Part shown: in pieces, positions 1 through 64,000 of the stretch
Layout of the letters: every line of letters starts with the position of its first letter
How positions within the stretch are numbered: the first letter of the stretch is position 1
NCBI GenBank assembly: GCA_963842525.1
Contig: CAWJGT010000006.1
Location: forward strand, 128,001 to 192,000
DNA length: 64,000 bases
Direction of reading: 5' to 3'
DNA from: an uncultured Holophagales bacterium
GTDB lineage: Bacteria; Acidobacteriota; Thermoanaerobaculia; Multivoradales; UBA5704
Notes under the pieces: model-generated
What the model was told of the DNA's origin: nothing
What the model saw: only the letters and a program-made list of their open reading frames with translations
The model's database searches: none
Made by a program: the position numbers and the translations under genes

Positions 1-259
1 CCGGGATCTCTTCTTCCGACGGTGGCGGCGACGGTGCGGAGGCGACTTTGTGGCGCTCCGCCAATTCGCCGGCCGCGACGGCCACGGCCTGGAATGCCGC
101 GAAGCGTTCCTGTGTCGTCGCAAGCTCGGCGGCATGGAAACCTCTCTTTTCGCGGTGGAAGACCTCCTGCTGGGCGTGATGCTCTTCCTGTTCGCGGGGA
201 TGCTTGATCTGGCCTTCCAGCTCGGTCAACATCTGAGCGATGGAGAGATTCGATGCCAT
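1..259 (-). CDS. Hypothetical protein, N-terminal coiled-coil-like part (runs off the window edge)
   Basis: Not in the ORF track. ATG at 259 follows a GAGGA RBS, and the frame is open to base 1: MASNLSIAQMLTELEGQIKHPREQEEHHAQQEVFHREKR... Confidence 0.7.
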   Translation of the reverse strand, partial: MASNLSIAQMLTELEGQIKHPREQEEHHAQQEVFHREKRGFHAAELATTQERFAAFQAVAVAAGELAERHKVASAPSPPPSEEEIP

Positions 260-284
260 GGGGCGTCCTCCGTCATAGCGCATT

Positions 285-580
285 CCGGTGCCGCAAAGTG
301 AAGAATCAATGCGGCGCAGAAGAAAGCTTCGCGGCAATCTTCATTTCCGCGTCGCAAAGGGTTTTCTTTTTGCGGCAGATCTGGAAAAAGCTTGCCGTTG
401 GAAGATTTCCTGCCGCATAGGAGAATTCCCTGCCGCGTTGTTCTTTTGGATTGTGGGCGCAGAAAAGAACAGTGCTGCGCAGAATCTTCCCTGCCGCAAT
501 GTAGATTTCCAACGCGGCATTTCCTCAGAAAACGCGGCGTCCCGCGGCCCGACGCTCCTCCGGGATCTCCTTTGCGGCAA
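285..580. repeat. Degenerate array with ~20-21 bp period: YGCSGCR cores separated by A/T-rich halves
   Basis: Cores at about 289, 311, 331, 351, 371, 392, 411, 431, 473, 492, 513, 533 and 573. Confidence 0.75.
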
Positions 581-591
581 CCGGCTGCTGC

Positions 592-1665
<1,074 letters not shown>

Positions 1666-1884
1666 GCCTGAGGAGACGAGATCTCGACATGGGAGAGTGC
1701 GCTGCTCCTGTGGTGTCTCCCCGATTTCGAGGCCACCTCGTGCACGTCCCGCCCAAGACAACCAGCCCATGGCCCCTGGTCCCCGGGGGCTGCTAGCGCA
1801 CCCAACGACCGATATGCGGGATATACTCAGGATGTGACAGCGCCAGACTGAGCGTGTTCTAGCGGGCTCCTGAGAAGGACAACG

Positions 1885-4800
1885 ATGACTGAGGTGAGGC
1901 CCACTCAACGGCAGAGCATCGAGCGCAATGGGGAGCTCGCGGCGTCTCCTGGCGGTGACGCGGTTCCTTCGGGCTTCGAACTCCGCCATGTGCTCTCGGG
2001 TCACCAAGCTCCAATCGCACAGCTCACCTGGTCGCCTGACGGCAACTCGATCGGCTCTGCCTCCACCGATGGGACGATCAAAGTCTGGAATGCCACCAGG
2101 GGGCGCCTACTTCTCACCATCCCGCTTTCTAGTCAAGCTTCTTGTGTCGCCTGGTCACCCGATGGTAGGACCCTCGCATCATCGGGTGCCGACACAACGA
2201 CTCTCTGGCACACCAAGAATTGGGAAATAAAAAAACTTCTCTCAACTAAGCGCCTGGGAGCCAGTGCTATGGCGTGGTCACCGGACGGATGGTGGCTGTC
2301 TTTTGATAGCGGCATACCCGACGGTACGATCGGAATCTGGGATGCGACGGCACAACGAGATCACCAGCAGATCGAAAGCAATGTCGGATCAGTTCTGAGC
2401 CTTGCTTGGTCTTCTTCCGGAAACCTGCTTGCTTGGTCGGGAGACCGGGGCCCGATCCTCTGCTGGGACTTTCGCGAGCGCCAGTTGCTCTCATCGCTTG
2501 CTGGACACTCAGGACGAGTTTACGCCCTTGCTTGGTTACCCGGAGAAGAGCTTCTTGCCTCCGCTTCTCAGGATGCGACGATCCGGATCTGGCAGGCGCC
2601 GAAAGCACAGGTGCTGTCAATCTTGGAAGGTCACACCCGGGAGGTCGTTGCTCTGTCGATCTCGGCCGATGGGCGCTACATTGCATCGAAATCAGCGGAC
2701 GGCACCGTCCGTTTATGGGACCCGACCTCCTCTCGGGAGATTGCTCGCCTGCGAGAGCCGGTGTCTTACGAGGCGCGGTGCAGCGGCATAGCTTTTCATC
2801 CGCGTGAGCCCGTCCTCGCTACTTTGGACGATGGCGATCTATCAATCCGGATTTGGAATCTCGATCTTAGGATTCTGTCGCAACCAACCGCCGTATCCTC
2901 GCCGGTAGTCCGCTATACCAGCGCCAAAGTCGTCCTTCTCGCCGATAGCGATGTCGGTAAGTCCTGCCTCGCAATGCGCCTCGCCGAGGACCGCTATCCG
3001 AGCGACTCCGAACGGACAACTCACGGCATGCGTCTTTGGCGCCTTGTACCCGAGAGCCTCGATCCCTTAGCCGCCACACCTCCGGGCCAGCGCCGTGACC
3101 TCGTGCTCTGGGACCTGGGCGGGCAGTACGAGTACAGGCTCGTCCATCAGCTCTTTCTCCACAACACCGCCCTGGCCCTCATGCTGTTCGATCCTACCCG
3201 AGGAAGCAAAGCCTTTGAGCAAGTTGAAGATTGGAACAAACGGCTTGAACAGCGGCTCGGAGGTCGCAGGGCCGTCAAGCTCCTGATCGGGGCGAAGGTG
3301 GACGAGCCCTCGGAGATCATTGACCGCGTCGCTATCGAGCAGCTTTGCCAGCGCAGCGGCTTCATTCGGTATATTGAGACCAGCGCCAGGACTGGCCGAG
3401 GAGTCGATGAGCTGCGTCGAGAGCTTGCCAAGGCCCTCGATTGTAATACTTTGGGTACAACCAGCCGACCAGAGCTATTTCAGCGCATTCGCGACGAGAT
3501 CGAACGGCGGCGCGAGGCTGGCGAGGTCGTGCTTGCCCTGCGAGATCTTGAGGTCGCTATTCGCACCGCTAGGCCGGTGGACTTCGATCCAGCGGCGGTC
3601 GAACGCGTAGCTGAGCAACTCGCTCTCCAGGGAGTACTTGCCGAGACCAAGCTCGCCTCAGGCGACCGTATGTTGGTGCTACGGATTGAGGAGATCGAGC
3701 GCTATGCTGGCTCTCTCATTGTCGCAGCGAGAAATAATCCGCGTGGGGTTCCTGCTCTCGAAGAACGACGGATAGCCTCACTGGAGATTTCGCTTCCTGG
3801 TATCGACGAGGCGAGCAGGCTACCTCTTGTCCAAGAACGGATCGTTCTCGAATGCGTCGTCCAACTCCTCCTTGAACACGGAGTCTGCTTCTCACACGAA
3901 GGGCTCCTTGTCTTTCCTTCACTTTTCGCCTCGACAGAGAAGGAGGACGATGTACCGGTCCTCCAGTCCGCCTCACTCTATTACGATTTCTCGGGCGCCA
4001 TCGACAACATCTATGCTTCGCTCGTCGCCTGGTTGGTAATTGTCAAGAATTTCGGTCGAGTGCGGATGTGGCGCGATCGGGCGGAGTTCGCGACTCCTGG
4101 TAAGGGAGGCTGCGGTGTCCGCAAGGTCGATCGCGGGCGCGGTCTTGCTCGGCTGGACGTGTACTTCGAGGAGAAAACCCCCCCTAGGGTCCGCAAGCTC
4201 TTCCACGGCTTTGTCGAGGACCACCTTCGACTGAATGGCCTCGACATCACGGAACATTTAGACGTCTCCTGCCCTAGCTGCGGCCGCCAATTCGCCGAGG
4301 AGGACATACGTGAACGGATCGCTTTGAGCACATCAGACATTGGCTGCGTTAGGTGCGACTTTCGTCTTCCCCTCGCCGAGGCGATCGCGCGAGCTGGCAC
4401 GCGCAGCCCAATGATGGCGAAGAGAACCTTTGCTCTTCGTACACGGGCTGAAGAAGGTGTCAGGAAGGTCACCGAATCCATCAAGCAGCTCTTTCGTCAG
4501 CCCGATCGGAAAGCTTCATTCGACCAGCCGATCCGTGTGCTCCACCTGAGTGATCTTCACTTCACGGCGGACGCAGATATGAGGGCCCACCTTCGGCCTC
4601 TCATCGCCGACCTGCAAGACAGCGGCGGAGGGCTCGGCTTTGACCGGCTCGACTACCTCATCATCTCAGGTGATGCTACGAACCGCGCTGCTCCGGAGGA
4701 GTTCGAAGTCGCGCAGCGCTTCATCTCGGAGCTAATTCTCAGGTTCGGCCTGACCGCGCAGCGCTGCGTGCTCGTGCCGGGTAACCACGACCTATTCTGG

Positions 4801-5556
4801 GACGAAGAGGTCTACATTTGGAAACCAAAGCGCCAAGTCGACGAACGACGGCTCCGACCAGGTACCTTTCGTATCGAAGGAGGCGGCTATTTGCTGCGCG
4901 ATGACCAGAGCTATCCTGCCCGCTTCCATAATTTCTCCCGCTTTCTCCACCACCCGCTCCTCCAGCTAGAATATCCGCCAGGGTTCGAGGAGCAGGGACA
5001 AGTCTATCTCTTCGCGGAAACGGGCCTTCAGTTCCTCAGCTTCAACTCGTGCTGGGAGATCGACGAGTGGTTCGGCGACCGGGCAAGCCTCCATCCAGGG
5101 GCCGTTGTACGTGCGCTCGAACTAGCTGATGAGCAGGTCGATAAGCAACTCGGTCGGGACGCCGAGATCCTACGCATCGGCGTCTGGCACCATCCTGTGA
5201 CTGGAAACGAGAAGATCAAGGACGACGCCTTTGTCGAGCAGCTCCGCCAAGCTGGTGTGCGGCTCGCCCTCCACGGACATGTGCACGAGGATCGGGCCGA
5301 CCTTATCTCATATCTTCATCCTCGGAAACTCCACGTCGCAGGCGCCGGTTCCTTCGGTGCCCCCACCTCGCAGCGGCCTGAGTCGACGCCGCGGCTATAC
5401 AACCTGCTCGAAATTGCGCGCGACCACTCGTGGATACGGGTTCACACCCGCTGCTTGCAGAAACGCGGCGGTGCGTGGCAGGGCTGGGCCGTTTGGCCGG
5501 ATCAGCACCCGAATTCGCGGCGGACGTTCTACACGATCCCGCTCCAGGAGTCGTAG
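1885..5556 (+). CDS. WD40-repeat / Roc GTPase / COR / Zn-ribbon / calcineurin-like metallophosphoesterase protein (ROCO-like)
   Basis: About 7 WD40 repeats; G-motifs ADSDVGKS, TTHG, WDLGGQ, AKVD, TSA; CPSC...CVRC; phosphoesterase motifs DLH, GD, GNHD, HH, GHVH; AAGGA RBS. Confidence 0.85.
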   Translation: MTEVRPTQRQSIERNGELAASPGGDAVPSGFELRHVLSGHQAPIAQLTWSPDGNSIGSASTDGTIKVWNATRGRLLLTIPLSSQASCVAWSPDGRTLASSGADTTTLWHTKNWEIKKLLSTKRLGASAMAWSPDGWWLSFDSGIPDGTIGIWDATAQRDHQQIESNVGSVLSLAWSSSGNLLAWSGDRGPILCWDFRERQLLSSLAGHSGRVYALAWLPGEELLASASQDATIRIWQAPKAQVLSILEGHTREVVALSISADGRYIASKSADGTVRLWDPTSSREIARLREPVSYEARCSGIAFHPREPVLATLDDGDLSIRIWNLDLRILSQPTAVSSPVVRYTSAKVVLLADSDVGKSCLAMRLAEDRYPSDSERTTHGMRLWRLVPESLDPLAATPPGQRRDLVLWDLGGQYEYRLVHQLFLHNTALALMLFDPTRGSKAFEQVEDWNKRLEQRLGGRRAVKLLIGAKVDEPSEIIDRVAIEQLCQRSGFIRYIETSARTGRGVDELRRELAKALDCNTLGTTSRPELFQRIRDEIERRREAGEVVLALRDLEVAIRTARPVDFDPAAVERVAEQLALQGVLAETKLASGDRMLVLRIEEIERYAGSLIVAARNNPRGVPALEERRIASLEISLPGIDEASRLPLVQERIVLECVVQLLLEHGVCFSHEGLLVFPSLFASTEKEDDVPVLQSASLYYDFSGAIDNIYASLVAWLVIVKNFGRVRMWRDRAEFATPGKGGCGVRKVDRGRGLARLDVYFEEKTPPRVRKLFHGFVEDHLRLNGLDITEHLDVSCPSCGRQFAEEDIRERIALSTSDIGCVRCDFRLPLAEAIARAGTRSPMMAKRTFALRTRAEEGVRKVTESIKQLFRQPDRKASFDQPIRVLHLSDLHFTADADMRAHLRPLIADLQDSGGGLGFDRLDYLIISGDATNRAAPEEFEVAQRFISELILRFGLTAQRCVLVPGNHDLFWDEEVYIWKPKRQVDERRLRPGTFRIEGGGYLLRDDQSYPARFHNFSRFLHHPLLQLEYPPGFEEQGQVYLFAETGLQFLSFNSCWEIDEWFGDRASLHPGAVVRALELADEQVDKQLGRDAEILRIGVWHHPVTGNEKIKDDAFVEQLRQAGVRLALHGHVHEDRADLISYLHPRKLHVAGAGSFGAPTSQRPESTPRLYNLLEIARDHSWIRVHTRCLQKRGGAWQGWAVWPDQHPNSRRTFYTIPLQES

Positions 5557-5709
5557 GCGCATTTTTACCGCGGTCGCTGTCCTCGCGATCTCGGTACGGC
5601 TGTAGTACCCGGGGCGGCGCACCCGCGTTGCCCCGCGCCTCTTGCAGCGCTTAGCACTTTCCCAAGAATTCGCTTCCGGGTATCTCGCCGGATTTTCGGA
5701 TCTTTTCGG

Positions 5710-5863
5710 AGCGCAGGGCATCCAGCAGGTTCGACTTTCCCGCGGCGTTCGGCCCTACGCGAAAGACCTTCCTCCCGAGCTCGACCTCGATCTGGCGGAA
5801 GTTGCGCCAGTTCTCCAGGCGGAGGTACGTGAAGCGGAAGGCCCTGCGGTCCGAGGTCGCCAT
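5710..5863 (-). pseudogene. N-terminal remnant of an SMC/AAA_21-like ATPase
   Basis: LRLENWRNFRQIEVEL...VGPNAAGKSNLLDALR; similarity stops just after Walker A. Confidence 0.7.
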
Positions 5864-5950
5864 ATCCGAGTATCTTACCTGGCGGCCGGTTTCGGCAAGC
5901 GAGCACCGCCACGCCGGAGGTGCCGGCGTGGCGGTGGAGTGGGCGCCTGC

Positions 5951-7915
5951 TCAGGCGGCCACGGTGAGGTTGCGGGTCATCAGGTCGGCCACGGCGCGGT
6001 TGAAGCGCACCGGGTCTTCCAGCTCCGTGCCCTCGGAGATGAGGCCGTAGCCGAAGAGGAGCTGGCCGTAGTCCTCGATCACCGGATCGTTCTGGTCCTT
6101 GTCGTACCGCTCCTTGAGCTTGAGCAGGATATCGTGGCCCGGGTTCAGCTCCATGATGCGGCGCTGCTTGGGGCCGCCGCCCTTGCCCTTCTGGAGGAGC
6201 CTCTCGAGCTGCGGGCTGTAGTCGTGCTCGGCGCCGACCAGGCAGACCGGTGAAGTGGTCAGCCGGTTGGTGAGGCGGACCTGCTTGACCCAGGTGTCGA
6301 GCTTCTTCTGGAGCAGCTCGAGCAGCGGCTTCATCTGCTCCTCCTTCTCCTTGAGCTCCTCCTCGGTCTTCTTCTTCTCCTCCTCGTTGCCGAGGTTGAC
6401 CGTGCCCTTGCCGACGTCCTTCAGGCGCTTGCCCTGGTACTCGTGGAGCGACTGCACCAGCAGCTCGTCCACCGTGTCGACCAGGTAGAGGGCCTCGATC
6501 CCCTTCTCCTTGAACGCCTCCAGGTGCGGCGAGCTCGCCACCTGCTCGCGCGACTCGCCGTTCAGGTAGAAGATTTCCTTCTGATCCTCCTTCATCCGCG
6601 ACACGTAGTCCTTGAGCGTGGTGTGCTTCTCGGGGTCGTTCGAGGAGTAGAAGAGGAGCAGCTCGAGGAGCTTCTCCTTGTTCTCGTAGTCGGCGCTGAC
6701 CCCCTCCTTGATGGCGCGGCCGAACTCGGCCCAGAACTTCAAGTAGGTGTCGTACTCCTTGTCCTTCATCTCCTCGAAGGTGTCGAGGAGCTTCTTGGTC
6801 AGGCCCTTGCGGATCATCGTGATGTGCCTGTCCTGCTGCAGCATCTCGCGCGAGATGTTGAGTGCCAGGTCGGGCGAGTCGACGACGCCGCGGACGAAGC
6901 GCAGGTAGCGCGGCAGCAGGTCCTCGCAGCTCTCCATGATCTGCACCTTCTTGACGTAGAGGTGCAGGCCCGGCTTCGAGGCCACGTAATAGAGGTCGTA
7001 CGGCGCCTGCGATGGCACGAAGAGCAGCGACTGGTACTCGATCCGCCCCTCGGCCCGGTAGGAGATGACCTTGAGCGGCTCGGTGAAGTCGTGGGAGATG
7101 TGGCGGTAGAACTCCTTGTACTCGTCCTGCGTGACCTCGGACTGCGGACGCGTCCAGATCGGCCGCATGGAGTTGAGGATCTTCTCCTCCAGGGGCATCA
7201 CAGGCTTCTCCCCGGTCTCCTTCTCCTTGGCGAGATCCTCGATCTCGGGGTCCTTCTCGGCCGTGAGGACGATCGGGTAGCCGACGAAGTCCGAATAGCG
7301 GCGGACGATGCGGCTGATCACCCAGCGGTCGGAGTACTCGTCGAGGCCGTTGTCGCGGTCCTCGGGCTTCAAGTGGAGGGTGATCGTGGTGCCGCGGCGC
7401 GGCTTCTCGGTCTCCTCGACGGTGAAGGTGCCGTCGCCGTTGGACTCCCAGTGGGTGGCCGATGTCTCGCCGGCCCGGCGGGTGTCCAGCACCACGCGCT
7501 CGGAGGCCATGAACGACGAGTAGAAGCCGACGCCGAACTGGCCGATCAGCTCGGCGATCGACTGCTTCGACTCGCCCTGCTTGAGCCGTTCGACCAGCTC
7601 GCGGGTGCCCGACTTGGCGATCGTGCCGATGTTGGTCACCACCTCGTCGCGGTTCATGCCGATGCCGTTGTCCGCGATAGTGATGGTGCGCTTCTGCCGG
7701 TCCGCCGTCAGGCGGATCTCCAGCTTCTCGTCGCCTTCGAGCAGCTCCGGGCGGGTCAACGCCTCGAAGCGGAGCCGGTCCAGCGCGTCCGACGCATTCG
7801 AGATCAGCTCGCGCAGGAAGATGTCTTTGTTCGAGTACAGCGAATGGATCATCAGGTCGAGAAGCTGCTTCGTCTCGGCCTGAAAGGGCAGTGTTTCCAC
7901 AGTAGCGGTCGTCAT
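5951..7915 (-). CDS. htpG: Molecular chaperone HtpG (Hsp90)
   Basis: FQAETKQLLDLMIHSLYSNKDIFLRELISNASDA, IGQFGVGFYS, LNISREMLQ; ATG 7915 with GGAGGAGG RBS. Confidence 0.97.
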   Translation of the reverse strand: MTTATVETLPFQAETKQLLDLMIHSLYSNKDIFLRELISNASDALDRLRFEALTRPELLEGDEKLEIRLTADRQKRTITIADNGIGMNRDEVVTNIGTIAKSGTRELVERLKQGESKQSIAELIGQFGVGFYSSFMASERVVLDTRRAGETSATHWESNGDGTFTVEETEKPRRGTTITLHLKPEDRDNGLDEYSDRWVISRIVRRYSDFVGYPIVLTAEKDPEIEDLAKEKETGEKPVMPLEEKILNSMRPIWTRPQSEVTQDEYKEFYRHISHDFTEPLKVISYRAEGRIEYQSLLFVPSQAPYDLYYVASKPGLHLYVKKVQIMESCEDLLPRYLRFVRGVVDSPDLALNISREMLQQDRHITMIRKGLTKKLLDTFEEMKDKEYDTYLKFWAEFGRAIKEGVSADYENKEKLLELLLFYSSNDPEKHTTLKDYVSRMKEDQKEIFYLNGESREQVASSPHLEAFKEKGIEALYLVDTVDELLVQSLHEYQGKRLKDVGKGTVNLGNEEEKKKTEEELKEKEEQMKPLLELLQKKLDTWVKQVRLTNRLTTSPVCLVGAEHDYSPQLERLLQKGKGGGPKQRRIMELNPGHDILLKLKERYDKDQNDPVIEDYGQLLFGYGLISEGTELEDPVRFNRAVADLMTRNLTVAA

Positions 7916-8049
7916 GGGCCTCCTCCTATTGTTCTCTTCTTTGAGCCCTGCGGACTCAAGCTTCGGACCCATAAGTTTAGTCGAAGAGGCGCAATTCTGC
8001 AACTCTCCCGTCGAACCTGTAAAATCAAGCCGGTACGGGAGGAGGAGCG

Positions 8050-8516
8050 ATGGCCTGGGGACGGCAGAAGGGAAGCGGCTGCGGCGTGGCCTGGCTGGCG
8101 TTGATCGTGGCGCTCCTGGCGCTGTATGTGGCGTGGTCCGCCTACAGGAGGACAGGCGGAGAAGCTCGGTCAGCTCGTCCGGCTGGAGCGCGGCGAGACC
8201 GAGGCGCCGGCGACCGAGGTGACCGGGACGGCGGCCGATTGGCGGGACAGCCTGGACCGGGCCCGGGAACGGCTGCTCGAGAGGCGCTCGGACGTCGAGG
8301 GCGAGCGGGACCTCGAGCAGGTACGGCGGGATGTGGCCGAGATCCGGGCGAGCCTGGAGGAGGCTTATCGCGGCGCTCGCGGCGCGGGGGCCGGGGCGCG
8401 CGAGAAGTGGCGCACCCTGGACGGCGAGCTCAAGCGTCTGGAGGGGCAGCTCCGCGAGGGGGAGCTCCCGGGCGAAGGAGACGCTGGACTCGCTGCTCGA
8501 CAAGATGCGGACATGA
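8050..8516 (+). CDS. Membrane-anchored coiled-coil hypothetical protein (two apparent frameshifts)
   Basis: GGAGGAG RBS; N-terminal TM helix WLALIVALLALYVAW; helical segments continue across frames to ...LDSLLDKMRT. Confidence 0.55.
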
Positions 8517-8637
8517 GTCAGGAGGCGCCTCTCGACCCGGTCCTGGAGGCCGACGCGGTCTTCGCAAGGCAAAGATGCTCCTCCGTGCCGCCATCGGCTC
8601 TCCCGCGGCGGCGAGCCAGACGGTCATGATGCAGGCC

Positions 8638-8665
8638 TTGACGGCGCGCCTGAAGGGGATATAGT
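8638..8665 (+). promoter_or_regulatory. Putative sigma-70 promoter
   Basis: TTGACG-16 bp-TATAGT upstream of the antitoxin-toxin pair. Confidence 0.4.
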
Positions 8666-8798
8666 TATGCCGTCTGGGAATCGACCTTTGGGAAAGCCCT
8701 TGCCTCTCCAGGATTTCTTCCCTGTCCGACGCGGACGGGTCGCCGAGGCGGCAGTGGACTACCGGCATATCCCGGACGAGGAGATGGAGGGAGCACCG

Positions 8799-9143
8799 AT
8801 GGAAATGGACAACTACCGGGGTGTTGCGAAGTCTTACGAGTCAGGCTGTGCGCGTCTGCTCGCTGCTGTCGAGGCCGAGCTGCCGCAGGGTGGACCGTCG
8901 AACATGGACGACTTGATCGATGGCCTGTACGAGATCGAGCGCACCGGGCAGGCGCTCTTCCTGCCGTTGATCCGGCAGGCCGAGGGGGCGCCTTGGGCGG
9001 AGCCCCTGATCCGCTCGCTGGAAGCTCTGAGGGATTCCCGCTGGCGCCTCATGATCCTCCGTGGCGAGCTGGATAGGGAGGGCACCGGTCCCGCGATCGA
9101 GAGCGTCGAAGATCTCCGTCGGTTGATGCACGGCCTGAATTGA
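8799..9143 (+). CDS. Putative antitoxin (acidic, helical)
   Basis: GGAGG RBS; stop overlaps toxin start (TGATG); acidic C-terminus GPAIESVEDLRRLM. Confidence 0.6.
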   Translation: MEMDNYRGVAKSYESGCARLLAAVEAELPQGGPSNMDDLIDGLYEIERTGQALFLPLIRQAEGAPWAEPLIRSLEALRDSRWRLMILRGELDREGTGPAIESVEDLRRLMHGLN

Positions 9144-9415
9144 TGGTCCGCCTCCTCTGGAGCAGGACCTTCGAAAAGTCTTTCAGGGCGCTTGGACCGG
9201 CCGTCCAGAACGCTACGTTTCGAGCTGTCGAGAAGCTGATCCAGAATCCGAGGCATCCCTCCTTGAACCTGGAGAAGCTGCGAGGAACGGCAGATTTTTG
9301 GTCGATCCGTGTCAACCAGGGCTTCCGGATCCTTTTGCAGCTCCGGTCGCGACGAGGCCGGGGATTTTACAGATTGGAGGATGTCGGACCGCACGACATC
9401 TATCGGCGGGTGTGA
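9143..9415 (+). CDS. RelE/ParE-superfamily toxin
   Basis: 90-aa basic protein: SRTFEKSFRAL...NPRHPSLNLEKL...WSIRVNQGFRIL...DVGPHDIY. Confidence 0.8.
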   Translation: MVRLLWSRTFEKSFRALGPAVQNATFRAVEKLIQNPRHPSLNLEKLRGTADFWSIRVNQGFRILLQLRSRRGRGFYRLEDVGPHDIYRRV

Positions 9416-9416
9416 G

Positions 9417-9590
9417 CTACCGCAACCACTCCTCCAACTGCACCCGCTCATCCGTCGACTCGTCCCGGTATTTGACGATCACCGGGGTATAGAGCGAGAG
9501 CCCCCAGTCCTTGCCGGCGCCGCGGGTGACGGCGCGGGAGCTGTGGACGACCACGGCTTCCTCGGGGATGACCAGGGGGTCGTCCTCGGG
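9417..9590 (-). repeat. Duplicated 3' end of dapD (174-bp direct repeat of 10366-10539)
   Basis: 164/174 identical by manual alignment; includes the dapD stop codon. Confidence 0.95.
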
Positions 9591-9604
9591 GGGCGAGGGT
9601 TCCA

Positions 9605-10033
9605 TCAGCCTTTCCTACGCCGCACAGCCAGCCTGGGTAGTGCGCGCCGAACCTCCCGGCGGACCCGGCGCGCCAAGGCAACCGCGCGGCGAGCTTCGGC
9701 GAGCGAGACCGGCTCGTAGTCGCCCGGGTACCGTGTGACCGTTCCATAGGTGGTCAGCCGCCGCTGTTCCTGCACCGAGAGCCCGACCAGGACACTGGGG
9801 CCCACTCGTGCAACAAGCTCCTCGATATCGTGGGTCTTCGGGAAGTCGATCCCTCTGAGGGTCAGCAGGGCTTTCAGGTACTTCTCGACGCATTGCTGGG
9901 CGTGAAACGCGACTGTGTCTGTTGGCGACTCTTCGCCCGCCCGCAGCGTCAGGGCCGCATTTTTCAGGTCGTTCTCAGCCTTCTCGACCCACTCGCGAAC
10001 GACTTCAGCGACCGCCCGTTCACTTGCGGGCAT
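9605..10033 (-). CDS. HEPN-domain protein (toxin of MNT-HEPN pair)
   Basis: WVEKAENDL...FHAQQCVEKYLKALL...FPKTHDIEEL...TRYPG. Confidence 0.9.
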   Translation of the reverse strand: MPASERAVAEVVREWVEKAENDLKNAALTLRAGEESPTDTVAFHAQQCVEKYLKALLTLRGIDFPKTHDIEELVARVGPSVLVGLSVQEQRRLTTYGTVTRYPGDYEPVSLAEARRAVALARRVRREVRRALPRLAVRRRKG

Positions 10034-10352
10034 AGAGGACTTTCCCGTGCCTGGCTGCGGGCCGCTCGATCGTGCCCACGATGTCTTTTCGCGATTCGAA
10101 GGCCTCAGGAGTGGTCACGATGATGTCCTTCGGGACTCGGATGTCGTGCAGCGCAACGCCGATCTCCACCGCCTTCTCCCGCCTCGATCCTTCGACAGGC
10201 ATGACGATGAGAAGGTCTACATCGCTGTCAGGACCTGCTTCGCCGCGTGCATGGGATCCGAAGAGAATGATCCTTTCCGGCCGAAATTGGCTCACGATCC
10301 GGCGGACCATTTGCCGGATTTCCTTTTTCTCAAGAGGTTTCGCTTTGCGCAT
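10020..10352 (-). CDS. Minimal nucleotidyltransferase (MNT) antitoxin
   Basis: IILFGSHARGEAGPDSDVDLLI motif; GGAGG RBS; overlaps the HEPN start. Confidence 0.9.
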   Translation of the reverse strand: MRKAKPLEKKEIRQMVRRIVSQFRPERIILFGSHARGEAGPDSDVDLLIVMPVEGSRREKAVEIGVALHDIRVPKDIIVTTPEAFESRKDIVGTIERPAARHGKVLYARK

Positions 10353-10365
10353 CAGAACCACCTCC

Positions 10366-11227
10366 CTACCGCAGCCACTCCTCCAACTGCACCCGCTCAT
10401 CCGTCGACTCGTCCCGGTACTTGACGATCACCGGGGTGTAGAGCGACAGCCCCCAGTCCTTGCCGGCGCCGCGGGTGACGGCGCGGGAGCCGGGAACGAC
10501 CACGGCTTCCTCGGGGATCACCAGCGGGCCGTCCTCGGGAGCGCGGTGGATGGTCTCGCGGACGAGGTCGTAGATGGGGGTCGACCGGGTGAGGACGGTG
10601 CCGGCGGCGAGGACGGCGCGGCTTTTGACGATCGTGCCTTCGTAGACGCCGCAGTTGCCGCCCACCAGGACGTCGTCCTCGACGATCACCGGCAGGGCTC
10701 CGACCGGCTCGAGAACCCCGCCAAGTTGGGCGGCGGCCGAGAGGTGGACGCGCTTGCCGACCTGGGCGCAGCTCCCGACCAGGGCGTTCGAGTCGATCAG
10801 GGCGCCGTCGTCCACGTAAGCCCCGGCGTTGATGTACATCGGCGGCATGCAGGTGACCCCACGGCCGAGGTAGCAGCCGTCGCGGATCGAGGAGCCTCCG
10901 GGGACGATACGCACGCCGGAGCCGGCCCCGAGGCGGCGCAGCGGATAGGTGCTCTTGTCGAAGAAGGGGAGATGCGTCTCCGCCGGGATCCCCTACCGAC
11001 ATGTCCACGATCACACCCATGCGGAAGCCGAGGAGGATTCCTTGCTTGACCCAGGCGTTGACGCGCCAGCCGGAGGGCGCGGCCGGATCAGGCTCGGCCG
11101 CTCGCGCTTCGCCGCGGTTGAGGGCGCCCTTGAAGCGCTCGAAGGCTTCGAAATCGTCCGCCTGGTAGGAGCCCGGAGGATGCGCGTAGAGACGCTCGAT
11201 CTCCTCGCGCAGCTCCTCAAGCCCCAA
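10366..11227 (-). CDS. dapD: Tetrahydrodipicolinate N-succinyltransferase (frameshift near 10965-10990)
   Basis: [40 protein letters not shown], hexapeptide repeats. Confidence 0.9.
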
Positions 11228-12140
11228 ACAGCACCTCCTCGGGCTGCGCTGCGGCGGAGCCCGAGGCGATCAGGCCCAGGTCCTGGAGGATCTTCTCGAT
11301 CTTGCGCACGCTCTCGGGCCGCGGGTGGACGATCGGCAGGCGGTAGGCCGGCTCGATCAGGCCCATGAGAGCCAGCGCGGCCTTGGCCGGCCCCGGATTC
11401 GACTCGATGAAGTTGATCTCCATGAGGGCATGGAGCCGGCGGTGCAGCAGGAGGGCGGCGGCAAAGTCCCCTTCCAGGCAGAAGCGGGTCATGCGCGCCA
11501 TGGCGAAGGGGACCTCGTTCGAGGCCACCGAGATGACGCCGACTCCGCCCAGGGCGATCAGCGGCAGTGTGACGGCGTCGTCGCCGGAGAGCACGCGGAA
11601 GCCCTCGGGGACGATCTGGAGGATGGACGCCATCTGGGAGATGTTGCCGGAGGCCTCCTTGACTCCGATGACGGTCTCGATCTGGGCGAGGCGCGCGAGC
11701 GTCGCCGGGTCGACGTTCAGCCCGGTGCGGCCGGGCACGTTGTAGACCACGATCGGCAGGCGGCTGGCCTGGGAGACCGCCCGGTAGTGCGCGAACAGGC
11801 CTTCCGGCGTCGGCTTGTTGTAGTAGGGGGTCACGACGAGCAGGCCGCCGGCGCCGAGCGCCTCCAGCTCCCGGGCCAGCTCGACCACCTCGCGCGTGTT
11901 GTTTCCTCCACAGCCGGCGAGGACCGGGACCTTGCCCTTGGCCTCTTCCAGGGTGATCTCCACCACACGCAGGTGTTCCTTGCGGGTGAGGGTCGGGTTC
12001 TCGCCGGTGGTGCCGCAGGGGACCAGGAAGTGGATCCCGCTGTCGATCTGGCGGCGCACCAGCCGGCGCAGGGCCTCTTCGTCGAGGGACTGGTCCTGAC
12101 GGAACGGGGTGACCAGCGCGGTGCCGCATCCTTGGAACAT
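11217..12140 (-). CDS. dapA: 4-hydroxy-tetrahydrodipicolinate synthase
   Basis: GTTGE, TPYYNKP, YNVPGRTG, GVKEASG. Confidence 0.96.
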   Translation of the reverse strand: MFQGCGTALVTPFRQDQSLDEEALRRLVRRQIDSGIHFLVPCGTTGENPTLTRKEHLRVVEITLEEAKGKVPVLAGCGGNNTREVVELARELEALGAGGLLVVTPYYNKPTPEGLFAHYRAVSQASRLPIVVYNVPGRTGLNVDPATLARLAQIETVIGVKEASGNISQMASILQIVPEGFRVLSGDDAVTLPLIALGGVGVISVASNEVPFAMARMTRFCLEGDFAAALLLHRRLHALMEINFIESNPGPAKAALALMGLIEPAYRLPIVHPRPESVRKIEKILQDLGLIASGSAAAQPEEVLFGA

Positions 12141-12155
12141 GGTTTCCCTCGGTTT

Positions 12156-12860
12156 CTAGGATCGGATGACGTCTTCCCAGACGGAGCTGAATTCGTAGAC
12201 GCCGCGGCGGCCGATCATCCAGCGCGCGGCCCGCAGGGCACCGTGCGCGAACCCGGCGCGGCTGCGCGCCCGGTGCTCGAGGAGGATGGTATCAGCCTCG
12301 GAATCGAAACCGATCTGGTGGGTGCCGGGGATGGCGCCCGCCCGGTTGCTCGCCACGTCGATGCCGCGCGTCCATCCTGACTCCTCCAGGACGCGTCGGA
12401 TCTCCCGCGCCGTGCCCGAAGGGGCGTCCTTCTTCCGGCGGTGGTGGATCTCCCAGATCCAGGCGTCGTAGCCGCTCTCTCCGGCGAGCAGGCGGCCAGC
12501 CGCCTCGGCGAGCCGGTAGAAGACCTGGACTCCGATCGAGAAGTTCGCGCCGTGCAGGAAGCCGGCACCGTGCCGCTCGACGGCCTCCCGCACCCGCGGC
12601 AGCTCCTCGTGCCAGCCGGTGGTGCCGACGACCAGAGGGACGCCGAGCGCGGCGATCCGTTCGGCGTTGTCCGGCACCTCGACGGCGGTGGAGAAGTCGA
12701 TGGCCACGTCGATGCCGCGGAAGGCCTCCGCTGTGATCCCCGCCCCGCCGGCGTTGTTCGAGCTGTCCAGCCGGAGGGCCACCTCGAAGCGGTGCTCGGG
12801 AGCGAGCTCCTCGATCAGCTTGCCCATCTTGCCGTAGCCGACGATCGCCAGCCGGTTCAT
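12156..12860 (-). CDS. dapB: 4-hydroxy-tetrahydrodipicolinate reductase
   Basis: GYGKMG, VGTTGW, ANFSIGV, EIHHRRKKDAPSGTA. Confidence 0.96.
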   Translation of the reverse strand: MNRLAIVGYGKMGKLIEELAPEHRFEVALRLDSSNNAGGAGITAEAFRGIDVAIDFSTAVEVPDNAERIAALGVPLVVGTTGWHEELPRVREAVERHGAGFLHGANFSIGVQVFYRLAEAAGRLLAGESGYDAWIWEIHHRRKKDAPSGTAREIRRVLEESGWTRGIDVASNRAGAIPGTHQIGFDSEADTILLEHRARSRAGFAHGALRAARWMIGRRGVYEFSSVWEDVIRS

Positions 12861-14278
12861 GCGATCTCCTTTCCGGCGGAGCTGCCGAAGATCCGCTCGT
12901 GGAGCGCCGCGACCATGGCGGGGGACTCCTCCTCGCGCACCAGGCAGCGGACACAGGGAGCGGCCACGCCCTGTGTGACCAGGCGCGGCTCGAGCCCGCG
13001 CGCGGCCTCCAGGACCTGCGCGGCCAGCTCCGGATAGGTCGCCAGGTCGTCCGAGACCAGGGTGATGACCGCCAGGCCGGGAGCGAGCCGGATCTCGCCG
13101 AACTGCGACAGGGCGAAGTGGATCTCGAACAGGCGGTCCGGCCGGTCCAGGGCGAGCTCAATTTCCTCCTTGTGCCCCTCGCGCCCTTCGCGCACCGCGA
13201 GCACGAGGAGGGAGGGACGGAACCGCTCGCAGGCTTCGGCGATGCCGGGGACGAGGCCGTCTCCGCCGTCGGCTGTCACCGTGATCCGGCGCACGTTGGG
13301 CCGGCAGGTGATGGACCGGATGCCTGGCACGGCCTCCGGGTCGCGCCGCCCGATCAGGGTTCCTCGGCCCTCTCCCCCGCGCCCCGCATCGAGCTGAGGA
13401 TTCCAGGAGTCGAGGATGCGGATGGGCACACCCGCCCGGCTCGCGGGTCCGAGGGTGCCGTAGTGTGGCTTCTTGGCCCCGGAGCAGGCGAGCTCCAGCG
13501 CTTCGCCGAAGGAGAGGGTCCGGATGAGCCGCGCTCCGGGGACCACTCGCGGGTCCGCGGTCAGCAGGCCCGCCACGTCTGTCCAGATCTGCACCTCTTC
13601 GGCTCCCAGCGCGGCGCCTACAATGGCGGCGGAGAAGTCGGAGCCTTCCTTGCCCAGGGTGGTGGGGACGCCCTCTCGTGTCGCGCCCACATAGCCGCCG
13701 AGCACCGGCACTCGGCCGGCCTCGACACAAGGGCGGAGGGCTGCGCGCAGGCGGGGCTCGGTCTCTTCGTAGAGCGGCAGGGCACGGGTGAAGGCGTCGT
13801 CGGTGATCATGACCTCGCGGCAGTCGATCCAGAGGGATGCGATGCCATCTCCGGCGCAAGTGGCGCGGTCCAGGGCCAGCGACAGGATCGCGCTGGACAG
13901 CAGCTCGCCGCAGCCCGCCACGGCATCCGCGGCCTGGGGGGTGACCCGGCCGGTCGCGGCGATCACCTCGATCCGCTGCCGCAGGTCGCCGAAGTCCCTC
14001 GCCAGCACCTCGTCGAGCCGGGCCCGGCCGGCAGGGGAGAGCAGGGGAGAGGCCTCGCGCCAGTGATATTCGCGCATCTCGGCGAGGATGTCGAAAGCCA
14101 GGGCGAGGTCGCCCGCCGCGGCAGCGTCGGCGCATTCGAGGAGGTGCCGCGTCGTCTTGCCCATGGCCGAGACAACGACCACGGGCCGGCGCTCGAGCTG
14201 TCCGCGCACGATGCCCAGGACGCGCCGGATCGAATCGGCGGAGCCCACCGAGCTGCCGCCGAATTTGAGGACGATCAA
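12857..14278 (-). CDS. lysC: Aspartate kinase
   Basis: VLKFGGSSV, VVSAMG, TTLGKEGSDFSA, WTDVAG. Confidence 0.93.
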   Translation of the reverse strand: MIVLKFGGSSVGSADSIRRVLGIVRGQLERRPVVVVSAMGKTTRHLLECADAAAAGDLALAFDILAEMREYHWREASPLLSPAGRARLDEVLARDFGDLRQRIEVIAATGRVTPQAADAVAGCGELLSSAILSLALDRATCAGDGIASLWIDCREVMITDDAFTRALPLYEETEPRLRAALRPCVEAGRVPVLGGYVGATREGVPTTLGKEGSDFSAAIVGAALGAEEVQIWTDVAGLLTADPRVVPGARLIRTLSFGEALELACSGAKKPHYGTLGPASRAGVPIRILDSWNPQLDAGRGGEGRGTLIGRRDPEAVPGIRSITCRPNVRRITVTADGGDGLVPGIAEACERFRPSLLVLAVREGREGHKEEIELALDRPDRLFEIHFALSQFGEIRLAPGLAVITLVSDDLATYPELAAQVLEAARGLEPRLVTQGVAAPCVRCLVREEESPAMVAALHERIFGSSAGKEIA

Positions 14279-14326
14279 CCCTCACCCTCCATCGGCGTTA
14301 ACTCAAGAGGAGATGCCTCGCTCCCT

Positions 14327-14438
14327 CGCCCAGGGTTCACACCCTGGGCTACCGAATAGCGCCCTCCGGGCTCGAAGTGCCCGGAATTCGAGAGCCCGGA
14401 GGGCGGAACTGGGTAGCCCCGGGTGTCAACCCGGGGCG
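14327..14438. repeat. REP-like palindromic element
   Basis: Nested hairpins CCCAGGG-TTCACA-CCCTGGG, GCCCTCCGGGCTC...GAGCCCGGAGGGC, CCCCGGG-TGTCAA-CCCGGGG. Confidence 0.7.
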
Positions 14439-14447
14439 TTCGTGCGG

Positions 14448-15500
14448 TCATCGCTGAATCAATCCTTCGCTGTGCATCAGCTCGGCATTGAGGAGCGCCG
14501 CGCCGGCCGCCCCGCGCAGGGTGTTGTGCGAGAGCGCGACGAGCTTGTAGTGGAAGACCGGACAGTCGCGGACCCGGCCGACCGCGGCGGCCATGCCGCG
14601 CTCCAGGCCGGAGTCTTTGCGCGTCTGCGGCCGGTCCGGTGCCTCCAGGACGTGGATGGGCCGGCGCGGCGCCATCGGCAGCTCTCGCTCCTGAGGTATG
14701 CCACGGAAGTCGCGGAGCGCGGCGAGGAGGTCCTCCCGGGCCGGCTTGCTGTCGAACTCCAGGCTCACCGTCACCAGGTGGCCGTCGATGGCCGGCACCC
14801 GGGTGCAGGTGGCGCTGATCGTCATGGGCAGCGGCCGGATCGCTCCGCCGTCCAGGTTGCCCAGGATCTTCTGGGTCTCGCTCTCCACCTTCTCCTCCTC
14901 GCCGCCGATGTAGGGGATGACGTTGCCGAGGATGTCGAGCGACGGCACGCCGGGATAGCCGGCGCCGGAGACGGCCTGGAATGTGGTCACCACGGCCCTG
15001 CGCAGCCCGAAGGGCCGGAGCGGGGCGAGAGGCAGGACAAGGGAGACCGCCGCGCAGTTCGGGTTGGTCACCAGCGCTCCCTCCCAGCCGCGCTCCTGCC
15101 GCTGGATCGGCAGCAGGCCGAGATGGCCGGGATTGATCTCGGGGACGAGCAGCGGCACGTCCGGCGCCATGCGGTAGTGGCTGGAGTTGGAGACCACGAT
15201 GTGGCCGGCTCGGGCGAAGTCGCGTTCGATGTCGCCGGCGAGCGACGAGGCCATGGAGGAGAAGACCAGCCGCGGGCCGCGCCCCGGGACGCACTCCTCC
15301 ACGATCCGGTCGGCCGCCGTGGCCGGAGGCGCCCCCTCGAGCTGCCAGGACGTCGCCTCGCGGTACGGCTTGCCGGCGCTGCGGTCGCTCGCCGCCAGCC
15401 AGCGCGCCTCGAACCAGGGGTGGTCCTCCAGGAGCTGGACGAAACGCTGGCCCACCGTGCCGGTGGCACCCAGGATGCCGACCTCGATTTTCTGGCTCAT
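14448..15500 (-). CDS. asd: Aspartate-semialdehyde dehydrogenase
   Basis: GATGTVGQ, PLLVPEIN, NPNC, QAVSGAG, HNTLRGAAG. Confidence 0.96.
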   Translation of the reverse strand: MSQKIEVGILGATGTVGQRFVQLLEDHPWFEARWLAASDRSAGKPYREATSWQLEGAPPATAADRIVEECVPGRGPRLVFSSMASSLAGDIERDFARAGHIVVSNSSHYRMAPDVPLLVPEINPGHLGLLPIQRQERGWEGALVTNPNCAAVSLVLPLAPLRPFGLRRAVVTTFQAVSGAGYPGVPSLDILGNVIPYIGGEEEKVESETQKILGNLDGGAIRPLPMTISATCTRVPAIDGHLVTVSLEFDSKPAREDLLAALRDFRGIPQERELPMAPRRPIHVLEAPDRPQTRKDSGLERGMAAAVGRVRDCPVFHYKLVALSHNTLRGAAGAALLNAELMHSEGLIQR

Positions 15501-15516
15501 CGCTCTCCTCGCGCTG

Positions 15517-16557
15517 CTACATACCGCCTGTGCCGCGGCTTTGCAAGCCTCGAACCACGTCCTGATAGAGCCGCACGGCCTCGACGAGCTCCCGCTTGGC
15601 GATCCGCTCCTCCGGCGTATGGGCGACGTGGATGGTCCCGGGGCCCAGGAGGAAGGGCTCTCCCCAGTGGCCGAGATGGGGGACGTCGGTCGTGTATTTG
15701 ACCACGGTCGTCGCGAACCCTGGGAGAGAGCCGAGCCGCATGGCCGGCGTCTCCCGGATCTGGGCGATGCGGACCCCGTGCTCCCCCTCGATCGCGGCCC
15801 GCAGGCTTGCGCGCAGCTCTGTCGTCTCGCCGACCGTGCGGACCAGCACCTCGGCCCGCGCCTCGTCGGCCACCACGTTGGCGGCCCGTCCGCCCGCGAT
15901 CGTGCCGACGTTCAATGTCGTCTCGCCGAGCACGGGGTCCGTGGGGAGCGGGACCTCCCTGAGCCGGCCGAGAGCCGCGAGCAGCCGGTCGATCGCCGAC
16001 GCCCCGAGCTCCGGATAGGCCGAATGGGCCGCCTTTCCCTCGGCCTCGACGACGAGGTAGAGGACTCCTTTGGAGCCGAGGGCGAGCCGGTTCTCCGTGG
16101 GCTCGCCGTTGACCAGCCAGCGCGAGCCTCGGGGTCTGCGGTCCGCCACCTGGGCACCGAGGCTGTCGGTCTCCTCGCCGACCACGAGCAGGAGACCGAA
16201 GCCGCGCGCCTGTTCGGCAAGCAGCTCCTCGATCGCCTTGATCATGGCCGCGATCGCCCCTTTGGTGTCGCACGCCCCGCGGCCATGGATGTGCTCTTCG
16301 TCCTCCGACGAGGGGAAAAACGGGGGGACCGTATCGATGTGGGTCGAGAGGACGATCTCCGGCTGGCCCCAGGATGCGAACAAGTTGAACCGGTCTTCCG
16401 CCACCGGCATGCGCTCGACCGTGCCGCCAGTCCGCTCCGCAAGAGCGCTCAGGTGATCGAAGAGGAAGTCGCCGACCGCACGCTCCCGTCCGGTGACCGA
16501 GTCGATGTCGATCAGGGCACGGGTGAGCTGGAAGAGGTCGAGCTGCGAGGGGCTCAC
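15517..16557 (-). CDS. M20-family metallohydrolase (DapE/ArgE-like)
   Basis: THIDTV, GRGACDTKG, GEE, GEPT, AHT motifs; sits in the lysine cluster. Confidence 0.85.
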   Translation of the reverse strand: MSPSQLDLFQLTRALIDIDSVTGRERAVGDFLFDHLSALAERTGGTVERMPVAEDRFNLFASWGQPEIVLSTHIDTVPPFFPSSEDEEHIHGRGACDTKGAIAAMIKAIEELLAEQARGFGLLLVVGEETDSLGAQVADRRPRGSRWLVNGEPTENRLALGSKGVLYLVVEAEGKAAHSAYPELGASAIDRLLAALGRLREVPLPTDPVLGETTLNVGTIAGGRAANVVADEARAEVLVRTVGETTELRASLRAAIEGEHGVRIAQIRETPAMRLGSLPGFATTVVKYTTDVPHLGHWGEPFLLGPGTIHVAHTPEERIAKRELVEAVRLYQDVVRGLQSRGTGGM

Positions 16558-17434
16558 CGCTTCACGTCCACCACCAGCCGTGGCGGGTCGGCGAGCTCGA
16601 GGACCCGGTAGGGCTGGCGGCCGGCGAGGCCGAGGACCCAGGTGACGTCGGCTTCGAAGTCGCAGGTCGCCTGCAGCTCTTTGAGGGCCTTCAGGTCGAC
16701 CTTCCTTTCGAGGGTCCCGACGGTCGTCCCTCCCTGCTCGTTGTGGGCCTGGGCGGGACGGATTTGCACCTCCAGCCAGGCCGTGCCGGCGATGTCCGCA
16801 GGCATGCCGGAGCCGCAGTGGGCGGGATGCTCCGCATAGCCGACCCGGTAGCCCGGCAGGGGCCCCGGCTCGAATTCGAAGACGGCGCGGTCGAAGCCCT
16901 CCTGCGGCCCGGTACGGACGTCCTTGAGGACCGCGATGCCCTGGTCCTTGCCGGGCTTCACGACCTCGTCGGTCCCCCCGGAGAAGTCCTTGGGAGCGGT
17001 GTCTCCCGGCTCTTTGAGCGGAGCCGCGGGCACCGCGGCTCGGCCGAGCCTTGAGACCAGCACGATCTCCGCCGCGGTCGCCTGCACGGGGTAGGATTCG
17101 CGCACCGGCCCCTCGAAACGGGCCTCCACCCGGTCCCCGAGAGCCAATCCTGGAAGGTCAGCTCCCCGGCTCCCTCCTGGCGGATGCGGGTTTCGGGCGT
17201 CACGGTGACGACTGCCTTGTCGAAGCGGGTGTCCGCCTGCCGGCCCCCTTCGATGCGGATGGTCCCGAGGCCCCCTCCCGCCTCTCCCGCGGGGGTGATC
17301 GCGGTAATGGCGCCCCGGATGTCCGGTCCAGCCGGCGGCGCTTCGGTCTCGGAGGACCCGCAGCCGGCGAGCAGCACGCCGGAGAGGCTCAGGGCGAGGA
17401 GGGCTCGGCACATGCCGGCAATATACATCCTCAT
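16554..17434 (-). CDS. Lipoprotein, DUF3221-like N-domain plus AMIN-like C-domain (frameshift near 17145; start may be 17413)
   Basis: Lipobox LLAGC; GPVRESYPVQATA; FDRAVFEF...PPRLVVDV. Confidence 0.6.
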
Positions 17435-17451
17435 CGGATAAGATCGTGCCC

Positions 17452-18237
17452 ATGATCCAGATCGATTTGCAGGGCAAGCGCGGGCTCGTGATGGGCGTGG
17501 CCAACTCCCGCAGCTTGGGATGGGCGATCGCCGAGAGGCTCCAGGCCGCCGGCGCGGAGCTGGCGTTCAGCTACCAGGGGGAGCGCCTCAAGGAGGACCT
17601 CGAGAAGCTCACCCGGGACATGCCGGGCACGCGGCTCTACCAGTGCGACGTGACACGGGAAGAAGAGCTGCAGGCCATGTTCGCCGACCTCCAGGCAGGC
17701 TGGGGCGGCCTCGACTACGTCGTCCATTCGATCGGCTTCGCTCCCCGCGCCGCCATGGACGGCCGCTACATCGAGACGACGCGCCAGGACTGGATCACGG
17801 CCCTGGAGATCTCGGCCTACTCGCTGGTCGCCGTGGCCCGCGCCGCCGAGCCTCTCCTGCGCGAGGGAGGCGGCCTCATCACCTTGACCTACTATGCGGC
17901 CGAGAAGGTGGTGCCCAAGTACAACGTCATGGGCGTCGCCAAGAGCGCGCTGGAGGCGAGCGTCCGCTATCTGGCCTACGAGCTGGGCAAGAAAGGCGTG
18001 CGCGTCAACGCCGTGTCGGCCGGCCCGGTACGCACGGTCGCGGCGCGCAGCATCCCGGGGTTCATCAAGATGTACAACCGGGTCGGCGAGATGTCGCCGC
18101 TGGGCCGCAACGTGACCCACGAAGAGGTGGGAAACCTCGGCGTGTTCCTGCTGTCGCCGCTGGCCGCGGGGATCACCGGCGAGACCGTCTACGTCGACGC
18201 CGGCTATCACATCATGGGCATGGAGCTGGGAGAGTAG
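17452..18237 (+). CDS. fabI: Enoyl-ACP reductase
   Basis: GVANSRS, VHSIGFAP, YNVMGVAKSALEA, AGPVRT. Confidence 0.95.
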   Translation: MIQIDLQGKRGLVMGVANSRSLGWAIAERLQAAGAELAFSYQGERLKEDLEKLTRDMPGTRLYQCDVTREEELQAMFADLQAGWGGLDYVVHSIGFAPRAAMDGRYIETTRQDWITALEISAYSLVAVARAAEPLLREGGGLITLTYYAAEKVVPKYNVMGVAKSALEASVRYLAYELGKKGVRVNAVSAGPVRTVAARSIPGFIKMYNRVGEMSPLGRNVTHEEVGNLGVFLLSPLAAGITGETVYVDAGYHIMGMELGE

Positions 18238-18281
18238 AGCCCACCGGCTCCGGCTCGCCTCCGGCTTGAGCTCTGCACACG

Positions 18282-18599
18282 TCACTGCGCAGGGTCGGTG
18301 CCCTCCGGATTTGTCATCAGGCTATTCGGCGGTAGATCCGGGTTGGGGAGGCAGAGGAGGGGAGCACCGTTCGGATCGATACCGCAGCCCGCCGCCTGCC
18401 AGGAGTGGTCGATCTTGGGCTCGCCGGTGGAGGCCAGCGACCAGGCGCGGACCAGCCAGTCGATCACGAGATCGAGGGGCCCTACCGAGCTCGAAGACCT
18501 CCAGGAGGCGTGGCCGGAGGCGAAGGACAGAGAGGGGAGCAGCAGCAGGGAGAGCGCCAGGATCGCGGCCATGGCGCAACGACGACGTCGGTGATTCAT
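18282..18599 (-). CDS. Small secreted protein/peptide precursor with a GCGIDPNG motif (105 aa)
   Basis: AAGGAG RBS; basic N-terminus plus hydrophobic signal peptide; W-rich amphipathic helix; motif shared with 50647-51012. Confidence 0.7.
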   Translation of the reverse strand: MNHRRRRCAMAAILALSLLLLPSLSFASGHASWRSSSSVGPLDLVIDWLVRAWSLASTGEPKIDHSWQAAGCGIDPNGAPLLCLPNPDLPPNSLMTNPEGTDPAQ

Positions 18600-18729
18600 G
18601 GATTTTTGTCTCCTTCCAGCAATGGAATTCATGACACGAAAAACCGGCGCGCGGCCGGAGATACGCCTCTTTCTCATCCAATAAGTGCCGCGAGGACCGA
18701 AAAGAGAGCCGATCGATATACTCCCGCGG

Positions 18730-19785
18730 ATGCAGACGACTGTGCAGGCCCTGATCCTGGCGGGCGGCAGCGGAACGCGGTTCTGGCCATTGTCCCGCAA
18801 GCACCGCCCCAAACAGCTCCTCGCCCTGGAAGGGGATCGTACGCTCCTTCGCGATACGCTGGAACGCCTCCAGCCGCTCATCCCCCCGGATTCGGTGTGG
18901 ATCTGCACGACGCGCTCCCTGGCCGAGGAGGTCCGCCGCGAGGTGCCGGAGGTGCCGGCAGCCCAGATCCTGCTCGAGCCGCAGGGCAGGAACACCGCCC
19001 CGGCGATCGGCTGGTCGATCCGCTCGATGCCCGAGGAGGCGCGGCGCGGCGTGGTGGCCGTGCTCCCCGCCGACCACCGGTTCGGCGATCCGGCCGGCTT
19101 TCGCGATGTCCTGGCCAAGGCTGCCGGCGTGGTCGAACGGGAGGACCTCGTGATGGCTCTGGGCGTCACGCCGCGCCGCCCCGAGACCGGCTACGGCTAC
19201 CTGGAGCTGGAACCCGAGACCCGGCCGGACGGCCTGCGCCGGGTCCGCCGCTTCGTGGAGAAGCCCACCGCGGAGAAGGCCGAAGAATACCTCCGCTCCG
19301 GAAGGTATCTGTGGAACGCCGGCATCTTTCTTTTCCGCGGGACGACCCTGCTCGATCTCCTCGCACGGTTCGCGCCCGAGCTCGCCCGCGGTCTCGAGGA
19401 GATCGCCGCCGATCCGGGCCGCCTCGACGAGCTCTACGCCCGCCTGCCGTCCGACTCGATCGACTACGCCGTCATGGAGAAGCTGGACGGTATTTTCACT
19501 ATATCGCTCGACTGCGGCTGGAGCGACCTCGGCTCCTGGGAGGCTCTGGACGAGGTGCTGCCGCCTGACGACCAGGGCAACGCCGGGCGCGGTGACCGGC
19601 TGGCCATCGAGGCGGAGGGGAACCTGCTGTTCTCCGACGCCGGGACGATCGCCGTGCTGGGCGTGCGTGACCTCGTCGTCGTGCGCACCGGCGACGCGGT
19701 GCTGGTGATCCCCAAGGAGCGCTCCCAGGAGGTGCGGAAGATCGTCGCCGAGCTCGCCGCCCGCGGGCGCGAGGACCTGCTTTGA
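18730..19785 (+). CDS. manC: Mannose-1-phosphate guanylyltransferase
   Basis: ILAGGSGTRFWPLSR, EPQGRNTAPA, ETGYGY, FVEKP, SIDYAVME, WSDLGSW. Confidence 0.93.
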   Translation: MQTTVQALILAGGSGTRFWPLSRKHRPKQLLALEGDRTLLRDTLERLQPLIPPDSVWICTTRSLAEEVRREVPEVPAAQILLEPQGRNTAPAIGWSIRSMPEEARRGVVAVLPADHRFGDPAGFRDVLAKAAGVVEREDLVMALGVTPRRPETGYGYLELEPETRPDGLRRVRRFVEKPTAEKAEEYLRSGRYLWNAGIFLFRGTTLLDLLARFAPELARGLEEIAADPGRLDELYARLPSDSIDYAVMEKLDGIFTISLDCGWSDLGSWEALDEVLPPDDQGNAGRGDRLAIEAEGNLLFSDAGTIAVLGVRDLVVVRTGDAVLVIPKERSQEVRKIVAELAARGREDLL

Positions 19786-20501
19786 TCCAGCCGGTCCGGG
19801 TGGCCACCGCCGCCGGCGAGCGGGGCCTCGCCGGGCTCGCCGCCCCCCTCCCGCTCAGCGCGCTGGTGCCGGGGAACGGGGCCTGGGAGGTGGAGGTGGG
19901 CTACGGCAAGGGGCGTTATCTCCTCCGCCGCTGCCAGGACGACCCGGACCGGCGCTTCCTCGGCGTCGAGCTCGCCGCCGAGTACTACCAGACCTTCGTC
20001 GACCGCGCCCGGCGGCACGCCCCCGGCAACTGGACGGCCCTGCGCGGCGAGGCCCTCTCGCTGCTCTCCGCGGTGCTGCCCGTCCGCTTCGCGGACGCGG
20101 TGCACGTCTACTTCCCCGATCCCTGGCCCAAGAGCCGCCATCACAGGCGCCGGCTCTTCGACCCAGAGACAGTCGACCTCGTGCTGGGGCTGCTGCGCCC
20201 CGGCGGCCGTCTCTTCTTCGCCACCGACTTCCTGGCCTATGGCGAGGTGGTCGCGGAGATCCTGGAGACCTACCCGGGCCTGCGCGTCGCGCGGCGTGAC
20301 CGGCCCTGGGACGAGGGGCCACGCACCAACTACGAGGCGAAGTACCTCGAGGAGGGGCGGCCGATCCTCCGCCTCGAAGCGACGCTCGGCGAGCCCGGCG
20401 AGATCGGCGAAATTGGCTCCGGCGCCGAGCTCCATCCGCGCGGCGCCCGCGGCGTGCTGGCCGCGTGGCAAGGCGAGGAGGAGAGCGCCGCCGATGGATG
20501 A
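19782..20501 (+). CDS. trmB: tRNA (guanine-N7)-methyltransferase
   Basis: EVGYGKG, FPDPWPKSRHHRRR, ATD, TNYE. Confidence 0.88.
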   Translation: MIQPVRVATAAGERGLAGLAAPLPLSALVPGNGAWEVEVGYGKGRYLLRRCQDDPDRRFLGVELAAEYYQTFVDRARRHAPGNWTALRGEALSLLSAVLPVRFADAVHVYFPDPWPKSRHHRRRLFDPETVDLVLGLLRPGGRLFFATDFLAYGEVVAEILETYPGLRVARRDRPWDEGPRTNYEAKYLEEGRPILRLEATLGEPGEIGEIGSGAELHPRGARGVLAAWQGEEESAADG

Positions 20502-20691
20502 GAAGGAGCCTCGCCGGATGAGCTGGAGCGCCCGCCTGTCCCTGCTCGTCTGCCTCCTGCTTGGCCCCGCTTACGTCGCCTGGATGGCGGGCGTCGAGGG
20601 ATGGCGCGCCCTGGTCGTGGCCGGCCTGGTCCTGCTGGTCGCCGGCTGTGCCGCGCTCGCCCACTGGCTCATGGGGCTGACGCGGCGGTAG
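20494..20691 (+). CDS. Small two-TM membrane protein
   Basis: ATG overlaps the trmB end; two hydrophobic stretches in 65 aa. Confidence 0.55.
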   Translation: MDEKEPRRMSWSARLSLLVCLLLGPAYVAWMAGVEGWRALVVAGLVLLVAGCAALAHWLMGLTRR

Positions 20692-20718
20692 GCTCCCCTG
20701 TCCCCACGGGCGGGTGCC

Positions 20719-20968
20719 TCATTTCAGCTCCACGACCTCGTTCTCCCCGCCGTCCGTCAGGAAGTACTTGAGCCGCTCGTACACGAGCCGCTGAAAGAAG
20801 AAATTCTCCGTCAGGATCAGCACGCTGCTGTCGCCGTTGACTGTGCCGACGACGTCCTCCCACACGGATTCGGCGATGGCCTGGGAGACCACCCGCCCGG
20901 CGCCCGGATCGGTGACGACGAGCGTCTGGTACGGCCCGGCCGTCTTCACTTCGCGGACGAAGGGAAGC
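20719..20968 (-). pseudogene. ArgR-like C-terminal (oligomerisation) domain fragment, N-terminal HTH missing
   Basis: TLVVTDPGAGRVVSQAI...VVGTVNGDSSVLIL resembles ArgR GTIAGDDT; no start codon before the short repeat array. Confidence 0.6.
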
Positions 20969-21037
20969 GATGAGCTTATCTCGTGAGCTGATGAGCTTAT
21001 CTTTGAGGCGATGAGCTTATCTGGTGAGCCGATGAGG
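20969..21037. repeat. Short tandem repeat GATGAGCTTATCT-N7/8, spacing 21/20/21
   Basis: Copies start at 20969, 20990, 21010 and (partial) 21031. Confidence 0.85.
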
Positions 21038-21108
21038 AAATGCCTGCGCCCCTTCAGGGCTCCAGGAAATGGGGGGGCGCGCCAACCTGGCGCTGAAGCG
21101 CCAGGCTT

Positions 21109-22949
21109 GTGCGCCCGTGAGCGCACACGTTCAGAGAGGTGAAAGTCCTCTTCAGGCATACGCTCTCCGGCCTGTAACCGAAGGTAACTGCGTCGCCCAA
21201 AGCGAGGTGGAGAGCAACCGGAGGTGAGAGACCAGTCCGCAGGAGACGAAATCGATTCGGCCTTGTGACCCCGACGAGCCTGCAAGCCACTGGCGAAGTC
21301 TGGACCCTCAAGGGAGACCCATCGAGCTGAGGGGTAGCGTGCGAAAGCGGCGATGGGGGGGCGTAGGGTGATTGGATGCAGAATGGTCTCAAAGGACGTG
21401 TGACGTGAAGCGGGGAGACCTCGGTCGGGCAGGAGACTTGCCGAGGAGTCAGAGTCCTCATAGGAGCTGAGAAGCGCCGTAACGGGCGTGGAGCAAAGGG
21501 GGACAGGGAGGTGGATGCGTGACGACTGGACAAGCGGAAAGCAACCGCGCGTCAGTGCCTGTAAGGGCTAAACAAGCCGGAGAAGTCCGGGGCCGGTGGC
21601 CCTGGGTGGAACCGCATGTCTGGACGGATCGCATGTTGACGGCCCTCGAAGCTGGGGTCCAAGGAGGCCAATGGTTCAGTCTGATCGACAAGGTCTATGA
21701 CTCGCGCAACCTGGACTCTTCCTACCAGCGGGTCAGGCGGAACCAGGGAAGCGCTGGGGTTGACCACGTGACGGTCGCGCAGTTCAGCGCCCACCTCGGC
21801 AAGAACCTGGAGAACCTGGCGGCTAGTCTGAAAGACGGCAGTTATCGTCCGCAGGCGATTCGCCGGGTGTGGATACCCAAGCCGGGTAGCTCCGAGGAGC
21901 GCCCTCTGGGGATTCCGACGGTTCAAGACCGGGTGGTGCAAGGAGCGCTGCGCAATGTCTTGGAACCGATCTTCGAACGGGAGTTTGCAGCCCAGAGCTA
22001 CGGATTCCGTCCGGGGAGAAGTACCAAGGCTGCGCTGCGTCGCGTCTCGGAGCTGCTGGAGGCCGGCTATACCCATGTGGTGGACGCCGACCTGCGCAGC
22101 TATTACGACACGATCCCTCGCCAGGGTTTGATGGCGAGAATCGAAGCGAAGGTATCGGACGGCCGGGTCTTGGACCTGGTGCGTGCCTTTCTCGACCAGG
22201 AAGTGATGGTGGGTCTGGAGCACTGGACTCCTGAGGAGGGAACTCCACAAGGAGCGGTGATCAGTCCCCTGCTGTCGAATATCTACCTGGACCCTCTCGA
22301 CCATCAAATGGCCGAACAAGGTTATGAGATGGTGCGGTACGCTGATGACTTCGTGATTTTGTGCCGTAGCCGAGAAGAGGCCGAGCGAGCGTTGGCGGAG
22401 GTGGAGGAGTGGACGGCAGCCGCCGGTCTGCAACTTCATCCCGACAAGACGCGCATCGTGGACGCCACCCAGCCGGGTGGCTTCGACTTCCTTGGGTACC
22501 ACTTCGAGCGCGGCTATCGCTGGCCGAGCAAGAAGAGCCTGAAGAAGCACAAGGACACGATCCGTTCCCACACCAAGCGCACGCACGGCATCAGCCTGCG
22601 AGAGATCATCCGCCGAGTCAACGCAGTCCGTCGGGGCTGGTTTGAGTACTTCAAACACAGTCACGGCACCACGTTCAAGCCTCTCGACCAGTGGGTGCGG
22701 ATGCGCCTGAGGAGCATCCTTCGCCACCGGCAAGGGAGACGAGGACGTGGCCGGGGTCAGGACCATCATCGCTGGCCGAACGCCTTCTTTGCTGAGCATG
22801 GGTTGTTCTCCTACGTCACAGCCTATGCTCAGGCCCGTCAATCCTCTAGCAGGTAAAACCACCAACTGGAGAGCCGGATGCGGGAGATCCGCATGTCCGG
22901 TTCGGAGGGAGGGGGAGCCGGGAACTCAACCGGCCCTCCCTACCCCTAT
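21109..22949 (+). mobile_element. Group II intron
   Basis: 5' GTGCG at 21109; domain V GAGCCGGATGCGGGAGATCCGCATGTCCGGTTC at 22871-22903; domain VI ending ...CCCTACCCCTAT; internal RT ORF. Confidence 0.9.
21519..22856 (+). CDS. ltrA: Group II intron reverse transcriptase/maturase, no endonuclease domain
   Basis: RPLGIPTVQDRVVQ, SYGFRPGR, GTPQGAVISPLLSNIYL, RYADDF, FDFLGY, maturase X domain. Confidence 0.95.
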   Translation: MTTGQAESNRASVPVRAKQAGEVRGRWPWVEPHVWTDRMLTALEAGVQGGQWFSLIDKVYDSRNLDSSYQRVRRNQGSAGVDHVTVAQFSAHLGKNLENLAASLKDGSYRPQAIRRVWIPKPGSSEERPLGIPTVQDRVVQGALRNVLEPIFEREFAAQSYGFRPGRSTKAALRRVSELLEAGYTHVVDADLRSYYDTIPRQGLMARIEAKVSDGRVLDLVRAFLDQEVMVGLEHWTPEEGTPQGAVISPLLSNIYLDPLDHQMAEQGYEMVRYADDFVILCRSREEAERALAEVEEWTAAAGLQLHPDKTRIVDATQPGGFDFLGYHFERGYRWPSKKSLKKHKDTIRSHTKRTHGISLREIIRRVNAVRRGWFEYFKHSHGTTFKPLDQWVRMRLRSILRHRQGRRGRGRGQDHHRWPNAFFAEHGLFSYVTAYAQARQSSSR

Positions 22950-23067
22950 TATGCCCAGGCCCCTTCGGGGCGGCGGTTTCCTCCAACCGAAGTCGAGCGA
23001 ATCTTGACAAAGTAGTTTCCCACCGCCGTGTGGCGGCCCCGTAGGATGAAACGGGTGCCCCTCTCGA

Positions 23068-23250
23068 GCGCTGGGAGCGCCGGCTTCCAGCCGGCCTCTT
23101 GGCCACCAGGATGGCGGCGCTCTCCCAGCAAATCCTCGAGAGAGGGCGTCTGGAAAATCAGCCCCGCCAGGGGCGACCGGGATTAGCCCGGGATTTCAAT
23201 CCCGGGAACCCAAGCGCATTCAACCCCCGAGCCCCGCCAGGGGCGACAGG
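23068..23250. repeat. REP-like hairpin cluster
   Basis: GCCGGCTTCCAGCCGGC; two copies of AGCCCCGCCAGGGGCGAC around CCCGGGATTTCAATCCCGGG. Confidence 0.65.
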
Positions 23251-23296
23251 AGTCCGACCCGCGCGCCGCGGGATGGGGCGATGGTATCCTCGCGCC

Positions 23297-25051
23297 GTGC
23301 TGAAGCGTCTCGCCTACCTCTGGCCGTACCTGCGGCAACACCGGCGCAAGCTCTATTTCGGGCTGCTGTCGATCCTCGCCTCGGTGATCATGGGGATGAT
23401 TACGCCCCTGCTCATCGGCAGCGCGATCGATGCGCTGCGCACCGAGGTGAGCCGCGGGACGCTGCTCGGCTATGCGGCCCTCCTCCTCGGCATCACCTTC
23501 GTCCAGGGGGTGTTCAGCTATCTCCAACGCATGATCCTGGTAGGGATGAGCCGGGACATCGAATACGACCTGCGCAATCTCTACTTCTCCCACCTGGAGA
23601 CGCAGCCGCCCGCCTTCTACCACGACCATCCCACGGGCGACCTGATGGCCCGCGCCACCAACGACCTGCAGGCCGTGCGGATGCTCTGCGGCCCGGCCAT
23701 CATGTATGGCAGCAACACGTTGTTCACCGGCGCCGGGGCGCTCTTCTTCATGGCACGGATCGACCTCCGGCTGACGCTGCTGGCGCTGATCCCGATGCCC
23801 GTGCTGGCGGTCGCCACCAACTTCTTCGGGCAGAAGATCCACCATCTCTTCTCCCAGGTCCAGGGGAGCTTCGCAGACATCACGGCCCGGGTGCAGGAGA
23901 GCCTCGCCGGTGTGCGGGTGGTGCGGGCCTACGCCCAGGAGGAGAGGGAGAAGGAGGAATTCCAGCACCTGAACGAGAAGTACCTCGAGGAGAACCGGGG
24001 CCTCATCGCCTGGACGGTGGCCTTCCATCCGCTGCTCCAGACCCTGGTCGGCCTCGGCTTCGTCGCCGTGCTCTGGTACGGCGGCGTGCTGGCCGTCCGC
24101 GGAGCGATCACCGTGGGCCAGTTCGTCACCTTCAACCTGTTCCTCGGCCGGCTGGTGTGGCCGATGATCGCGGTCGGCTGGGTGGTCAACCTGATGCAGC
24201 GCGGCACCGCCTCGCTGATCCGCATCCGGGAGGTCCTGGACGCGGTGCCGGCGATCCGCGACGAGGAGCCGCTGGTCGATCCCGGACCGGACCCCGCGGC
24301 CCTGCGCGGTGACGTGCGCGCCGCCGGCCTCACCGTCTCCTACCGGCCGGGCCAGCCGGTGCTGGAGGACGTCGACTTCCAGGTGTCCGCCGGCCAGACC
24401 GTGGCCATCGTCGGCCGCACCGGCTCGGGCAAGAGCACCCTGCTCGCCCTGCTCCCCCGGCTGATCGATCCGCCCGAGCAGACGCTGTGGATCGACGGCA
24501 TCGACGTCCGGCGCCTGCCCCTCGCGCGGCTGCGCGGCGCGATCGGCATGGTGCCGCAGGAGACGTTCCTCTTTTCGACCTCGATCCACGGCAACATCGC
24601 GCTCGGCAGGCCGGAGGCCACGCGCGAGCAGGTGACGGAGGCGGCCCGCCTGGCCGGGCTGGAGCCGGACCTGGCTCTCTTCCCAGAGGGATTGGACACG
24701 ATCGTGGGCGAGCGTGGCATCACCCTCTCGGGCGGCCAGAAGCAACGCGTCGCGCTCGCCCGCGCCCTGCTGCGCGATCCGCGCGTCCTGCTGCTCGACG
24801 ACTGCCTGTCGGCGGTCGACACCCATACCGAGGAGCAGATCCTGCAGAACCTGCGCACCGTGTTCGAGGGCCGGACGGTGTTCCTGGTCTCGCACCGGAT
24901 CTCGACGGTGCAGGACGCCGACCAGATCCTCGTGCTCGACGGCGGCAGGATCGCCGAGCGCGGCACCCACAGCCATCTCATCGCCGCCGGCGGCCTCTAC
25001 GCCGACCTCCACCAGCGCCAGCTCCTGGAGGAGGAATTGGCGGCGGTTTAG
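23297..25051 (+). CDS. ABC transporter fused permease/ATPase (MdlA-like)
   Basis: Multiple TM helices; GRTGSGKS, LSGGQKQR, LLDDCLSAVD. Confidence 0.93.
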   Translation: MLKRLAYLWPYLRQHRRKLYFGLLSILASVIMGMITPLLIGSAIDALRTEVSRGTLLGYAALLLGITFVQGVFSYLQRMILVGMSRDIEYDLRNLYFSHLETQPPAFYHDHPTGDLMARATNDLQAVRMLCGPAIMYGSNTLFTGAGALFFMARIDLRLTLLALIPMPVLAVATNFFGQKIHHLFSQVQGSFADITARVQESLAGVRVVRAYAQEEREKEEFQHLNEKYLEENRGLIAWTVAFHPLLQTLVGLGFVAVLWYGGVLAVRGAITVGQFVTFNLFLGRLVWPMIAVGWVVNLMQRGTASLIRIREVLDAVPAIRDEEPLVDPGPDPAALRGDVRAAGLTVSYRPGQPVLEDVDFQVSAGQTVAIVGRTGSGKSTLLALLPRLIDPPEQTLWIDGIDVRRLPLARLRGAIGMVPQETFLFSTSIHGNIALGRPEATREQVTEAARLAGLEPDLALFPEGLDTIVGERGITLSGGQKQRVALARALLRDPRVLLLDDCLSAVDTHTEEQILQNLRTVFEGRTVFLVSHRISTVQDADQILVLDGGRIAERGTHSHLIAAGGLYADLHQRQLLEEELAAV

Positions 25052-25067
25052 GAAAAAGGATATGCCC

Positions 25068-25976
25068 ATGCGCGTCGTCATCACAGGTGGAACGGGGCTG
25101 ATCGGCAGCGCGGTCGCACGGGATCTGGGGGCTGCCGGGCACGACGCCGTCATCCTCACCCGGAACCTGGGTAAGACGGGGACGTTGCCGCCCGGGGTGC
25201 GGGCTGCGCAGTGGGACGGCAGGACTGCCGAAGGCTGGAAGACCCTCCTCGACGGCCAGACCGCAATCGTCCACCTGGCAGGGGATGCCATCGCTTCCGG
25301 ACGCTGGACGGCGGAGAAGAAGCGGCGCATCCGCGACAGCCGTGTTGCCTCGGGCGGCGCGGTGCTCCAGGCGATTCGCGAGGCGAAGGAGAAGCCGCTG
25401 GCTCTTCTCCAGGGGTCCGCGGTCGGCTACTACGGACCACGCGGCGACGAGCCGGTCGGGGAGGATGCGCCGCCCGGAAACGACTTCCTGGCCGATGTCT
25501 GCAAGGAGTGGGAGGCCTCGACCGCCGAGGCCGAGGCGCTCGGCGTCCGGCGCGCCATGCTGCGCACCGGCATCGTGCTCGCCCGCGAGGGGGGTGCCCT
25601 GCCTCGCATGGCCATGCCGTTCCGGCTCGGGATCGGCGGCCCGGTCGGTAACGGCCGGCAGTGGTTTCCCTGGATCCACCTCGCCGACGAGGTGGGAGCG
25701 ATCCGCTTTCTCCTCCAACATGAAGACGCTCGCGGCCCCTTCAACTTCACCGCCCCCAACCCGGTGACCAACCGCGAGCTCAGCCGCAGCCTGGGCCGGG
25801 TCCTGAGCCGGCCGAGCTTCCTGCCGGTGCCGGGGTTCGCCCTCCGCATCGCCTTCGGCGAGCTGGCCGACACCCTGCTCCAGGGGCAGCGGGCTATCCC
25901 CTCGCGCCTCCTGGCGCTGGGCTACGTCTTCCAATATCCGGAGGTCGAGCCGGCGCTCAAGAGCCTGCTGGATTGA
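25068..25976 (+). CDS. TIGR01777-family NAD-dependent epimerase
   Basis: ITGGTGLIG, SAVGYYG, RTGIVL, GRQWFPWIH, GQRAIP. Confidence 0.9.
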   Translation: MRVVITGGTGLIGSAVARDLGAAGHDAVILTRNLGKTGTLPPGVRAAQWDGRTAEGWKTLLDGQTAIVHLAGDAIASGRWTAEKKRRIRDSRVASGGAVLQAIREAKEKPLALLQGSAVGYYGPRGDEPVGEDAPPGNDFLADVCKEWEASTAEAEALGVRRAMLRTGIVLAREGGALPRMAMPFRLGIGGPVGNGRQWFPWIHLADEVGAIRFLLQHEDARGPFNFTAPNPVTNRELSRSLGRVLSRPSFLPVPGFALRIAFGELADTLLQGQRAIPSRLLALGYVFQYPEVEPALKSLLD

Positions 25977-25978
25977 CG

Positions 25979-26446
25979 ATGCCGGAGGCGATCCGCCAGG
26001 GGGACATCCCCGGAGTCCAACTGCGACGCCGCCAGGACCTGCCCCTCTCTCCCCAGGAGGCCTGGCGCTGGCTGGTCGAGCCGGACCTCCTCGTGCGCTG
26101 GCTGGCCGGGGAGGCCGAGGTGTCCGAAGGGGAGCTCCGGCTCCAGGGCAACCTCTCCTTGCCGGCAGACCCGGACCCGTCGGTCTGGCGCGAGCGGGGG
26201 AGGACGATCGAGCAGGTCCCGCCCCGGCTCTGGGTGCTCGCTTTCGAAAGGTTGGACGCCGGCTGGACCGCCGCCACCCGCCTCACCCTGCGGGTCCATC
26301 CCCATCCGTCCGGCAGCGAGATCGACGTGCTCCAGGACGGCTTCCAGCACCTTCAGCTCTCGATCGGCCTCACCGTCTGGGAAGCCTACCGCCGCCGCTG
26401 GCGCGACGCCCTCGCCCGCCTGGCCGAAGCGGTGCTGGACACATAG
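25979..26446 (+). CDS. SRPBCC/AHSA1-like domain protein
   Basis: SPQEAWRWLVEPDLLVRW and C-terminal WRDALARL pattern. Confidence 0.7.
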   Translation: MPEAIRQGDIPGVQLRRRQDLPLSPQEAWRWLVEPDLLVRWLAGEAEVSEGELRLQGNLSLPADPDPSVWRERGRTIEQVPPRLWVLAFERLDAGWTAATRLTLRVHPHPSGSEIDVLQDGFQHLQLSIGLTVWEAYRRRWRDALARLAEAVLDT

Positions 26447-26458
26447 GGGGGTGAGGAC

Positions 26459-26486
26459 AAAAAGGCCCCGGTATCAACCGGGGCCT
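26459..26486 (-). terminator. Intrinsic terminator downstream of the TonB-dependent receptor
   Basis: AGGCCCCGG-loop-CCGGGGCCT hairpin followed by a T-run on the minus strand. Confidence 0.7.
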
Positions 26487-26547
26487 CGTACGTCGCTCCC
26501 TTTCTCCCTCTCTCCCGGTACGGGGGAGAGGGTTGGGGGGAGGGGGT

Positions 26548-29508
26548 CTAGAACCGCAGGCCGACCGAGAACCTGAAGGTCCGCGGCTGCTGGTAGAAGT
26601 CTTCGGCGCCATCCGGGACATCACCGAAGTTGGGGCCCTTGGCCCAGTGGATGCCCTCGACCGGGTTGTCGGTCAGCGGGTTGAACGGCCTCATGGTCGC
26701 GTTGTTCGTCGCGGTGAGCAGCGTGGTGTCCACCCGGAGCTTCCCGTGCTCGTTGAGGACGTTCAAGACCTCGGGCTGGAGGAACACTTCGACGTCTTGG
26801 CCGAACGTCTTCCACTGGAAGGAATAGTTCAACGACAGGTCCGTCGCGGTGATGGTGTCGGTGTGGTAGGCGTCGCGCGCCGAGAAGAAGTACACCACGT
26901 TCGCGGGCGGGACCGCATAGCCGGGATTGGGCAGGCCGTTGGGCAGCGCCGCTCTCAGCTTCGGATCCACGTTCCCCACGGCACCGTAGGGAACACCCGA
27001 GAAGTAGTTCTGCAGCAGGCTGACGGAGAGCTTGTGGTGGTCGTGGCGGACGAGCTCGTACAGACCCCACAAGCGGAACCGGTGCCGCTGGTCGGTGGAG
27101 AGATCGCCCGACGGGCTGTTCCACGACGCGTCCTTGTACTCGGGGAACTGCTGGATCACCGAGGCGACGGGTCCGTTGGCCGCGGTCTCGCCGTCGAAGT
27201 TGCCGCGCAGATGGGACCAGGTCCAGGTGCCGCCGACGTTGAAGCGGTCCGTAGGCCGGACCTGGAACTGGGTGTGCAGGCCGTCGTACTCCCGCTCGAT
27301 CCCGTCGTCGCTGTTCGCCAGCACGGTGCGGTTGCCGCCGAACGGGCCGACGCTGGTCTGGACGTTCACCCTGCCGGTCGTGAGGTCGGTGCGCAGGGCG
27401 TAGAAGCTCTTTGCCTTGCGGCGGACATAGTCGGTGCGGATCACGCCACGGCGGCCGAGCCGCTTGGCAAGGCCGGCGGAGATCTCTTCGGTGTAGGGCG
27501 ACTCGAGCGAGCCTTCGATGACCGTGGTCACGCCCGGAAGGTTGATGAAGCGGACGTTGGCCGCGCCGAAGCCGCCGGTGTCGTACCAGTTGAAGACCCT
27601 GGCGATCGCCTCCTCGGCGGAGACCAGGTTGGGCGCGTTGGGGTCGGCGTTGATGTCCGGTCCGCGGTAGAAGAACTGGAAGGCGGCCGGGTTGCCGCCG
27701 GCCGAGGAGGCGTCGCCCTGGTTGTTGGCGAGCGAGGCCACGTAATGGCCGTAGTTGAGGTGGAAGACCCAGTTGCCATCCGCCTTCGGGTCAAAGGCCA
27801 GCCCGAGGCGCGGACTGACCCGCTTGTCGTCCGCCACCTTCTGGCCCGCGGCGTTCTTGCCGTCGTTGGCGTCATAGCGCAGGCCGAGGTTGAAGCTCCA
27901 ATGGTTGTTCAGGCGCCACTTGTCGTTGAGGAAGTACGAATTGGTGACGAAGTCGGTGCCCTGGCTGGCGATGTCGATCGGGTTCCATTGGATGAAGGTG
28001 GCGTTGTTGCCGCTGATCAGGCGCGGAAAGAGCTGGCCGTTGCGGATGATCGTGCTGGTGGTGATGATGCGGAAGTCGCTGCCCGACTGATGGTTGTCGG
28101 CCACGCGGATGTCGTTGAAGCGGTCGTAGCCGAAGGAGACGTCGTGCGAGCCGACGGACTCGGAGGACAGGAACCAAGAGCCCTTGGCGAGGATGTTCTC
28201 GTTGTCGCGCTCCTCGGGCCGGCACACGCCGCAGAACGTCGGGCTCCACCAGCGGTAGCCGAAGGTGCCATCGACCAGCAGCGTGCCCCTGATGCGGTCG
28301 GTGAAGCGGGAGCCGGAGTTCTCGAACGTGAACGCGCGCTGCGAGTATTGGCCCTCGACGAAGAAGTTGTCGGTGAGGACGCCGGTGTAGTTGAGGGCCA
28401 TCAGCTCCTGCGGCAGGGTCCGATCGACCAGGCTTGCCAGGTCCAGGATCTCGGGCTGGAACCGGTTGCCGAGCTCCTCCTCATCGATCTTGATGTAGGA
28501 GCCGATCAGGCGGTGGCCCGCGAAGGGCGAGAGGGTCAGCTTGCCTTCGTACCGCTGCTCGTCGGAGATGTGAGGGAACGCAATGTCGGTGAGGAAGGTC
28601 TGGAAGTTCTCTTCCTCATTGAAGTCGCGGCCGGCGAGGAAGTACCAGATCTTGTCCTTCCAGAGATAGCCGCCGAGCGTGGCCTCGTACCGCTTGTTGA
28701 CCTTGTCCGCCAGCTCGTCGGTGGTCGGCGTCTTGGCCTCCCAGCTCTCGTTGGTGAAGGCGGTGCGGAAGGTCCCGTGCATCTCGTTGCCGCCGGACTT
28801 GGTGAGGACGTTGACCACGCCGCCGCCGAAGCGGCCGTATTCAGCCGAGATCCCCGACACCGAGGTCGTCGTCTCCTCGAGGGCGTCCTCGATGAACAGG
28901 CTGAGCGGTTGGCCGCGCAGGTTCTCGTTGATCACCACGCCATTGACCAGGAACAGGCTCTCGTACGAGAGGGAGCCCGCGATGCTGATGCCGGCCCGGC
29001 GGGGGTTGCCGCCCGGTCCGGTACTGGAGACACCGGGGGTCAGCAGCACGGCTTCGCGGATCTCGCGCTCGACCGGCAGCGCTTCGACGAAGCTTTTCTC
29101 ATAGGTCGACGAGGCCTGCGGCGTCGTCGAGATCGTCTCGTAGGTCCCGGTGACCACGATCTCCTCCGACACGGACGAAGGCGACATGTCCGCATCGAGC
29201 TGCGTGTTCTGGGCCGCCGAGATCTTCACATCCTGCTGGGGCGAGAGGAACCCCTCCAGCTCGAAGCTGATCCGGTAGGGGCCCGGCGGCAGGAAGGGAA
29301 TTGTGTAATCTCCGTTCTCGCTGGTGGTCGCGGTCCGGGTCCCCTGCAGGCTCGGGGAGGAGGCTGTCACCAGCACTCCGGGCAGCGCTTCTCCGTCGGC
29401 CGTCATCACCCGGCCCGACAGAGTGCCTGTCGGAACGCCCTGGGAGACCGCCGGCAGAGCCATCAGCAGAGCGCAGAGCAGGCTCAGGACGAAGGCTCTG
29501 ACTCTCAT
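26548..29508 (-). CDS. TonB-dependent receptor with N-terminal carboxypeptidase-regulatory-like domain (Oar-like)
   Basis: Signal peptide; SAEYGRFGGGVVNVLTKSG plug motif; LGLRYD; C-terminal PRTFRFSVGLRF. Confidence 0.92.
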   Translation of the reverse strand: MRVRAFVLSLLCALLMALPAVSQGVPTGTLSGRVMTADGEALPGVLVTASSPSLQGTRTATTSENGDYTIPFLPPGPYRISFELEGFLSPQQDVKISAAQNTQLDADMSPSSVSEEIVVTGTYETISTTPQASSTYEKSFVEALPVEREIREAVLLTPGVSSTGPGGNPRRAGISIAGSLSYESLFLVNGVVINENLRGQPLSLFIEDALEETTTSVSGISAEYGRFGGGVVNVLTKSGGNEMHGTFRTAFTNESWEAKTPTTDELADKVNKRYEATLGGYLWKDKIWYFLAGRDFNEEENFQTFLTDIAFPHISDEQRYEGKLTLSPFAGHRLIGSYIKIDEEELGNRFQPEILDLASLVDRTLPQELMALNYTGVLTDNFFVEGQYSQRAFTFENSGSRFTDRIRGTLLVDGTFGYRWWSPTFCGVCRPEERDNENILAKGSWFLSSESVGSHDVSFGYDRFNDIRVADNHQSGSDFRIITTSTIIRNGQLFPRLISGNNATFIQWNPIDIASQGTDFVTNSYFLNDKWRLNNHWSFNLGLRYDANDGKNAAGQKVADDKRVSPRLGLAFDPKADGNWVFHLNYGHYVASLANNQGDASSAGGNPAAFQFFYRGPDINADPNAPNLVSAEEAIARVFNWYDTGGFGAANVRFINLPGVTTVIEGSLESPYTEEISAGLAKRLGRRGVIRTDYVRRKAKSFYALRTDLTTGRVNVQTSVGPFGGNRTVLANSDDGIEREYDGLHTQFQVRPTDRFNVGGTWTWSHLRGNFDGETAANGPVASVIQQFPEYKDASWNSPSGDLSTDQRHRFRLWGLYELVRHDHHKLSVSLLQNYFSGVPYGAVGNVDPKLRAALPNGLPNPGYAVPPANVVYFFSARDAYHTDTITATDLSLNYSFQWKTFGQDVEVFLQPEVLNVLNEHGKLRVDTTLLTATNNATMRPFNPLTDNPVEGIHWAKGPNFGDVPDGAEDFYQQPRTFRFSVGLRF

Positions 29509-29585
29509 GAAAACCTCTCTTTCCGAAATCGTGCCCCTCGCCTGAATGCGAGAGGGCAACACAGAAGATGAATGACAAACTAACT

Positions 29586-29601
29586 GGCAATTGTCGTGCC
29601 G
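29586..29601 (-). promoter_or_regulatory. Sigma-54 (-24/-12) promoter
   Basis: Minus strand CGGCACGACAATTGC, i.e. GG-N10-GC, about 80 bp upstream of the receptor start. Confidence 0.7.
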
Positions 29602-29731
29602 CGCCGGTCAGAAGTCAACCCTCGATCAAGGTTCCAAACAAGCCGTTCCCGTTCAGGCACTTAGCGGCACAGCGGGCGTGGCGGCCTGCCACTGGCGATC
29701 CAGATTTTTGATTTGATCCGGTAGGTTGGAT

Positions 29732-30976
29732 TCAACGAACAGCGTCCCACCGCTCGCGCAGGGCGGCGGCGACGGCTTCACGAAGAGGCGGCGGCGTGTA
29801 GACGCGGTAGCGGTCGATCCGCGAGAGGTGGCGCATGAAGTGGCTGGCCTCTTCCATCGGCTCCAGCGAGCCGTCGTAGCGCTGGACCAGGACGCGGCTG
29901 CTGCGCATCCGGTGCGGGTCCTTGGCGGAGCGCGAGACCAGGAGATTGCCGGCGCCGAAGCTCCGGACCAGCTCGGGCAGAAGCGACTCGAACCGCTCCT
30001 GCTCCTCGCGCGTCAGGTGCTCCCGCGTCTCGAACGCCACCGGGAAGTGCTCGCGCTGGACGATGGCGCGGGCGTGCAGGCTCGGCGAGCGCCGCATCGC
30101 CGACCAGATGGAGACGTCGTCCTGCTCGAGGAAGGACTCCGGCTCGGCCGCCCAGCGGAGCCCCTCCTCGGTGAGCCACTGGTTGAGGTGGAGCTCCAGG
30201 GCCTTGCCCGTCACGTTGAAATAGACCTGGGTGAACATGTAGTAGCGCGCCATGACCAGCGCCTCGAGCGCGTGGACACCCCCCTCGTCGACGCCGATCC
30301 CCCAGGCGCCGGTCTCCGGGTCCGCGATCGGCAGCATGGTGTCGAGCAGGCGGTCGAGGTCGAAGCTGCCGTAGCGCACGCCGCAGTAGAGACTGTCGCG
30401 CAGCAGGTAGTCCATCTTGTCGACGTCGAGCTCGCCGGAGACGATCTTGGCGAGCAGCCGCTCCTTGGCGTTGCCACCGCCGCCGGCGAGGAGGCGCGCC
30501 ACGTCGGCGGTCGTGAGCCCCTCACCCCAGCGCGCGAAGACCTCCTCGACGTCGGGCAGGGCGAGGAGCCGCCGCGTCATCTCCTCGTGGTCGATCCCCT
30601 CCGCGAACAGCTCTTCGGCCGAGTGGCTGAACGGGGCGTGGCCGACGTCGTGGAGCAGGGCGGCGGCACGGACGAGCCGGCGCTCCCGGCTGTGAGAGCC
30701 GGAGGGGAGCAGCCCGTCGCCCTTGGCGCAGAGGGCGTCGTAGACCCGCCCGGCGAGGTGCATGGCACCGAGCACGTGGCTGAAGCGGCTGTGCTCGGCG
30801 CCGGGGAAGACCAGGAAGGTGAAGCCGAGCTGGTGGATGAAGCGCAGCCGCTGCACCGGCCGGCTCTTGACCAGCGCGGCCTCCAGGGCGTCGGCGCGGA
30901 CGAAGCCGTGGACGGGGTCGCGGAGCGACAACGCTGCGGGTGCGGCGGGTGCGGCAGGTGCGGTCGGGCTCGCCAA
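29732..30976 (-). CDS. HD-superfamily phosphohydrolase (SAMHD1/YwfO-like); start uncertain
   Basis: RDPVHG, QRLRFIHQLG, HSRFSHVLG, LLHDVGHAPFSH, DVDKMDYLLRD. Confidence 0.9.
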   Translation of the reverse strand: MASPTAPAAPAAPAALSLRDPVHGFVRADALEAALVKSRPVQRLRFIHQLGFTFLVFPGAEHSRFSHVLGAMHLAGRVYDALCAKGDGLLPSGSHSRERRLVRAAALLHDVGHAPFSHSAEELFAEGIDHEEMTRRLLALPDVEEVFARWGEGLTTADVARLLAGGGGNAKERLLAKIVSGELDVDKMDYLLRDSLYCGVRYGSFDLDRLLDTMLPIADPETGAWGIGVDEGGVHALEALVMARYYMFTQVYFNVTGKALELHLNQWLTEEGLRWAAEPESFLEQDDVSIWSAMRRSPSLHARAIVQREHFPVAFETREHLTREEQERFESLLPELVRSFGAGNLLVSRSAKDPHRMRSSRVLVQRYDGSLEPMEEASHFMRHLSRIDRYRVYTPPPLREAVAAALRERWDAVR

Positions 30977-30993
30977 GGTCTCGGGCAGCTCTC

Positions 30994-31686
30994 TCAGTTC
31001 AGCTCGGAACGTTGCGCCAGGTGCCGGAACGGCCGCAGCAGGTCCACCACCTGCGTGCGGTAGCGCAGGATCGACAGCACCGAAAGGCCGCGGTCGGGCA
31101 GCGATTCGGTCAGGAGCTGGAGCTTGCGCAGCACCGGGATGTCGAGCTCGGACGCCAGGCGGTTGACCAGCTCCTCGAAAGGCGGCGTTTCCTCGCCGAG
31201 CTCCTCGACCCTGTCAGGCCCGAGAGGGAAGCTCTCGCCGAGCTCGGACGACAGCGACCGGACCTGCTCGACGATGGCCCGGCGGACGCCGACGATGCCG
31301 GCGTCCTGCTCGTTGAGCCAGGGCTCTTCGATGGGCCGCACCAGGGCCTGCCGGTAGGGCTCGTCGCCCACCTCGCGCTCGAGCTGGAAGCGAAAGTCGC
31401 CATAGAGGAGGACGTTGGCCTTGCCGTCCGGCAGGAGATCGACGTCGACGACCCGGCCGGCGGTGCCGCCGGGGAAGACAGGCGGCCGCCCCTCGTATTC
31501 CTGGACCCAGCCGGGCTTCAGCAGGACCACCCCGATCCACAGCGCCTCCTGCTCCTCTTCGCGCGCCACGAGGTCCTGGACCAGGCGGAGGTAGCGCGGC
31601 TCGGAGACCTGCAGGCGGAGCTCGGTGCGGGGAAAGTGCACCACGTCCGCCAGCGGGAACAGCGGGATGCGGGTCTCGCTCGCCAT
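30994..31686 (-). CDS. LON peptidase substrate-binding domain protein
   Basis: IPLFPL, VHFPRTELRLQVSEPRY, LPDGKAN...RF. Confidence 0.85.
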   Translation of the reverse strand: MASETRIPLFPLADVVHFPRTELRLQVSEPRYLRLVQDLVAREEEQEALWIGVVLLKPGWVQEYEGRPPVFPGGTAGRVVDVDLLPDGKANVLLYGDFRFQLEREVGDEPYRQALVRPIEEPWLNEQDAGIVGVRRAIVEQVRSLSSELGESFPLGPDRVEELGEETPPFEELVNRLASELDIPVLRKLQLLTESLPDRGLSVLSILRYRTQVVDLLRPFRHLAQRSELN

Positions 31687-31705
31687 GGAGAAAAGGATAC
31701 CGCAA

Positions 31706-31980
31706 CCTCACCCCCTGTCCCCCTCTCCCATCGCCCTCCCACCGGCCGGGAGAGGGGGGACGTCGTTGAGGCGATCTGCGCGAGGTCGCAGCTGCCCTGC
31801 CATGTCATCCTGAGCGCAGCGAAGGATCTGGGGGTGGGAAGCTCCGTCCGCCCAGATTCTTCGCTGCGCTCAGAATGACTTCGATGGGCGTCAAGCCTCG
31901 ACCTCGCCTTTCAGCCCCAGCCACGTCCCCCCTCTCCCGGCCGGTGGGAGGGCGATGGGAGAGGGGGACAGGGGGTGAGG
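31706..31980. mobile_element. ~275-bp composite palindromic REP/MITE-like element, copy 1
   Basis: Terminal inverted repeats CCTCACCCCCTGTCCCCCTCTCCC...; inner GTCATCCTGAGCGCAGCGAAGGATCT hairpin; inverted copy at 45939-46214. Confidence 0.8.
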
Positions 31981-32001
31981 CCCCTATGTCACAATCCCCC
32001 C

Positions 32002-32871
32002 ATGCGCCGCACCGCCCGCCTGCCCGTCTCCCTCCTCATCCTCATTTCCTTAGGCCCACCCCTGGCCGCGCAGCAGGACCCCATCGCCCAGGGAGATGCC
32101 TGGTGGGCGCGCCGCGCCGAGGGGCACAAGGGCCAGCAGGCGGCGGCCGGCCCGATCGACCAGGCCATCGCCGCCTACGAACGGGCCGTGCGGGAGAAGC
32201 CCGACCGGCTGGAGGGCTCCTGGAAGCTGCTGCGCGCCCTCCACTACAAGGGGGATTACGTCGTCCGCTCGAAAGAGGACAAACAGAAGGCCTTCGGCCG
32301 TGGCCGGGAGGTCGTCGAGGCCGCCCTCGACCAGATGGGCCGCCGCGTCGGCGGGCGGAAGAAGCTGGACGACCTGCCCACGGCGGAGGCCGCCAAGCTG
32401 GTCAAGGGCATTCCGGAGGCGCCCTACATCTACGCCTGGGGCGGCATCCACTGGGGGCTCTGGGGCGAGGCCTACGGCAAGATGGCCGCCGCCCGGCAGG
32501 GAGTCGGCGACAAGATCCGGCGCTACGGCGAAATCGCCCTCGCCCTCGACGAGCGGTTCGAACGCGCCGCCGCCCACCGCCTCCTGGGGAGGCTCCACAG
32601 CGAGGCCCCCAAGATTCCGTTCATCACCGGCTGGGTCGATCGTGACAAAGCGATCTCCCACCTCCGCCGGGCCGTGGCCCTGGGGCCCGAGGACTTGCAC
32701 AACCATCTCTACCTGGCCGACGCCCTCCTCCAGTACCAGCCGGAGAAGGCGGCCGCAGCCAAGGGGATCCTCCGCAGCCTGGTTCAGAAGTCGCCGGACC
32801 CCTCCCGCGTCGTCGAGGAGGAGCGGGTCCTGGCCAACGCGAGAGAGCTCCTGGCCCGGTCGCAAGGGTGA
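32002..32871 (+). CDS. Secreted TPR-like helical protein
   Basis: Signal peptide; helical repeats AIAAYERAV, AISHLRRAVALGP...YLADALL. Confidence 0.75.
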   Translation: MRRTARLPVSLLILISLGPPLAAQQDPIAQGDAWWARRAEGHKGQQAAAGPIDQAIAAYERAVREKPDRLEGSWKLLRALHYKGDYVVRSKEDKQKAFGRGREVVEAALDQMGRRVGGRKKLDDLPTAEAAKLVKGIPEAPYIYAWGGIHWGLWGEAYGKMAAARQGVGDKIRRYGEIALALDERFERAAAHRLLGRLHSEAPKIPFITGWVDRDKAISHLRRAVALGPEDLHNHLYLADALLQYQPEKAAAAKGILRSLVQKSPDPSRVVEEERVLANARELLARSQG

Positions 32872-32940
32872 GCCGCGCCGAGGTCAGCCGCGCCCCGCTG
32901 GTGGCGGCAGCCGCTGCCGGCTCCCTGGTCATCTTGAAGG

Positions 32941-33270
32941 CTATTCGGAATCCTCCTCCTCCTCGCCCTCGTCCTCTTCTTCTCCCCGCGGCCAGGTGTT
33001 GAACACGAGGACCTCGCCCTCGACGAGCGCCTGCTCGTAGAACTGACGGTCCTCGTCATCCGCGCCGTAGTCCGCACTGGAGACGACCGCCCCTTCTTCG
33101 AGTCCTTCCACGGACCATCCATAGTTGTGGATCAGGTCCGTGGCGCGTTGCTCCGCGTCGGCCCGGTCCTGGCTCTGGATCCAGCAGCTCACGTAGGCAC
33201 CCCCGGCATCCTGGAATTCCTTCGCGTCCGGGGTGGGGACCGCGAGGAAGGTCAAGAAGAACATGGTCAT
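32941..33270 (-). CDS. Small acidic hypothetical protein
   Basis: 109-aa ORF with coding-like codon usage; GGAYVSCWI...FYEQAL...FNTWP; acidic tail. Confidence 0.65.
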   Translation of the reverse strand: MTMFFLTFLAVPTPDAKEFQDAGGAYVSCWIQSQDRADAEQRATDLIHNYGWSVEGLEEGAVVSSADYGADDEDRQFYEQALVEGEVLVFNTWPRGEEEDEGEEEEDSE

Positions 33271-33430
33271 GGTGGCCTGATCCTATGTCATAGAACCGGG
33301 TCATCTCGCCGGCTGAGCCGGGATCGATCCAGATGACTCCGGATGCTTATCGGATGACGTTGGATCGACCGCGACCCACGTCCGTGGTTCGCCGCCGTTC
33401 CGCTCCGGGGGTATACTGTCCTGTCGAGGC

Positions 33431-34895
33431 ATGCCCACACCAAAAGACCGTCAGGTCGAGCTTCGGGACGAGGACCAGCCCCTGGACCTCGACCGTCTGC
33501 GTGCCTTTCTGGGCCGCCAGGAACGGGACTTTCTGGCCGGTGTCCTGTTCGAGCAGGCGGTCAACGACGACCGGCTGCGCCAGCGGCTGGCTCTGGAGAT
33601 GGCGCGGGAGGGCGGCGGGACGGGGCGTCCGGACCTTCCCGCCCTCCGTCGCAGCCTGGAGGAGGCTTTCCGGCCCGGCGACGACGTCGTCGCTTCGTGG
33701 CGGGAGGTCCCCGGCTTCGCCCGCCGGCTCGGCGATGCGGTCGGCGTGCTGTGGAATCTCCTGCAGGGCGGTCATGCCCAGGCCACGCTCGACCTCGTCG
33801 AGCATGCGCTCGCCCTCGGGGAGGAGGCTCTCTTCGAAGTCGACGACTCCCATGGCGATGTGGGCATGGTCCTCCGGGACCTCCGGGAGCTCCACCTCGC
33901 GGCCTGCGAGCAGGTGCGTCCCGAGCCCGACGAGCTGGCGCGGCGGCTCTTCGCCTGGGAGGTGCGGGCGGCGCTGAGCACGTTCTCCGGCGCGGTCGAG
34001 AGCTATGCCGAGGTGCTCGGGCCGCGGGGGCTCGCGGTCTACCGGGATCTGGCCGAGGCGGCGGAACGGGAGGGCTCGGAGGACCGCTTCCGGATCGAGA
34101 GCGTCCTCGAAGGGCTCGCCCGGGTGGCGGGCGACCTCGAAGCGGTCGTGGCGCTCAAGGCGCGCAATCTGTCCAGTGCCTGGCGTTTTCTGGAGATCGC
34201 GCGGCTCTACAAGCAGGCCGGGCAGGACGACCGCGCGCTCGACTGGGCGGAGAGAGGGGTGCGCGCCTTTCCGGAGGGGACCGACTCCCGATTGCGCCTC
34301 TTCCTGGCCCAGGAGTACGAGGGCCGGGGGCGGTTCGACGAGGCGCTGGCGCTCCTCTGGGCGGATTTCTCGGAGTCGCCGTCGCTCGACTGTTACAGGA
34401 GCCTGGTGTCTCTCGCCGGACGGATCGGCCGCGGACGGGAATGCCGGGACGCGGCGCTGGGCCTGTTGCGACACCGGGCCTTCGCCGAGGCGGCGCCGCG
34501 CGGGGAGAGCCGCCTCTTCCTCGTCAGCCCGTCGTCCGAGCTCGTCCGCATCCTCCTCGGCGACGGTGACGTGGAAGGGGCCTGGAGGGCCGCCCGCGAG
34601 CTCGGGTGCTCGGAGGACCTCTGGCTGGAGCTCGCCCGGCGCCGTGAAGGGACGCATCCCGAGGAGTCGCTGCCGATCTATCGCGAAGCGGTCGAGGTGG
34701 CCGTCCTCCAGGGCAATGAGCACGGCTACCGGCGGGCCGTGGAGCTCCTCGGCCGGGTGCGCCATGTGATGCGGCGTCTGGACCGCGCCGAGGAAGCTCG
34801 CCGCCTATCTGACCGCCGTGCGGCTCGCCCACAAGCGGAAACCCAAGTTCGTCCGGCTGCTCGACGCGGCGCGGCTGGGGCCGGCCGAAGCCTGA
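33431..34895 (+). CDS. DUF6880-like helical protein (SWIM-associated family, SWIM domain absent; frameshift near 34800)
   Basis: VDDSHGDVG, LHLAACE...PEPDELARRLF, ALDWAERG; C-terminal HKRKPKFVRLLD in the shifted frame. Confidence 0.7.
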
Positions 34896-34909
34896 CGTCA
34901 CGGCTGACC

Positions 34910-35686
34910 TCATCCTTCCGGCGTCACATAGGCGGCCGTGATCCCTCCATCGACCAGGAAGGTGGCTCCGGTGGTGAAGGAGGACTCGTCGGAGGCGAGG
35001 AAGAGGGCGGCCTTGGCGATCTCGTGCGCCTCGCCGAAGCGCCCCATCGGGATGTGGACCAGACGCCGCTGGCGTTTTTCCTCGGTGTCCAGGTATTTCA
35101 TCAGCAGCTCGGTGTGCAGCGGCCCGGGGCAGAGGGCGTTGACCCGGATGCCCTCGCGGGCATGGATTACCGCGAGCTCGCGGGTCAGCGCGAGGACGCC
35201 TCCCTTGCTGGCCGTATAGGCGAGCTGCGGCGTGGCCGCGCCGAGCAGGGCCACGAACGAGGCCGTATTGATCATCGAGCCGCCGCCCGCCCGCCGCAGG
35301 GCCGGGATGCCGTGCTTGCAGCCCAGGAACACCCCCTTGAGGTTGATGTTCATGGTCAGGTCCCAAACCTCTTCGTCGGTGGCGACCGCGTCGTCGTCCT
35401 CGGGGTGGGAGATGCCGGCGTTGTTGAACAGCACGTCCAGCCGGCCGAAGCTCGTCTCGGCGGCGCGGACCATCTGCTCGGCCTCGGCCGACTTCGAGAC
35501 GTCGGCATGGACGTAGATCGCCTCGCCGCCCGCCTGCCGGATCTCCGCGGCGGCCGCATCCCCGGCCGTGTCGTTGACGTCCACGACGACCACCCGGGCA
35601 CCCTCGCGGGCGAAGAGCAGGGCGGACTCGCGGCCGATCCCCGAGCCGGCGCCGGTGATGAGGGCGACCTTCTCAGCTAGACGCAT
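34910..35686 (-). CDS. Short-chain dehydrogenase/reductase
   Basis: TGAGSGIG, NNAG, YTASKGG, VNALCPG. Confidence 0.92.
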   Translation of the reverse strand: MRLAEKVALITGAGSGIGRESALLFAREGARVVVVDVNDTAGDAAAAEIRQAGGEAIYVHADVSKSAEAEQMVRAAETSFGRLDVLFNNAGISHPEDDDAVATDEEVWDLTMNINLKGVFLGCKHGIPALRRAGGGSMINTASFVALLGAATPQLAYTASKGGVLALTRELAVIHAREGIRVNALCPGPLHTELLMKYLDTEEKRQRRLVHIPMGRFGEAHEIAKAALFLASDESSFTTGATFLVDGGITAAYVTPEG

Positions 35687-35703
35687 GGGTGACCTCCGTA
35701 GGC

Positions 35704-35839
35704 CCCTCACCCCCGGCCCCTCTCCCATCCGCACTCCCGATCCACCGGGAGAGGGGAGCAAAGAATCTCACAGGCCTCTTTCCCCCCTCTCCCGGGGGTA
35801 GGGAGTGCGGATGGGAGAGGGGGGCCAGGGGGGTGAGGG
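35704..35839. repeat. REP doublet (CCCTCACCCCC...CCCCTCTCCC family)
   Basis: Two inverted hairpin units between the GS and SDR genes. Confidence 0.75.
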
Positions 35840-35847
35840 ACTTTCTT

Positions 35848-37233
35848 CTACGCCCTTTCAAAATACCGCGCCCGTTCCCAGCAGGTCACCACCTCGTCGA
35901 ACTTCCGCTGCTCGGTGCGCAGGAAGTGGAGGTAGTGCTCGAACACGTCCTCGCCGAAGGCCTCGCGCGCCATATCACTGCGCTCGAATTCCTCGATCGC
36001 CTCGCGCAGGGTGCCGGGGACGCGCGGCAGCTCGCGGGCGGCATAGAGGTCGCCCTGGAAGACCTCCGGCGGCTCGATCCGTTTCTCGATGCCGTCGAGG
36101 CCGGCGGCGAGGGCGGCGGCGTAGGCGATGTAGGGGTTGGCGTCCGCGCCCGGGAGGCGGCACTCGATACGCAGCGACGGGCCGCGGCCGACCACCCGGA
36201 AGCCGGCGGTCCGGTTGTCGTAGCTCCAGGCGATCGCGGTCGGCGCCCAGGAGCGCGCCTGGTAGCGTTTGTAGGAGGCCACATACGGGGCGTAGCAGGC
36301 GGCCAGGGCGCGGGCGTGCCGCATCCAGCCGCCGAGGAACCAGCGGAACGTGTCGCTCGCCTGCACCGGCCCCGTCTCCTTTTCGCCGGGGAAGAGGGCG
36401 CGGCCGTCCTCGTCCCACAGGGAGAGGTGGATGTGGGCGCTCGAGCCGGTGTGCTTCTCGTCCCATTTGGCCATGAAGGTGACCGACTTGCCCTGCGACC
36501 AGGCGATCTCCTTGGCGGCGTGCTTGTAGATCACGTTGCGGTCGGCCTGGGTGAGCGCCTCGCTGTAGCGGAGGTTGATCTCCTGCTGCCCCAGCCCGGC
36601 CTCCCCCTTGCTGAGCTCGACCGGCACGCCGCTCTGGTCGAGGCCGCGCCGGATCGCGCCGACGAGATCCTCCTCCTTGGTCCCCTGGAGGATGTGGTAG
36701 TCCTCGTTGTACGTCCCCAGGGGCCGCAGGTCGTGGTAGCTCTTCGCCCGCGCCTCGGCGAAGCTGTCGGCGAAGACGTAGAGCTCGATCTCGGTGCCGC
36801 CCAGCACCGTGAAGCCGGCCTCGCGGGCCCGCGCGAGCTGGCGCTGCAGCATCCGGCGCGGCGCGACCTCGACCGGTTTTTCGTGGTGGTCGAGGAGGTC
36901 GCAGAGCACCAGCGCGGTCTTGGGCAGCCAGGCGGCGCGGCGCAGGGTCGTGGGATCGGGGACGCAGTGGAAGTCGCCGTAGCCCGTCTCCCAGCTCGTG
37001 TACCTGTAGCCGGGGATGACGTCCATCTCCATGTCGCAGGCCAGCAGGTAGTCGCAGGCATGCGTGCCGCCGTCGGCCACCTCCTCCAGGAAGTAGTGGC
37101 CGGTGATCCGCTTGCCCATCAGCCGGCCGTACATGTCGGGGAAGACCGTCAGCACCGTCTCGATCTCGCCGCGCTCGACGAGGTCGACCAGCTCTCGGCG
37201 GCTCAGCAGGCCGCGCACCGGCTTGTGGGTCAT
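35848..37233 (-). CDS. Glutamine synthetase family protein (gamma-glutamyl-amine ligase, PuuA/GlnA3-like)
   Basis: GRLMGKR, EIELY, GQQEIN, TFMAK, GSSAHIHLS, SYKRY, DNRT, RIECRLPGADANPY. Confidence 0.92.
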   Translation of the reverse strand: MTHKPVRGLLSRRELVDLVERGEIETVLTVFPDMYGRLMGKRITGHYFLEEVADGGTHACDYLLACDMEMDVIPGYRYTSWETGYGDFHCVPDPTTLRRAAWLPKTALVLCDLLDHHEKPVEVAPRRMLQRQLARAREAGFTVLGGTEIELYVFADSFAEARAKSYHDLRPLGTYNEDYHILQGTKEEDLVGAIRRGLDQSGVPVELSKGEAGLGQQEINLRYSEALTQADRNVIYKHAAKEIAWSQGKSVTFMAKWDEKHTGSSAHIHLSLWDEDGRALFPGEKETGPVQASDTFRWFLGGWMRHARALAACYAPYVASYKRYQARSWAPTAIAWSYDNRTAGFRVVGRGPSLRIECRLPGADANPYIAYAAALAAGLDGIEKRIEPPEVFQGDLYAARELPRVPGTLREAIEEFERSDMAREAFGEDVFEHYLHFLRTEQRKFDEVVTCWERARYFERA

Positions 37234-37248
37234 CTCAGCACCTCGTGG

Positions 37249-37679
37249 CTACTCCTGAAGACTCTCCCGAGAAATGTGCGGCAGTTGTCCACGAATATAG
37301 TCGATGCAACCAACAAGCCAGGAAAAGAGTCCGTCTTCCCGAAAGCGGGCACCGGTGCGAGCCTCCCTCTTCCAGATGCCATCTAGTAGCCATCGCATAA
37401 TGAAATCTCGGCACGAAGCGGAAAGAGAGCGCCAGCCAATAGGTGTTGAGTAGCCTCGAAATACAGGGCCGGATAGTCCTGTCGAGCGCGGGCCGAAGAG
37501 CCTCTCTGAGTGCTCAGCAGCAGAAACTCCCGCTCGCCTCGCGCATGGGGGATCTCCTTGAAGCCGATCTTGCCTGCGCGCTCGAGCCGTCTGCCCACCG
37601 CCTTCATGCACTTCTTCACCAGGGAGGCCGGGTCTTCACAGACCAACGGCTCCGGCGAAGAGGAACTCTTGCGGGCCAT
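37249..37679 (-). pseudogene. Degraded hypothetical gene (lower GC, frameshifted or deleted)
   Basis: MARKSSSSPEPLVCED... and, in another frame, a C-terminus WLVGCIDYIRGQL. Confidence 0.35.
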
Positions 37680-37745
37680 CGGAATCAGAAGTCTCCCTGA
37701 GCAATCCCGTAGGCCGCTTCCACGGCTTGCTCCAGACGGTTCTTT

Positions 37746-38054
37746 TCAGATTGTGTAAGGCCGTGGAGAGAGCGCCGTTGCATAGGTGTAGCGATCGACC
37801 CGGCCCGGCCGTTGGTCCCAGGGTTGGACTACAACCGAGTCTCCGGTGAGGGTTACATAGTGTCCCACATTGGACGACCACGCCACGCTGCGCGCATCTC
37901 GCGGATCCGGGTCAGCCCCGCTCAGGTCGAGGCAGAAGCTGCCGCGTACCCCATTGAGCAGCACGAACCGAGGCCCCCCCTCGAAATCGTGATGGAGAGG
38001 GACGGGGAACAACCCGAGGCCTCGGCGCCAAGTCTCTATTTCGTCAATCTTCAT
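37746..38054 (-). pseudogene. N-terminal fragment of a large protein; resembles N-termini recalled from N-6 DNA methylase-annotated proteins
   Basis: GAGG RBS; MKIDEIETWRRGLGLFPVPL...FVLLNG...FCLDL...AWSSNVGHYV; family assignment is from recall and unverified. Confidence 0.35.
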
Positions 38055-38127
38055 CGCACACCTCTTCCGATGGCATCGAGACTGCGCAAAATTCTTCGCG
38101 ACGAGCGACAGCACTCGCAAGTAAGTG

Positions 38128-38388
38128 TTCGCCCCCTGGTCGACCGCGCGCCGCACGAAGCCGTCCACCCGGTCGCGGTGGGCCATCGAGATCAGCGGGC
38201 CCATCTCGGTTGCCTCGTCCAGTGGATCGCCGATCCAAATCGCCCGGGTGCAGGGCGCAGACGCCGACCGGCTCGCGGAAGGTGAGGCCGATGCCGGGCG
38301 GTCGCCGGGCACCGGACCGGGGCCTCCGTCCCGGCCGCAGCCGGAACGCGCCGTCCATCGATCCACAGCCCCTCGTCCACTGCGCCAT
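38128..38388 (-). pseudogene. Aldehyde dehydrogenase remnant made of three non-contiguous segments
   Basis: LWIDGRRV...CPAT | GLTFREPVGVCAL | IGDPLDEATEMGPLIS...RDRVDGFVRRAVDQGA. Confidence 0.8.
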
Positions 38389-38408
38389 CCTATCGATGCG
38401 GCGGAGAT

Positions 38409-38516
38409 AAAAAAACCCCGCGCCACGGAGGGAGCGGCACGGGGGGAGGAGAGGGAGCTGAAGGAGATTCGGAGTATGGCCTCCGGGACAGGCTCAACTC
38501 CCGAGACCCGTCCACA
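38409..38516 (-). ncRNA. Candidate sRNA or attenuator leader
   Basis: Two hairpins, a CU-rich single-stranded tract and a terminator hairpin plus T7; ECF-like GGAAT-N17-CGGTTATA upstream. Confidence 0.5.
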
Positions 38517-38613
38517 CCTTCTATAACCGGAGGCGGCTCCCGCGCGATTCCCGCCCCTCTCGTCCTGTGAGTCCCTCCGAAGCGGTCAAGGTTCTCCGTT
38601 AGAATCCCCGCCC

Positions 38614-39594
38614 ATGCGGATCTTCCTGACCGGCGGGACCGGCTACATCGGGCGGGTCCTGGCGCGGCGGCTGGCCGGGGAGGGCCACGAGGTGCGCGCC
38701 CTGGTGCGGGCCACCAGCGCCCCTGAAAACACCCAGCCGCTCCAGGAGCTGGGGATCGCCACCTTCATCGGCGACATTCAGGACCGCGCCTCCATGCGGG
38801 AGGCCATGTCCGGCGCCGACTGGGTGATCCATGCGGCAGCGGAGCTCGACCCGCGGGCCTCCCTGGAGCGGATGCGGGAGACCAACGTCCAGGGGACCGA
38901 GAATGTCACCTCCCTGGCCTACAAGCTGGGCATCGGGCGGCTCCTCTCCGTCTCCTCGATCGCCTACTTTGGGGGGAGCCCCGCCGACGGCTCGCCGGCC
39001 GACGAGACCGCACCGCCCCTCCAGCCTTTTCCGTCCCCCTACAGCGCCACCAAGCACGCCGCCGAGCGGGCCGTCCAGGAGTGGGCGAAACGGGGGCTGC
39101 GGGTCAATACTGTCTATCCCGGCCTGGTCTACGGCCCGCCGGGCAAGAAGGAGGGGGCGAACTACCTCCTGCGGCAGATCGTCAAGGGCCGCTTCCCCGC
39201 CCTGGTCGGGGCGGACCGCAAGTCCTCCTGGGTCTTCCTCGACGACGTCGTGGACGCCGTCGTCCGCGTGATGGAGAAGGCGCCGCCCGGCCGCGGCTAC
39301 ATCCTGGCCGGCGAGGTGGCGACCTTGCGCGACCTGGTCCAGCGCCTCTGCGCCCTGGCCGGAACCCGGCCGCCGCGCCTGAGCCTGCCGGTGGGCCCGG
39401 CGCGGGCTATCCTCGCCGCCGCGACCCCGTTCTACAGGATGTGGGGCCTGCGCTCCCCGATCGCCCCGGACCAGCTCAACAACCTGGAGCGCCACTGGGC
39501 CTTCGACGACTCCCGGGCCCGCAGCGAGCTGGGGTGGACGCCGCGCGGTCTGGACGAGGGGCTGGCGGCGACGGTGGGGATGCTCGCGGAGTGA
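38614..39594 (+). CDS. NAD-dependent epimerase/dehydratase (HpnA-like)
   Basis: TGGTGYIG, YSATK, PGLVYGP. Confidence 0.9.
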   Translation: MRIFLTGGTGYIGRVLARRLAGEGHEVRALVRATSAPENTQPLQELGIATFIGDIQDRASMREAMSGADWVIHAAAELDPRASLERMRETNVQGTENVTSLAYKLGIGRLLSVSSIAYFGGSPADGSPADETAPPLQPFPSPYSATKHAAERAVQEWAKRGLRVNTVYPGLVYGPPGKKEGANYLLRQIVKGRFPALVGADRKSSWVFLDDVVDAVVRVMEKAPPGRGYILAGEVATLRDLVQRLCALAGTRPPRLSLPVGPARAILAAATPFYRMWGLRSPIAPDQLNNLERHWAFDDSRARSELGWTPRGLDEGLAATVGMLAE

Positions 39595-39598
39595 CTCA

Positions 39599-39811
39599 GA
39601 GGGTGTCTGGAAATTCCTGCGCGAGCCCTGGCCCCTCACCCCCGGCCCCTCTCCCACCCGCACTCCCTTCCCCCGGGAGAGGGGAGAAAAGCATGATCAA
39701 GAAGCTCCTGGGCGGGGGCTCCCCTCTCCCGGGCGGGTGTGAGTGCGGATGGGAGAGGGGCCGGGGGTGAGGGGCCAGGGCGACGCCCCCAGCAGAGTTT
39801 CCAAACACCCT
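39599..39811. repeat. REP doublet with an additional ~20-bp outer inverted repeat
   Basis: AGGGTGTCTGGAAATTC.../...GTTTCCAAACACCCT flanking CCCTGGCCCCTCACC...GGTGAGGGGCCAGGG. Confidence 0.7.
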
Positions 39812-40299
39812 TAGCGGAAGGCGCCCACCCTGACCACTCCCGGCTGATCGGCCACCCGCGCCAGCAGGTCGGCCACCGGAGTCCCGTCGGGCGGCACGGG
39901 GAGGTCGGGGGCGATGGCGGCGAGGGGCTCGAGCACGAAGCGGCGCTCGCGCAGGCGCGGGTGGGGGAGGGTCAGCTCGGGCGCCGTGGAGCACAGGCTG
40001 CCGTAGAGGAGGAGGTCGATATCGAGCGCGCGGGGGCCGAAGCGGGGGCCGCGGCGCCGGCCCGCCGCCCGCTCCAGCGCCTTGGCCAACGCGAGGACCG
40101 CCTCGGGACCGAGGTCGGTCCATCCCACCGCGGCGGTGTTCAGGTAGTCGGGCTGGGGGATCGGGGAGACCGCGGCCGTGCGGTAGAGCGGAGCCACCCG
40201 CAGGGGACCCAGGAAGGTCTCGAGCTGGCGGACGGCCCGCCGGAGAATCCGCTCGATCGCCTCGGGGGGCCCCAGGTTGCCACCCAGGGCGACCGCCAC
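39811..40299 (-). CDS. folK: 2-amino-4-hydroxy-6-hydroxymethyldihydropteridine diphosphokinase
   Basis: ALGGNLG, QPDYLN, GPRALDIDLL, LPHPRLRERRFVLEPL. Confidence 0.93.
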   Translation of the reverse strand: MAVALGGNLGPPEAIERILRRAVRQLETFLGPLRVAPLYRTAAVSPIPQPDYLNTAAVGWTDLGPEAVLALAKALERAAGRRRGPRFGPRALDIDLLLYGSLCSTAPELTLPHPRLRERRFVLEPLAAIAPDLPVPPDGTPVADLLARVADQPGVVRVGAFR

Positions 40300-40303
40300 G
40301 AGC

Positions 40304-40606
40304 TCACGCCTCGTCGTCGAGCTCCTCTTCCTCTTCGACTTCGTCGAGGTCCGCTTCGACGCCCTCGGGGACCACCTCTTCGTCGATGTCCTCGATCGGC
40401 ACCTCTTCGTCGATCTCCACGGGCGCCTTGACCTCGGCCTTGCGCCGGCGGCGCGACGCCTGGCCCGAGGCCGGGGCATCGTGCTGCGAGGCGTCCTTCT
40501 GGTTCGCGCCGCACTTCGGACAGAGCGGATCGCTCTTGCCGAGGTCGTAGAACTTCGTCGCGCAGCTATAGCAGGTGAATTTGGTTCCCAGTTTCAACTC
40601 TGGCAT
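40304..40606 (-). CDS. FYDLN acid domain protein (TIGR02300-like)
   Basis: [19 protein letters not shown]...CPKCG plus acidic tail. Confidence 0.88.
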
Positions 40607-40778
40607 GGATCGAAGCTCCCCTCTGGCGGTCGGCCGGAGGGCGGTGAAGCTAGCACCCGTCCGCGGGCCTGTCAACCGCCTCGCAAGCCTGCTAAAATCG
40701 AATCTGCCACGACCGGTCCCGCCGGGCGGGACGCTCCCGCCGGAAATTCCGACGCAGCTCCGGTTGTCTTGATGAAGG

Positions 40779-41519
40779 ATGAAGAAGAAGCTCGCCCTCT
40801 CGCTGACCCTCCTCGCCCTCCTGGTGTGGGCCTTGCCCGCCCTGGCCGCTCCAGCCCCGCCGGACCCGAAGTCGCCGAAGCTGAGCGGCAACCAGCGCCT
40901 CGAGGCGCTCATCGAGCGCATCAAGATCGAGCAGCAGCGGCTGAAGACCCTGGAGGCGAAGTTCGAGCAGCGCCAGGAGAGCTCGCTGCTGGCCGCGCCC
41001 GAGACCTCGACCGGCGTCTTCTCCTATGCGGCGCCCGACCGCGTCCGCTGGGAATACCTGGCACCCAATCCGATCTCGGTGGTCATCAAGGGCGACCAGA
41101 TGACGACCTGGTACCGCGACCTGCAGCGGGCCGAGCTGCTCAAGGTCGGCCGCTATTCGAACCAGATCTTCAAATACCTGGGGGCGAGCGGCAGCATGAA
41201 GTCGCTGCTGGAGTATTTCACCGTGACCCTGGGCACGTCGCCGAAGAAGGGTGAGCCCATCCGGCTCGAGCTGGTCCCGCGCTACCAGCGGATCGCCAAG
41301 CGGCTCAAGTCGATGACGATCTGGATCGACGACGAGATCTACATGCCCGTGCGCCTGCGCTACGTCGAGGCGGACGGCGACGTGACGGAGTACAAGTTCA
41401 CCGGCCTCAAGAGGAACGGCGGCATCCCCGAGGACCGCTTCGTCCTGCAGATTCCCAAGGGGGTCGAGACCCGGGTGATCGACCTCGGCCGCGAGGGCTC
41501 CGGGACGTCCGGGCACTGA
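40779..41519 (+). CDS. lolA: Outer-membrane lipoprotein carrier LolA family
   Basis: Signal peptide; LEAKFEQ...PDRVRWEY...; C-terminal FVLQIPKGV. Confidence 0.8.
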
Positions 41520-41526
41520 GGCCGGT

Positions 41527-42690
41527 GTGTCCTTGACATTCGAGGTCCTCGCCAGGTGCGGCGAGGCGCGCCAGGGCCGGCTCACCACCCCGCATGGGGT
41601 CGTCGAAACGCCGGCCTTCATGCCGGTGGGCACCCTGGGCGCCGTCAAGGGGGTCCCGCCGCAGGACCTGGAGGCCGCCGGAGCCTCGATCCTGCTCTGC
41701 AACCTCTATCACCTGGCGCTGCGTCCGGGGGTGGACGCGGTCGAGCGCCTGGGCGGGATCCACCGCTTCACCGGCTGGGAGCGGCCTCTCCTGACCGACA
41801 GCGGCGGCTTCCAGGTGTTCAGCCTGTCCACCCTGCGCAAGGTCGACGACGGCGGCGTGACCTTCCGCAGCCATCTCGACGGCTCGCCCCTGCGCTTCAC
41901 CCCCGAGAGCGTGGTGGACCTCCAGCAACGCATGGGAGTCGACATCGCCATGGTCCTCGACGAATGCCCCCCCTGGCCGATCGACGAAGCGGCGGCGGCG
42001 GCCTCGTGGCAAAGGACCCTCTCCTGGGCACGGCGGGCGCGCGAGGCTTGGCGGAATGACGCCGGCACCGGAGGCGGCCTCTTCGGCATCGTCCAGGGGA
42101 GCATCTATCCGGCTCTGCGCGCCCGGGCGGCGGCCGAGCTCTCCCAGATCGATTTCGACGGCTATGCGATCGGCGGTGTCAGCGTCGGCGAGCCGGACGC
42201 CGACCGGCGCGGGGTGGTGGAATGGACGGCTCCCGCCCTGCCGGCCGGCCGGCCGCGCTATCTGATGGGAGTCGGCTATCCGGAGGACATCCTGCATGCC
42301 GTGGGCTGCGGGGTCGACCTCTTCGACTGCGTGCTGCCGGCGCGCAACGCCCGGCACGGGGTCCTCTTCACCCGGGCCGGCGTGCTCAAGATCAAGAACG
42401 CCCGCTACCGGGAGGACGAGCGGCCGGTCGATCCCGGCTGCGGCTGTCCAGCCTGCACCCGGGTGTCGCGCGCCTTCCTGCACCACCTGGCGCGCGCCGG
42501 GGAGCTGACCGCGGCGGTCCTCGCGACCCTGCACAACGTGCGCTTCTACCTTGACTTCATGGCGGACATCCGGCAGGCTATCACGCTCGGTACGTTTGCG
42601 GACTTGGCGGATACGCTCGCCACCCGTTCCACTCCCCTCGAGCAAAGGAGCTCTGAGCAGGAACGACCTGCCGGGGATTTGCACGCATGA
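41527..42690 (+). CDS. tgt: tRNA guanosine(34) transglycosylase
   Basis: TPAFMPVGT, LTDSGGFQVFSL, GIVQG, RYLMGVG, DLFDCV, CGCPAC. Confidence 0.96.
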   Translation: MSLTFEVLARCGEARQGRLTTPHGVVETPAFMPVGTLGAVKGVPPQDLEAAGASILLCNLYHLALRPGVDAVERLGGIHRFTGWERPLLTDSGGFQVFSLSTLRKVDDGGVTFRSHLDGSPLRFTPESVVDLQQRMGVDIAMVLDECPPWPIDEAAAAASWQRTLSWARRAREAWRNDAGTGGGLFGIVQGSIYPALRARAAAELSQIDFDGYAIGGVSVGEPDADRRGVVEWTAPALPAGRPRYLMGVGYPEDILHAVGCGVDLFDCVLPARNARHGVLFTRAGVLKIKNARYREDERPVDPGCGCPACTRVSRAFLHHLARAGELTAAVLATLHNVRFYLDFMADIRQAITLGTFADLADTLATRSTPLEQRSSEQERPAGDLHA

Positions 42691-43031
42691 TGACACCCGA
42701 ATTCTGGAGCCTGTGGACGCCGCTCGCCTTTCAAGCCGGTGGACTGGACCTGGGAGGCCTGCTCTCCTTCGTCCCGTTTCTCGGCATCGTCGCGATCTTC
42801 TACTTCATCGTCTTCGTCCCGGCACGACGCCGGCAGAAGGAATTCCAGAACCTGCTGGCCAACATCAAAAAAGGCGACCGGATCGTGACGACGGGGGGGC
42901 TGTACGGCGAGATCGTCTCGGTAGACAACGCCACGGCGATCCTGAAGATCGCCGACGGCGTCAAGGTGAAGATCGCCAAGTCGGCGATCGCCACCCTCGA
43001 GCCCGAGGGTGACAAAGGGGACAATCGATGA
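42687..43031 (+). CDS. yajC: Preprotein translocase subunit YajC
   Basis: IFYFIVFVPARRRQK, GDRIVTTGGLYG. Confidence 0.93.
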   Translation: MMTPEFWSLWTPLAFQAGGLDLGGLLSFVPFLGIVAIFYFIVFVPARRRQKEFQNLLANIKKGDRIVTTGGLYGEIVSVDNATAILKIADGVKVKIAKSAIATLEPEGDKGDNR

Positions 43032-44626
43032 AACGCAATCTGCTCTGGCGTGGCCTGCTGATCCTGGCCGTCCTGCTCTGGGCGGCCCTGTCCATCTATC
43101 CTCCTTCGCAGATCAAGAAGCTCTTCCAGGGTGAGAATCCCGAGCCGGATATCGACCTCGGGCTCGACCTCCAGGGCGGCATGCAACTGGTCCTCCAGGT
43201 GCACACCGAGGATGCCCTGCGGGCCGAGGCCGATTCGGACATGAACGTCTTGATCCAACAGGCCCAGGAGAAGGGCGTCACCCTGCGCGGTGAGCGCACC
43301 GGCGACACCTCCATCGCAGTCACCGGCTTCACGCCGGACAACCGGAGCTCCGTCGCCGATCTGGCCGACCGCTACCTGGGCGGCTGGAACCTGAACGCGC
43401 AGGACAACCGGCTGGTCTTCACCATGAAGCCGGACTACGCCAACAACATCCGCAAGATGGCGGTCACCCAGGCCAAGCAGACCATCGACAACCGGGTCAA
43501 TGCGTACGGCGTGGCCGAGCCGGTGATCCAGGAGACCACCGACTACCGCATCCTGGTGCAGCTCCCGGGCATCGACGACCCGGACCGCGTGCGCCGCCTG
43601 ATCAAGAACACCGCCTTCCTGGAGTTCCGGATCGTCCGTTACCCCGAGGGCGGCGGCGGCGTGCCGAGCCGCGACCTGATCCTCCAGCACTACAGCGGCC
43701 AGGTCCCCGCGGACGTCGAGATCCTCGAGGGCGACCAGCGCGACCAGGAGAACAAGGTCATCGGCAAGATGTACTACGCGGTGGACAAGAGCCGTACGGT
43801 CACCGGCCGGGACCTGCAGACCGCGCGCCCGGGCATGGGGCAGTTCAACCAGCCGAACGTCGAGTTCACCCTGACCCCCGAGGGCTCGAGCAAGTTCGCG
43901 GACCTGACCGGCGCCAACGTCGGCAAGGGCCTCGCCATCGTCCTCGACGGCCGGGTGGCCTCCGCGCCGGTGATCAAGTCGCGGATCAGCGACCAGGGCC
44001 AGATCGAGGGCGGCTTCGACCAGCAGGAGGCGCAGGACCTCTCCACCACGCTGCGCTCCGGCGCCCTGCCTGCCGGCATCACCTACCTGGAGGAGCGCAC
44101 GGTCGGCCCCTCGCTCGGCCGCGATTCGATCGAGAAGGGCATCCTGGCAGGCCTGGTCGGCACCGCCCTGGTCGTCCTCTACATGCTGATCATCTACAAC
44201 CTGAGCGGATTGAACGCCGTGCTCGCCCTGGCGCTCAACATCCTGCTGTTGTTCGGCGGACTCGCGATCGTCAACGGGGCCCTCACCCTGCCGGGCATCG
44301 CCGGCATCATCCTGACGATCGGCATGGCGGTGGATGCCAACGTGCTGATCTTCGAGCGCATCCGCGAGGAGCTGCACGCCGGCCGCACCATCCGCTCGGC
44401 GATCGACCTCGGGTACGAGAAGGCGCTGTCGGCGATCATCGATTCCAACGTCACGACCCTGATCGCGGCCGCCTTCCTGTACCAGTTCGGCACCGGCCCG
44501 ATCAAGGGCTTCGCGGTCACGCTGACCATCGGTCTGCTGGCTTCCCTGTTCACCGCCGTCTTCGTCAGCCGCTGGATGTTCAACGTCGTGCTGCAGCGCT
44601 TCCGCATCCAGCGGTTGTCGATCTAG
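43028..44626 (+). CDS. secD: Protein translocase subunit SecD
   Basis: LGLDLQGG, LRSGALP, VGPSLG, GMAVDANVLIFERIREE. Confidence 0.96.
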   Translation: MKRNLLWRGLLILAVLLWAALSIYPPSQIKKLFQGENPEPDIDLGLDLQGGMQLVLQVHTEDALRAEADSDMNVLIQQAQEKGVTLRGERTGDTSIAVTGFTPDNRSSVADLADRYLGGWNLNAQDNRLVFTMKPDYANNIRKMAVTQAKQTIDNRVNAYGVAEPVIQETTDYRILVQLPGIDDPDRVRRLIKNTAFLEFRIVRYPEGGGGVPSRDLILQHYSGQVPADVEILEGDQRDQENKVIGKMYYAVDKSRTVTGRDLQTARPGMGQFNQPNVEFTLTPEGSSKFADLTGANVGKGLAIVLDGRVASAPVIKSRISDQGQIEGGFDQQEAQDLSTTLRSGALPAGITYLEERTVGPSLGRDSIEKGILAGLVGTALVVLYMLIIYNLSGLNAVLALALNILLLFGGLAIVNGALTLPGIAGIILTIGMAVDANVLIFERIREELHAGRTIRSAIDLGYEKALSAIIDSNVTTLIAAAFLYQFGTGPIKGFAVTLTIGLLASLFTAVFVSRWMFNVVLQRFRIQRLSI

Positions 44627-44654
44627 GCGCCGGGACCATCCGAGGAGCATTGCC

Positions 44655-45938
44655 ATGGAGATCCTGCGCAATACCAACTTTGATTTCATGAAGTACCGGA
44701 AGTACTGGGTGATCGTCTCGCTCGCCCTGGTGCTGGGAGGGATCTTCTCGGTCTTCGTGCACGGCCAGCTCAACGTCGGCATCGACTTCGCCGGCGGTAC
44801 GCAGATCAGCCTGCAGTTCCGCGACCGGCCGCCGATCGACCGGCTGCGCGTGGCGCTCCAGCGCGAGGGCATGGGCGACGCCTCGATCCAGCGTTTCGGC
44901 GGAGAGGAAGAGAACGAGGTGATCATCCGCACCCGGCTCAGGGAAGGAGAGACCGAGGGGAGCCGCGCCCGGGTCGAGACCGCGCTCAACCGCGAGCTCA
45001 ACCCGGACCAGGGCAGCAAGCTGGACCTGAACCGGGCGGGGGCGGATGCCGTCGCCGGCCTGCTTTTCAACGCCGATCCGGAACGCCTGCGCCCGCGGGG
45101 CGAAGGCGCGGCCCGCGCGCGCTACCAGGCGGTGGCCGGGAAGATCCTCGCCAAGCGGCGCGAGGCCGGCATCATCCCGTCCTGGGACGTGGTGCGCAGC
45201 ATCCCGGAGGTGAGCCCGGAGACGTTCCGGGTCCTGCAGAGCCAGGCCGATGTGGGCAACTTCACCGTGACCGGCACCGAGAACGTCGGCCCGCAGATCG
45301 GCGAGGAGCTGCGCCGGCAGGGCTTCTGGGTGGTCGTCCTCTCGCTGTTCGCCACGCTGGCCTACATCTGGTTCCGCTTCGAGCTGCGCTTCGGGATCGG
45401 CGCCATCATGGCCTGCGTGCACGACGTGCTGGTCACCCTGCTGTTCTTCACCCTCTTCGACTACGAGTTCAACCTGACCACGATCGCGGCCTTCCTGACC
45501 CTGATCGGCTATTCGGTGAACGACACGGTGGTGATCTTCGACCGCATCCGCGAGAACATGCGGAAGAACCGCCGCAAGCCGCTGATCGAGACGATGAACG
45601 AGTCCATGAACCAGACGCTGGCGCGCACGATCCTGACCGGCGGCTCGACGCTGCTCGCCCTGGCCGCGCTGCTCTGGCTGGGCAGCGACGTCATCGAAGG
45701 CTTCGCCTTCGTGATGTTCGTCGGCATCCTGGTCGGCACCTACTCGTCGATCTACGTGGCGAGCCCGTTCGCCCTGCTCTGGGAGCAGATCTTCGGCACC
45801 AAGGCCAAGCCCTCCGGGCGCTCCGCCACCGCACGGACCGAGCCGGACACGAAGCCCGAGCCCAGGATGGGGTCGGCCCCTCCGCCGCCGGCCGAGAAGC
45901 CCAAGCGGCGCGAGCCCCAGGCCGCCCGGCGGTCGTAG
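44655..45938 (+). CDS. secF: Protein translocase subunit SecF
   Basis: GIDFAGG, VGPQIG, GYSVNDTVVIFDRIRE, GTYSSIYVA. Confidence 0.96.
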   Translation: MEILRNTNFDFMKYRKYWVIVSLALVLGGIFSVFVHGQLNVGIDFAGGTQISLQFRDRPPIDRLRVALQREGMGDASIQRFGGEEENEVIIRTRLREGETEGSRARVETALNRELNPDQGSKLDLNRAGADAVAGLLFNADPERLRPRGEGAARARYQAVAGKILAKRREAGIIPSWDVVRSIPEVSPETFRVLQSQADVGNFTVTGTENVGPQIGEELRRQGFWVVVLSLFATLAYIWFRFELRFGIGAIMACVHDVLVTLLFFTLFDYEFNLTTIAAFLTLIGYSVNDTVVIFDRIRENMRKNRRKPLIETMNESMNQTLARTILTGGSTLLALAALLWLGSDVIEGFAFVMFVGILVGTYSSIYVASPFALLWEQIFGTKAKPSGRSATARTEPDTKPEPRMGSAPPPPAEKPKRREPQAARRS

Positions 45939-46214
45939 CCTCACCCCCTGTCCCCCTCTCCCATCGCCCCCCCTTCCCCCGGGAGAGGGGGGACGTGGCT
46001 CAGGCCATAGAGGCAAGGTCGAGGCACTGCCGTGGCGGTGTCATCCTGAGCGCAGCGAAGGATCTGGGCGGGCGAAGCTTTCCATCCCCCAGATCCTTCG
46101 CTGCGCTCAGGATGACATGGCGGGGCAGCTACGACCTCGCGCAGATCGCCTCAACGACGTCCCCCCTCTCCCGGTCGGTGGGGGGGCGATGGGAGAGGGG
46201 GACAGGGGGTGAGG
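45939..46214. mobile_element. ~275-bp composite palindromic REP/MITE-like element, copy 2 (inverted relative to 31706-31980)
   Basis: Its reverse complement aligns with copy 1, including the unique linker GACGTCGTTGAGGCGATCTGCGCGAGGTCG. Confidence 0.8.
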
Positions 46215-46329
46215 TCCTAATTCAAAAATATCGATAAGGGCCGGGGAACACTCCCGGCCTTATAATCGTTTTCCTTCTCGGAGCGCTGTCTTCGCTGCGG
46301 CGACTTTTCGGCCGGCGTCTCCCGAGCAC

Positions 46330-48576
46330 ATGGCCATTTCGAGCAAGAACATCGCGACCCCGGTGACGCCACCGGCGGTGACCCGCTTCCAGGAGATCCT
46401 CGACTGCCTGGAGGCGCGGCGCCGCGCCTCGGACCCGTCCTTCCTGCGCGCGGTCTACGACTTCTCCGCCGAGATGCACCGCGACCAGCTCCGCCGCTCC
46501 GGCGAGCCGTACATGGTCCATCCGCTCAACGTGGCCTGGCTGCTGGCCGACCTCAACTTCGACCAGACCTGCGTCGCCGTCGGCCTGCTGCACGACGTGC
46601 TGGAAGACACCCTGACCACGCGCGAGGTCCTGGAGAGCGAGTTCGGGGGGGAGATCGCCGAGCTCGTCGACGGCGTCACCAAGATCGGCCGCCACGAGTA
46701 CGTGCGCCGCGACGAGGCCCAGGCCGAGACCTTCCGCAAGATGATCCTGGCCTCGGCCAAGGACATCCGGGTGATCGTCGTCAAGCTCGCCGACCGGCTG
46801 CACAACATGCAGACCCTGCAGCACCTGTCGCCCGAGGCGCGGCGGCGGATCTCGCGCGAGACGCTGGAGATCTACTCCCCGATCGCCCACCGGCTCGGCA
46901 TGGCCAAGGTCAAGGGCGACCTCGAGGACCTCGCCTTCTTCCACCTCTATCCGCACCAGTTCGGCGAGCTCCACACCCGCATCACCGAGAAGATGCGGCT
47001 GGCCCAGGACGACATCCGGGACATCCACGAGAAGCTGGCGAAGAGCCTGGAGGCGGGCGGCGTCGAGGCCGAGATCAGCTTCCGCGTCAAGCGCTACTAC
47101 TCGATCTACGAGAAGCTGCGCCGCCAGGGGATCGATATCTCGCAGCTCTACGACTACCTGGCCTTCCGGATCGTCACCACGGGCCTCAAGGACACCTACG
47201 CCGCCCTGGGCACCGTGCACCAGGCCTGGCGCCCCATCCCGGGCCGCTTCAAGGACTACATCGCGATGCCCAAGCCGAACGGCTACCAGTCCCTGCACAC
47301 CACCGTGGTGGGGTCCAAGGGGCAGCCGTTCGAAGTGCAGATCCGCACGCGCGAGATGGACCTGGTGGCGGAAGAGGGGATCGCCGCCCACTGGCGCTAC
47401 AAGGAGGGCCGGGTCGAGAACCGCGACTACGACCCGAACATCCTCTGGCTGCGCCAGCTCCTGGAGTGGCAGAAGGAGGTGCAGGACCCGCGCACCTTCC
47501 TCACCACCCTCAAGGTCGACCTCTATCCGGACGAGGTCTACGTCTTCACCCCCAAAGGAGACGTCCTCGCTTTCCCGCGCGGCGCCACCCCGCTCGACTT
47601 CGCCTACCGGGTGCACACCGACGTCGGCCACCACTGTGCCGGCGCGCGCGTCAACGGCCGCCTGGTGCCGCTGCGCACGCCGCTCCAGAACGGCGACATG
47701 ATCGAGATCCTGACCAACCCGGCGCGCAACCCGAGCCGCGACTGGCTGACCTTCGTCGTCACCTCGCGCGCCAAGAGCAAGATCCGCCAGTGGCTCAGTA
47801 CGCAGCAGAAGCAGCGGGCCGTGGAGATCGGCCGCCGCCTGTTCGAGAAGGAGGTCCGGAAGTACGGCTCCACCCTGCGGAAGGTCGTGGACGCGCCCGA
47901 AATGGCCGCCTACCTCCAGGGTGAAGGGCTCTCCAGGGTCGACGACCTCTACAGCCGGGTCGGCTTCGGCAAGACCGAGAGCCGGCAGGTGCTGGCGCGC
48001 ATCCTGGGCGAGGAGAAGATGGCCGAGGCGGGGGACAAGCAGCCTCCCGGCAAGATCCGCCAGGCGGTCAGCAAGATCCTCCCCTTTGGCGGTCCGACCA
48101 CCGGGCCGATCCGCGTCAAGGGGCACGGCGACCTGCTGGCCTATCTGGCGAAGTGCTGCAATCCGCTGCCGGGCGAGGAGATCGTCGGCTACGTGACGCG
48201 CGGACGCGGCGTGTCGGTCCACTCCACCGACTGTCCGAATGTCAAGAACCTCATGTACAACCCGGAGCGCGAGATCGAGGTCGAGTGGGCGCGCGGCAAG
48301 GACGACGTCTACCAGATCTCGCTGCTGATCGAGACCGCCGACCAGCCGGGGATGCTGGCGCGCCTGACCGAGGTGATCACCAAGGTGGGGAGCAACATCA
48401 CGCAGATCGAAGCGGAGACCCACGACACCGGCCGCGCCTCGATCGGCGTAGTCTGCCAGCTCCGCGACCGCAAGCACCTGGACAAGCTGATCCGCGAGGT
48501 GCGCTCGATCTCCGGCGTCTTCCGCGTCGACCGCCGCATGACCGGCGGCGGCACGTTCGCCGAAGCGGTCACCTGA
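46330..48576 (+). CDS. spoT: Bifunctional (p)ppGpp synthetase/hydrolase
   Basis: RRSGEPY, LLHDVLED, KLADRLHNM, KDYIAMPKPNGYQSLHT, TGS, CCNPLPG, ACT. Confidence 0.95.
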   Translation: MAISSKNIATPVTPPAVTRFQEILDCLEARRRASDPSFLRAVYDFSAEMHRDQLRRSGEPYMVHPLNVAWLLADLNFDQTCVAVGLLHDVLEDTLTTREVLESEFGGEIAELVDGVTKIGRHEYVRRDEAQAETFRKMILASAKDIRVIVVKLADRLHNMQTLQHLSPEARRRISRETLEIYSPIAHRLGMAKVKGDLEDLAFFHLYPHQFGELHTRITEKMRLAQDDIRDIHEKLAKSLEAGGVEAEISFRVKRYYSIYEKLRRQGIDISQLYDYLAFRIVTTGLKDTYAALGTVHQAWRPIPGRFKDYIAMPKPNGYQSLHTTVVGSKGQPFEVQIRTREMDLVAEEGIAAHWRYKEGRVENRDYDPNILWLRQLLEWQKEVQDPRTFLTTLKVDLYPDEVYVFTPKGDVLAFPRGATPLDFAYRVHTDVGHHCAGARVNGRLVPLRTPLQNGDMIEILTNPARNPSRDWLTFVVTSRAKSKIRQWLSTQQKQRAVEIGRRLFEKEVRKYGSTLRKVVDAPEMAAYLQGEGLSRVDDLYSRVGFGKTESRQVLARILGEEKMAEAGDKQPPGKIRQAVSKILPFGGPTTGPIRVKGHGDLLAYLAKCCNPLPGEEIVGYVTRGRGVSVHSTDCPNVKNLMYNPEREIEVEWARGKDDVYQISLLIETADQPGMLARLTEVITKVGSNITQIEAETHDTGRASIGVVCQLRDRKHLDKLIREVRSISGVFRVDRRMTGGGTFAEAVT

Positions 48577-48636
48577 CCTGAACGCTGGTGTGGGTGTGTC
48601 GGGGCGGGTTGGGGGAGGGGCGGCGGGGCGATCCGC

Positions 48637-48867
48637 CTACTGCGCCGCCTCGCCCTCTTCCGGCTTCCAGCTCCGCACCGGCGCCTTGACGACTTTGCCG
48701 CTGCGCAGGCAGCGGGTGCAGGTCCAGATCCGCCGCACCCTGCCCTCGATGAGCGCCCGCACGTGCTGCAGGTTGGGCTCCCAGGTGCGCGACGTGACGT
48801 TGTGCGCGTGGCTGACATTGCGGCCGAAGACCGTCTTCTTACCGCAGATCTCGCATTCCTTGGCCAT
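48637..48867 (-). CDS. rpmB: 50S ribosomal protein L28 (Zn-ribbon type)
   Basis: CEICGK...GRNVSHAHN...WEPNL...CTRCLRSGK. Confidence 0.93.
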   Translation of the reverse strand: MAKECEICGKKTVFGRNVSHAHNVTSRTWEPNLQHVRALIEGRVRRIWTCTRCLRSGKVVKAPVRSWKPEEGEAAQ

Positions 48868-48970
48868 GATCTCTCTCCTTCACCCGGGCAGACTCCTACC
48901 CTGAGGGGCAGGGAAGAATACCAGGAAGACGGGCGGGGGGGCAAGGGCGCCCCGCACCGAACGCACCGAA

Positions 48971-49537
48971 GTCTCGGGACGCTGCTTCAGCGTGAGCTCA
49001 CGCTGGTTTTGCGGAGCGTACGCTGGGCCAGCGTCTCGGGACACTGCTTCAGCGTGAGCTCACGCTGGTTTTGCGGAGCGTACGCTGAGCCAGCGTCCCG
49101 GGACACTGCTCCAGCGTGAGCTCACGCTGGTTTTGCGGAGCGTACGCTGAGCCAGCGTCCCGGGACACTGCTCCAGCGTGAGCTCACGCTGGTTTTGCGG
49201 AGCGTACGCTGAGCCAGCGTCCCGGGACACTGCTCCAGCGTGAGCTCACGCTGGTTTTGCGGAGCGTACGCTGAGCCAGCGTCCCGGGACACTGCGCCAG
49301 CGTGAGCTCACGCTGGCTTTGCGGAGCGTACGCTGGGCCAGCGTCCCGGGACACTGCTCCAGCGTGAGCTCACGCTGGTTTTGCGGAGCGTACGCTGAGC
49401 CAGCGTCCCGGGACACTGCTCCAGCGTGAGCTCACGCTGGTTTTGCGGAGCGTACGCTGAGCCAGCGTCCCGGGACACTGCGCCAGCGTGAGCTCACGCT
49501 GGCTTTGCGGAGCGTACGCTGAGCCAGCGTCCCGAGA
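48971..49537. repeat. Tandem array of 9 x 62 bp plus a 9-bp partial unit; each unit has three palindromes
   Basis: Unit GTCCCGGGACACTGCTCCAGCGTGAGCTCACGCTGGTTTTGCGGAGCGTACGCTGAGCCAGC starting at 48971, 49033, ..., 49467. Confidence 0.97.
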
Positions 49538-50523
49538 TCATTTGCCCGCCCGCCGCAGGTCGGCCAGGAAGCCATGGGCCATCTCCAGGGTGATCGTCTC
49601 CCTCTCCACAGCCTCGCAGAACAGCTTGATCGTGGCGAAGGCCTCGCGGGAGACCTTCTGGGCCTGGAACACAGGTACGAGCTGCCGGGTCAGCTCCTGG
49701 ACCTCGGCGGTCCTGTCCTGGCCCAGGTAGAGGACGGCCAGCTCCAGGGAGACCAGAGCCGTGTCGTAGGCGATGTCGAGCGTCAAGAATTCTTTGTGCA
49801 CCTGCTCGAAGGCCGCTTCGGTGCCCTGGGGCTCGCCGCGAAAGTTGGCGATCCTCCCGCCCAGCCAGGTCAGGCGCACCAGATCGAGCTGGTTGCCGAG
49901 CCGGATCGCCTGGTCCCGGACCTCGTCGATCATGGCCTCGGCTTCGGTGTGTCGGCCGAACTCCGCCAGCTCGATGGCCTTATCGGCGTCGTGGGCCGCG
50001 GCTTCGATGCTCAAGTTGCACAGAAGCTCGCTAAGCCCCAACTGTGGAATTCCGGGCTCTGCCGCACCTGAGTCCGCCTCTGCTCGGGCGCGAGGGGCTT
50101 CAGGCGATCCCACAGCCAGGGGGCAATGCGCCGCTCCACTTCGGCTGCTTCCCAGGCGGATGGATGAGGCTGCCCGGGCAGAGCTTCGAGCTGCTTTCCC
50201 AGCGAGGTCTCCAGTATCCGGGCGAGCCGCACCGCGGACCGGGTGGCACCGGCCGCCGTCGAGCCTCCCTGCAAAGTGAGCTCGGCATAGGGGGCAAGGA
50301 GGTCGGCGACGGCTTCCAGAAGCGGGATCGTCACGCGCAAGGCATGGGCGAGCCGCCGGAGCGTCGCGGGCTGCGGGATGAGCAGGCCCTGCTCGTAGTC
50401 CAGAACCACGTGCGGCTTCAGCCGGGCAGCCCGGGCCACGTCTTCCGGGCTCAGGCGGCGCAGCGCCCGGAACGCGGCCAGTGCTGCATGAAGGCCGGGC
50501 CGTCCTTGCGGTCTCTTCCTCAT
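49538..50523 (-). CDS. XRE-family HTH plus TPR-like helical regulator (1-nt frameshift in a G run near 50037; probably internally deleted)
   Basis: GGAGGAG RBS; FRALRRLSPEDVARAARL...DYEQG...PQPATLRRLAHAL; helical C-terminus YDTALVSLELAVLYL. Confidence 0.8.
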
Positions 50524-50646
50524 CTCTCCTCCTGAAAATCCTGGTTGTCACGGCTTCCATGAGACGAAACGCACCATACTTTTCGGAACCCTGCCCCCGT
50601 GACCATCGGGGCCGCGGGCGGGTAGCGATCCTGAAAGGAGCTGCGC

Positions 50647-51012
50647 ATGACATCGTTTTCGTTCCGCCGCAAGGTCCTTGTCCTCCTCTTGGTCGGAGCG
50701 TTTAACATGCCCTGGGCTCTGGCTGCAGAGCCGCTAACTTCCCCCGAGCGTGCTCAGACCTTCGATTGGGCCCCGCTCGACCTCCTCTCCGGCTTTTGGA
50801 GAGCTCTTATCACTCTCTGGGGCGAGGAAGGTTGCACCATCGACCCGTACGGTCGCTGCATCACCAGCCCTGGCAGCGGCGCCACCTCGGGCACGACGGG
50901 TGACAACGGGTGCACCATCGACCCAAGTGGCCGCTGCCTGCCCACCTCCCTCCCCTCTCCCCGGCACTCGGCCGGCTCATTCCAGTCCGCCGGGAGAGGG
51001 GGCGCTTCATGA
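50647..51012 (+). CDS. Small secreted precursor with two GCTIDPxGRC motifs
   Basis: AAAGGAG RBS; signal peptide; W-rich helix; EGCTIDPYGRC and NGCTIDPSGRC. Confidence 0.75.
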   Translation: MTSFSFRRKVLVLLLVGAFNMPWALAAEPLTSPERAQTFDWAPLDLLSGFWRALITLWGEEGCTIDPYGRCITSPGSGATSGTTGDNGCTIDPSGRCLPTSLPSPRHSAGSFQSAGRGGAS

Positions 51013-51485
51013 GCCCGCCCGCCGGAGGTCGTTCAGGAAGCCCCGGGCCATCTCCAGGGTGATCGTCTCCTTTTCCACGGCTTCGCAGAACAGCTTGACG
51101 GTGACGAAGACCTCACGGGAAACCTTCTGCGCCTGGAACACTGGGGCGAGTTGCCGGGTCAGCTCCTGGACCTCGGCCGTCCGGTCCTGGCTCAGGTAGA
51201 GGACGGCCAGCTCCAGGGATACCAGGGCTGTGTCGTAGGCGATGCCGAGCGCCAGGAAATCTTTACGCACCTGCTGGAAGGCCGCTTCGGCTTCCCGAGC
51301 CTCTCCGCGAACGTTGGCGATCCTTCCGCCCAGCCAGCTCAGGCGTACCAGATCGAGTTGATTCCCGAGCCGGATCGCTTGTTCTCGAACCTCGTCCATC
51401 ATCCTTTCGGCCTCGGCGTGGCGGCCTACTTGGTGCAGGTTCTCCAAGAGGTTGAACCGCAGGCCCCACAGTACCCGCGGCTCGC
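51007..51485 (-). pseudogene. C-terminal half of a second XRE/TPR-like paralog
   Basis: Closely similar to about 49540-49955 at DNA and protein level; no N-terminus. Confidence 0.8.
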
Positions 51486-51873
51486 GAAGTTGCGGGAAGC
51501 GGCCGTGTACAGGCCGGACCGCCAGGGCAGTCTCGAGGTGGGTCCGGGACCGGCTGTGAAAGATGTCGAGAGCCGCGAGCTGAACCTTGACGTCTTCCAC
51601 GAAAGCACCCGTCGAGCGCTCTATGACGTCGTGGTGCGGGACAACTTCACCGAGCGCGCACTCGATCCTGAGGCTGATCCGCCGGAGGTCTGGGTGCCGC
51701 CGTATACCCCGGACGAGGCGCAACTGGAGGTCTTCTTCCTGCTGGGCCGCTGGTTCGCCACCTGGCGGAAGCTGGAGGCGCCGGCCGACGCTCCGGAGCA
51801 CGAGCGACAGGAGCTGCTGCGCCTCGAGCCCCACCGGCATCGACCGGGGGACATCGAATACACGGACGTCTGA
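51480..51873 (+). pseudogene. 5'-truncated hypothetical gene
   Basis: Coding-like frame ...WVPPYTPDEAQLEVFFLLGRWFATWRK...IEYTDV with no credible start after the junction. Confidence 0.5.
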
Positions 51874-52095
51874 ATCCGCGCAACCCCTCCTTTGACCCTC
51901 GCCGATTCCCCCTCCAGGCGGAACTGTGGCAGAATGTGCTGCAACGCCAGCCCAGGCAGGTTTCCAGGCTCGCAGGACTCCGCGAGGGTGTGAAGCAGGT
52001 CACACAACTCCCGTGGAATTCGGCACTTGCACGCCGCGGGAGGAAGGTATAGAGTTCCCGCACTGGTCCATATAGTCATACACGCATTGGGTGGC

Positions 52096-52124
52096 TTGAC
52101 AGGGGTGTAGTTTGCTGCTAGCTT
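52096..52124 (+). promoter_or_regulatory. Sigma-70 promoter of the pil operon
   Basis: TTGACA-17 bp-TAGCTT. Confidence 0.6.
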
Positions 52125-52193
52125 CGAGCGAAGCTTTAAGTACGTTGCGCTAAGTAGGCATCAAAGCTGGATTTTCAGGGGGCTCGAAACGCC

Positions 52194-53263
52194 GTGCTCT
52201 TCTCCCGGTCCAAAAAGGGTGTCGTCGGTCTGGACATTGGCAGCTCGGCGATCAAGCTGGTCGAGCTCCGCGAGCGCAAGGGGGAGTACCACCTCCAGCG
52301 CCTCGGGGTGGAGCCGCTGTCGCCGGAGGCGATCGTGGACGGCTCGATCATGGACTCGTCCCTGGTGGTCGACGCGATTCACCGCCTGAACGACCAGACC
52401 AAGGTCAAGAACACCTCCTATGCAACGTCGCTGTCGGGTCACTCGGTGATCATCAAGAAGATCCAGCTCCCGGCCATGCCGCAGGAGGAGCTGCGCCGAG
52501 TCGATCCAGTGGGAGGCCGAGCAGTACATCCCCTTCGACATCAACGACGTGCGCCTCGACTACGAGGTGCTCGAAGCGGGCGAGCCCCGGGCGGGACAAC
52601 ATGGAGGTGCTGCTCGTCGCGGTCAAACGCGACAAGGTCAACGACTACGTGTCGGTGATCAGCCAGACGGGCAAGACGCCGACGATCGTCGACGTCGACG
52701 TCTTCGCGGTGCAGAACGCCTACGAGGCCAACTACGACCTCGATCCGCGCAAGGTCGGTGGCGCTGATCAACATGGGCGCCGGGGTGACCAACATCAACA
52801 TCATCGCCCGCGGCCAGACGGTCTTCTGGCGCGACATCTCCTTCGGCGGCAATCAGTTCACGGAGGCGCTGCAGCGCGAGTTCAATCTCTCCTTCGCGCA
52901 GGCCGAGGCGCTCAAGCAGGGCGAGGCGGTGGATCGCTACAGCCCGGCGGACGCGCAGGCCGGTGCTCGACACGGTCTCGGCCGAGATGGCGTCGGAGAT
53001 CCGCAAGACCTTCGACTTCTTCTCGGCGACCTCGTCGGAGGGGCCGGTCGACGAGCTGGTGCTCTCGGGCGGCTGCGCCCTGACGCCCAACCTGCTGCAG
53101 GTGCTGCGGGACCGCTTCGAGGTGCCGACGGAGCTGATGAATCCGCTGCGGCGGATCAAGTATCAAGGAGAGCGACTTCGACGCCGACTGGCTGCAGTCG
53201 ATCGCTCCGATGATGGCGGTCGCTGTGGGGCTCGGCATCCGCAAGGTAGGGGATTGCCGATGA
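52194..53263 (+). CDS. pilM: Type IV pilus assembly protein PilM (about 5 frameshifts)
   Basis: VGLDIGSSAIK, WEAEQYIPF, VLLVAVK, DISFGG, LSGG, AVAVGLGIR across frames. Confidence 0.85.
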
Positions 53264-53897
53264 CAAGATCAACCTGCTCGCCGAGGGCAAGCGCTCGGTG
53301 GCGGTGCGCAAGGTCAAGCCCGCGGCCCTGCTCGAGGGGAAGGACATCGGGCAGTGGCTGCTCGCCGCCGGCTTCCTGCTGGCGGCTCCTGATCACCGTG
53401 CTCTACTGGTGGCAGGTCGACGGCCAGGTCAAGGCGCAGCAGCAGCAGATCGACGACGCCAACCGGGAGGTGGAGGCCCTCGCCTCGGTGATCAAGGAGG
53501 TCGAGGACTACAAGGCCAAGAAGTCCGAGCTGGAGCGCAAGATCGGCATCATCAACGACTTGAAGCTCAACCAGCGTGGCCCCGTGCGGGTGATGGACTA
53601 CATCTCCCGCGCTCTGCCCGAGCTGCTCTGGATCGACCGGATGCGGATGGACGCCTCCTCGATCGAGATCGAGGGGCGGGCGTTCAACACCAACGCCGTG
53701 GCCAATTTCATCGAGAACCTGGACAAGGTCCCCGAGTTCGAGGAGCCGACGCTCCGGACGACGGAGGAGCAGGGCAGCGGCATCTACAAGTTCGTCATCA
53801 CGTTCAACTACTCGTTCGCTCCGCTCAAAGAGTCCGGAGAGGCGGGCGCTCGCGGCACCGGCGGACGGTCCGGCAGCCGCTGTCGACGTCTGGGTAG
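53260..53897 (+). CDS. pilN: PilN domain protein (frameshifted)
   Basis: KINLL motif, TM helix, coiled coil, ALPELLWI...IEGRAF...VANFIENL. Confidence 0.8.
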
Positions 53898-53910
53898 GGA
53901 GGTATTCCCG

Positions 53911-54585
53911 GTGGCGATCAAGACCGGACTGGAAGGCAAGCCCTGGTACTACGGCGCCGCGATCGGCGTCGTGGCGGGCGGCGTGATCTTCGGGCTCGGC
54001 CTACTGGCGTTTCATCCAGCCGATGAAGGACCAGTTGGCGCAGGGCGAGCTGACGCTGGCGGAGCTGCAGACCAAGATCCAGGAAGGGCGGGCCGCCAAG
54101 CGCAGCTCCCGAAGTTCCGCGAGGAGGTGCGCCAGCTCGAGCTGGAGCTCGACAAGCTGCTGCGCATCCTGCCGGCGCGGCGCAACACGCCCGACCTCCT
54201 GCGCCGCATCCGCCCCTGGCCGAGCAGGGGGACTTCACGCTCAAGACGTTCACTCCCGGCGAGCTCCAGGACAAGGAGTTCTTCAGCGAGTGGCCGATCC
54301 GCATCAATCTCGACGGCAGCGTACCACAACCTGGCGCTGTTCTTCGACCGCATCAGCCGCTTCTCGCGCATCATCAACATCGAGGATCTGAGCATCGGTG
54401 CGATCAACGAAGGCCCCGAGCACACGATCGCCGCCAGCTTCTCCGCCAAGACGTTCGTCTACAAGGAGCCCGAGCCCGCGGCTCCCGCCACGACCGGCGG
54501 CCCGGCTGGAGGGCCCGCACCGGGCAGTCCCGCGTCGCGTGCCCTCTCGGGTGGCGGCGGCGACGTTGGAGGAGAAGGCCCATGA
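53911..54585 (+). CDS. pilO: PilO (frameshifted)
   Basis: GGAGG RBS; LLRILP...PDLLRRI; YHNLALFFDRISRFSRIINIEDL; AKTFVY. Confidence 0.8.
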   Translation: MAIKTGLEGKPWYYGAAIGVVAGGVIFGLGLLAFHPADEGPVGAGRADAGGAADQDPGRAGRQAQLPKFREEVRQLELELDKLLRILPARRNTPDLLRRIRPWPSRGTSRSRRSLPASSRTRSSSASGRSASISTAAYHNLALFFDRISRFSRIINIEDLSIGAINEGPEHTIAASFSAKTFVYKEPEPAAPATTGGPAGGPAPGSPASRALSGGGGDVGGEGP

Positions 54586-55122
54586 GCCCGCAAACGCTCA
54601 AGGCCGCCGGCCTGCTCGCCCCGCTGCTGGCCGTGGCCCTGCTCACCCTGCTGCCCGGCGGATGGCTCGCCGCCCAGCCGCCGCCTCCGGCGCCGGCGCC
54701 CGGCCCGGAGGAAACGGCGCCCAACGGGTCCCGACATCGACCAGATCCTCGAAGGCGAGGAGGAGGTCCTGTCGGGATCCGGCGGCTTCACCTATGACCC
54801 CGGCAACCGCCGCGACCCATTCAAGTCGCTGCTCAGCGGACCGGAGCGCCCCCAGCTTCGCGGCCCCCGCCCGGAAGGGATCCCGGGCCTGTTGATCGAC
54901 GAGATCGACCTCAAGGGGATCTGGCGGACCCCCAAGGGATTCGTGGTCCAGGTGCTGGCGGCGAACCAGAAGAAGACATACCTGCTCAAGGAAGGCGACC
55001 AGCTCTACGACGGCGACGTCGTGAGCATCAACAAGAAAGAGGTCGTCTTCAAGCAGATCGTTCAGGATCCGACGGCTCTCAAGCCGTTTCGCGAGGTGGT
55101 CAAGACTCTGAACCCGTCTTGA
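54582..55122 (+). CDS. pilP: PilP-like protein (frameshift near 54730)
   Basis: YDPGNRRDPFKSL; IDEIDLKGI; LKEGDQLYDG; lies between pilO and pilQ. Confidence 0.7.
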
Positions 55123-55161
55123 CGGGGTTTTCCTGCAGTCCCGTCGAGGGAGGCGAGTGCC

Positions 55162-57714
55162 ATGGGAGATGTGGTCAACAGAAGAGAGGGCGATGCGTGG
55201 CGAGGCTGGACGGCCGCGCTGGCGATAACGTCCCTGGTGTTGGGTTTTGCCTGCACCTCGTCGAAGCCGGCCAAGGTGGTCGAGGCGGCTCCGGCCGAGG
55301 CGGCCAGGCCCGCAGCGGACGAGAAGCCCGCCACCGCTGCGGCCGAAATCCGCTCCCTGGAGCTGCGGGAGGGCGCTCCGGAGGTGTTCGTGGACCTCGA
55401 GTCCAGCGCTCCTCTGGTGTGGACGAGCTTCCGCAACGCCGACGGCCAGGTGGTCGTGGAGCTGCCCAACGCGCTGCCGGGAGCCGGTGTCTCCGACCTC
55501 GCGCCCGTCGAAGGGCTGGTCGCCTCGCTCCAGGTGCAGCGCGCCCAGGAGGGGACCCGCCCCATGACGCGGCTGGTCATCGGCACGCGGCACGAGGTGG
55601 AGCACTCGATCACCGCCGAGGCCAACAGGCTCCAGGTCCGGCTGCAGCCGGTCGGCGAGCAGGCCGCCCTCGACCAGGCGACGCAGGCGACGCCGGAGCC
55701 GATGGCGGCCGAGAGCCCGGCCCCGCCCGCGGCCCCAGGCCTGATCGATGAGCCGGCGGCCTCTCCTGCTCAGGAGGCTCCGGCCGAGGCCTCGTCGCCC
55801 GGCACTCTCGAGGAGCCCCGCATGGCGCCCGTCACCTCGGGCGAGGCCGCGACGCGTCTCGACGGCATCGAGGTCCTCGCCTCCCAGGGCAGCTCGGTGG
55901 TCCGCATCTCCGGCGACGGCGCGCTCCCGTACTCCACCTTCGCCCTGGCCGAGCCCGAGCGCTTCGTCATCGACCTGAACGGCGTGATCAACCGCAGCGC
56001 GCGCACGACGGTGAACGTCGAGGGCGGCATCGTCGAACGGGTCCGCGTGGCGCAGTTCAAGCCTTATCCGAAGCCGGTCTCGCGCGTGGTCTTCGACCTC
56101 CGGTCGCGGGTGGTGCCGGTCATCGAGCGCACCTCCGACGCCCTGGTCGTGAGCTTCCCGTCCGGCAGTGACGCCGCGGCGGAGGCGCCGATTTCCGAGC
56201 CGGCCCGGGACGAGCTGAGACCGCCGGAGAGGCCCGCCCCGACTCCGCCGCCGGCCTCGGACCTGGACCTCGCGCCCCGCACCGGGACGACGATGCTCGC
56301 CCAGCGCAATCCGTCGGGCATCGAGGTCGAAGAGGCGCCCGCGGCGCCGCCGTCGTCCGCTCCGCCGCAGGTCCAGATCACACCCGCCGGGCCGGCGCCC
56401 GCCGGCGGCTCGCGGCGGGAGGTGACTCCCACCGGCGCCAGCTCGGGCACGGTCCTGGAGACCTTCCAGCCGCAGGCCCTCGGCCAGACGGAGAAGGTCT
56501 ACAAGGGCGAGCTGATCGACCTCAAGGTCACCAATGCCGACGTCACCGAGGTGCTGCGCACCTTCGCCCAGATCGGCGGGCTCAACATGGTGATCCAGCC
56601 CGGCGTCTCCGGCCAGGTGACCGCGGAGCTCGACAACGTGCCCTGGGACCAGGCCCTCGAGCAGATCCTCAAGATCAACGGCCTGTCCTATGAGCTCGAG
56701 GGCAACATGATGCGCGTCGCGCCGGTCTCCGTGCTCCGGCAGGAGGCGCAGGAGAAGCAGCAGCTCGCGGCGGCGCAGGCGCTGTCCATCCCGTTGCGCA
56801 CCATCTTGCGGCGCCTGAGCTATGCCGACGCGGGAGAGATCTCGGGCCTGCTTTCGGGTCAGGGCGGGCTGCTCTCGCAGCGCGGCAGCGTCATCGTCGA
56901 CGCCCGGACGAACAGCCTGATCGTCAAGGAGCTGCCGGGCTTCATCGACACCGTGATGTCGGTCATCGACCGGCTCGACACGCCCGAGCCGCAGGTCATG
57001 ATCGAGGCGCGGATCATCGAGACCACCAAGCGGTTCACCCGCGACTTCGGCATCCAGTGGGGCTTCGAAGGGGTGGCCGACGCGGCGCACGGCAATACCA
57101 CCGGCCTCATCTTCCCCAACAACATCAACGGCACCGGCGGGGTCAACGCGCCCGGCGGCGGCAACACCGGCAGCATCAACCTGCGGCTGGGCAACGTCCT
57201 CAACACCTTCCAGCTCGACATCGCCCTCCAGGCGGCGGAGAGCGAGGGGTTGATCAACATCCTCTCCGCCCCCAAGGTGGCGACCCTCAACAACCAGCAG
57301 GCGTCCATCCAGAGCGGTCTCCAGATCCCGATCCAGACCGTCGCCAACAACACGGTGACCGTGCAGTACGTCAACGCGACGCTGCGGCTGGACGTGACGC
57401 CGCAGGTGACCGCCGAGGGTACGGTGCTGATGACCATCGCCATCACCAAGCGCGAGCCGCAGCTCGCCTTCCTGGTGCCGGGCGCGACCAACGCGCCGAT
57501 CGCCACCAAGGAGGCCAGCACGCGCCTGCTCGTGCGCGACGGCGGCACGGCCGTGATCGGCGGCATCTACCGGGTGACGTCCGATTCGGGCGAGGATCGC
57601 GTGCCGGGGCTGGCGAACATTCCGATCATCGGCCATCTGTTCAAGAACAAGACGCGGAGTGAAGAGAACGAAGAGCTGTTGATCTTCATCACCCCGCGGG
57701 TGATCAAAATCTAG
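55162..57714 (+). CDS. pilQ: Type IV pilus secretin with AMIN domains
   Basis: Lipobox GFAC; two AMIN-like domains; VPWDQAL; QVMIEARIIE; VPGLANIPIIGHLFK; ELLIFITPRVI. Confidence 0.95.
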   Translation: MGDVVNRREGDAWRGWTAALAITSLVLGFACTSSKPAKVVEAAPAEAARPAADEKPATAAAEIRSLELREGAPEVFVDLESSAPLVWTSFRNADGQVVVELPNALPGAGVSDLAPVEGLVASLQVQRAQEGTRPMTRLVIGTRHEVEHSITAEANRLQVRLQPVGEQAALDQATQATPEPMAAESPAPPAAPGLIDEPAASPAQEAPAEASSPGTLEEPRMAPVTSGEAATRLDGIEVLASQGSSVVRISGDGALPYSTFALAEPERFVIDLNGVINRSARTTVNVEGGIVERVRVAQFKPYPKPVSRVVFDLRSRVVPVIERTSDALVVSFPSGSDAAAEAPISEPARDELRPPERPAPTPPPASDLDLAPRTGTTMLAQRNPSGIEVEEAPAAPPSSAPPQVQITPAGPAPAGGSRREVTPTGASSGTVLETFQPQALGQTEKVYKGELIDLKVTNADVTEVLRTFAQIGGLNMVIQPGVSGQVTAELDNVPWDQALEQILKINGLSYELEGNMMRVAPVSVLRQEAQEKQQLAAAQALSIPLRTILRRLSYADAGEISGLLSGQGGLLSQRGSVIVDARTNSLIVKELPGFIDTVMSVIDRLDTPEPQVMIEARIIETTKRFTRDFGIQWGFEGVADAAHGNTTGLIFPNNINGTGGVNAPGGGNTGSINLRLGNVLNTFQLDIALQAAESEGLINILSAPKVATLNNQQASIQSGLQIPIQTVANNTVTVQYVNATLRLDVTPQVTAEGTVLMTIAITKREPQLAFLVPGATNAPIATKEASTRLLVRDGGTAVIGGIYRVTSDSGEDRVPGLANIPIIGHLFKNKTRSEENEELLIFITPRVIKI

Positions 57715-57728
57715 GCGTGGAGCGATCA

Positions 57729-58268
57729 ATGACACGCAAGCTGACCATTCCGTTCGCCATCTTCCTCCTGGCCGCCGCCCTTGCCGGATGCCGTTCGGAG
57801 ACGGACCGCAGCGAGGGGGCGGTCCTCCTCTCGGTGACCGACTTCGACGAGCTCCCGGTCGAGGTCTCCGTCACCCAGGGACCCTTCTCGATCGGCCAGA
57901 TCCAGGTCCGCAACATCCCCAAGGACCCGGCGGGCAATCTGAGCGACCTCCAGTCGGTGGAGATCCGCTCGTACGAGATCGCATGGGTCCGCCGGGACAC
58001 GGGACGCCGGTTGCCGCCGGTGCTGGTGCAGTCCCTCTTCGGGCTCATCGCGCCGAACGGCACGACCACGTTCGACAACCTGCCGCTCCTGACCTCGGAT
58101 CAGATCTTCAACCCGCCGCTCTCGGACCTGGCCCGCACCGGGATCGACTCCGAGACAGGAAGCCGGCTGATCGTCCTGGATGCGCGGCTTCGTTTCTTTG
58201 GTCGCACTTTGTCCGGGGACGACATCGTCAGCGCCCCGGCCGCGTTTACGATTGAGGTGGTGCCATGA
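57729..58268 (+). CDS. Lipoprotein in the pil operon
   Basis: Lipobox LAGC; beta-rich; translationally coupled to the next gene. Confidence 0.75.
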   Translation: MTRKLTIPFAIFLLAAALAGCRSETDRSEGAVLLSVTDFDELPVEVSVTQGPFSIGQIQVRNIPKDPAGNLSDLQSVEIRSYEIAWVRRDTGRRLPPVLVQSLFGLIAPNGTTTFDNLPLLTSDQIFNPPLSDLARTGIDSETGSRLIVLDARLRFFGRTLSGDDIVSAPAAFTIEVVP

Positions 58269-60136
58269 ACACTTTGAAGAAATGTTCCTTTGTGCTGCTG
58301 CTCGGCATGGTGCTCGCCTTCGCCGGAGGCTGTCAGTCCGATTCTCCGACCGAGCCGTCCGGAGGCACGCCGACGACGCCGCTGCCGCCGCTCCCGGTCG
58401 TCTCCACCACGGTCTCGGTGTCGGCCAATCCCCCCCAGGCGACGACGGGGAGCGAAACTCCGATCACCATCACCGTGGACGTGCGCCGCAGTGACGGCAC
58501 GGTGCCGGCGGACCAGACCCCGGTCACGCTGACCACGACCCTCGGCGAGTTCGGCAGCCTCGGCAGCGGCCAGACGACCACCACCGTGCAGCTCGTCAAC
58601 GGCCGTGCCCAGACGGTGCTGTTCCCGGGCACCGCCGTCGGCCAGGCCATCGTCCGCGCCGAGATCGCCGGCGGCTTCTCGGGCTTCACGAACATCCCGA
58701 TCGGACAGGGGGCCACGTTCTTCGTCGCCTCGATCAACCCGTCGATCGGCAACCCGCAGGGCGGCGAGGAGGTGACGATCGAGGGCGGTGGTTTCGAAAC
58801 CCCCGTCAGGGTCACCTTCAACGGCGCCACGGCGCAGGTGCTGTCGGTCACCCCGACCCGGATCCGGATCCGGACGCCGACCGCGGCCGCGGCGGGCGTC
58901 ACCGTCCCCGTGGGCGAGACACGGCCGGTGAGCGTGACGGTGCAGATCAACGTCAACGAGGCGACCCAGGCGGCTGACACGCTGGCCAACGGCTTCACCT
59001 ACACGCAGGGCGGCGGCATCCTGCAGCCGCAGGTCTTCTCGGTGACTCCGTCCTCGGGGAGCAACGACGGCGGCACGACGGTCCAGATCCTCGGCGACGG
59101 CTTCGAGGCGCCGCTGCAGGTGTTCTTCGGCCAGGGCACCTCGGCGACCACCTTCAACGGCGTCGAGGCCACGATCGTGTCGGTCACCCGGACCCGGATC
59201 ACGGCGATCACGCCGGCGGCACGCGGCTTCGGGCAGGCGAACCTGAACCAGCAGGTGAACGTCCTGGTGAAGAACGTGAACACCGGGTTCAGCAACGTCG
59301 GCTCGCAGCTCTTCAAATACGGCACGCAGGTCCTCATCACCTCGATGGGGCCTGGCTCCGGTTCCTACCTCGGCGGCACCCACGTGACGATCCACGGCCA
59401 GGGCTTCGACGGGCCCGTGGCGGTCAGCCTGGGCGGCGTCGGCCAGTTCGTGGTCTCGGTCACCGGGACGGAGATCGTCTTCCGCACGACCGGCGTTCCG
59501 GTCACCCAGTGCCCGGCCAACGGCGTCATCACGGTGACCGGGGTCGGCGTGACCAACATCGAGACCGGGGACGGCGCGACCGCCCAGCTCGGCTTCAACT
59601 TCGTCGTGCCGCTGCCGCTGATCTTCGGGGTCAACCCGCAGATCGGAAGCGTCGGCTCCTCGACGACGATCTCCGGGCAGAACTTCGCGCAGAACGTGCA
59701 GGTGCTGTTCGGCGATGCAACCACAGGCAGCTCGGCAGCCATTACGAGCCGGACGTTCTCCGACACGACCGACACGATTACAGTGACTGTCCCGACGCCG
59801 CCCTCCACCTTCACCTTCACCACCGAGCCGTGCGACGGCAACGGCGACGGCATCGCCGGCGGGACGCGCAATGTCCCGACTCCGATCACCGTCAACGTGC
59901 GCAACCTGGACGGCACCGGCTGCGCGGCCACGCTGAGCAATGCGTTCACCCTCAACCCGCAGAACACGACCTGCACGGGCGACACCAGCGTGCCGCCGCC
60001 GGCTCCGCAGTGCTCGGACGGCGTCGACAACGACTCGGATGGTTTCATCGACCACTCCAGCGTCAATCCTGCCGGTCCTCCGAACGGAGATCCGGACCCG
60101 GGGTGCAGCAGCCCGACGGACAACAGCGAGGGATAA
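58265..60136 (+). CDS. Ig-like/IPT-TIG repeat lipoprotein with a C-terminal Ca-binding motif
   Basis: Lipobox AGGC; repeats like SINPSIGNPQGGEEVTIEGGGF; CSDGVDNDSDGFID...DPGC. Confidence 0.8.
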   Translation: MNTLKKCSFVLLLGMVLAFAGGCQSDSPTEPSGGTPTTPLPPLPVVSTTVSVSANPPQATTGSETPITITVDVRRSDGTVPADQTPVTLTTTLGEFGSLGSGQTTTTVQLVNGRAQTVLFPGTAVGQAIVRAEIAGGFSGFTNIPIGQGATFFVASINPSIGNPQGGEEVTIEGGGFETPVRVTFNGATAQVLSVTPTRIRIRTPTAAAAGVTVPVGETRPVSVTVQINVNEATQAADTLANGFTYTQGGGILQPQVFSVTPSSGSNDGGTTVQILGDGFEAPLQVFFGQGTSATTFNGVEATIVSVTRTRITAITPAARGFGQANLNQQVNVLVKNVNTGFSNVGSQLFKYGTQVLITSMGPGSGSYLGGTHVTIHGQGFDGPVAVSLGGVGQFVVSVTGTEIVFRTTGVPVTQCPANGVITVTGVGVTNIETGDGATAQLGFNFVVPLPLIFGVNPQIGSVGSSTTISGQNFAQNVQVLFGDATTGSSAAITSRTFSDTTDTITVTVPTPPSTFTFTTEPCDGNGDGIAGGTRNVPTPITVNVRNLDGTGCAATLSNAFTLNPQNTTCTGDTSVPPPAPQCSDGVDNDSDGFIDHSSVNPAGPPNGDPDPGCSSPTDNSEG

Positions 60137-60149
60137 TCGAATGCAGGCA

Positions 60150-60220
60150 TGAGGGCGCGGCGTGGCCCGCGCCCTTGAAGTCTTCGAGGGCGGTTGCCGG
60201 AGGCAGCCGCCCTTTTGTTT
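60150..60220. terminator. Double-hairpin terminator between convergent genes
   Basis: GAGGGCGCGG...CCGCGCCCTT and AGGGCGGTTGCC...GGCAGCCGCCCTTTT. Confidence 0.6.
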
Positions 60221-60221
60221 C

Positions 60222-63200
60222 CTATTCGAAGTAGCCCACCACGTCGACGATCAGGTGCACGGTGCCGTCGCCCGCCATGAAGGGGGTGATCGCCAGGGTG
60301 CCGGCGCCGTTGGCGGCCAGCGGCAGGACGGCGTTGTTGGCGCGGGTCTGGCCGGCCGCGAAATTGAGGGTGCTGGTCGCCGGTATCGCGAGGTCACCGG
60401 GGTAGAGGGCCAGGTACCCGGCTTCGGTCGGCTGGATGACGGTCGCGTTGAGGGCGATCGTGCGGGCCGTTTCGGGGATGCCGCAGGCGCCGTGCAGGCT
60501 CACGATCCTGGTGACACCGGAAAAGAGCGCCGGGCCGCGGGTGTCGAGCAGCCGGCAGGCGGCGACCGTGTAGAAACGGCCGGGCTGGCCCATCCGGTAC
60601 ACGAAGACGTCCGGCAGGTTGTTGAAGTCGCTGTTCACCAGGTCCGAGCCGAGGCTCTCGAAGGCGATCGTGGTGCCGTCGGCGCTGATGCGGAAATCGG
60701 CGGAATTGCGGTTGGCCGCCCGCAGCGGAGAGACGAAGGTCCGGCTCACGATGCGGCTCGCTCCGGTTGGAACGTCGTACAGGAAGGCGTCCGCGGTGAA
60801 ATTGTCGTCGGCTGCGCCCGTCACCAGGTTGGAGGCGGAGCTGTCGTAGACGACATAGGAGCCGTCCGCGCTGACCGTGCCGCTGTTGGAGCCGCCGTTG
60901 CCCGTCTGGAGGGCGGACGAGCGTGCATGGCTGACCAGCGTCGTCGCGCCGGTCATCCGGTCGTGGAGGAAGACGTCGGTCGCCGCCAGGGAGGAGCCGT
61001 TGACGTCGCTCATCCCGGTCACGAGGTCCGTCGCCGAGCCGGAGAGCACGATCCGGCTCGCGCCGGCGCTGATGGACGTCAGGAACGAGCCGCCGTTGCC
61101 GGCCGTGACCGGCGAGCCGGGGACATGGCTGAGCAGGGTGATCGCCCCGGTGGCTCGTTCGAAGAGGAACACGTCGCCGCTGGCATTGCCGTCGATCTGG
61201 CCGGCCACGAGGTTGGTCGCCGGGCTGCCGAGGACGATCCAGGCGGCGTCGTGGCTCGGCAGGATCCCGAAGGTGCCGCGGTTGGCCGTTGTGGTGGCCG
61301 AGCCGCCGGCATGGCTGATCAGGGTCGTGGTGCCGGTGGCCCGCTCGTGGAGGAAGGCGTCGACGTCCGAGTTGGTGTCGGTCTGGCCGGCGACGAGGTT
61401 GGTCGCAAGGCTCTGGAAGACCAGGAATTGCCCGTCGCCGCTGAAGGTGGGGAATTCCGAACGGAACATGCCGGTCGTGGCCGGCGCGCCGGCCGCGTGG
61501 CTGACCAGGGTCGTCGTGCCGCCGGCCCGGTCATAGAGGAAGACGTCGCTGTTGGCGTTGGCGTCGGTCACGCCTGCCACCAGATCGGTCGCCCGGCTGT
61601 CGAAGGCGATGAAGGCGCCGTCGGCGGAGATCGCCGCCGATTCGCAGCGCCCGTTGCCGGCCGTCACGGGTGAGCCGGCGGCGTGGCTGACCAGGGTGGT
61701 CGTGCCCGCCACCCGGTCGTAGAGGAAGACGTCGAAGCCGAAGAAGGTGCCGGCGTTCGTGTCGATCTGCCCGGCCACCAGGTTCGTGGCATAGCTGATC
61801 AGGAGGATGTAGCGGCCGTCCGCGCTCATCGCGCCGCCGTAGGACTCGCCGTTCGCCGCGGTCGAGGGCGATCCGGCGGCATGGCTGACCAGGGTCGTCG
61901 TGCCGGTCTGCCGGTCGTAGAGGAACAGGTCGCCGCCGGGATTCGTGTCGACCTGGCCGGGGACGAGATGGATCGCGTCGCTGACGAAGGTGACGAAGCG
62001 GCCGTCGGCGCTCACCGCGGAGACTCTGCTCGTGCCGCTCGGCGAGAGCGACGGCAGTCCCGGGTCGCGCCGCGAGACCAGGGTATTGGTGGCCGCCGCG
62101 CGGTCGTAAAGGAACAGGTCGGCCGCGCGGTTGACGTCCAGCGTGCCGGTCACCAGATCCGTGGCGGCGCTGTAGAAGGCGATCGTGCCGGCGTCGCCGC
62201 TGAGAGCGGGGAGAGGGGAAAAGCCGTTGCCGGTGGCCGCCGGAAGGCCGGCCGCGTGGCTCACCACCGCCGTCGTGCCGGCGGCGCGGTCGTAGAGGAA
62301 GGCGTCGAGATCGCCATTGCCCTCCGTCTGGCCGCTCACCAGGTCGGTGGCCAGGCTGGCGAAGGCGACCCAGGCCCCGTCGGCGCTGATCTGGGGGACG
62401 GTCGATCTCATGTTCCCCGCCGTCACCGCGGAGCCGCCGGCATGGCTGACGAGGGTCACGGTCCCTGTGGCCCGCTCGAAGAGGAAGACGTCGTCGGAGG
62501 GAGGGGAGGTGGTATCCACCTGGCCGGGGACGAGGTTTGTGCCAGAGCTCACGAACGCGATCCAGCCGCCGTCCGTGCTCGCCTCGGATTGCTGGGTGCC
62601 GACACCGCCGGCAGCCGTGAGCGCGGAGCCCGCGGCATGGCTGACCAGCGCCGTGGTCCCCGAGGCACGGTCGTGCAGGAACAGGTCGACCGAATTGAAG
62701 GCGTCCACCTGCCCGGCCACGAGGTCGTTCGAGAAGCTCGCGAAGGCGATCTGGCCGCCGTCCGCGCTGATCCGGGCGTCGAGCGTCATCCCGTTGCCCG
62801 CGGTCGTGGCCGAGCCGCTCGCGTGGCTGACCAGGGTGAGGGTCCCGCCGCCGTACAGGAAGACGTCGCCGTGGAGGTTGGTGTCCGTGACGCCGGAGAT
62901 CAGGTTCGTGGCCTCGCTGACGAAGACGATCCAGGAGCCGTCGGCGCTCAGGTCCTGCCCGAACGAGCCGGCGTTGCCGGTCTGGGCGGCCGAGCCGGCC
63001 GCTCCGCTCAGGAGCGTGGTCGTGCCGCTGACACGGTCGTAGAGGAACACGTCGGCCCGGCCGTTCGCGTCACTCTGGCCGGAAACCAGGTTGGTCGCGT
63101 GGCTCTGGAAGACCATGTACCGGCCGTCGCCGCTGAGCCGCGGCGAATCCGAGGAGCCGTTGCCGGCTCCGGGCAGGCCTGCCGCATGGCTGACCAGGGT

Positions 63201-63680
63201 GACCGTCCCGGCGACGCGGTCGAAGAGAAAGATTTCGTTGACGCCATTGAAATCAGCCTGCCCGGCCACCAGGTTCGACGACGAGCTGGAGAACGCCACA
63301 TAGCTGCCGTCCGCGCTCACCGCGGGGCTCCAGGACACGCCGTTGCCCGCCGTCGCGCTCGTGCCGTCGACCCGGCTGACCAGGACCGTCGTGCCGGCGA
63401 CGCGGTCGTGGAGGAAGACATCGGCATCGAGGTTCGTGTCGTTCTGCCCGGCGGCCAGGTTCGGCGCGCTGCTGACGAAGGCGGTATAGCGCCCGTCCGC
63501 GCTCACCGAGGGGCGCGTGAAGGAGAGGAGAGTGCCGGTGCCGTCTGCGCCGGTGTCGGAGAGCAGGCCCGGATCAGCCTTCGAGATCAGCTCCACCTGG
63601 CTGGCCCAAGCCGGTAGCGCTATGGCGATCGCAATAGCGGTGGCAATCCCGGAGCCCCGGGTACGGTGCATTCGTGGCAT
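60222..63680 (-). CDS. Large secreted TolB/PD40-like beta-propeller repeat protein with a C-terminal beta domain
   Basis: Signal peptide; about 15 repeats of ISADG...F.S.ATNLV.GQ.D.N...DVFLYDR..GTTTLVSH; C-terminal FYTVAACRLLDTR...HLIVDVVGYFE. Confidence 0.85.
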   Translation of the reverse strand: MPRMHRTRGSGIATAIAIAIALPAWASQVELISKADPGLLSDTGADGTGTLLSFTRPSVSADGRYTAFVSSAPNLAAGQNDTNLDADVFLHDRVAGTTVLVSRVDGTSATAGNGVSWSPAVSADGSYVAFSSSSSNLVAGQADFNGVNEIFLFDRVAGTVTLVSHAAGLPGAGNGSSDSPRLSGDGRYMVFQSHATNLVSGQSDANGRADVFLYDRVSGTTTLLSGAAGSAAQTGNAGSFGQDLSADGSWIVFVSEATNLISGVTDTNLHGDVFLYGGGTLTLVSHASGSATTAGNGMTLDARISADGGQIAFASFSNDLVAGQVDAFNSVDLFLHDRASGTTALVSHAAGSALTAAGGVGTQQSEASTDGGWIAFVSSGTNLVPGQVDTTSPPSDDVFLFERATGTVTLVSHAGGSAVTAGNMRSTVPQISADGAWVAFASLATDLVSGQTEGNGDLDAFLYDRAAGTTAVVSHAAGLPAATGNGFSPLPALSGDAGTIAFYSAATDLVTGTLDVNRAADLFLYDRAAATNTLVSRRDPGLPSLSPSGTSRVSAVSADGRFVTFVSDAIHLVPGQVDTNPGGDLFLYDRQTGTTTLVSHAAGSPSTAANGESYGGAMSADGRYILLISYATNLVAGQIDTNAGTFFGFDVFLYDRVAGTTTLVSHAAGSPVTAGNGRCESAAISADGAFIAFDSRATDLVAGVTDANANSDVFLYDRAGGTTTLVSHAAGAPATTGMFRSEFPTFSGDGQFLVFQSLATNLVAGQTDTNSDVDAFLHERATGTTTLISHAGGSATTTANRGTFGILPSHDAAWIVLGSPATNLVAGQIDGNASGDVFLFERATGAITLLSHVPGSPVTAGNGGSFLTSISAGASRIVLSGSATDLVTGMSDVNGSSLAATDVFLHDRMTGATTLVSHARSSALQTGNGGSNSGTVSADGSYVVYDSSASNLVTGAADDNFTADAFLYDVPTGASRIVSRTFVSPLRAANRNSADFRISADGTTIAFESLGSDLVNSDFNNLPDVFVYRMGQPGRFYTVAACRLLDTRGPALFSGVTRIVSLHGACGIPETARTIALNATVIQPTEAGYLALYPGDLAIPATSTLNFAAGQTRANNAVLPLAANGAGTLAITPFMAGDGTVHLIVDVVGYFE

Positions 63681-63796
63681 GTGTCCTCCTCGCCCGGTTC
63701 AGAGCGGTTTTGGACACATTCTAGCTCCCTAGCTCAAACCCAGAGCCGCAAGCGACGGGGCCGTCGCAACCGCGGTGCTCAGCTCCACGATCGCCT

Positions 63797-63970
63797 GGAC
63801 AGTTCGCCCCGGTCTGCCGCTGTCCACCAGGCGTGAACGGACAGTCTGTCCCGATCTCGCGGCGTTGACCGGACCTGCAGGGACAGCTCGACCTGGTCGT
63901 ACGCTCTCTACCGGTGCGGAACGGACAGTCGGCCCCGGTTCGTACGCTGCGACCTGTCCGGGTCGGAGGG
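63797..63970. repeat. Degenerate 42-bp tandem array (may continue beyond the window)
   Basis: GGACAG at 63797, 63839, 63881 and 63923, with conserved CCNGGT and ACCNG cores. Confidence 0.7.
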
Positions 63971-64000
63971 TTGATGGCCCGGAGGAAACCGTCCGACCTG

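Follow-up and report, generated by a model that had tools for sequence, protein, structure and literature searches.

A partly degraded gene module in an acidobacterial genome as a candidate for RRNPP-like peptide sensing

In the PlcR-PapR and AimR-AimP systems, a receptor combining an HTH and a TPR domain adjoins the gene of an exported propeptide, the C-terminal end of which is the mature signal. NprR, the receptor of the NprR-NprX system of the Bacillus cereus group, is an XRE-type HTH fused to a long TPR superhelix. Rap receptors, present in Bacillus, phages and plasmids as many paralogs per genome, each with an exported peptide gene, have no DNA-binding domain and act on other regulators; phr lies downstream of rap. 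According to a published description (PMC10075063), signaling by genetically encoded peptides that TPR proteins sense in the cytoplasm is considered peculiar to the Gram-positive Bacillota, their phages and plasmids. The same source gives a five-point signature for pairs of propeptide and receptor (RRNPP cassettes), in which propeptide size is set by tool default at 10-100 aa.

Here, we describe a locus in the window (the whole stretch of 64,000 nucleotides that was analyzed) at which the ORF of a putatively exported small protein lies between two genes for TPR proteins, receptors A and B (Table 1). We favor, with about as much confidence as doubt, the reading that this locus is an RRNPP-like peptide-sensing module, one secondarily inserted and partly degraded copy of a family that is specific to, and massively expanded in, Thermoanaerobaculia-type Acidobacteria. 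That family is a very large, undescribed set of peptide and sensor gene pairs in soil Acidobacteria. Its gene anatomy, size, strict adjacency, conservation and TPR fold were observed in the analysis. An earlier sequence-only reading had proposed a multi-copy receptor and peptide system analogous to RRNPP; the linkage, the TPR fold and the conservation that this implies were found, but not an intact regulator at the window locus.

Each module combines a small protein, putatively exported by Sec, with TPR proteins, one or two in number, that would be soluble and cytoplasmic. A signal peptide and a W-rich helix are found in the small protein together with 1-5 repeats based on [ILV]-D-P-x-G; in the Cys-loop subclass, to which the window copy belongs, a C-x7-C pair closes each repeat. 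The TPR proteins carry either an XRE HTH head, as in the subclass of the window, or a CxxC-motif head. As the most likely mechanism, we infer that the peptide would be exported and oxidized with formation of disulfides, and that it might be cut, either extracellularly or in the periplasm. The peptide or a fragment would then re-enter the cell, and be bound and sensed by the TPR superhelix of the neighboring receptors. The regulatory output would be altered transcription via their HTH heads, that of the divergent peptide gene included.

Table 1. Features of the locus and of the related ORF in the window.
Feature	Position	Strand	Details
Inserted block (approximate)	48960-52035		~3.1 kb, between rpmB and pilM; two genomes of the same genus lack it
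Tandem array, 62-bp palindrome-bearing unit	48971-49534		9.1 copies, 97% matches
Receptor A, C-terminal TPR part	49538-50062	-	Frame differs from HTH part; TPR_12 E 0.024
Receptor A, N-terminal part (XRE-type HTH and linker)	50523-50011	-	170 aa; HTH residues 14-71
Divergent intergenic region between receptor A and peptide ORF	50524-50646		Blocks conserved in two paralogous loci
Putative exported peptide precursor ORF	50647-51012	+	121 aa; HMM E 1.4e-35
Receptor B remnant	51007-51840	-	277 aa; last ~160 residues of TPR domain; no HTH
Orphan peptide-like ORF	18282-18599	-	105 aa; HMM E 0.039; no receptor adjoining

The product of the 121-aa ORF begins with MTSFSFRRKVLVLLLVGAFNMPWALA and continues with AEP past the predicted cleavage site. 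A rule-based check resolved the signal peptide as RRK-VLVLLLVGAF-...ALA, with cleavage before AEP. It is followed by a W-rich helix, FDWAPLDLLSGFWRALITLWGE, and by two loops of the C-x-I-D-P-x-G-R-C type, EGCTIDPYGRC and then NGCTIDPSGRC. Translation bears out the signal peptide, the W-rich helix and the two cores proposed earlier. The tail past the second loop is unusually long and overlaps the stop of receptor B. It is one of the long tails of the family, 26-27 residues beyond the last DPxG; this motif forms the exact end of 16 of 52 family peptides and lies at most 6 residues from the end in 43 of the 52. Upstream, AAAGGAG is present at 50634-50640, 6 nt 5' of the peptide ATG, within an intergenic block common to two paralogous loci. 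No sigma-70 consensus promoter was found in the intergenic region, a scan of 49400-52200 returned neither promoters nor terminators (0 and 0), and no inverted repeats were found in 50480-50700.

Positions 50523-49538 had been taken for a single regulator gene. This did not hold, since the HTH and TPR parts of receptor A lie in different frames and part of the gene is gone by comparison with an intact 482-aa paralog (G000:C9:1870552-1872000). The HTH ORF reaches a stop soon after window 50036-50039, a G run that is 1 nt short. In addition, 465 nt (155 codons) of the TPR region are missing in frame, with the junction near 49959/49960, just upstream of the last ~143 residues. Since the neighboring pilM gene is split into four frames, the 1-nt break may stem from faulty assembly. 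Contigs of a further DNA data set cover the locus in fragments; one of 230 nt crosses the G run ungapped, but too near its end (~5 nt) and with too many mismatches (13) to bear on the frameshift. An assembly error cannot account for the 465-nt gap. The receptor A head, at 79% identity with its counterpart in the intact paralog, contains a Cro/C1-type HTH of the XRE family, which matches HTH_31 (33.5 bits, cut-off 27) and HTH_3 (27.3 bits, cut-off 23), both above the Pfam cut-offs. The TPR part is 82% identical to residues 336-477 of the 478-aa protein P0161. Receptor B matches the receptor model at positions 293-451 only, its first ~118 residues being unlike the family. The C-terminal parts of receptors B and A are 81% identical over 143 aa, in keeping with the second C-terminal regulator paralog noted earlier on the other side of the peptide gene.

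In the two same-genus genomes devoid of the inserted block, the rpmB and pilM flanks are separated by about 150 bp in G004 and 175 bp in G003. The 62-bp array makes up the left side of the block, directly adjoining receptor A at its 3' end. The window copy may be a non-functional relic, having arisen as an incomplete duplicate of a canonical locus, become inserted between rpmB and pilM and begun to decay, a proposition that we judge evenly balanced. Nothing would then be sensed or regulated at this site, irrespective of the role of the family. Decay would fit the absence of the block from both genomes, the array at its border, the shortening and frame break of receptor A, the loss of the head of receptor B and the atypical tail of the peptide. 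Against this, the 465-nt gap preserves the frame and the 1-nt break may be artifactual. Without that break, the gene would encode an HTH-TPR protein of 327 aa, about the size of PlcR and Rgg. Moreover, neither the peptide ORF nor its ribosome-binding site nor the intergenic blocks show damage. With receptor A shortened and possibly frameshifted, and receptor B devoid of its head, the window module may no longer work. The value of the window itself is lower because the copy is inserted and damaged. The damage to both receptors also speaks against the RRNPP-like reading at this particular locus.

The family was next considered beyond the window. In this genome, 54 peptide ORFs (HMM E<=1e-3) and ~89 receptor domains were detected. 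As the sequence-only reading had led one to expect, the two are linked genome-wide: 45 of the 54 peptide ORFs are located <=2.5 kb from a family-specific TPR domain, and 57 of the 89 receptor TPR domains have a peptide ORF nearby. In five other genomes, two of which are from other taxonomic families, all 42 peptide matches were <=849 bp from a receptor gene; the sequence within 849 bp of a receptor amounts to ~1-2% of each genome. One receptor relative (L021), identified in a single-protein scan, has no peptide gene downstream; its contig begins at the receptor gene.

The peptide ORFs proved to be conserved. All 24 genomes examined from the same family contained them, as did 7 of 16 genomes belonging to other families of the order; a phylum-wide sample of 200 genomes gave 0 matches. 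Metagenomic representative clusters numbered 3204 with a threshold of E<=1e-3 and 1083 with one of E<=1e-10. Those relatives that bear a name are Thermoanaerobaculia MAGs. In this genome, 40 occurrences of the strict pattern C.[ILMV]DP.G..?C are spread over 22 small ORFs, which is more than expected by chance. Over 485 units, the repeat reads [DKE]-[NE]-G-C-x-[ILV]-D-P-x-G-x-C; three positions vary, and G-C and D-P-x-G are nearly invariant. NCBIfam returned nothing above cut-offs for the peptide or the receptors, no Pfam model of the family exists, and the ESM Atlas returned only clusters of Acidobacteriota annotated as 'hypothetical protein'. A literature search, mostly of titles and abstracts, found no paper that deals with the peptide motif, nor any on RRNPP-like systems of the Acidobacteriota, the Thermoanaerobaculia included.

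Pfam TPR_12 matches the intact paralog at E 1.2e-20, and further TPR models also match. In the AlphaFold model of this protein (pLDDT 88.6), an HTH at residues 10-60 and a flexible linker precede a TPR superhelix at residues 126-481, so the TPR-like fold required of a receptor is predicted with high confidence. The best structural match is the TPR domain of LGN/Pins (5a6c_A, Z 22.4, rmsd 3.7 over 312 residues), and Foldseek likewise ranked LGN first (3sf4_C, E 1.2e-06), with RapJ in 18th position. LGN binds extended peptides in its inner groove, as indicated by PDB entry titles, but, unlike the receptor studied here, it is eukaryotic and has no HTH; sequence identity is 14-17%, with no functional link. 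Among RRNPP receptors, the model aligned with apo NprR (5dbk_A, Z 20.6, rmsd 4.2 over 299 residues), NprR-NprX (4gpk_I, Z 19.9), RapJ-PhrC (4gyo_A, Z 20.6) and phi3T Rap (Z ~20.4), whereas PlcR-PapR aligned only at Z 17.5 with rmsd 12.5 (2qfc_A). The NprR and Rap scores (Z 19.8-20.6) are tied with those of unrelated TPR solenoids (Z 18-22). The fold match is unspecific because APC/C (Z 18.6-19.5) and IFIT1 (Z 18) score similarly. No RRNPP receptor was present in the best 60 of 133 matches of a PDB profile search, so no sequence relationship to NprR was detected among these matches.

Four of the five signature points given in PMC10075063 were found in the module. A Sec-type signal peptide is predicted in 147 of 153 database members by a simple rule (positive n-region, hydrophobic core, small-x-small site). 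The receptor size of about 250-500 aa is that of the 482-aa intact paralog, the window copy being broken; database homologs of the receptor are mostly 460-525 aa. The TPR domain is present in the intact paralog (TPR_12 and AlphaFold superhelix), and the neighboring of the two genes is that reported above for this genome and the five others. Propeptide length exceeds the limit, which is a software default and not a biological boundary: the window ORF has 121 aa, precursors among the database members listed are mostly ~95-150 aa, some having <=100, and the peptide of the closest intact module has 103 aa. The host range also differs, the family being found in Thermoanaerobaculia rather than in Bacillota and mobile elements.

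The module resembles NprR-NprX in the fusion of an XRE-type HTH to a long TPR superhelix, exemplified by the intact paralog, and in the small Sec-type exported peptide gene directly adjoining the receptor. In contrast to NprR-NprX, the host is a diderm Acidobacterium with dozens of modules per genome, the longer precursor combines a conserved W-rich helix with Cys-closed loops repeated 2-5 times, and the peptide gene is on the opposite strand, between two receptors. The multiplicity of paired receptors and peptides is reminiscent of Rap-Phr, and the CxxC-head receptors, like Rap, lack an HTH. However, the peptide gene lies upstream of the CxxC-head receptor (28 of 42 matches in the five genomes), and the head is a CxxC helical domain instead of the Rap N-terminal bundle; these receptors are not known to have phosphatase or anti-activator activity. 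The HTH-TPR architecture and adjoining exported propeptide are shared with PlcR-PapR and AimR-AimP, and the location of the last DPxG at or close to the C-terminus of most family peptides is comparable to that of the mature signal there; unlike the free linear tail of PapR or AimP, the Cys-loop subclass ends in ...G-R-C-x-x-G-S.

Several observations speak against the RRNPP-like reading. With a cytoplasmic receptor and an exported peptide, the signal of a diderm would need to pass through two membranes, and any disulfide would undergo reduction once in the cytoplasm; no importer is linked to the modules. The precursors are also longer than typical RRNPP propeptides. The unspecific fold match, the lack of RRNPP receptors among the best 60 of 133 profile matches, the high conservation of the core motif, with its risk of cross-talk, and the occurrence of the DPxG repeat in much longer proteins (see below) count against this reading as well.

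The two types of receptor differ in their heads. XRE-type HTH matches were obtained for 9 of 10 receptors of the XRE subclass and a Pfam HTH for 0 of 16 CxxC-head receptors. Cys-loop peptides are found with XRE receptors in 17 of 20 cases, versus 1 of 24 for linear peptides. At five loci with two receptors, identity is 18-31% between the heads and mostly 75-100% between the TPR parts (57-85% for the C11 pair). Heads cluster by type across loci (56-79% identity), whereas the C-terminal TPR domain clusters by locus, with 71-89% identity inside a locus and 48-75% from one locus to another. The nearest paralog is the adjacent copy for 18 of 27 domain copies having a neighbor at <=3.5 kb, the family median being 35% identity. 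These results indicate that the two receptors of one locus have a common sensor domain with different DNA-binding heads, and that sensor domains evolve in concert within a locus. Together with the adjacency, the conservation and the correspondence of peptide type to receptor type, they speak for the RRNPP-like reading.

A bolder possibility, which we regard as rather doubtful, is that soil Acidobacteria of this lineage have a diderm RRNPP counterpart made of dozens of parallel peptide-pheromone channels per cell, with 2-5 disulfide-stapled nine-residue loops per precursor and two receptors per peptide. The loops, C-x-[ILV]-D-P-x-G-x-C, would have their specificity in the three variable positions. 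Sensor domains would be kept alike by gene conversion while bearing different heads, and one signal would thereby reach two regulons. With three variable positions per loop in the core motif, 50-90 channels per genome would risk cross-talk.

In an alternative that we consider unlikely, the DPxG/Cys-loop proteins would be extracellular or periplasmic effectors (for example ion-binding, antimicrobial, or surface/matrix proteins) whose expression the neighboring HTH/TPR proteins merely control upon another cue, the peptide being an output and not a ligand. The motif is conserved in the manner of a structural unit, as judged from its near-invariant positions, and it also builds proteins of 669-783 aa with 9-11 matched stretches each, which suggests a structural or ion-binding repeat over a signal. 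Divergent genes with a conserved intergenic region fit simple transcriptional control; the lack of a linked importer also favors this alternative. Regulated cargo leaves unexplained, however, why nearly every peptide gene has a TPR protein of its own, as in the 42 matches of the five genomes, why alike sensors carry differing heads within a locus, and why peptide type tracks receptor type.

In a further alternative, the TPR domain would bind an intracellular partner, such as the unexported precursor (for instance its amphipathic W-rich helix), a sigma factor or a small XRE repressor, and the regulator would be released or engaged once the peptide leaves the cytoplasm, as in secretion-coupled or anti-sigma/anti-repressor control. 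Both partners are made in the cytoplasm, and the CxxC head resembles the zinc-binding domains of ZAS-type anti-sigma factors: an H-x3/4-C-x2-C motif is present in 25 of 48 full-length receptors, and one model (m7179feaf90b0) has the His/Cys motif on short N-terminal helices (21-33 and 35-49). Two CxxC-head receptors lie directly 3' of an ECF-type Sigma70_r2 gene (C34:43598 and C34:46015). A small XRE-like protein also recurs near the receptors, with 10 of 15 copies <=2 kb away. Yet identity of the head with the canonical ZAS motif was rejected, the spacing being mostly H-x4-C-x2-C (22 of 48) and seldom the H-x3-C-x2-C of ZAS (3 of 48), and Pfam zf-HC2 giving no significant match to 7 N-termini (best E 2.3, in one of the 7). 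This alternative appears very improbable. Sec substrates are exported constitutively, so that export carries little information, and only a few of 47 sigma matches adjoin modules, most of which lack a nearby sigma gene.

If the RRNPP-like reading is true, this signaling mode would extend to diderms, in a two-membrane phylum that dominates soils, and the passage of peptides across the outer membrane would become a question. It would also provide a large natural set of receptor-peptide pairs. The gene-pair layout is strictly linked and conserved, and has expanded to 50-90 pairs per genome; the pairing of one sensor with differing DNA-binding heads within loci is a design principle that can be put to the test. 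Should the peptides prove to be regulated cargo, they would still form a family of >3000 clusters that is absent from Pfam, NCBIfam and the papers found.

Neighbor clustering of 65 loci, which is noisy, revealed no recurrent transporter or protease, although it did bring out the small XRE-like protein. Three SBP_bac_5 genes were detected, two of them within ~3 kb of modules and one beside a histidine kinase; a link to an Opp-type importer was rejected since none of the three adjoins permease genes. A link to ECF sigma factors was likewise rejected, only a few of the Sigma70_r2 matches being near modules. The related peptide gene reported 32 kb away from the locus is a weak match without a receptor beside it, but the ORF does have a signal-like N-terminus, a W-containing helix and a single GCGIDPNG motif, AGCGIDPNGAPLLC. 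The palindromic core of the 62-bp unit forms 10 arrays in the genome, 3 of which adjoin receptor genes.

In the genome containing the window (9.95 Mb, 34 contigs; window at G000:C6:128001-192000), 22 small ORFs contain the strict pattern C.[ILMV]DP.G..?C, with 40 occurrences in all. A profile HMM built from these 22 ORFs detected 54 peptide ORFs (52 unique) with E ≤ 1e-3, and a profile of the last ~134 residues of the receptor detected 89 family-specific receptor domains. A receptor domain is present within 2.5 kb of 45 of the 54 peptide ORFs, several of the remaining nine being located at contig ends, and 57 of the 89 receptor domains have a peptide ORF nearby. In five further genomes, of which three belong to the same family and two to other families, every one of the 42 peptide matches was located no more than 849 bp from a receptor-family gene, against a background of about 1–2% of each genome lying within this distance. 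The peptide gene was upstream on the same strand in 28 cases, convergent in 8, divergent in 4, and downstream in 2. In the reverse count, 49 of the 113 long receptor matches of these five genomes had a peptide match. These results bear out the co-localisation of motif-bearing small ORFs with TPR receptor genes proposed by the sequence-only reading.

The peptide ORF is also conserved, as that reading supposed. Its profile matched all 24 genomes in the taxonomic family of the window (2 to 50 matches each), 7 of 16 drawn from other families in the order, and, among 1.84 billion representative proteins, 3204 clusters with E ≤ 1e-3, 1083 of these reaching E ≤ 1e-10. No match was obtained at E ≤ 1e-5 in 200 phylum-wide genomes, where scoring was limited to 23 candidates per genome. 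The repeat consensus, [DKE]-[NE]-G-C-x-[ILV]-D-P-x-G-x-C, was drawn from 485 units in 153 short proteins among the best matches; G-C and D-P-x-G hardly vary, most of the variation falling on three positions. A simple signal-peptide rule was satisfied by 147 of the 153 proteins. At least 421 receptor homologs were found at E ≤ 1e-20, typically of 460–525 aa, with annotations that go no further than HTH or TPR. The peptide is covered by no family in Pfam or NCBIfam, neither has one specific for the receptor, and the ESM Atlas returned only hypothetical Acidobacteriota clusters. The named relatives of the window are Thermoanaerobaculia MAGs. At the level of listings and abstracts, nothing was found in the literature on the peptide motif or on systems in Acidobacteriota resembling RRNPP, the Gram-positive quorum-sensing systems with TPR receptors.

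The modules fall into two sub-types. In the Cys-loop sub-type, the peptide gene is located between two XRE-HTH/TPR receptors, on the opposite strand, and Pfam HTH matches were obtained for nine of ten tested receptors. In the linear sub-type, the peptide repeats end in [IL]DP[ND]G, the gene is directly upstream from a TPR protein on the same strand, and a Pfam HTH was detected in none of 16 receptors. The latter begin with a CxxC motif (H-x4-C-x2-C in 22 and H-x3-C-x2-C in 3 of 48 full-length receptors); Pfam zf-HC2 was not matched. Peptide type follows receptor type, since an XRE receptor is the partner of 17 of 20 Cys-loop peptides versus 1 of 24 linear peptides. Considering both sub-types, 16 of the 52 unique peptides end exactly at the last glycine of DPxG, and 43 end within 6 residues of it. 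In a FastTree analysis of 74 C-terminal receptor domains (134 columns, SH-like support, no bootstrap), all 19 XRE-labelled rows were within one 24-row subtree (support 88), which is embedded among the remaining receptors.

The most telling pattern concerns two-receptor loci, where the N-terminal heads of the two genes diverge strongly and their TPR sensors are almost alike. In five pairs from two-receptor loci, the first 120–160 residues are 18–31% identical, whereas the TPR parts are mostly 75–100% identical (57–85% in the C11 pair). Comparison of three loci indicated that the heads of divergent receptors are 56–79% identical between loci and those of convergent receptors 68%, versus 30–37% between the two heads of one locus. 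The C-terminal TPR domains are, in contrast, 71–89% identical within and 48–75% between loci. The nearest paralog was the neighbour itself for 18 of 27 domain copies with a neighbour within 3.5 kb, for a family median identity of 35%. Since heads group by type and sensors by locus, the two trees disagree, a pattern characteristic of gene conversion or of selection for likeness of the two sensors in a locus; recent partial duplication could contribute to this likeness. Apart from the receptors, the peptide gene lying between them is all that is specific to such a locus. We regard this discordance as the best indirect evidence that the sensor may be matched to its local peptide.

The AlphaFold model of the intact 482-aa paralog on contig C9 (pLDDT 88.6) comprises an HTH (residues 10–60), a low-confidence linker (97–122), and a TPR superhelix (126–481). 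In the model of a CxxC-head receptor (pLDDT 90.4), the same solenoid is preceded by three short helices at the N-terminus. The expected resemblance to RRNPP receptors was recovered but proved unspecific: Foldseek ranked LGN/Pins TPR and designed TPRs on top and RapJ-PhrC 18th, and Z scores for alignment to the C9 model were 20.6 for apo NprR and RapJ-PhrC, about 20.4 for phi3T Rap, 19.9 for NprR-NprX, and 17.5 for PlcR-PapR, versus 22.4 for LGN, 18.6–19.5 for APC/C subunits, and about 18 for IFIT1. Since these ranges overlap, RRNPP receptors are not separated by fold from other TPR solenoids. The predicted fold, a long TPR solenoid of the peptide-binding type, is compatible with RRNPP without being diagnostic. 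A PDB sequence profile search gave only generic TPR proteins among the best 60 of 133 matches.

Features of the peptide-receptor locus and related elements of the window
Feature	Position	Strand	Description
Block absent from G003 and G004 (same-genus genomes)	48960-52035		approximate extent, between rpmB and pilM
62-bp tandem array	48971-49534		9.1 copies, 97% matches
Receptor A, HTH part	50523-50011	-	170-aa ORF, XRE-type HTH, terminates at a stop
Receptor A, TPR-like C-terminus	down to 49538	-	frame different from HTH ORF
Peptide ORF	50647-51012	+	121 aa, signal-peptide-like start, W-rich segment, two Cys loops
Receptor B	51840-51007	-	277 aa; only last ~160 residues family-like
Orphan peptide-like ORF	18282-18599	-	HMM E 0.039; without receptor

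In the window, the peptide ORF is exactly as the sequence-only reading described it. A signal-peptide-like N-terminus (RRK, hydrophobic core, ALA|AEP) is followed by the tryptophan-rich segment FDWAPLDLLSGFWRALITLWGE and then by EGCTIDPYGRC and NGCTIDPSGRC. The sequence AAAGGAG is located 6 nt upstream from the ATG, and parts of the 123-nt intergenic region are conserved as blocks in the two paralogous loci closest to this one. The related peptide gene reported 32 kb away exists as an ORF, but is a weak match lacking a receptor. The second paralog of the receptor C-terminus was found beyond the peptide gene: receptor B is 81% identical to receptor A across 143 aa, and Pfam detected no HTH in it. 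The two are sisters in the FastTree analysis, beside the C9 paralog. In contrast, the regulator taken for a single gene (50523-49538) is not one open frame. HTH_31 and HTH_3 are both above Pfam cut-offs in its first ORF, and DNA alignment with the C9 paralog revealed a single-base gap in a G run (50036-50039) and a 465-nt in-frame gap (junction near 49959/49960) removing 155 TPR codons. Single-base breaks may be assembly errors because the adjacent pilM is split between frames and many receptor paralogs of this assembly are also broken into abutting pieces; with the 1-nt break taken as such an error, receptor A would encode an HTH-TPR protein of 327 aa. Errors of this kind do not account for the 465-nt gap or for the lack of a head in receptor B. 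It is an evenly balanced question whether the window copy is a decaying relic, which would be compatible with any reading of the family.

The block carrying the array, both receptors, and the peptide gene is an insertion: rpmB (presumably the gene at 48637-48867 on the minus strand, from its translation) and pilM are separated by about 3.1 kb in the window versus about 150 bp in G004 and 175 bp in G003, the two same-genus genomes compared, the other three having these flanks on separate contigs. The pilM region (52227-53193) contains four consecutive PilM_2 pieces (positions 1-84, 124-171, 177-236, and 245-323) in different frames, and is either a broken type IV pilus gene or a region with single-base assembly indels.

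The published RRNPP signature comprises five points (PMC10075063). Four of these, a Sec-exported propeptide, a receptor of 250–500 aa, TPRs, and direct adjacency, are found in the module, the exception being propeptide length. Because of these four points, the mechanism that we consider likeliest, with moderate confidence, is a putative sensing of the peptide by the TPR receptors encoded next to it. On paper, the module works like an RRNPP cassette. However, the family is not counted as an RRNPP member because no homology is detectable, it occurs in another phylum, and its precursors are longer and contain several cores. Several observations argue against peptide sensing. The receptor is cytoplasmic and the host diderm, a disulfide loop entering the cell would be reduced, and no importer or protease was linked to the modules. 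With so conserved a motif, dozens of channels might be prone to cross-talk. The same repeat also builds long proteins, a few of 669–783 aa having 9–11 matched stretches. The peptide could instead be a secreted cargo under regulation, which appears rather unlikely. A switch inside the cell, in which the precursor, a sigma factor, or a small XRE-like protein would be the partner, is improbable, even with 10 of 15 small XRE-like copies within 2 kb of a receptor and two receptors directly following a sigma gene.

The long proteins P0028, P0033, and P0139 contain x-[IL]-D-P-[ND]-G repeats, partly of period 9 (e.g. G-x-G-V-D-P-N-G-K), which points to a possible structural role of the repeat as well. 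The 15 small XRE-like HTH genes of this genome (e.g. C24:109119-109580, C19:526695-527168, and C4:251081-251578) are often convergent with a receptor 3' end, and their products are possibly a third component of some modules. Locus L029 (G000:C34:43598-47867), with the order sigma (Sigma70_r2), CxxC-class receptor, peptide-like ORF, sigma, second CxxC-class receptor, is the only place seen where gene order supports an anti-sigma reading. At L020 (G000:C9:422657-435563), a 13-kb stretch contains five CxxC-head receptor genes in tandem on the same strand, with only one peptide-like ORF detected among them (HMM E 1.4e-05). The 62-bp repeat unit contains a perfect 18-nt palindromic core, present in 10 arrays genome-wide, three of which (the window array, C11:142057, and C32:36501) directly adjoin receptor-family genes. 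Just upstream from the inserted block, an intact 748-aa ORF (46330-48576) encodes what we take, from its translation, to be a RelA/SpoT-type (p)ppGpp synthetase/hydrolase.
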